From positions 82,736 through 115,000 of the forward strand of contig CALSCP010002371.1 in NCBI GenBank assembly GCA_943704425.1: a DNA stretch of 32,265 bases, written 5' to 3'. A program made the translations under genes and the position numbers. The DNA is from Ministeria vibrans ATCC 50519 (taxonomy: Eukaryota; Protista; Filasterea). This document shows, in pieces, positions 1 through 32,265 of this stretch. A model generated the notes under the pieces. It did no database searches. It had not been told where the DNA came from and worked only from the letters and a program-made list of their open reading frames with translations. Every line of letters begins with the position of its first letter. Within the stretch, counting starts at the first letter, position 1.

Positions 1-167
1 GGGGGGTAGTGGGAGCCGGAAGAACACGGAGACAGTGCGCAGACGCCAGGAGAACAAGCGCAATGCACAAATTGTATCGGACGATACAACAAGACGTTTT
101 TTTCTTCTTTTCTCTCCCTCTCTCTCTCTCTCTCTCTCTAGAGCGAATTAAGAGAAAGGGGGCGTAC

Positions 168-374
168 GGGAAAGACGTCGGCAACGTTGACGGTGGACTT
201 GCTGTAGTCTTCCTCGTTGAAGACGTGGATCTCGCTGCCCTTGACGGCATTGACGGTCATTTTGCGAAAACATTCCGTCTTGTCCACCACCCACACTCGG
301 TCGCCCTTCTGGTACTGGCGATGCTGCGTTTGCGACGCGCTCACGGAAGTCGCACTGGGGCCCGAGTCAGACAT
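168..374 (-). CDS. Myosin heavy chain, first coding exon (N-terminal SH3-like domain); gene continues off the left edge
   Basis: ATG at 374; KGDRVWVVDKTECFRKMTVNAVKGSEIHV...TVNVADVFP resembles the myosin N-terminal SH3-like pattern (VWVxD...G..V.V...V...DVFP). It is followed by a GTACGC donor at 167 with no acceptor/exon before the window edge. Confidence 0.7.
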
Positions 375-566
375 GGAGAGTAAGTCACTAAGAAGTAAGA
401 ATTTGTGACTTTTGACTTTTGTGTTGTTATTTATACTCCTTAGTATTGTAGATTTGTAGTGCAATGGTTTGACTAATCGACTTGAATGTTGATCATCGCT
501 ATTTTCAGGAAATACAAGTATACAGTATATAGATAATAGATAGTGGTGTGTGCATGAGTTGTTTTA

Positions 567-2895
567 TTAAAAGCGGTGCGAAACAAATTGGTGCGACTGT
601 TGCAGGCGAGTGCGCCAGTCGGTGGCAAGGGTGAGGGAAGTGCAAAAGGCAGCGTGGAGGTCTTCGGCACGCTGGGGCCAGAGGGAGCGCAGTTGGATGA
701 GCTCGGCGTCGCAAGAGGCAAGGACGCCAATGAGGTGGTTGAGCGTGTCGAGTGGGGTAGAGGCCAATGCGGCGGAGGAGGTGGGCGTGATGGGAGCGTA
801 GTGAAGGGAGTGGTGGGGAGGCGAGGGTGCAGTAGGGGGAGTCGGAGACGGTGTGTCGGCGTGGGTCAGCGTGGCGGTGCTGAGGGAGCACGAGAGAGGT
901 GACTGGTCGGCGGGACACTCGGCCATGGCAGCTTGGACGAGGAAGTTCAGGCCGGCAAGCGGCTGGGCAACGACAGCGTGCTGTTGGTCGACGTAGGGAG
1001 TGACAACAAAAGACGGTTGTTGATGATGCGATGGTTGTTGGTGCTGGTGCTGGTGCTGGTGTGGGTGTGGGTGTGGTTGATAGCAGTGCATGCGCGAAAG
1101 ACGACCCTGATGGTTGTCGTCGTCGTCCTCGTCGGCCGTCTCGTCGGCGTCCGCGTCGTCGTTAAGACTGCTGCTGTGACTCTGAGCAATGCGTGACGAC
1201 GGAGCACGTCCGACAGACTGTGCTTGTGGCTGCGTCGGAGGCTGCGTACGACGACGCTGAGACTGTCTCTCATCGGGACTGACTGTTGCCGTGGTGGTTG
1301 AGTCGTCTTCGTCGCTCTGGTCGTATTCAGAGTTGCGCACACGTTTGCGTCGAAACTGATGGTTGAGCTGTTGAGTGCGAGCACGCGCAGCCACAGCACT
1401 GCCGCTCTCGGCGTGTAGCACACGGGCAACGGAACCATGTGCAGGCACAATGGCATCGTACGACGCTGAAGGCACAGGTCGCACTGCTTGTGTGGGCACA
1501 GACTCGAGCAGCGACAATCTGTTATGGAAACAAAGAATAGTTAAGAGACGATTGAAATTGAGTGGGGGATTTCGTACAGTGCGCGTGAGTGGCGGCGTTT
1601 CATGTGTGCAACAAGATTGCAGCGTACGCTAAATTCCCACTCACAGTCGGGTGCTGGGCAGGCTACAGAAAAAAAAAAAGATCAAGTCATTTAGTCAACT
1701 AACTCACACACACACACACAATGTACAAAATGAGTACCGAAAGGTTTCTCGCCCGTGTGTACTCTCAAGTGATCGACAAACTTGGTGCGCTCGGTGTACG
1801 GCGCGGTGCGGACGCAGCCTTTCCACTGGCACAATATGCGTCTGGTCATAGAAACATAAAAACTCCGGTCAGACGCCATCACTGCACTCCCCACTCAAAA
1901 CGAACCTTTTCCACGGCTGCTCCGAGCCAACATGCGTCTCCTCAATGTGTCGTACTAATGCGCCCAGGTCGACAAAGCAAAGACCGCAATCCTACCAAAC
2001 GCGGTCAAAAGGTGTTTTTTTTGTAAATTTGGTGCGAGTATTTTGTTGAGTGAAAAACAAAAAAAAACAACAAAGCGACGGTCGACAAAACGCGGGACAA
2101 TCCACTAAAGTTGCGCAGACAACAAAGTGATGCGCAGCATGTGGGACGCAAGCGGCCTAAGTCGGTGCAAGAATGGGAGGGGGGCAAATGCAAGAATGCG
2201 GCGCATGGGCCCAACAGATACTGATTGCGTTGCACGATGGCTCACGAGAAACGCGCCGGCCAATCATTTCGCTCCAATGTTTCAGGCCAGTCGAAATTCG
2301 ACGCATGCGGCCGCGGCGCAGGCCAATTCTTTGCATGTGCTGTTTACTCGGTGAATGAGAGGCGTGGGGTGTGTTGGGCAGCGGTGTGCGACTCGCGAGG
2401 GGTGGGATTCGGCTGATCGAAATTGAAGAGTGCATTGCTGAGACAAGCGAAGCGCCGATTTGGCAATCGTGGCGGGGAGTTGATAGGGGGGTGTCAAGTG
2501 AGTACGAATGGCGGGCAGCGCTGGAGCCGGACGAGTCGGCAAATGAGTCAAAAGAAAGTTCCCCAAATCAAAAACGCATTTGTACATGCACGAACGACGG
2601 CGAACTTCACGGCGATCAATGTCACAGCACACGTACACACCCAAGTGAAGCACGGTGGGCGGGAAACTCCGGCCACGGGGCGGTCTAACTTGCAATGATG
2701 GCCAAAACTGTTTCTTTTGTCATCGACAGTTCACCAACAAAACAAAAAAGAGAGGCCCGCTGAACCGCAAAGGCGCGATCCCTTTCCCAGCAAACACCCA
2801 TGCGTCAAGGGCGTGACCCTGAGGGCAGGGGTTGGCAAAAACCTTTTTTTGTAAATTACCTCCCAGTCGCATTGGACGTGTTCTGCAGGAACCAT
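567..2895 (-). CDS. Tandem-CWCH2 C2H2 zinc-finger transcription factor (Zic/Gli/Glis/PacC superfamily), 3 fingers, ~420 aa
   Basis: Exons 2895-2860, 1991-1906, 1841-1738, 1662-1578, 1518-567, all GT-AG with consistent phases; start context accgccATGg. Splices to [100 protein letters not shown], then an RRKRVR NLS-like motif and H/Q/P/S-rich low complexity. Confidence 0.88.
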
Positions 2896-3100
2896 GGCGG
2901 TGTAAAATTCAAAAGGGTATGGGTGTGGGTGAGTGTGCGTGGAAAGCAACGAGAAGGAAAAAAAAAAATAACCAATTATTTTCATTTTTCAATTTTTTTT
3001 TCTTTTATCTTTGTTGTGAATTGTGAGTTTTGAATTTGAGGTTCTCGCAATTCGCAATTTTCATTCTAAGTGATCAAACACAAAATTGCGTAGAATCAGA

Positions 3101-4777
3101 ATGAGCGGGGCGGGATACGCTATGATCGGGACGATCGTCACGTTGGTGGTTGTCAGCAGCTTCTTTCGCGCGGGCATGCTGACGGCCGCACCTGGCCAAC
3201 CCGTCCCAATTGGTAACACGACGAAGCGAACGATCCACGCCGCCCATGCGCTGCTTGTTGGGCCAACACTGCTGTCCTGTGGCGTGTCTTCCAGTGTGTT
3301 GTTCGTTGGAGGAGTGGCGTCTGAGCGCAGATCAGATAGTCATTTTTTGTTTCACGTTGCACTGTCGGCCGACACTCTCTCGGGCGCGATTGCACGTCGC
3401 TCTTGCGGCCATCACATGCCGACGAAGTTGTTATTGCGCTTGTGCGCGTCGGCACGGGCACGCGGCGGTTGGTGAAGCGAAAGCGACGTCTCATCTGTTT
3501 GGTGTAGGGCCATATATGTTTTCGTATGTGAATGCGGCGACGCTCGTCCTCCTGATCGGCTGCCTGTACAGCCCACCGGCGTCCACATCGGTGTCGGTCA
3601 GCTCCATCAACAAGGTTGTTCAAGCTCATGTGCCCGGTAAGAAGGAAGGCGCGTGAATGAATGAGTGTGTGTGGAGTTGCTTCTGAAGACGTGCTCTTGT
3701 CTCTCTCTCTCTTGATTGGTGGATGGGGTGCAGTGCGCAAGCTGGCGACCATTGGCGTTCTCGTGGCGCCCTTTTACTTCCTTCAGTTTGTCCTGTACAA
3801 CGTGAGTCTGCAGTTTACGAGCGTGTCCGATGCAGTGACCGCTTCGCTCACCTGTCCCATCTGGAGCTATCTCATCTCAGTCTTTTACGTCAAAGACGAA
3901 GCTCTCACTGGTACAAACAAGTGTGCTTTGCAAGAGCATAAGTATGCTGTGTTGTCGCTAATAAGTGTGTATGTGGTAGTGTCGAAAGTGGTCTCGGTGG
4001 CGCTGAGCATGGCGGGGGTGTATGTGGTGTCGCTAGCTGAGGGTGCGGCGGGCTCGGCTGTTGCGCCAAACCCTCTTCTGGGCAACGCCATGGCCATTGC
4101 CTCTGCCATTCTCCTTGCTTTTTACTCGGTACTTGTTTTATTGTCTCCTTTCACTTTGCTCACTTTCTCTAAACACCCTGTCTCTTTCTCTGTGGCCTAG
4201 ATCATCTTCAAAATGCGCCTTCCCAACCCCTCCAAATGGGAGCTTTGTGTGGTGCTTGGCTTTGCTGGCCTGACCATTCTTCTTTTTGGCTGGATGGGGC
4301 TCTATCCTGCGCTCACCTATACCAACGAGACACTTGACGTACATCGACAGAGAAGAGAGAGAGAGACATTGTGAGCGCGACGACAACACTGACCAAGTAT
4401 TTTTGCGGCGACCATGTAGAATCTGTCTCAGGGCATTCTTGTCAAGTGTTTTTTGCACGGACTTCTCTATGTCATTCCAATGGTCTTTCTCTTTGCATTG
4501 GCCGTAGCACTGACATCCCCTCTTATTGTTAATTCCGGCGTAAGACCAAACCACCTCTCTCTATCACTCTGACCCTCGCTTTTGTTTTGTCTCCGTGTGC
4601 GTGTCTCAGATGATTCTGACGATTCCCCTGTCGCTCGCCATTGACTCTGTTCTAGCTGCGTCTTTTCCTCCCGCCGGGAAGCTCTTTGGCAATGCGCTGT
4701 GTCTCGCAGGCTTTTTCCTTCTAGTCTTTGCTCCGTCCTCCTCAGTCTCAGAGCCCAAGTCGGAGACTATCGCTTGA
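3101..4777 (+). CDS. SLC35F/EamA (DMT superfamily) multi-pass transporter, SLC35F5-like
   Basis: About 7 GT-AG exons give GPYMFSYVN..., LYNVSLQFTSVS...SLTCPIW, GNAMAIASAILLAFYS, LTSPLIVNSGMILTIPLSLAID, which are typical SLC35F motifs; many hydrophobic helices. Confidence 0.8.
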
Positions 4778-4792
4778 TTTTGTCTTCTCTGA

Positions 4793-4793
4793 T

Positions 4794-4827
<34 letters not shown>

Positions 4828-4875
4828 CACCACAGACACCACACACACACCCACCCACCCACACACACACACACA

Positions 4876-4925
<50 letters not shown>

Positions 4926-4933
4926 CACACACA
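4793..4933. repeat. Compound (CA)n/(TA)n microsatellite between convergent genes
   Basis: Direct reading: acacac..atatat..cacaca over ~140 nt. Confidence 0.95.
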
Positions 4934-5003
4934 CTATGAGAGTGTCGCTCTATCTCTTTCTGTCGCTTTAAAGCAATTTCTGTACATTCATTAATAATAA
5001 TAA

Positions 5004-6176
5004 CTATAATTCAGTGGTGTGGCAAGTGCAGTCGTTGTAGCGATACCAACCAATGGAGTGAACGGCAATTCGCACGAGCTGGAACCACCAGGAGAGAATC
5101 TCACAGGACGAGTATGAGATGGCAGAGATCGAGACAACGGACGACGGTGCAGCATCCGAGTTCCCATTGTCGACGTCGGGGGGCGCAGAGTGCACTGAGT
5201 GCGCCCACAGTGGAGGGATGAAAAGCGCATCGCCCGGTTGGAGCGTCACCACGAGCGGACGCGCACTGCGCAATAGTCGGTGCGCGGGACTGTCCGAGTG
5301 TGTGTCGAAGGGATTGACGCGCGAGACGCTGGCGGATGTGTCGAATTTGCCGTCAAGCGACAGTTTCGGTATGTCGGACGGCGGGTGGAGATGGACAATT
5401 TTTGTGCCATGCATTTGGTGGAGAATGTTCATGGGGATCCAGTCAAGATGCAAGCCTGTGCGCTGTCCTTGCGTGCCAATCCAGAAGCTGGTATGCCCTG
5501 TGCGATGGAGTCCTCCGTGTTGCGGCAGCGCCAGACGATTAAGGAGTCGGTCCAGTGCGGACTGACGCGTCGCAGACACTATGGGGATCGCCGATTCGGT
5601 GAGATACGGACGTTTTCGCGCAACCCGTTCGTAGTAGTCGTCCGGTGTGGACCACGTCTCGTTCACTCTAGCCATGAGCGCTGCGAGGAACTCGTCCCTC
5701 TCCAAATGGCGGCGCACCGTCGGCTCATGCTCTGGCATGCCAAACTGAGCGTCCATCTCGAACTGTGGCGGGCAGTCGTGCAGCAGCGCCGACGCCGTCC
5801 AATCCATTTCGTCAAGGAGGTCGCCTACGACGCCCGGAAAGAGGGCGGGAAGGCCGCGGGCACGGTGTGCGAGCACCGACTCGACCGAGCCATTGTAGAC
5901 CACAGGCACCGCCTCAATGTTGACCGTGGGCATGCGCGCCGACCAGCACATGGTGTGCGTCAGACTGGCCACCCATAGCGCCCCCACGACGACCGCGAGG
6001 AGTACTGTGAGGCGGTGGAACGAGCTTAGAACATGTCGCTGTCGCCACAGACGCGCACAAATCATGCCGCAAGTGCTCACAACGAACAGAACCATTGTCG
6101 ACACGACGAGCAGGGTGACGACAATGGCAACATTGTGTTGGGCCTCGAGTGCGTCGACGAGGTACCCAAGATCCAT
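5004..6176 (-). CDS. Intronless membrane-anchored JmjC (cupin_8-type) Fe(II)/2OG oxygenase, 390 aa
   Basis: FWIGTQGQRTGLHLD (HxD), LHQMHGTK (2OG Lys), LQPGDALFIPPLWAHSV (distal His) are all intact; two N-terminal hydrophobic helices. Confidence 0.88.
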   Translation of the reverse strand: MDLGYLVDALEAQHNVAIVVTLLVVSTMVLFVVSTCGMICARLWRQRHVLSSFHRLTVLLAVVVGALWVASLTHTMCWSARMPTVNIEAVPVVYNGSVESVLAHRARGLPALFPGVVGDLLDEMDWTASALLHDCPPQFEMDAQFGMPEHEPTVRRHLERDEFLAALMARVNETWSTPDDYYERVARKRPYLTESAIPIVSATRQSALDRLLNRLALPQHGGLHRTGHTSFWIGTQGQRTGLHLDWIPMNILHQMHGTKIVHLHPPSDIPKLSLDGKFDTSASVSRVNPFDTHSDSPAHRLLRSARPLVVTLQPGDALFIPPLWAHSVHSAPPDVDNGNSDAAPSSVVSISAISYSSCEILSWWFQLVRIAVHSIGWYRYNDCTCHTTEL

Positions 6177-6304
6177 GCGAGAAGAGAAAAGAAAAACTCA
6201 AAAGTCAAAATAATTGATCAGCTCGATAATCGATTGCACAAAATTTATTCTTTCTTCTTCTTCACAATTTTTCATTTATCATTAATTCTTTTGTTCAAGA
6301 TCAA

Positions 6305-7502
6305 ATGAAACGAACTGTGTTGCTTTTTTGCGCCGCTGTATGCTCTCTTTCTGTTTCTGAAGGGATGGAATCAGCAACTGGTAATTTGCGCTCTTTCGTT
6401 CTCCAACTCACTTCTTCTCTTTTGTCTTAGGCGCCAGAGAGTGGTCTGGCACGTGTGATGCACTCTTACGACAGGCACCGACGCCACCAACAGGGGCTGA
6501 GCCGGTGGACCAAGTCCCTCCACATTTATTCGAAGCGTACATATTATACATCGTCCTTGACTGATCACTCACTCGCTCACTCTCACTCGATCGCATTCTT
6601 CCGACATGCATATGCAGCTTCACGTTGAACGGGCAGATACCCGTCAGTGAGTACTATGTCGACGATAGCTTTGGAGGGAAAGGTGTGTCCTTGCGCCTCT
6701 GTCCATCGCTGTGCCACCTCTGACACACTGCCTTCTCCCTCACTTGTGTGTGCAGGAAGTCACTACGGCGCAAGTCGCGACGAAATTGTCCGCATGATTG
6801 AACGCATGCGTCAGACCATTGCTACGCTGCCTGTGCACACGTCGACGCGGACGGATCGACACTCCATGGACGAGTGGATTCTGCAGGCGTTGCATCGACA
6901 CTCAGTCAAAGGAATGCACGTTGCGGTGTACGGGTCGACCGAGCCACGCTGGGAGGCGATGCTGCTTGCATTTGGTGCGGCGCGCGTCACTACCATTGAG
7001 TACAATCGCCTGACGTACAGTCACGAGGCCATTCGTACAATGACCGTTGCGGAGTACGCACGCTCGCCCGAGCAGTTTGATGCGGCGCTGTCCCTGTCGA
7101 GCTTCGATCACGACGGGCTGGGTCGTTACGGAGACCCTGTGGATGCAGAGGCGGATTTGCGGGCAATGGAACGAGCTCGATGTGCGCTGCGCAGCGGTGG
7201 GCGGCTCTTTATGACTGTGCCAGTGGGGCCGGATGCGCTCGTGTGGAATTTGCACCGGCGGTATGGGCCGCTGCGCCTTCCGCTGATGCTCCGAGGATGG
7301 ACGGTAGAGGAGAGGTGACAGCAAATATAACGGTTTAGTAGGTGTGTGATTTAACTGTGTCTACGTGTGTAGAGTCGGGTGGGACGAAGCACGACTGACG
7401 CGCGATGCACCAGTGTACCGCTCATACGAACCAGTCTTTGTCCTACGCAAAGACGAAAGAGGGGAGGAGAATCGAGAGGAAGAGAGTCGTACAGAGCTGT
7501 AG
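6305..7502 (+). CDS. DUF268-family SAM-dependent methyltransferase-like protein, secreted/ER
   Basis: Five GT-AG exons. Signal-peptide-like MKRTVLLFCAAVCSLSVSEG; core VYGSTEPRWE...GAARVTTIEY...FDAALSLSSFDHDGLGRYGDP...PVGPDALVWNLHRRYG matches DUF268 motifs; ends ...SRTEL*. Confidence 0.82.
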
Positions 7503-7516
7503 AAGTGTATTGTAAT

Positions 7517-8956
7517 TTACATGGAGAAAGAAAATTTGATTGCGGGTCGGGACGAAGGGGGAGGAGGGGGAGGAGGAGGGTTGGCGGAGGGAGGAGGTGG
7601 AGGAGGGTTGGCGGNNNNNNNNNNGAGGAGGGTTGGCGGAGGGAGGGGGGGGAGGAGGGGGAGGAGGATTGGAGGTGGATGGAGGAGGAGGAGGATGATT
7701 GGAGTTGGATGGAGGAGGAGGAGGAGGAGGCGGAGCGTGGGGTGCGGGGGGAGCATGTATATTCATGTGGGGGGCTGGCATGTGAGGTGGCATGTGCTGC
7801 GGGACTGTGCTGTACTGCGGTTGATGCGGAGCGTACTGCTGCATCCCATACGCATTCTGCCCATACATCATCATCATCTGCTGTTGTTGCTGCTGATACA
7901 CCGTCTGCATCTGTTGCTGTTGCATGCGCTGCGCCACTTGCGCCTGTACCAGCGCTGCCGTGTCCGGCACTGCCGCTGTCACTGCCACGGCCGTTTCGCT
8001 CTCCTTCGCTCGCTTCTCTTCGCTCTCATCTTTCTTTCCAGTCCCTCCGTCGCGCTTTCGTTTCTTCACCACTGCCTCTACCTTCTTTCCCGCCGAAATG
8101 TCTGCTTGGCGTACAAGTCGCTCCATCTCCTTGCGCTCTCGTCGCTCCTGCTTCTCCTTGCGCGACTCAGCTCCTCCACCACTCTACGGCGACGCCACAT
8201 GTTAGACCACACGCACATACACACACATAATACAATTATATTAAACACAACGCACACATACTTTCTTTGCCATCTCCTTCATGTCCCTTCTTCGCTTTGT
8301 ATGGTGGTGGTCGTACGATGACAGATGCGTGTCAAACTCGCTGACTTTGGTATACTGCTTGTCGCAAATGTCGCAATAGAACGCCCGTTGAACATGCTTG
8401 AGTTCCGATTGGATTTCGTCCTTCTTGGCCTGTTTCTCCTGCAAGATCAAGCAAGGCAAGTCAGCGTCATTCGGATGAGACCCCCCACTGTGTGCCGCAC
8501 TTGTCGTCTTGCGGCCATCTCGGGCGTCTCATCGACCTCCACGCTGAGCATGCGCCGCGTTTCCGTTGCTTTCTCGGCAATGCCGCTCTCAAGAGTCCAG
8601 CGGCCAAGTCCCTACACAGACGCGGCGCGGGCCGGGTGACGGGCAGACGGACAGACGGGCAACACTCGTTTAACGCGTACCAGACAGCCGCTGTTCAAAT
8701 CGACCGGCACAGGCTCCGCTCGCCCCTGCCCGTTCTTGCCCAGGCCCGCCCCCTGCCGCCAGCCCATCGCCTTCAGCAAGCGGAACCCCACGTTTCGCTA
8801 GAGAGCCCGTCAGTACGGCCGATCAGTGCTGCGGCTGCTCACCTCGTCCAGCGGCGTATCCATCGTCGCCTGGTCGAACTGGCCCACTTGAAACGACGCA
8901 ATCGTGTCTTCAATGGACTCTCCAAGGTCCTCTCCGTTGTCCTCGTCGTCGTTCAT
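7517..8956 (-). CDS. GPATCH8: G-patch and C2H2 zinc-finger protein, GPATCH8-like, with proline-rich tail (contains a 10-N gap)
   Basis: Spliced: TPLDE|RNVGFRLLKAMGWRQGAGLGKNGQGRAEPV...|GLG (G-patch), then FYCDICDKQYTKVSEFDTHLSSYDHHHTKR (GPATCH8/ZNF804-type finger); C-terminus poly-Pro then AIKFSFSM*. Confidence 0.8.
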
Positions 8957-9049
8957 TTCTCGCAGATCTAAAATCTGAATATAAAAAAAGTGATTTTTAC
9001 TTTTGTTGATCATCACGTCTTTATCTTCCAAATCTTTCTGTTGCTTGAT

Positions 9050-11637
9050 ATGGTACACCGGACACCCGTCCAGCACATGCGTGCGTGTCGGTGAGCTGAC
9101 ATGTTCGCGTAGCACGGACGACGACGCGTCAAAACTGCCACGGAAGTCGCGGCTCAGCGCCACCGCGAACGCCTTGCGAAGGCGGCGGCGTACGAGAAGC
9201 TCTCGGCCAAGGTGGTCGCCATGGTACGATGCAGAGGTGGGGGGTTGCGCGTTGGCGCTGCTGACCGTGCTGTCTTGGGGTAGAATGGCGAGCGGGTGGA
9301 CGAGGCGGCGATTGCGCTGACAGAGACACTCTTGCGCGCCAACCCCGAAATGTACACCGCGTGGAACATGCGCCGACGCGCCCTGCTCAAGTTCCGGCTG
9401 GGCGCCGACGATTGCACCAGCGACGAGCGGGAGGCGGTCCTCGAGAAGGAACTGGCGCTTGTCGTTGATGGCTTTGCCAAAAACCCAAAGTCGTACTGGC
9501 TGTGGAACCACGTAAGATCCATGTTCGAGACACAGGCCTGGCTGGCACTCACACGAACTCATTCTCTCCCTCCCTCTCTCTATCTTTCCTTCGTTTGCTT
9601 ATATATGCATAATTCTGTCGCCGTCTCTCTCAACATACACACTCTCTGTTCTCTGTTTGTCCGTCTATTGTCTGTATCACGTTGTTCCTTTGTTCCTCTA
9701 TCATCACTTTGTTTCTATCTATTACTTTGTTTCTTCTTCCTTCTTTCTCTCTCGCTCTTGTTTTTTCTGTATACAGCGGCGCTGGAGTGCTGAACAACTT
9801 CCTGTGCCCAATTGGGGTCGCGAAGTCGAGCTATGCAATCAGTTTCTCCGGTTAGATTCACGCAATTTTCATTGTTGGGACTATCGTCGCTTTGTGTCGG
9901 AGCGCGCCAACGCCTCACCAGGTACGCGTTGATGACGAATCTTTTCGTTATCAATTATTACTCTCACTTTGTTTCCCTGACTTTGCAGAGAGTGAATTTG
10001 AGTTTACCAGCACCAAAATCAACGACAACTTCAGCAACTACTCTGCTTGGCACCAGCGCAGCCGCTTACTTCCAGTGGTGCACCCGAGCACAGTGGACAG
10101 CAAAACTGCGGACCGGGCAGACGAAGCGGCGCTCTGTGCCGAATTTGAACTGGTCCAGAATGCTTTCTTTACCGAGCCCGACGACCAGAGCGCCTGGTTC
10201 TACCACCGGTGGCTGTTGGGACGCGCGCGAGGGTAAGAATAGCGCGCCTGCGCAACCGTAGAACTAGCGAGTGAACTGACATTGTACATCGTTGCATAGG
10301 GGCCTGGTGCTGTTGCAGGCGGAGGGAGAGCGCGCCAGAGACGCAGCGGGGACGGTCGACGTGCGTGTGGTTGTCTCACGTACCGTCCATTCGTTCACGG
10401 CGAGCCTCACGGTGCACTCTGGGGCAGACGAGACACAACGGGTGCAGGTGCTTCCCCAGTGGCACGCCATGGGTCCTCATCGCGAGTCGGTGCTGTGGGA
10501 GTGCACTGTGCCCTGTGATGTGGCTGCTCTCACCGCCATCTGTGTCTCTCTTGACAACTCTCCGTCTCTTACTCTTTCGTTCTCTTCCAGTAGAAATTTA
10601 TAATTATATCTTTTATGAATGGGGATGGGGACTCAACTTTTTGTTCTCGGTTGTATTGTGTAGATGTGGAGGAGACAACACAGTTCGTGTGCTGCACTGA
10701 CACTATTGGACGCGACACAATTGCATTGACGGACGCGACAGTGATTGAGCAGGAACTTGAGAGCTGTCGGCAGTTGGTTGAACTAGAACCTGAAAGCAAA
10801 TGTAAGTGCAAGTGAATGAGACGAGAGCGAGAGTCTGACAGTGACGTACATACATATTTATTATATGTGTATAATTATTATTATAGTCATGACGTATACA
10901 TTAATAATTATTATCATTATTATTATTATAATTATATTTATTTATAAATAGGGCCACTGCTGACACTGGTTCATCTGATGCATGCGCTGGACCCTAGCGC
11001 CCACCGCGCCAATCTGCTTGCGTCTCTGGCGCGCCTTTGCCAGCTCGACCCTTTCCGTGCCAATTACTATCTAGACATGCGCGCGCGTTTCCTCTGCGAG
11101 TTTGCTGCGCGCGAGCGAGAACAATCTCTCAGCGACGTCGGATCGTCTCTCGCGAGTCTTTCTCTCTCGCGTCTCTGCTGTGTCGAACGATTCGCGCTTA
11201 ATGCAAAGGTGAGAGCAACTAACAAATAAGCACATGAATATGGAGTGTGAGCGTCTTATTAATCTCCTGTAGACTTTTGACTTGAGCGGAAACCAGCTGC
11301 ACTCAATCGATTCGCTCTGGGCTCTGTCACGTTTAACTGTCCTCTTGCTGGACGACAATCTCTTGGCAGATCTGGACGGATTTGCACAGTTGTCACAACT
11401 CAAAACACTCTCAGTGTGCAGGTCAGAAACACACGCACAAACACACCCAAAAAAATTTCATTGGACTTTCTGATACTTGTTGTGCGAAGGAACCAATTGA
11501 GGTCGGTGACGGGCACAAAGGGAATGGGGCAATTGGAGTCGATTGCACTGACAGGAAATTCGAGGCTGGAAACGGACCATTTGGTGGGGATCCTCCGAGA
11601 ACTCACAGGAAACGCAGAATTGTCTGTAGTTGTATAA
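9050..11637 (+). CDS. RABGGTA: Rab geranylgeranyltransferase alpha subunit with Ig-like insert and C-terminal LRRs
   Basis: ATG|intron 9053-9112|HGRRRVK; PPTA repeats NPEMYTAWNMRR, NPKSYWLWNHRRW, DSRNFHCWDYRR, NFSNYSAWHQR, FFTEPDDQSAWFYHRWLLG; ELEPESKWPLLT, LDPFRANYY; LRRs DLSGNQL, LLLDDNLL. Confidence 0.95.
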
Positions 11638-11761
11638 TAAAATCCAATAATTACCTTTTAAACTACACTTTTACAATAATAAACTTTTACAATTAATAAT
11701 AACAAAAGTATACAATTTAAAATTAATATTAATAATTAATATTAATTTATTATTATATTAT

Positions 11762-13524
11762 TTACTTTTCTCGTCTGCTGACGGAAAGGGGCGCTCCGTC
11801 GATGGCCAGAAGAGTCTGGATGGTCGCTAGGACCGACTTGACCTGTGAAATTTTGTGTTGGAGCACATCGACAATGCAAGAGTCGGACACCATGCAGCAA
11901 CAGTGGGCAGGAGATCTAGAGTCAGTTGCTTGAGGGACGCCAGTTCTACAGTGAGGACGCAGGGGTGCTGGGCCCACTCGCACGCCCAAAGAGACGGGAT
12001 GGGCAGCGGCGGCAAGGATACGAGTGTGGGCTAGGGTGCAATGGCGCAGGTTGGCACAGTGCACAGCACCCGAGGCACGCCGGAGGGCACTGGGAATGGC
12101 GTTCAGAGCACCCGTGACAATGTCACTCAACATCGACTCGCGATGGTCCAGTACTTCGGAGGAGATTCGCTCCGTTGCCCACAGTTCAGCTGCACCTGCA
12201 CCTGGCAAAAGTACTCCCGAGGTGACATGGTGACGCACAAAACAGAGGGCATCGACAATAGCACGGCGATACAGTTGAGCGACGCCCTCGAGAGGCGCAC
12301 TAATGTGAAGTGTGCGAATCGGTGTTCGTTCGAGGGCACAGCTCTCAATCTCCGGCACCAAGTGAACACCGCCTGTGCTGCATGACACGTACCATTCCCT
12401 AAGACGTAGCGGTGCCACATCCCTATAAGCATACTCATGGCCATCAAAAAGATTTAAGTCATTTGTGGCATTGCGCCATGTTGTTGCAATGTGTTGCAAG
12501 CGGACAAAAGCAGCTGGCCTCACATTCTCAATGGCTGGAATGCTTCGTTCGATAAGAGCTGCCTTCAGTTGTCGCTCCAATGGCGTGTTGCTAATGAAAA
12601 TCATATGAGGATACATACGACACAGGTCTTCGACGAGAGACACGGTACGTTGCGATGTGTGCGACAACATCAGAGTCGCACTTGCATCGTCGCTCACGCG
12701 CACCTGTGCCATGCTTAAGGAAGCATAATCTACGACGTCTAATTCATCCTCATGCACGTTGGACCACATCAAGATGGCATGGTATCCCCTGTGACGGCGC
12801 TCGAGCGGCCTTCGCGCAACATGAACGTTTAATATTGTGTCATGAAGTTCCTTGCCAGAACACAACGGCTGAAACACTACGACACCATCTTCCCAGCAAA
12901 CTTGTCTTGTGTGCGACGTCGTCGTTGCTATCACACCACCATCCAAACTGTCCAGAAACGGCTCGCGCATCTCCCCCATAGCAAAAATACCCTCAACAAG
13001 TGTCGTTGCGATGTGATCCACCTCTTGCACTGTGACACGACCGGTGAGAGCACTGCGAATCAACACCTCCATTCGCTCAGTGTCACAATGGTGCGTCATT
13101 TCCAGAGACCTCCAAATATCCTCCAGCCGTTGAACCCAGCGGCCTCTTTCGCAGCGCAATGCCAGCAAGAGTCGAAGCCGTGTCGAGTGCCCTTGGTTTG
13201 CATAGTACACTGCACGCTGCAGCCCCGCCGCGAGCATAATCATTTCGGCGGAGCTGTCGCCACAGCAACGCATCAAAATGCTCGCCACGGCAGCATTGCT
13301 GTGCTCCACCCGCAGCCCATGTTGTACAATATCTTTTCCCCGTGTGGTGGCCAGCAAGACTGGCGAGTCTTCGGATCGGATGAGTTGCGAGGCGCCTACG
13401 GTGTGAAATTGGTCAGCGTGAGTGGATCTCGAATGGTTGTTTCACACATACCACAGGGCCCAAATGAAGGAATGAGTAAATTTGCAAGATCTTGCGCAAG
13501 CCTTGATGCGTCGTCAATGATCAT
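11762..13524 (-). CDS. BBS10: Chaperonin-like Bardet-Biedl protein, BBS10-like (~568 aa)
   Basis: Exons 13524-13452 and 13395-11762; SFGPCG, degenerate GDSSA (for GDGTT), VLLPGAGAAE, ALNAIP and C-terminal KISQVKSVLATIQTLLAID fit a divergent group II chaperonin, BBS10 best by recall (MKKS/BBS12 not excluded). Confidence 0.68.
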
Positions 13525-13627
13525 CTCACAAGAGAGCCGGGCGCGAGCATAAAAAAAAAGAACGTCGAAAAGGAATGATTGAATGGAAATGTCTTCAATA
13601 ACTTATTAACTTTTATTTTTGGCGAAC

Positions 13628-14247
13628 ATGAAGCTCGCCACGTCGTCTCATGTCGATCCTACCAAGGTATATCTGTGGCGGGGAAAGGCAGAGATATTCG
13701 TGTTGCAACTCATGCTGGATTGCTCGACAGGACAAAGATTTGATTTTGGACACAGCACACATCATCAGACTGGCCGCCAGCCTTGTCTTCGGTGTTGTCG
13801 GGGGCCTTTCGGGTCTCTATGGCGTGCCTACACTCGTATTGTAAGCAATCTTCTCAAGAATTCGCAGAATGGTCTTTAAAATGTGGTTCTTCTTCATTAA
13901 TTGTGTCTCTCACACACACACTCACCATTCTTCCCTCGCCTTAGATTTGGCGTTGCCAGCACGCTGGTAGTGATCCTGTACATGAGGCGCGTGTTGGACA
14001 TTGACGACTTCGACGACTGGGGTGGGCCTAAGGTACGCACAAACACAGAGCAGACAATCGCATCACAACTACACACCGCTCACGCCTCTCTCGTCTTGCC
14101 CCGCCAGGCTGTTCTCAGCGAAGGACTCGCGCCCTCTGTTGCACTCTTTGTCGTACGTTCATTCCGTTTCGTTTGGCATGACTGATTCATCGTTTACACT
14201 TGCAGTTGGTCTGGACCATTGTGTATTCGACGCAATTCAACCAGTGA
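13628..14247 (+). CDS. RAB5IF: RAB5IF/OPTI (C20orf24, Rab5ip/EMC6-like family) small membrane protein
   Basis: Five GT-AG exons: DKDLILDTAHIIRLAASLVFGVVGG...LDIDDFDDWGGPKAVLSEGLAPSVALFVLVWTIVYS, matching the family pattern DKD..LD...R...G+.G...ID...GG....EG...S.ALF++.W.+.Y. Confidence 0.85.
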
Positions 14248-14433
14248 GTGCAATAGTGTGTCCCCCCCCCTCAATGCATCTTGTATAACACCACTCAAAA
14301 TGTATCCCCTCGAATAAAAAGAAGCAGGGCTGATAAACATATGAACAGAGCGATATTAATTACGAGTCGTTTACTATCGCTCTTCCTCTCTACACTTCTC
14401 TCTCCCTCCCCCTTTTTTTTACTTCCTGTCGGT

Positions 14434-17400
14434 TTACAAAAAGGTCAGCAGCTCGGTGCGCTCGTAGGTGTTGGGGCCGTCATCGGGGAGACGGGGATAC
14501 CAGGCGACAAGCGAGTCCTGTGCGCCCATGTACATCGTGTTGTAGACCTTCCAGTAGATGGTGCGCACGCGACGCGCCGGATGGAAGAGGCCCTGCAGCA
14601 GGTAGTAGAGAATGTGGCCGGGCCCCAGGGCAACGCGACAGCCATCAATGGCCTCCATGACGGCATTGATGACGTGTGCACTCGTCTCGAAGATGTTGGG
14701 CCAGACGAGATTTAGAATGTGCGCCAGGGCATCCTCACAGCCAAAGCCGAAAACACCAAGCGCCAAATGCTTGACGGTGGTGCACGCAGTCTGCCGGTGG
14801 ACGGCATCGCGGTCCGTCAGCGCATCCTCGAGCAGCCCCACCACGGCGTAGATGTAGTCCTTGGCCATTTCGCCAATGTATTCAAACATAAACGACATGC
14901 TCTTGAGCACTCCATTCTGCACATTGAGCTCGGGCACGCGGTATTCGTTCATGAGGCCCGGCAGCACCGTAAATGGACTGCACGTCTCGGCCACAATGGC
15001 AATGGCAACCGTTGTGCACACGCGGTTCTGTCGCTCCTGCACCTTGAGGTTGTTAAGCAGCGTCGCGAGCACATCTTGCGGACCAATAGCCTTGGCAATG
15101 TAGCCAAAGGTGTTGACGGCAGCACGACGGATGGCCTTCTTGCGCGCCTTTAGCAACTCAAGCAACTCAAAGCAGATACGCATCCACTCCTTGGAGCTGA
15201 CATACTCAGCTCCGCGGTCGGCAATGCGTCCAATAAGGTCGATGGTCTGCTCCTGGACCTTCTCGTGGCGATTCTTCAGGATGGGTGTGAGGCGCGGCAG
15301 CAGATCCTTGATGGGCGGCGTCATCTTGGACATGCCGACCACATTGACAATGGCCTTGAGTGCCGCGAGAATGCTGCCAAGTACCTCGGGGTACTCCTCG
15401 CCCAGGTACTCGTACAGCACCACCCCAAGATGGTTGAGCAGCTTCTCCTCGCCGCACGTCATCATGACAACCGCAATGCGACTGATGAGATCGGCGGCCT
15501 GCTGGCGCACCGTCGCGCTTTTGTTGTTGAGGCGCCACAGCACACAGCCGCAGATTTGGGGCAGGTAGGGTTTGGAGCGCATGCCGAGCGTGTTCACGAC
15601 GGTGCCAAAGCCATTGAGCATGACATTGTCTTCCATGGTTTGCTCCTGGAAGGCATACAGAATGCCGTCGACAATGCGCTCCTCCAGCTTTGGGTCAATA
15701 TCGGCGGCGCCCAGATTGCCCATGATGCTCTCGATGGTCTCCATGACCATCTTGCGGTAGGGTTCGCTCTCGTCCTTGAGATCCGTCACGACGCGCGTGA
15801 TAATGTCCGAGCTGCCCACCTTGTTTGCCAGCTCGACTGTCGTGTCCACTAACTGCCGATAGTTGCGCTTGTCGAGTGCCATGCGTCGCACCCAAAAGTG
15901 CTTGAAGAAGTCGGGCAAAACCTCGTCACGGATGTACTGTGCCTCGACGCCCTCCGTGCCGCAGCACTGCTTCACCACCTTGAGCACAATCTTCTTCATC
16001 TCCTCGTCGGGCGACTGGAACTCGCGGATGAGGATGATCATCACTTCGCGCGTGTAATAGTTGGCGTACTCGGCGTCCATCAGCGGAATGATGTAGCCAA
16101 TGGCCTTGAGGAAGGCGGCGAGACCCTTGCCACGGTGCAGGCGGATGCCCTTCCACAGGGGCTTGAGCACCGAATCGAACGACTCAATACCGTAGGGAGT
16201 GGATGCCTCGGCAAGCGCGGCCAGGGCCAGTGCCGTGATGGTGCGCACCTTTTGCTGTTCGTCGGCAAGGCCATGTTCGATGATGACAACGAGATTCTTG
16301 AGGTGTGGCAGGACGGCACAACCCATGAGAATGGCAATCTGCTGGACAATTTTGACGCCGGTGTGGCGTGCCTGCCATGACTTCTTGCTGTTGCACACGG
16401 CCTTGAGGAAGGGCAGAAGAGCGGGAATGCCAAGAGCTGAGGCGACCACGGCAAAGGCGCGCGCTGTCGTGTTGCGCACGTACTCGTCCTGATGGTCAAT
16501 ATCGGGGCGCATCGAGCTAATCATGGTCGCCAGGCCCGCCGCCTTGGCCAAGTTGCTAATGATTTCGCGCCCTTCGACGCGCGCATAGTAGTCCTCGTCG
16601 ATGAGCAGCGGCTCAATGACAACAAGGATCTTGTGAGTGTAGGGGCGCACCAGGTCGTCGAGCTTGTACATGATGCGGTCGATGACCTTGACGAGCAGAT
16701 GGCGCTCCTGGTCCTCGAGGTTGGGCGACATGAGCAGCGGTAGAATCTGGTTGAAGAGAGGACCGGCGCCCAGTTCGCGTGCACGGTCCGTCAGCTGGCG
16801 CAGTGCCGACTTGCGCATGGGTGGTGCGCCATTCTTGATCTTGAGCAGCATGCGCATGATTTTGCGCTCCTTGGCCTCCTCGGTCGAGAGAGCGTCGTCG
16901 TCGACGTCGCTCAGCAGCTTGCCAAAGAACTGCTCGTCTTCAGGCTTGATGTAGGGCAGGTCACCGTCCTGGCCGGCCGTGCTGATGCCGTAGTTCTGTT
17001 GTGCGTCCTCCTCCTGCATGAAGAAGCCGCCGTCGCCACCGCCGCTGCCGCCGTGCATGGGTGTGGGAGTGGCCATGAGCTTGCGCGACGGCGTCACCGG
17101 CACATAGTTAGTGGGCTGCTCCACAATGGTGTAGCCTTCGCTGGGGAGGATTGCATTGATCTCGTCGTCCGACATGGGTCGGTTGCGCGCGTCCATTTCG
17201 CGTTCGAGTTTGGCCTGATGAGCCTGCTCGGGTGTCATGGCGGCGGTGGAAGCCATAAAGGCACCCTTGCTTGAGGCAGGTGCCATGAGAATGGGGGTCT
17301 GCATGGACATGGCGGCTGAGCCGACAGGCGTTGCGCCAGCACCACCGTACGCCGGAGCAACCGGCGTCTCGTCCCAGCGCGACCGCTTCTTCGCCGGTGC

Positions 17401-18386
17401 CGACGCACCTGTCGGCGTGGGACCGTCGTCCCAGCGACTGCGACGCGGAGTGGGACCGGCCGTTGCAGATGTGGAGACTGGGGCGGAGTCATCGCCAGCC
17501 TGATCCCAACGGTTGCGGCGCTTGACAGCACCCGACACGGTGGACGAGGTAGCGGCGGAGTCAACAGACGAGACGGACGCCGCCGAGGGCGACGTGCCTC
17601 GTGCCTCGACGCCTTCCTTCTTTTTCTCCTGCGCCTGTTTGTCGCGAATCTTGGCAAGCACGTCGGCCTCCTCGGCGCGCAACTGTTGCTCGAGCATAAC
17701 GTCCTTGTAGGAGCGCGATTCGCCTGTGGTTGAAGTTGCGCTTGATGCGGTGGAAGATGAGGATGGGTGTTGGGGTGTTTGGGCAAAAGGATCGCTTCGT
17801 TCGGGCGAGAGGACGCGCTGGTGTCGGCGAGCGCGGTACTCGTCTTCGCGATCCGAGATCTTCTTGGTGCGATACTCGGCGAAAGGGTCGTCATCGGCAG
17901 CGGCAACGCCAGCGGCAGCGGCAGCCTCTTCGAGGATCTTGGTGGGGGCGGTGATGCCGCGGGGGCGGCGGGCATTCGCCTCCGACAGCACCACCTGCTC
18001 GTCGCCGTCGTCGTCGACGTCCATCGGCGCAATCGACGACACGAAGTCGCTGCCCCCGCGCGTGCTGCCGTACAGGTCCTCGTCGTACCCGACCTTTCCG
18101 ACCAGCGACACCTGCGGCATTGGCGGGTGTGCAGAGCGGAGAGGAGAAAGAGGAAAGAGTGCAAAAAGTGTCAGATTGCTGTTGTCAAGTAAACAGGGAA
18201 GGAGTGAGCGGGGGGTGTTGCAAAGTCAGGTATGGACAGGGAGGTAAAAGAGTGAGTTGATGGTGGGCGACGTGGATCGGAGACGGACCAAACGTCGAAA
18301 CGACTGAAGAAACAGAATTATGGCTTGTTTCTCTTACGACCAAACCGGAAGTTTTACAGAATATGACTCNNNNNNNNNNAAAAAAA

Positions 18387-18417
<31 letters not shown>

Positions 18418-18665
18418 CGAAAGGGAAACGCACAGCAAACGTTTGTTGAGAAAAAAGGGCATTGGGCGAAAGAAAGAGCAGTTCGACGGGGAGGGAGGCT
18501 ATCAAGGATACCTTTGTGGTGGACTCCTCGAGGTTTGCCTGGCGGCGCGACGCCTGGAGCGCCTTGATCTGCTCGTCGAGTTCTAAGGAGCAGACGGACA
18601 GGACGTGAGAGACTGCGGAACGGGCCAGGGCGTGTGCGTGTACCTTCTCGTGAGCGGGCAGCCAT
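14434..18665 (-). CDS. SF3B1: Splicing factor 3B subunit 1
   Basis: Exons 18665-18644, 18582-18512, 18111-14434; [17 protein letters not shown] start, RWD/TP (ULM) repeats, highly conserved HEAT repeats ([51 protein letters not shown]). Confidence 0.99.
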
Positions 18666-18813
18666 CACTATATCACAACGGATCAAAACGAGTGAGCTGT
18701 GAAGTGTCAACTGTGTCAAGTCACTCAAGTGAGATCTGGTTTTGAGTTGGATCAAGTTCGGACGAAATAACTTTCACTTCTTTTGTATTCTCAACTCTCA
18801 GCTACCGCTCTTG

Positions 18814-19794
18814 ATGGACTCGGAGTCGGGAAGCGCATTGATGGAGTCAATGCATATTGATCCGAGCTGCGAAAAGTTCCCAGCGTGCATTGTGTGGACG
18901 CCACTGCCACTGCTGAGGTGAAGGTGTACAAAGGCCGAAAGAGCGCTCACGACTCACTCTCACTCAGCTGGATCCTTCCATTCATTGGCCACATGGGCAT
19001 TGCGACGACGGCGGGCGTTGTGCGGGACTTTGCAGGACCCTACACTGTCAATGTGCGGTTTGTTCTTGTGTTGTGTTGTCTTGTCTTGAGTTGTGTTGTC
19101 TTGTCTTGAGTTGTGTTGTGTTGTCTTGAGTTGTGTTGTGTTGTGTTGTCTTGAGTTGTGTTTTGTTGTGTTGTCTTGAGTTGTGTTGTGTTGTGTTGTC
19201 TTGAGTTGTGTTGTGTTGTGTTGTCTTGAGTTGTGTTGTGTTGTGTTGTCTTGAGTTGTGTTGTGTTGTCTTGAGTTGTGTTGTGTTGTCTGTGTTGTCT
19301 TGAGTTGTGTTGTGTTGTCTTGAGTTGTGTTGTCTTGTCTTGAGTTGTGTTGTCTCCCACTCTCTAATGGAAGTCGGCGACTCGCTGCCAGTCGGTGTGC
19401 TGTGGCTGGAAGCCAATGGCTGGATGTTCGCCAATGGCTTTAATGGCTTTGTGTGTGTTTGTAGACTGGAGGAATGGCCTTCGGCGCACCAACGCGCTAT
19501 CTACAGTTGGATCCGGACAATGTCCGTGGGGAGTCGTGGGACTCGGCAGTAGCGCGTGCATCACATCAGTACGGCCGAGAGATGCACATTCTATGCTGGA
19601 ACAATTGCCACTCGCATGTTGCACTTGCACTGCGACTCATGCAGTATGACGGCTCTACCAGTCACAATGCTTGGACGCTCGGCTTCAAGGTGTTCTTGCG
19701 TGCGCGCTACGTTGGCGTTGGGGGCTTTCTCAAGACGTGGCTACCCTTTCTTCTCATTCTCGCCATTGTACTGGGGACGTCGGTCTTTGCGTAA
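18814..19794 (+). CDS. TMEM222: TMEM222 / RTE1-like (DUF778) protein
   Basis: Exons 18814-18917, 18968-19052, 19465-19794: [26 protein letters not shown]...RDFAGPY...MAFGAPTRY...HILCWNNCHSHVALAL...GGFLKTWLPF. Confidence 0.93.
19066..19354. repeat. Pentamer-based minisatellite (TTGTG/TTGTC/TTGAG) in TMEM222 intron 2
   Basis: ~290 nt built from three 5-mers in higher-order units (TTGTG)n-TTGTC-TTGAG. Confidence 0.95.
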
Positions 19795-20152
19795 CGAGAG
19801 AACGGACGGGAGTGTGACAGAAGAATGTAATAATAGCAAGTTTATGTTGAACAGGCAACAGACTCGACACACCTCGACACACCCTCGACTCGGATAGATC
19901 ATAAAAATTGACGCAACCTTTGCCACGAGTGAGCCCACGACTGCAACTCACAACATCCATAGGTCATAACCAGCTTGTTGACATAAATAATATTCACAGT
20001 ATTTGATGAAAAGACTTTTTCTCCTAATTATTCAGGAATGAATAATAAAATTAATAATAATAATTATTATTATAATAATAATTAATTTATTTGTTTCTCA
20101 CTTTATAGTTTTTTTATTATTTATTTTCGTACAAGGCTCATCGTATTACACA

Positions 20153-23100
20153 ATGGCGAGCGAACGACCTCGGCGAAAAGTTGTGCGACCCAAAGTAGGA
20201 GAAGAAAGAGAAGCAGTTGTGTCGAGTGCACTGTGCGCCACAGCCCGTCTCCGGCGCACTCCCCTTGCCGCCCACCCGACCCCCGACCTTTTTCTACCAC
20301 CCCTCTGCTCTTCTTTCCTCTTTTTTTTCTGTCTCTCTCTCACACATCAGACAATATGATTGATTGATTTCCTTTTTTTTTTNNNNNNNNNNTTTTTTTT
20401 ATCTATCATCTCTCATTGTCTCATCTGTGGCCCCTCCTCCGTCTCTAGGAGGATACGCTGCTGTCGGTGCTTCCCGAGGAGGAGAAGGCAATCCTGCGAG
20501 CAATGAAGGAGTCGATGGCCACGGCACACTCTGCCGGTGGCGGTCAGAGTGGCGGGACGACCAGTCGCGCCAACGAAGGGCGCGCGACGGGCCGTTACGA
20601 CAACGCCATGATGCAGCAGGCGTTTGCTCTTGAGACGGCGCGCGACGGGGTTGCTGGCGAAGACGACGAGTTTATGGACTATCGTCGTCGCGCAAGGCAG
20701 ACGCACACGGGCGGCAGTCGTCCTGCGACGGCGACGGAAACGGCAGCGCTGTGGGGATCGCCTGTCGCGTCTGTGTCGGCGTCGACGAGAGGCGAGCAGC
20801 AGCAACAGCAGCAACAGCAGCCGCCGCCGCGCCAGGCAAAACTGAGCAGTGGACTTGCGTCGACGCCACACCCGCCGAGACCGTCAGTGCGTGCGTCCAA
20901 GCTGCCGCGGGATGGCGGTCGGTCGTCGACCTTACGTGGTGTCAGCGGTGGTGATCGCATGTTTCCAACTGCACAAGTGCCCGTGTTCTATCCGAGCCGC
21001 GCAGACTTTGCCGATCCAGCCGCGTACATTGCCAAGCTGCAGTCGTATGGCGATCGCTTCGGCATGGTCAAGATTGTCCCGCCGCTCGAGTTTCGACCGC
21101 CCTTTGCCGTGCTTCAGCAGGTCGCCAAGGTCGCGTCGGTGACGCAACCGGTGCACCAGCTCATGTGTCGCACCGGTGCCAACGTGGACTACCTCGACTG
21201 CCTGCGCTTCTTTTTGAGCGAGCGCAACATTCAACTGCGCACCCCGCACATTCAGAAGCGACCCATCGACCTGCCGCTACTGGCGCGTCTTGTGAGTAAC
21301 GCTGGAGGGATGAGTGCCGTCTCGGACCAAGGCAAGTGGGGTGAAATTGCCGATTTGATGCATTTGCCGCATGCATCGAAGCGCGACGAGAAACTCTGTG
21401 AGATCTACGTGGATCATCTGCTTCAGTTTGACCACCTGTCGACAGCGGAGCATATGCGGCTGCGACAGCGCGTGCGCGACATTGATCCGGCCGACTCTAC
21501 ACGGCTAGGCATGAGCCGTCATCTGGGCTCCTTTGCATTCACGCCGCGCTCGTCGTCGACCATGAAGGCGTTCCAGTCGGACGCCGAGAGCTTGCAGGCG
21601 GCTTGGATTGCCGATCGAACCATGACGGACGCGGCGTACGAGCAGGAGTTTTGGCGTCTGGTCGAGGAGCGCGAAGAGGCGTTTTACGCGCCGGTCGCCA
21701 GCAACATTGACACGCTGCAGGTGGGCAGTGGCTTTAGTCGGCGTGCGCTGCCGATGTCGGAACGCGAAACGGTGGCGGCCTCGTCGCTTGACGGCATCTC
21801 ACGCGCTATCAATCCGCAGCGCGTGGCCGAAGCGCGACGCGCGCTCGAGGACGATGCGGCTGCGTATGCCGATAGTCCTTGGAATTTGAATGTGCTACCA
21901 CGCCTGCCGTCGGGACTTCTTGCCTACCTACCCGAGAAGCTGTTGCCCGTCGTGACGGCGCCCTGGCTGGACTGCGGCGCGCTCTTTGGCGCGACACCCT
22001 GGCAGGTGGAAGATCAGGGTCTGTACACGGTACACTATATGCACTACGGCAGCAATCAGCGCTGGTACTCGGTGCCCTGTTCGCAGGCAGACGCTTTTGA
22101 GGAGGCTATGCGCGAGATTGTGCCTGAACTCTTTGATGCAATGCCCGACCTGTTACAGCGTCGCCTCACCATGGTGTCGCCGGGTCTGCTGCAGCGTCAT
22201 GGCGTGCCCGTGTACACGACGGTGCAGACAGCTGGTGAGTACATTGTGACGTTTCCGCGCGTATACCGTGCCGGCTTCTCCCAAGGACCCAACTGCATCG
22301 AAACGAGCGTGTTTGCGCCTGCCGAATGGATTCCGCATGGCATCAACAGCATGTACCTCAACTGCGAGCACACGCTGCGCAATGCCTTTAGCGTGCAAGA
22401 GCTTGTGACACGCGCCGCTCGCGAGTGTACCGACCCACACACGTGTCGCATTCTGCGCGACGCCATGGACGAGCTTATTGAAGAGGAGGATGCAATGCGC
22501 GCGCGTGCTGGCCAACTTCAGATTCTCAAGTTTTTTTCCATCAACAACAGCGACAAAAAACAACGCCCGCCACAGATTGTGACCAACGACGTGTCGTCCG
22601 ACTCGGACGGCAACACCTCAGACACGCCGGATGCCTCGCTGCCCGTAGCGTCAGGAGCGGCATCGCGTGGGGGCGAGCCATCGTCTCAGGAGGCCGACGG
22701 TAGCAGTGTGACCCAACGCAATCGACTCCGTGGTGCGCTGCGAACGCGACACATGACGAGACGGTCTGCGTCGCGTACCGGCTCGCTTGTGACGAGCAGT
22801 GCGGTTGCATGTTGCGTCTGCAAGAGCCTTGGCTACTGGTCGTTTGTCGTGTGTAGTTGTACGCCGACGCGTGCCACATGCATTATGCACTCTTTTGACA
22901 ATTGTGAGTGCGCAGCCGAGCAGAAGACGCTCTGGTACCGCTATCTTGTGGACGATCTGCAGACGTTGCGCAATCGCGTTGGCGCGTTGGCAGAGGAAGA
23001 GCCTGTGAGGACGCCCGAGGTGGTGAAGAAGGCCGACGAGGGAGCAAAGGAGACCGAGGAGAACGGGAATGACACGGAGAAGAAGGAGGAGGAAGGTGCG

Positions 23101-24965
23101 ACACCAATGGAGACGGATGAAGGGGTGAAAAAGGAGGGTGATACAGCAGTGAGTGATGATGTGAAGGGAAAGGGACCCAAGAAGTCGGCACCTTCAGTCG
23201 GAGCAGCAGCTGCATCAGCAGCTGCAGCATCATCGGTACCCACTACAGCAGCATCAGCAGCTGCAGCATCATCGGTATCCACTACGATGGTGAATCACAA
23301 TGGCGTAGAGCCATTGCTTGCACCGCGTGAGTCACCATTGGTGCGCCCTGTTGCACTGGGCGATGCCAAGGTGGACTCCTTTACTAGCAATGGTCAAGCT
23401 GTTGTCGTCAAGAGCTTTTCTGCATCGACTCCAGTCACGTAAATATAATAATAATAATAGTTATAATATTATAGTATTAATTTATTCCATCTTACACCTG
23501 TAGAGTTCAAGATGAAGGGACTGGCCGATTGCGAGTGTTTGATGTGGTTGGGACGAAGGAGATGACGCCGGTGTTTAATGCGAATGACGTGGACCACTGC
23601 TATGCGGTGACGCTGGAAACCGCACCGACGAGTGTACAGCTGCTTGTCAAGGCCATGTCGGGTGAGGATGAGATTCTCGTGTACGACTCGACGGTGGGTG
23701 CGATGCGCCCGCTCAAGGAGTTTGACACCGTCTCGTGCAATGCGGTGGGCGTGTACGAGATTACCCTTCCGCTCATGCCCATTCCCGATTGGATTTCCGC
23801 TCATCGTTTGGTTGTCACCAGTCGCCTGAGAACCAAAATGGTACTGCTTTTTGTTTTTTTTTTTGTTTCTTTTTTGTTGTGAATACTATAATATTATTAT
23901 AATTATTATATTATTATATATTGTTGTTGTTGTTGTTTTTATTATGATTAATTATGATTAATATTGTTGTTGTTGTTGTTTTTATTGTTGTTGTTGTGTA
24001 ATAGTCCGAGTACTCGGTGATGATTCGAACGGCGCCCTCTGACGGACCGTCGTCGGCGTCGAAGAAACGGAAGATTGCGCGCTTGCCACGTTCCAAGAAG
24101 ACGCGACGAGTGAACAAGGATCAAAAGCAGGCGGTTGAGAAGGGGGAGACGGAAGAGGGAAATGAGGAAGAGGAGGGGGAAGAAGAAGAAGAAGACGAAG
24201 AAGAAGACGAAGAAGAAGAAGAAGAAGAAGAGAACGCAGCAATGGACACGAGCGAAGGTGAGCCGTCGGAGAAGATGAAGCACCGATCGTTGACAAAAAA
24301 GGGGGATATGGTGGAGGACGAGCTGAGTGCGGACGGGGACACAGCAATGTCAGTGGTTGACGTGAGCGATGAGAACGACGAGGACGAGGACGATAAGGAT
24401 GGCGCAGTGAAACCGACGAAGAAGGTGAACTGGGTGGCGTATGGTGGGCCTGTTCGCTTGGAAGAGGATAGCGACGATGGCAACGACGCCAACGAGAGCG
24501 AAGAGAAGGAGGGAAAAAACGTAAAGAAAGCGGGGGCCGAGGGGACGGAGGAACAAGGGCACGATGGTGGCGAAGAGGAGGAGGAATGCAAGGCTCGACT
24601 TGTGGACGAGAACGAGCGAGTGTACCAGCCTGCCATTGCAGTGGTGCGCAACATGGCCAAGGTGCAGCGCGCAACACGTTCCGTTGAGGTTGCTGGCACG
24701 GGATTTCGACGTGCCACGCACGGGTTTAACCTGAGGTAAAGAATAGAAATTGAAGGAAAGAACATAACAATGATGATGATGATGATGTAGGGACTCGACG
24801 GGTGTGATTTTGCCCTGCAATGTGGTACACGTGAGCGACACGTCGTTGGTGATTGAGCTGGAAGAGGGAACGTTGAGTGGGGCAGCAGTGGGTGCGTTGC
24901 AGTTTACGGTGAAGCTGGACGCGACGCGTGAAACGCAACCAGTCGATGTGGGACTTCTTGATTAG
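20153..24965 (+). CDS. JARID2: JARID2-like / KDM5-related JmjN-ARID-JmjC-C5HC2 protein, catalytically inactive, ~1424 aa
   Basis: Exons 20153-20194, 20449-23438, 23504-23840, 24005-24735, 24791-24965 (4275 nt, phases consistent). JmjN VPVFYPSRADFADPAAYI...FGMVKIVPP; ARID; JmjC; C5HC2 finger; no PHD seen. The symbol is the best match by recalled motifs. Confidence 0.8.
23211..23285 (+). repeat. In-frame tandem duplication (~39-nt period) encoding ASAAAASSV(P/S)TT twice
   Basis: gcatcagcagctgcagcatcatcggta(c/t)ccactac occurs twice in tandem. Confidence 0.85.
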
Positions 24966-25023
24966 AGAATATGAGGGCAAAGCGTCATCTGGAAAATACA
25001 AAATATGTGATGATTTTTTTTGT

Positions 25024-26623
25024 TTATTCATCGAGCTGGCCAAAGAGATCTGTGCGGTGCTCTACAGCGCCCTGTGGATCGTCTTTAAAGCGCATTAGGA
25101 AGCCTAATAAAACGAATCAATGGTGTCCGAAGTGAATACATGGCTGGTGGTGTGTATCGTTACCCTGAAGATTGGCCATGCTGATGTGTCGCGAGGGCGA
25201 GGAGAGAAGGAGGGGCGCGGTGACATCGTCGCGACTGACAAGGTCGGTGTGAGCGGAACTCAAACCGAGGTTGGCGACAAAGGCATCGGCAAGGGAGTGA
25301 AGAGAGTTGTCGGTGGAGCAGGCGTAAAAGCGGAGGAAGAGCTGGTGCATCTGCTGGGGAGTTGCCCAGTCGAAAAGAACACGCACATCGATGCGACCCG
25401 GTCGAATGAGATTGGCTGCCAGTCGGTCGGCATGATTCGAGGTCATGATAAGAATGCGACCCTATGTGCAACGTAAGAAAAGAGAAATGGAATGAGCACT
25501 GTGACATACCTCTTGTGCGGCAACGCCATCGAGAGCGTTGAGCAACCCAGAGTAAGTGACTTGAGTGCCACTTTTCATGTCCGAGTCGCACTCGGCACCA
25601 CTTGAATCGCGTCTCTGAAAGGCATAGTCGACATCTTCTAGCAGGACAATGCAGCGAGTCGGAGCGCACGCGAGCAGCTCAGCGAGCGTCTCGTCGGTCG
25701 TGAGTGAATTGCTCACATTGATAGTGTACACGTGAAGCTCGAGGACACCGGCGAGGGCCGTCACAAAAGATGTTTTACCGCTTCCGGGAGGGCCGTAGAA
25801 GAGGTAACCGCGACGGTAGGGTATACCACGCGTGAGATACCACTCTTCGTTGCTAAGAAAGTCGCGAGCGTCCGCAATGAGAGTGTCAGCCAGACCAGGT
25901 GAGAGCACGACCGAGTCGACTGGCCGCTTGGGTCGACATCGTGATTTGCGCCAGTTGCCAAACTGATGAGAGAGAAAAAAAAAGAATGGTTTGTTATTAT
26001 CATATTGATCATAGAGAATCACCGCTGCCTTCAATAAATTCAAAGAAAAATCCTCCAGCTGGAGTTGTTTACCTGGTCACCCGTGTAGCAGACGGTCAGG
26101 TCATTGTCAAGGGTTTGAGATGTGCGATAGGCATCGGCAAGAATGGACTCAATGGTGCACCGTGAACGACCCAGGGTGGTCAGAGTAAAAGTCTGACGGA
26201 CGGAAATGAGAGAAGGAGGGAGGGAAAAGAAGTGAAGAAGAGGAGGGTACCTCAACTGGTTGAGTTCCGTTGGCCAATGTGTTCTCGGCATGACGACGAC
26301 GCAGCACGAGAATGCGCCCCCTGTGCGTAAGCATGTGCCAGCCGTAAGCTGGCGTAAAGGCAATGCGCGGCGTGTGGCCGGGCGAGAGAGAGTGGATATT
26401 GTCAATGTTGTGGGTTGAGGCAATGAGCTGCTGGACATTTGTCATGCGCGGATGTGCATTGAGCCACGCTTGAAGCCAGAAGAACGCCTGGTCGCGGGAG
26501 TCGACTGTCACGGTGGTGGTCAGACGCTCCAGCAGGAAGGAGACGCACGAGCGCACCACAGTGGAGAGCGAGCTGTAGACGTGGTAGGCGACAAAGATGG
26601 ACGCGGTGTTCTGACTCAAGCTG

Positions 26624-26669
<46 letters not shown>

Positions 26670-26703
26670 CACGTCGATGAAGCAGCTGAGGGGCGTGCAC
26701 AGG

Positions 26704-26741
<38 letters not shown>

Positions 26742-26880
26742 CTTACACAAGCCGCAGCTGGTTGTTGAGCAGTCGTTTGATGTTTTCTTCGTCGACAAAG
26801 CCAAACCATTTCTTCTCGTCGCCTGTCGGTGGCTTCCGGATCGTCGGAATGGCCATGCTACTAACCAAAAAGCGTGCCAT
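25024..26880 (-). CDS. BCS1-like mitochondrial AAA ATPase/chaperone
   Basis: Multi-exon; TVTVDSRDQAFFWLQAWL, FTPAYGWH, KRPVDSVVL, WYLTRGIPYRRGYLFYGPPGSGKTS (Walker A), LLEDVD (Walker B), VTYSGLLNALDGV, LIRPGRID, SMANLQGFLM. Confidence 0.9.
26626..26740. repeat. (GA)n and (GT)n microsatellites in the first BCS1-like intron
   Basis: Direct reading of two dinucleotide runs. Confidence 0.95.
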
Positions 26881-27409
26881 AGAAGCGGTGACTTCCTTAA
26901 GTGTCGAGAAAAAAAATATATTTAGTCTTAATTCTATTCTCAATTCTCGGCTCTCTGCGGACTAATAGAACAGTGAACAGTCAGAACAAGAGTGAACAAC
27001 TGAACAGGAGTTGAATCACACATGCACTTTCAGTGTGTTTGTCTTTCTGACTTGTGAGTTTATCGACCGTGGGAGATGCCGCCGCTGAAATGCCGTCGTG
27101 AGCGTTGGTCGGAAATTAATTGGTTTCAGTTTTATTTGGAAACAAAGTAAGATTGATTTTTTCACACTTATCGCAATTTCCGTTAAGCTTTCAAAGGTGG
27201 GTTGAGATGTTGCTTTGACCATACAACGTGCATGGTTTAGCGATGCTTTTTGTCGTTTGAGCTGACGGGTTGTTTTGGTTCAGTGAATGGGATCTAGAGG
27301 TGCGCGAGGGGATTCTCGCGCTTCAAAATCCGGCGAACGCCCGACACGCCTGGTGCGTAACCATGGACAGCACTATGATAGTAGGACACTCTCCTTGCTT
27401 GCCAAACAC

Positions 27410-27954
27410 ATGGAGGACGAGAAGAATGTACAGCAGGAGATTGACGCAGTGACGGCAAGTGCGAAGCAACTGCGAACTATTGACGACGACGCACAAGCGA
27501 TCGCAGCAGCAACCCCCGCCTCTAATTTGAGTGAAGAGACCGCCATGTCATTTTCTTCGTCGACGCAGGTCGATCCGACGCAGGAGGTACTTGTTTTTTG
27601 TTTACCTGAGGGCAGTCTAGGGTGCGAGTTTGACGCGACTTGATTGTTTCTCTCACCCTTCGTGTGTTGACTTAGAAGATGTCCCGTTCGGCACGGGCGC
27701 GTAAACGCAAGCTGTCCAGTCATTCGTTGCTCATCATACAGAGTGATAAGCGAGAGTGCGACGAGTGGCATCGCTATCGGACTGGTCGAGGTCGCCATGA
27801 CAACAACGACGACGACGACGATGACGACGATGACGACGACGATGCAGAAGAACTTGACGAAGAAGACGACGACGTCGATTGCAACGCGCCCAATAGCGAA
27901 TGCAGCAAAGGTGGTTGGACTGTGCTCGGTGGGAATCTGAGAAGAATGTACTAA
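27410..27954 (+). CDS. Orphan small protein with basic RARKRK patch and poly-Asp tract
   Basis: Two ORFs joined in frame by GT-AG intron 27587-27675; an alternative upstream in-frame ATG is at 27287. No recognised domain. Confidence 0.55.
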
Positions 27955-28206
27955 TATAAAAAATGTGAACACAAAATGTATCTCTGAGCTCACTTGTACC
28001 TTCATTAAAGATATAACATTCTGAATCGGGCTGAGGCCGACTAACCAAGGTCATCACAGCAGCTCATCATGCGTTGAAAATTATTACAAAAATTAAAATA
28101 TGAAGTTTTACCTGTCTGACCCAGATCAGTCTGATCACTTAAATTCCCACCTCGACTACTCGTGGCTCGTGTTTATTTGTTGCCCTATATTCCCACCTTT
28201 AATTAC

Positions 28207-29168
28207 ATGTTTGGTCTTCTCGTTGCTGGACGTCTGGTGCAAGGAAGTGCAACGCAGGTACATTTTCCTTTCGTGGGTTGAACGCGCAGGCTCATGGAGC
28301 AGCATCACTTGCGCAGGTCGACGTGAACAAGTGGGTGTTTCCCGTGGACGATGCTGAGAAAGCAAATCACATTGCAGTGTTTATGACGGGCGAGGTAAAG
28401 GAGAGGAGCGGAGGGAAGCGTCGAGAAACACTCGTTGCTAAAACGGCGCATGCCACATGTAGGAGGCGTTCCCCGAGGGCTACGGAGGCTCAGTGTACCT
28501 GGCCTGGCCTAGCGAGGAAGGATTGCTCGAGTGGCACCTTCTGGGCTACATCAGCAACGAAAAACCGTCGGCGATGTTTCGCTTGGCGGGAAAGCCCAAT
28601 CATCTGGGCGACGCGGCGCTCGCCATGGCCACGCAGTTTGGTGCAAGTGTCGCCGCTATGGACGCTTCCTATGGCGCTACCCTCGATCCCGTTTCTGGTG
28701 CACCGCTGGGTGTGGTTGCGCAGATTGGCGTCTCCATCGAGCCCTTAGCGGAACTGATGCAACAGACGGCGGCCAAGGTACCCGTCACTCGTTGACATGA
28801 TTGTATATATTCCATGTCACTTCAACATTCCTTTTATATGATAAGCTGAAAGTTCACCTTTGCTTTGTTTTATTTTTTTGTCATTGGAATGGTATGTAGA
28901 AGAGCGAACCAGAGACGTCGGTGCAGAACATGACTGCGTTTGCCACAAAGATGTTAGGCAACTTTGTCAACTATGCCATGTCCTTTGCCGTGTCGCCAGC
29001 TGCTGCATCTTCTAGCGAGGAGTATGTGCCCCTTTCGACGTTGACAAAGGTTGGAGCAAACCCTCCAATATAAGAGTAAATTAGTTAACTATTCTTTTTT
29101 TTTTGTAGTGGTACCAATCGTTTGAGCGGAAGCTCTCGATGAACCCAGATTACTGGAAGGAATTGTGA
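28207..29168 (+). CDS. HIKESHI: Hikeshi / OPI10 Hsp70 nuclear import carrier
   Basis: Five exons: MFGLLVAGRLVQ...NHIAVFMTG...FPEGYGGSVY...WHLLGYISNEKPSAMF...AQIGVSIEPL...NFVNYAMSFA...KWYQSFERKLSMNPDYWKEL*. Confidence 0.95.
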
Positions 29169-29702
29169 AGCGGACGAAGAGACGTATTGATCGTGAGACG
29201 CGCCCCAGATGAACTGTATATTGCATGCTGTACTAATGTATTGAACAACTAAGATGATTGCTTCCTGTTTGAAACTTGTGATAAAGCAATCATTGGATAT
29301 GTCTTTTGTATTTTCAATGTATATCTAATGTCATGTTCCGAAGATCGAGTGAGATGACATGTTCCGAAGACCGACTGAGACGGGGTGATGAAGAAAGAGA
29401 GAAAAAATGATCTTGAAAGACTGGCGTGTTTTAGCATAATTTATATAATTCTAATAATTATTGGGATTGATGAAAACAATGTTGGATGCAGTTGAGATAT
29501 TTGACTCCAGAGTCCAGACTCACGCGACACTCAGGTGACACGCAAGAGTTACTCTGAAATCACTTACAATTTCACAGCTCAGACTTGACTCCTGAATGAG
29601 TTGAGTAATTTGAGTTGCGACCGTGACTATGCGTCATGATTGAAAATACACTCTTAACTACAATTGCACGTCTTTATCCGCCGCCAGTGTACTCTTGGTG
29701 GG

Positions 29703-30722
29703 ATGTCGTCGTTCAAGAATGCGGCCAAGACGCAGTCGAAAACGCACCGTGAGCGGGCGCAGCCGCAGTCGCGTGCTCGTCTGGGCCTTTTGGAGAAGAA
29801 AAAGGACTACAAGCAGGTGCGTGGCGTTGCCCAAAGTGGACCCATTGCCACTACCAAGCTCTCTTTGGCGATACTGCCCTGAAGTAGAAGAGAGGCAAAC
29901 GCGAGAGACGTTGGAATTTTTGTGGAGACGCACGTTCAACGCCACGCGAAGTTTCAAGGCTTGCCTTGCCTCGCGCTGCCGCATACTCACCTCTTTGCCA
30001 TTGCGTAGCGATCAAAAGCATTCCACTTCAAGGAGCAGCGACTGCGAGCGATGCAGGAGAAGGCCGCCGCTCGAAATCCCGACGAATACTACGTCGCTAT
30101 GGCGTCGTCCAGGCTGCGGAACGGCAAGCATCGCAAGAACTACAAGGGTGCCGACGACGTGACTCACCTCAGCGCCGATACGCTCAAGCTGTACGGGACT
30201 CAGGATGCAAACTACATCCGACACAAACTCGCGGTCGATCGTGCCAAAGTCGAACGACTCCAGAGTACCTTGCATGGCATACACGGAGGCAAGTCTGCGG
30301 CAGGCGAGGTGGACGATGACGACGATGATGATTTGGGGCTGTTCTTTGACGAGGAACCGGCGAAGGAGAGGTCAGCAGCACAGGCGGCCCCGCCAAAACA
30401 CATTATCTTTGTCGACGGCCCTGTGAAGAAGGCAGTGCGCGAGCGAAAGAGGAAACGCGAGGAGGAGGAGGAAGGTATCGACGGTGCGGAGGAAGTAGCA
30501 ACAGAGAGAGATCCTGCTGTGGAAGCGCGGCTGCAGCGACGACTGGAGCACGCGTATCGCGAACTGGAAGGCCGCAAGAAACGCATGGCGGAACTGAGAC
30601 GGACTCAAGACGCAGTTGACCTGCGCCGCAACCTTATGCAAAAGGGTCCGCGACAGAAGATGTCGGGCGGAAAGGATGGAGCACCGCCCGTGTACAAGTG
30701 GAAGCAGCAGCGGAAACGGTGA
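29703..30722 (+). CDS. UTP11: U3 snoRNA-associated protein 11 (SSU processome)
   Basis: Exons 29703-29816 and 30009-30722: MSSFKNA...[20 protein letters not shown]...[10 protein letters not shown]...TQDANY...[11 protein letters not shown]. Confidence 0.95.
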
Positions 30723-32000
30723 AGTCAGGCTCAATCGACAGCCTCTGTACAGTAAAACAAGACTACCCTATGATTATTTTTGGATGTTGCAAGTCAATGG
30801 CTTGCCATCGTGGGTGAAAGTGACGGAGCCGGTGTTGCCGTAGTAATGCAGAACCCAAAGATGGATGTACACGGAGGGCAACGGCCTGAATGGCGGGGAC
30901 TTCGCGGCGACAACACAAGGGTCGGCGATGCAGATGGTGGCCCTCTAATGAAGCGGAGGAAATGGCAAATTTCGACCTGGTGGGCAGCTTGTCTTAGAAA
31001 AGTCCAAATTTCCGTGGAGTGGAACGCATTTGATAGGGAGTCCGAGGCACTCCGTGAGAAATCGTCGCGCCCGTCTTCGTGCGCCGAAAAACCAAAACAA
31101 CAACAAACTGAAACAATTTCTCGACCAATTTGCTCTGTCCAACATCCAAATCAATATTGTCTTTCCACACCAACACACATGCCTCCTCCAGACTCCTCTG
31201 GAAGACCTCAATTTTGACAAAACCAGAAGGCGCCTAGCTGAATATTGCACTGAGTCCCCAGCCCTTGCTCTTCTTTTTCTCGTATTCGCAATTCAGCTCT
31301 CGATTCTCGATATTCTAAAATCTTTTCGTTTGTGATTTATAATCACTGGAAATGTCTTCTTCTTCTTCTATATATTTTCTTTTGTCCTTCTTAGAAGCTT
31401 CTCTTTTAGAGCTGAAAGATGCGCTGGCAAACCTGCAGATGCATGATGAGTTCAGTTCGTGGACCAACAGCACCGATGTGTCCCACTGGAGTCCCACTAA
31501 TGCGCGACTCAGATTAAATATTATTGTATTATTAGATAGTTCTGTAGTTTAGCTCTGTTCTTTTCTCAGAACTGGAGTCAATGAGAATTCTCCAGAAATT
31601 CGAATCTAGGGAAAAATTTTAGTGTAATGAGATGTAAAGATTGAAGATCGAAAAATTACCACACACGCGTTTGTTTACTTCTGTTCGCGGTTTTCAGAAC
31701 TACCTGACCAGAATCAGCGTCTCAAGCACTGAGAGCAGTGAGAACCTGTCTTTTTAACTATGGTGCAGGGATGCCAAGGGCTCGGGCGTGAGGAAACTTG
31801 TCTACCTAGGGTTCACCTAGGGTATATTCAAGAATTTTCTTGATCTCAAACTTGATTCGTTCAAAGTCAACAAAGGCACCAACTTCTACCTCCGGGCGAA
31901 GTCTCAAAGTGCTACAGGCGTTCGTGTCCGGGCCTACATTAATCATTGTTGTAGATCTGGTGACTGTATCATATAAATGGGTTGTATTCTTCTTCTAATT

Positions 32001-32265
32001 ATAGTAGACCCCCATCTGCCAGCATGGGTGCACGACCGTCGTGTACCCTCCCTCCCGCCCCCGCATACCCCGTTTCTACCGCCCTTCGCAACATCAACGG
32101 GGGGCTTGCACGCCAACCAACGGCCACTCTCCTCCCTTGAGCTGACGAAGGCCGTCGAGCCGATAGAGGTGAAGATGGCGCTGCAGAAGTTGCACAATGA
32201 CAAAGCGCCAGGTGACGACAACGTGCCCATCGAGCTGTTCAAGTACGGTGGCGAGCCAGTCCGCG
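32001..32265 (+). mobile_element. Non-LTR retrotransposon (LINE, RTE-like) ORF2 fragment, runs off the right edge
   Basis: Open frame encodes EVKMALQKLHNDKAPGDDNVPIELFKYGGEPV, the KAPGxDx+PxELxK.GG motif at the start of LINE RT domains; GC content rises abruptly near 32005. Confidence 0.85.

Follow-up and report, generated by a model that had tools for sequence, protein, structure and literature searches.

The window, by which we mean the whole stretch of 32,265 nucleotides analyzed here, contains on its forward strand a gene of a non-animal protist which we assign, with a probability of about 70%, to the JARID2 lineage. It would encode a pseudo-enzyme acting as a ubiquitin reader or scaffold independently of PRC2, in a family that would have arisen from a KDM5-like gene before the animals. 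JARID2 is regarded as an animal link from PRC1 H2A ubiquitylation to PRC2; no report of JARID2 outside animals was found in the literature searched, which does not prove that none exists. The 5' gene model, expression, domains, dead catalytic site, closest relatives and motifs in common with JARID2 were observed directly.

The gene spans positions 20153 to about 24965 (+) and has four introns, of which two are demonstrated by RNA contigs and the others are predicted. Exon 1 (20153..20194) consists of the start codon and 13 codons including a basic ERPRR motif, its ATG being the first to follow the in-frame stop TAG at 20105. The exon closes in phase 0 ahead of a GT at 20195; an AG at 20447-20448 immediately precedes exon 2, whose start at 20449 is in frame with the open reading frame 20467-23442. 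A 2864-nt RNA-derived contig of run X6 maps to 20124-20194 and then directly to 20449-23241, skipping 254 nt bounded by GT..AG; the 20194/20449 junction is therefore real, and the spliced N-terminus of the original prediction is confirmed. All peptides quoted in that prediction were likewise found in the sequence and its translations where it had located them. Intron 1 (20195..20448) contains an assembly gap at 20383-20392, so that 254 nt may not be its real length; the gap lies within a poly-T run, leaves the reading frame unaffected, and is the point (20393) at which a DNA contig of X1 stops with a loose T15.

Exon 2 (20449..23438, 996 codons plus 2 bases) encodes the main protein body and is supported by the open reading frame, the X6 contig and joints at both ends. 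Intron 2 (23439..23503, 65 nt, GT..AG) is removed in contigs of both X6 and X17, which join 23438 to 23504. Its removal splices out the apparent stop codon 23440-23442 and the coding sequence continues past it; hence, the gene ends neither at 23000, as had been assumed, nor at 23442. Exon 3 (23504..23840, about 112 codons) has a read-supported start and an end predicted from a GT donor; no Pfam match, no protein-atlas match and no homologue among the collected relatives was found for it. Two further exons were predicted by sequence reading only: exon 4 (24005..24735), in frame with AG/GT sites, encodes a basic stretch and a long acidic tract with no Pfam family and no atlas or local homologue, and exon 5 (24791..24965), joined in frame across a 55-nt GT..AG intron, ends with a stop codon at 24963-24965. 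The gene is expressed: its joints were present in RNA-type contigs and further pieces in a polyA metatranscriptome. Exons were used separately for database searches, and the joined spliced model was used for motif line-up and profile scoring.

Pfam identified exactly four domains in the protein, namely JmjN (20980..21081; PF02375, E 1.2e-12), ARID (21187..21474; PF01388, E 2.6e-14), JmjC (21964..22314; PF02373, E 4.9e-25, 88.6 bits) and a C5HC2 zinc finger (22810..22968; PF02928, E 1.9e-11). The ARID domain, with JARID2 as its best PDB match, is followed by the C-terminal helix motif LLQFDHLSTAEH. PHD, PLU-1 and C-terminal PHD domains were not found by Pfam, and no PHD-like cysteine pattern was present between JmjN and JmjC, in agreement with the predicted absence of PHD fingers. 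JARID2 is defined by this JmjN-ARID-JmjC-C5HC2 architecture without PHD fingers (PMC3034028). The KDM5/JARID1 proteins (Lid, RBR-2, Jhd2), which are H3K4me3 demethylases, have common ancestry and the same domain core, but they carry PHD1 between ARID and JmjC (47 of 49), PLU-1 and C-terminal PHD domains (PF00628 and PF08429 in KDM5 matches); furthermore, their JmjN is located at the extreme N-terminus and they have no ubiquitin-interaction motif (UIM) module.

The JmjC ligand residues were read out by column from an alignment with KDM5A. Q513 (22003-22005), E515, H523, Q531 and R601 (22267-22269) of the window protein align to H483, E485, N493, K501 and H571 of KDM5A, so that QEHQR stands in place of HENKH. 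Of the five residues binding Fe and 2-oxoglutarate, four are replaced and only E515 is kept: Q513 and R601 stand where KDM5 has its two iron-binding histidines, Q531 where it has the 2-oxoglutarate lysine, and H523 where it has the asparagine. The protein should therefore not demethylate. HENKH was intact in all KDM5 proteins examined, including the host's own. Animal JARID2 has also lost the cofactor-binding residues, but by different substitutions, and the window protein, unlike animal JARID2, still has a KDM5-like JmjC scaffold.

The basic RPxR motif of exon 1 is followed by a UIM-like helix (20476..20517; an acidic run, then ILRAMKESM), which in alignment falls on the UIM region of JARID2 from choanoflagellates and animals. 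A motif line-up revealed the same distance between motif and helix in the window, choanoflagellate and animal proteins. Scored against a profile that combined 28 such modules from relatives and excluded the window, the window N-terminus reached 16.6 bits and the best of 3000 shuffled sequences 9.3 bits. The Pfam UIM model, used at E up to 10, matched neither the window protein nor true JARID2. Amino acids 24-41 of human JARID2 form a ubiquitin-interaction motif reading H2AK119ub1 (bioRxiv 10.1101/2020.04.20.049213); at the level of sequence, the window carries a putative ubiquitin-interaction motif of this JARID2 type. A ubiquitin-family search of the host genome yielded a NEDD8-like gene, a ubiquitin-like fusion and a UBL domain in a large open reading frame, but no canonical ubiquitin gene.

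The interface with PRC2 looks different. A motif scan did not find the QRKF motif, with the K116-type lysine that activates EED, ahead of JmjN in the window protein, whereas it is present in 53 of 73 animal relatives and in P0138, an intronless open reading frame on Tara Oceans metagenome contigs. The SUZ12-binding motif of JARID2 is of the EDFLTFLCLRG type. A regex scan of the window yielded EDDEFMDYRRR (20659..20691), which resembles it and has an EF-x-DY core in common with TEEFVDYLCLRK of P0138; the Nematostella counterpart is TEDFLTFLCLRG. This element is at best a degenerate remnant of a SUZ12-binding motif. P0138 combines UIM, QRKF and SUZ12-type motif, a hint that the complete PRC2.2 interface, too, may be pre-animal. 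The window protein differs from animal JARID2 in two further respects: its JmjN starts near residue 190 instead of at 550 and beyond, where animal JARID2 has a longer N-terminal region, and it adds the C-terminal extension without homologues.

An exhaustive HMMER search of 1.84 billion proteins with the JmjN-ARID region as query identified five choanoflagellate proteins as the closest relatives, followed by animal "protein Jumonji". These five are uncharacterised EukProt transcripts of Salpingoeca kvevrii, Didymoeca costata, Helgoeca nana, Microstomoeca roanoka and Choanoeca flexa. The choanoflagellate JARID2-like proteins have the same architecture and JmjN-to-JmjC spacing as the window protein and lack PHD1, and several have the RPxR-UIM N-terminus; however, their identity to it is only 24-28%, and they keep the full HENKH and may be active enzymes. 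Choanoflagellates have PRC2 and H3K27me3 (PMC12572184). The six best protein-atlas clusters were also "Protein Jumonji". A word-index protein search with the whole open reading frame gave KDM5-type matches only, because the window and JARID2 have too few 5-mers in common. The JmjN-ARID half scored higher with JARID2 than with KDM5, both in PDB (118.8 bits vs 79.6 for KDM5A) and with profiles (156.7 vs 128.8 bits), whereas the JmjC-zinc-finger half matched KDM5A best (201 bits) and the JmjC half scored higher with KDM5 than with JARID2 in PDB and profiles. The PDB JARID2 chain 7kso_F aligned both across the ARID region and across EQEYWRLVEE, and the vertebrate-type relative P0057 begins with the expected N-terminus; the human JARID2 strings given in the original prediction are thereby borne out.

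In a maximum-likelihood tree, the window protein, P0138, the choanoflagellate proteins and animal JARID2 formed one clade (UFBoot 93 / SH-aLRT 98). A tree of the N-terminal half agreed on this grouping (82/84) and placed the window outside choanoflagellates plus animals; in both trees the KDM5 clade excluded the window (85-87% SH-aLRT). A JmjC-only tree grouped the window with animal JARID2 at only 80% SH-aLRT, which could be attraction between degenerate domains. Three derived characters are common to the window protein and JARID2: the RPxR-UIM module with its spacing, loss of PHD1, which is missing in the whole JARID2 clade, and the ARID-extension motif LLxYDxLSxxE, found in 54 of 76 animal JARID2 and four of eight choanoflagellate proteins but in none of 49 KDM5 proteins. 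A metagenome scan for relatives that might break the long window branch (1.8 changes per site) turned up nothing beyond about 30-42% identity, and contributed L043, one more choanoflagellate-type orthologue with the same N-terminus.

The host is, as the original prediction supposed, a protist and not an animal. Its SF3B1 is about equally distant from animals (72% identity) and fungi (71%), compared with 79-89% among animals, and its own KDM5, located on another contig, is sister to animal KDM5 in the maximum-likelihood tree (99/97). The host, a non-animal marine protist, is probably holozoan. A choanoflagellate as host was set aside, because those of its genes that were seen are intron-poor, SF3B1 being a single 3.7-kb open reading frame, because no PRC2 was found, and because the window lies outside choanoflagellates plus animals in the N-half tree.

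A six-frame Pfam search of the 29.7-Mb assembly, which is fragmented into 2860 contigs, gave zero matches for VEFS-Box, preSET_CXC, PRC2_HTH_1 and Ezh2_MCSS, run without a eukaryotic positive control for these families. No EZH-like SET domain was found among 17 SET loci examined; all of them look like SET1/MLL, SET2, SUV420, SET8, SUV39 or SMYD/SETD. EZH and SUZ12 are probably absent from the host. A weak RAWUL match (32.3 bits, under the cut-off of 33.5 bits) suggests that PRC1 may be present; the RAWUL match on C1887 was rejected as PRC1, since it belongs to a WD40 protein whose C-terminus has a ubiquitin-like fold.

Could the gene be a fast-evolving, lineage-specific offshoot of KDM5, resembling JARID2 by convergence and long-branch attraction instead of orthology? 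We consider this unlikely. The AU test leaves a position beside the whole KDM5 clade unrejected (p=0.108, delta lnL 12.6), the JmjC half is more KDM5-like, the window branch is long, and the JARID2 placement collapses once animal JARID2 and P0138 are removed, the window then falling at the base of the ingroup at a place not fixed by the tree. The same test does reject a pairing of the window with the KDM5 of the host (p=0.00017), and with it a recent duplication of that gene; the older offshoot is at odds with the exclusion of the window from the KDM5 clade in the full and N-half trees. Moreover, convergence would have to rebuild the RPxR-UIM module with its spacing and an ARID-extension motif that no KDM5 protein has, and to account for the better match of the JmjN-ARID half to JARID2. 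A grouping of the window protein with JARID2 rather than KDM5 is supported by these comparisons, with a real uncertainty of placement (AU p=0.108). The claim that it is a true JARID2 thus stands as far as tree, JmjN-ARID scores, derived characters and atlas clusters are concerned, and is weakened by the KDM5 position that the AU test allows.

With JARID2 ancestry granted, the original reading as a working PRC2.2-type subunit, coupling H2A ubiquitylation to H3K27 methylation with a host PRC2 that is divergent or unassembled, appears quite improbable. It could draw on the conserved RPxR-UIM module, on the likeness of EDDEFMDY to the SUZ12-binding motif of P0138 and animals, and on a fragmented assembly searched without a positive control. 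Against it stand the lack of any candidate for the four EZH/SUZ12-specific families in the assembly, where PRC2 core genes had been expected, 17 SET loci that look non-EZH, and the missing QRKF-type lysine; with a SUZ12 motif that is at best degenerate, coupling of PRC1 to PRC2 in this host is unsupported. It is hardly credible that the protein is an active demethylase of histones that uses an unusual metal site: the JmjC scaffold is well preserved, as its Pfam and KDM5A scores indicate, and E515 is retained, but both iron histidines, the 2-oxoglutarate lysine and the asparagine are all replaced, and we know of no JmjC enzyme functioning with a ligand set like QEHQR.

We therefore return to the pseudo-enzyme of the JARID2 lineage. 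Such a nuclear chromatin protein would keep the KDM5-type JmjN-ARID-JmjC-C5HC2 core as a scaffold. Its N-terminal RPRR and UIM helix would grip nucleosomal ubiquitin, the most plausible carrier being H2A modified by a RING1/PCGF ligase of the PRC1 type. DNA would be bound through the ARID domain, and the dead JmjC/zinc-finger core together with the lineage-specific C-terminal extension may carry partners. The protein would most likely act without PRC2 in this host, since neither EZH/SUZ12 in the genome nor an EED-activating QRKF lysine was detected. From these sequences we infer the capacity to bind ubiquitin, the independence from PRC2 and the succession of evolutionary steps.

The placement of the window gene, its derived characters and its non-animal host indicate that JARID2 is not an animal innovation but probably derived from a KDM5-like gene before animals arose. 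The prediction that JARID2 is older than animals is thus upheld, and the evidence from the five predicted choanoflagellate orthologues is firmer here than that from the window gene. Catalytic death in the host protist and in animals looks independent, because the substitutions differ. A wider scenario, to which we give slightly less than even odds, is that JARID2 of unicellular holozoans was an active KDM5 paralogue with RPxR-UIM, that choanoflagellates kept the active form, that the enzyme was killed independently in animals and in the host protist, and that the window gene is a JARID2 which survived the loss of PRC2.

A study of Salpingoeca rosetta from 2025 stated that a variant PRC1 occurs there and that the mode of PRC2 recruitment is unknown (PMC12572184); the choanoflagellate JARID2-like genes may provide concrete candidates for PRC2 recruitment in this model. 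The same N-terminal reader in choanoflagellates and in a deeper protist without detected PRC2 would place the origin of the module before animals, and the choanoflagellate and protist orthologues suggest that ancestral JARID2 was an active demethylase. The window gene may represent a natural experiment on JARID2 function without PRC2: if JARID2 indeed outlived the loss of PRC2, its H2Aub-reading module would have a PRC2-independent job.

The JARID2-like gene was examined by aligning contigs of four public sequencing runs (X1, X6, X17, X18) to positions 19900-23600 of the window. An RNA-type X6 contig of 2864 nt covers 20124-20194 and resumes at 20449, skipping 254 nt that begin with GT at 20195 and end with AG at 20447-20448. 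Exon 1 thus extends from the ATG at 20153 to 20194 (plus strand), an in-frame TAG at 20105 precluding a start codon further upstream, and exon 2 starts at 20449 in the frame of the long ORF (20467-23442, plus strand, 991 aa). Both the short upstream exon and the 20194/20449 junction had been part of the original prediction. Intron 1 contains an assembly gap (20383-20392) in a poly-T run, and an X1 DNA contig ends at 20393 with fifteen loose T's; the gap therefore marks a homopolymer (20373-20402) which broke the assembly and leaves the reading frame unaffected. Intron 2 (23439-23503, GT..AG) was spliced in X6 and X17 contigs, so that the apparent stop at 23440 is removed and the coding sequence runs on into exon 3, whose start at 23504 (plus strand) is set by the reads and which is predicted to comprise about 112 codons of no recognised family. 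Two further in-frame exons on the plus strand are predicted from their GT..AG sites, exon 4 at 24005-24735 with a basic followed by an acidic part and a short last exon 5 at 24791-24965. No homologue of the parts following intron 2 (within 23439-24965) was found among the collected relatives. Pieces of the gene were also present in X18, a polyA marine metatranscriptome; together with the joints in X6 and X17, they demonstrate that the gene is real, spliced, and expressed. The intergenic and intron DNA at 20020-20130, 23440-23500, and 23850-24000 is very AT-rich with (AAT)n- and (TTG)n-type runs, the coding DNA having about 60% GC. Database searches were carried out with separate exons; the joined spliced model was used only in local analyses of the window sequence.

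A Pfam search of the protein identified JmjN, ARID, JmjC, and a C5HC2 zinc finger and neither PHD nor PLU-1 domains, in agreement with the predicted absence of PHD fingers. Among PDB sequences, the JmjN-ARID half matched JARID2 best (118.8 bits; KDM5A, 79.6 bits) and the JmjC-zinc-finger half KDM5A (201 bits; JARID2, 80 bits). Profile scores gave the same mosaic, with a JARID2-like N-terminal half and a C-terminal half that is still KDM5-like. An exhaustive HMMER search with the JmjN-ARID part against 1.84 billion representatives returned as top foreign matches choanoflagellate proteins from Salpingoeca kvevrii, Didymoeca costata, and Helgoeca nana, with Microstomoeca roanoka and Choanoeca flexa lower in the list, followed by animal "protein Jumonji" of molluscs, Nematostella, Trichoplax, and others. 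These choanoflagellate relatives share with JARID2 the four-domain layout and a JmjN-to-JmjC distance of about 255-300 residues, whereas this distance is 340-530 residues in KDM5. Furthermore, a protein-language-model look-up placed six "Protein Jumonji" clusters on top (0.91) and JHD2/KDM5 clusters at 0.87 or lower.

Alignment to KDM5A revealed substituted iron ligands (WQVED instead of WHIED, VYRAGF instead of AYHSGF). Five cofactor positions, corresponding to KDM5A H483, E485, N493, K501, and H571, were read across all collected relatives. The window protein has Q E H Q R at these positions, every KDM5 examined including that of the host has H E N K H, a set shared by the choanoflagellate relatives except for one with H E S K H, and animal JARID2 shows various other replacements. 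Judged by these residues, the JmjC domain of the window protein should be catalytically dead.

A maximum-likelihood tree was calculated from JmjN, ARID, and JmjC (63 rows, 397 columns, LG+C20+F+G4). The window protein fell into a clade with the metagenomic protein P0138, eight choanoflagellate-type proteins, and animal JARID2 (UFBoot 93, SH-aLRT 98), and the second ARID-JmjC gene of the host, located on contig C245, was sister to animal KDM5 (99/97). Constraining the window protein to group with the host's KDM5 was 49.8 log-likelihood units worse and was rejected (AU p=0.00017); grouping with the entire KDM5 clade was 12.6 units worse and was not rejected (AU p=0.108). In the tree of the N-terminal half, the window protein was sister to choanoflagellate plus animal JARID2 (82-84% SH-aLRT); in that of the C-terminal half it grouped weakly with animal JARID2, the choanoflagellates being placed elsewhere. 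Its position collapsed upon removal of animal JARID2 and P0138. Since the window protein sits on a long branch (1.8 changes per site), the tree alone is good but not decisive evidence for membership in JARID2.

Independently of the tree, three characters of the protein sequence point to the JARID2 lineage. The N-terminus carries an ERPRR motif with RP at residues 5-6 and a UIM core (ILRAMKESM) from residue 29; the corresponding positions are 6-7 (as RPKR) and 30 in Nematostella, 5-6 and 29 in a vertebrate-like relative, 7-8 and 29 in D. costata, and 7-8 and 26 in S. kvevrii, and a marine metatranscriptome contig (L043, 1273-2739) encodes the same type of start. Against a profile of 28 such modules, from which the window was left out, this N-terminus scored 16.6 bits as compared to 9.3 for the best of 3000 shuffles; exon 2 alone reached 7.3 bits, hence exon 1 contributes part of the signal, in line with the original prediction. 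The post-ARID helix motif LLxYDxLSxxE was found in the window protein, in four of eight choanoflagellate-type proteins, and in 54 of 76 animal JARID2; all 49 KDM5 lack it. Between JmjN and JmjC, 47 of 49 KDM5 have a PHD-like cysteine pattern, which occurs nowhere in the JARID2 clade. Together with the tree (93/98) and the JmjN-ARID scores, the N-terminal module, the helix motif, and the missing PHD1 support the predicted orthology, and we put the probability that the window protein belongs to the JARID2 lineage at about 70-75%.

SF3B1 is encoded in the window at 14434-18120 (minus strand) by one uninterrupted ORF of 1228 codons. Identity of the protein is 72.0-72.5% with animal SF3B1 and 70.9-71.6% with the chytrid and Basidiobolus proteins, as compared to 79-89% between animals and 72-74% between animals and fungi. 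The host is thus as distant from animals as fungi are, which bears out the expectation of a non-animal host; its KDM5 adjoins animal KDM5 with fungi outside and therefore points to Holozoa. An uninterrupted SF3B1 is unusual, the gene being intron-rich in animals and choanoflagellates, and fits an intron-poor genome; the genes examined in the host assembly (29.7 Mb, 2860 contigs) were intron-poor. Host DNA was found in seawater, algal, and marine metagenomes, and a metagenome contig encodes the identical protein. The KDM5-type gene on C245 (L015:3256-7266, minus strand) retains an intact catalytic set and encodes JmjN, ARID, JmjC, KDM5_C-hel, and C5HC2. Pfam detected no PHD in the two ORF pieces lying between its ARID and its JmjC; PHD1 may be missing or divergent.

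The original prediction had also implied coupling of PRC1 to PRC2 in this organism. Six-frame domain searches across the whole host assembly yielded no candidate for VEFS-Box (SUZ12) or for preSET_CXC, PRC2_HTH_1, and Ezh2_MCSS (EZH), and readily recovered JmjC, ARID, SET, and ubiquitin-like domains. All 17 loci with SET matches (19 matches) were inspected for motifs and post-SET cysteines; they resemble SET1/MLL, SET2/NSD, SUV420, SET8, SUV39-like, SMYD, or SETD3/6 types, and none is EZH-like. PRC2 is probably absent from the host, a fragmented assembly and the lack of a eukaryotic positive control for these families keeping this short of proof. Loss of the H3K27 methylation machinery has been reported for other unicellular holozoans, namely Capsaspora and Creolimax (PMC12572184). 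Near the beginning of contig C202 lies a RAWUL-like fragment (173-325; 32.3 bits, slightly below the cut-off) resembling a PCGF/RING1-like C-terminus that is truncated where the contig begins; it gives a hint of a ligase of the PRC1 type. A weak RAWUL match at C1887:4889-5080 was discarded as the C-terminal ubiquitin-like part of a WDR48-type WD40 protein. A ubiquitin-family search of the assembly (E <= 1e-15) found a ubiquitin-like N-terminal fusion, a NEDD8-like gene, and a UBL within a 1649-codon ORF (C2215:6831-7040, C1345:118565-118747, C986:41283-41495), and no canonical ubiquitin gene in one piece.

The UIM helix of human JARID2 (aa 24-41) binds ubiquitin on H2AK119ub nucleosomes, and K116me3 activates PRC2 through EED (bioRxiv 10.1101/2020.04.20.049213). 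Among 73 animal relatives, 53 have a QRKF-type and 52 an EDFLTFLCLRG-type motif. A search of the window protein found no QRKF; in place of the second motif it has only EDDEFMDYRRR, similar to TEEFVDYLCLRK of P0138. With neither QRKF in the protein nor EZH/SUZ12 signatures in the assembly, the proposed coupling finds no support in this host. Stretches that possibly represent the EDFLTFLCLRG-type motif, ATDFVSF and AKDFVTY, occur in H. nana, an acanthoecid choanoflagellate, and in the related protein P0033. P0138, encoded by an intronless 960-codon (2.9-kb) ORF on contigs from Tara Oceans and other marine metagenomes (L041:1045-3927, L042:511-3393), combines a UIM at the very N-terminus, QRKF (LQRKFPS), and the SUZ12-type motif TEEFVDYLCLRK; its triad is half-dead (HEI), and it branches beside animal JARID2.

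We propose that the window protein would be a pseudo-demethylase of the JARID2 lineage acting as chromatin reader and scaffold, in which UIM and basic motif would engage ubiquitylated nucleosomes, ARID would engage DNA, and the dead JmjC/zinc-finger core and C-terminal extension would provide partner surfaces. Most likely, judging by the gene content of the assembly, it works without PRC2. A search of the papers available found no report of JARID2 outside animals. The choanoflagellate JARID2-type proteins (transcripts P0027, P0029, P0034, P0126, P0048; L043:1273-2739), several of which have an RPxR-UIM N-terminus, may combine demethylase activity with a reader of ubiquitin. For PRC1-to-PRC2 coupling, possible candidate systems are the choanoflagellates, whose orthologues have an intact active site, and P0138; the choanoflagellate proteins are also candidates for the factor that recruits PRC2 in S. 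rosetta.
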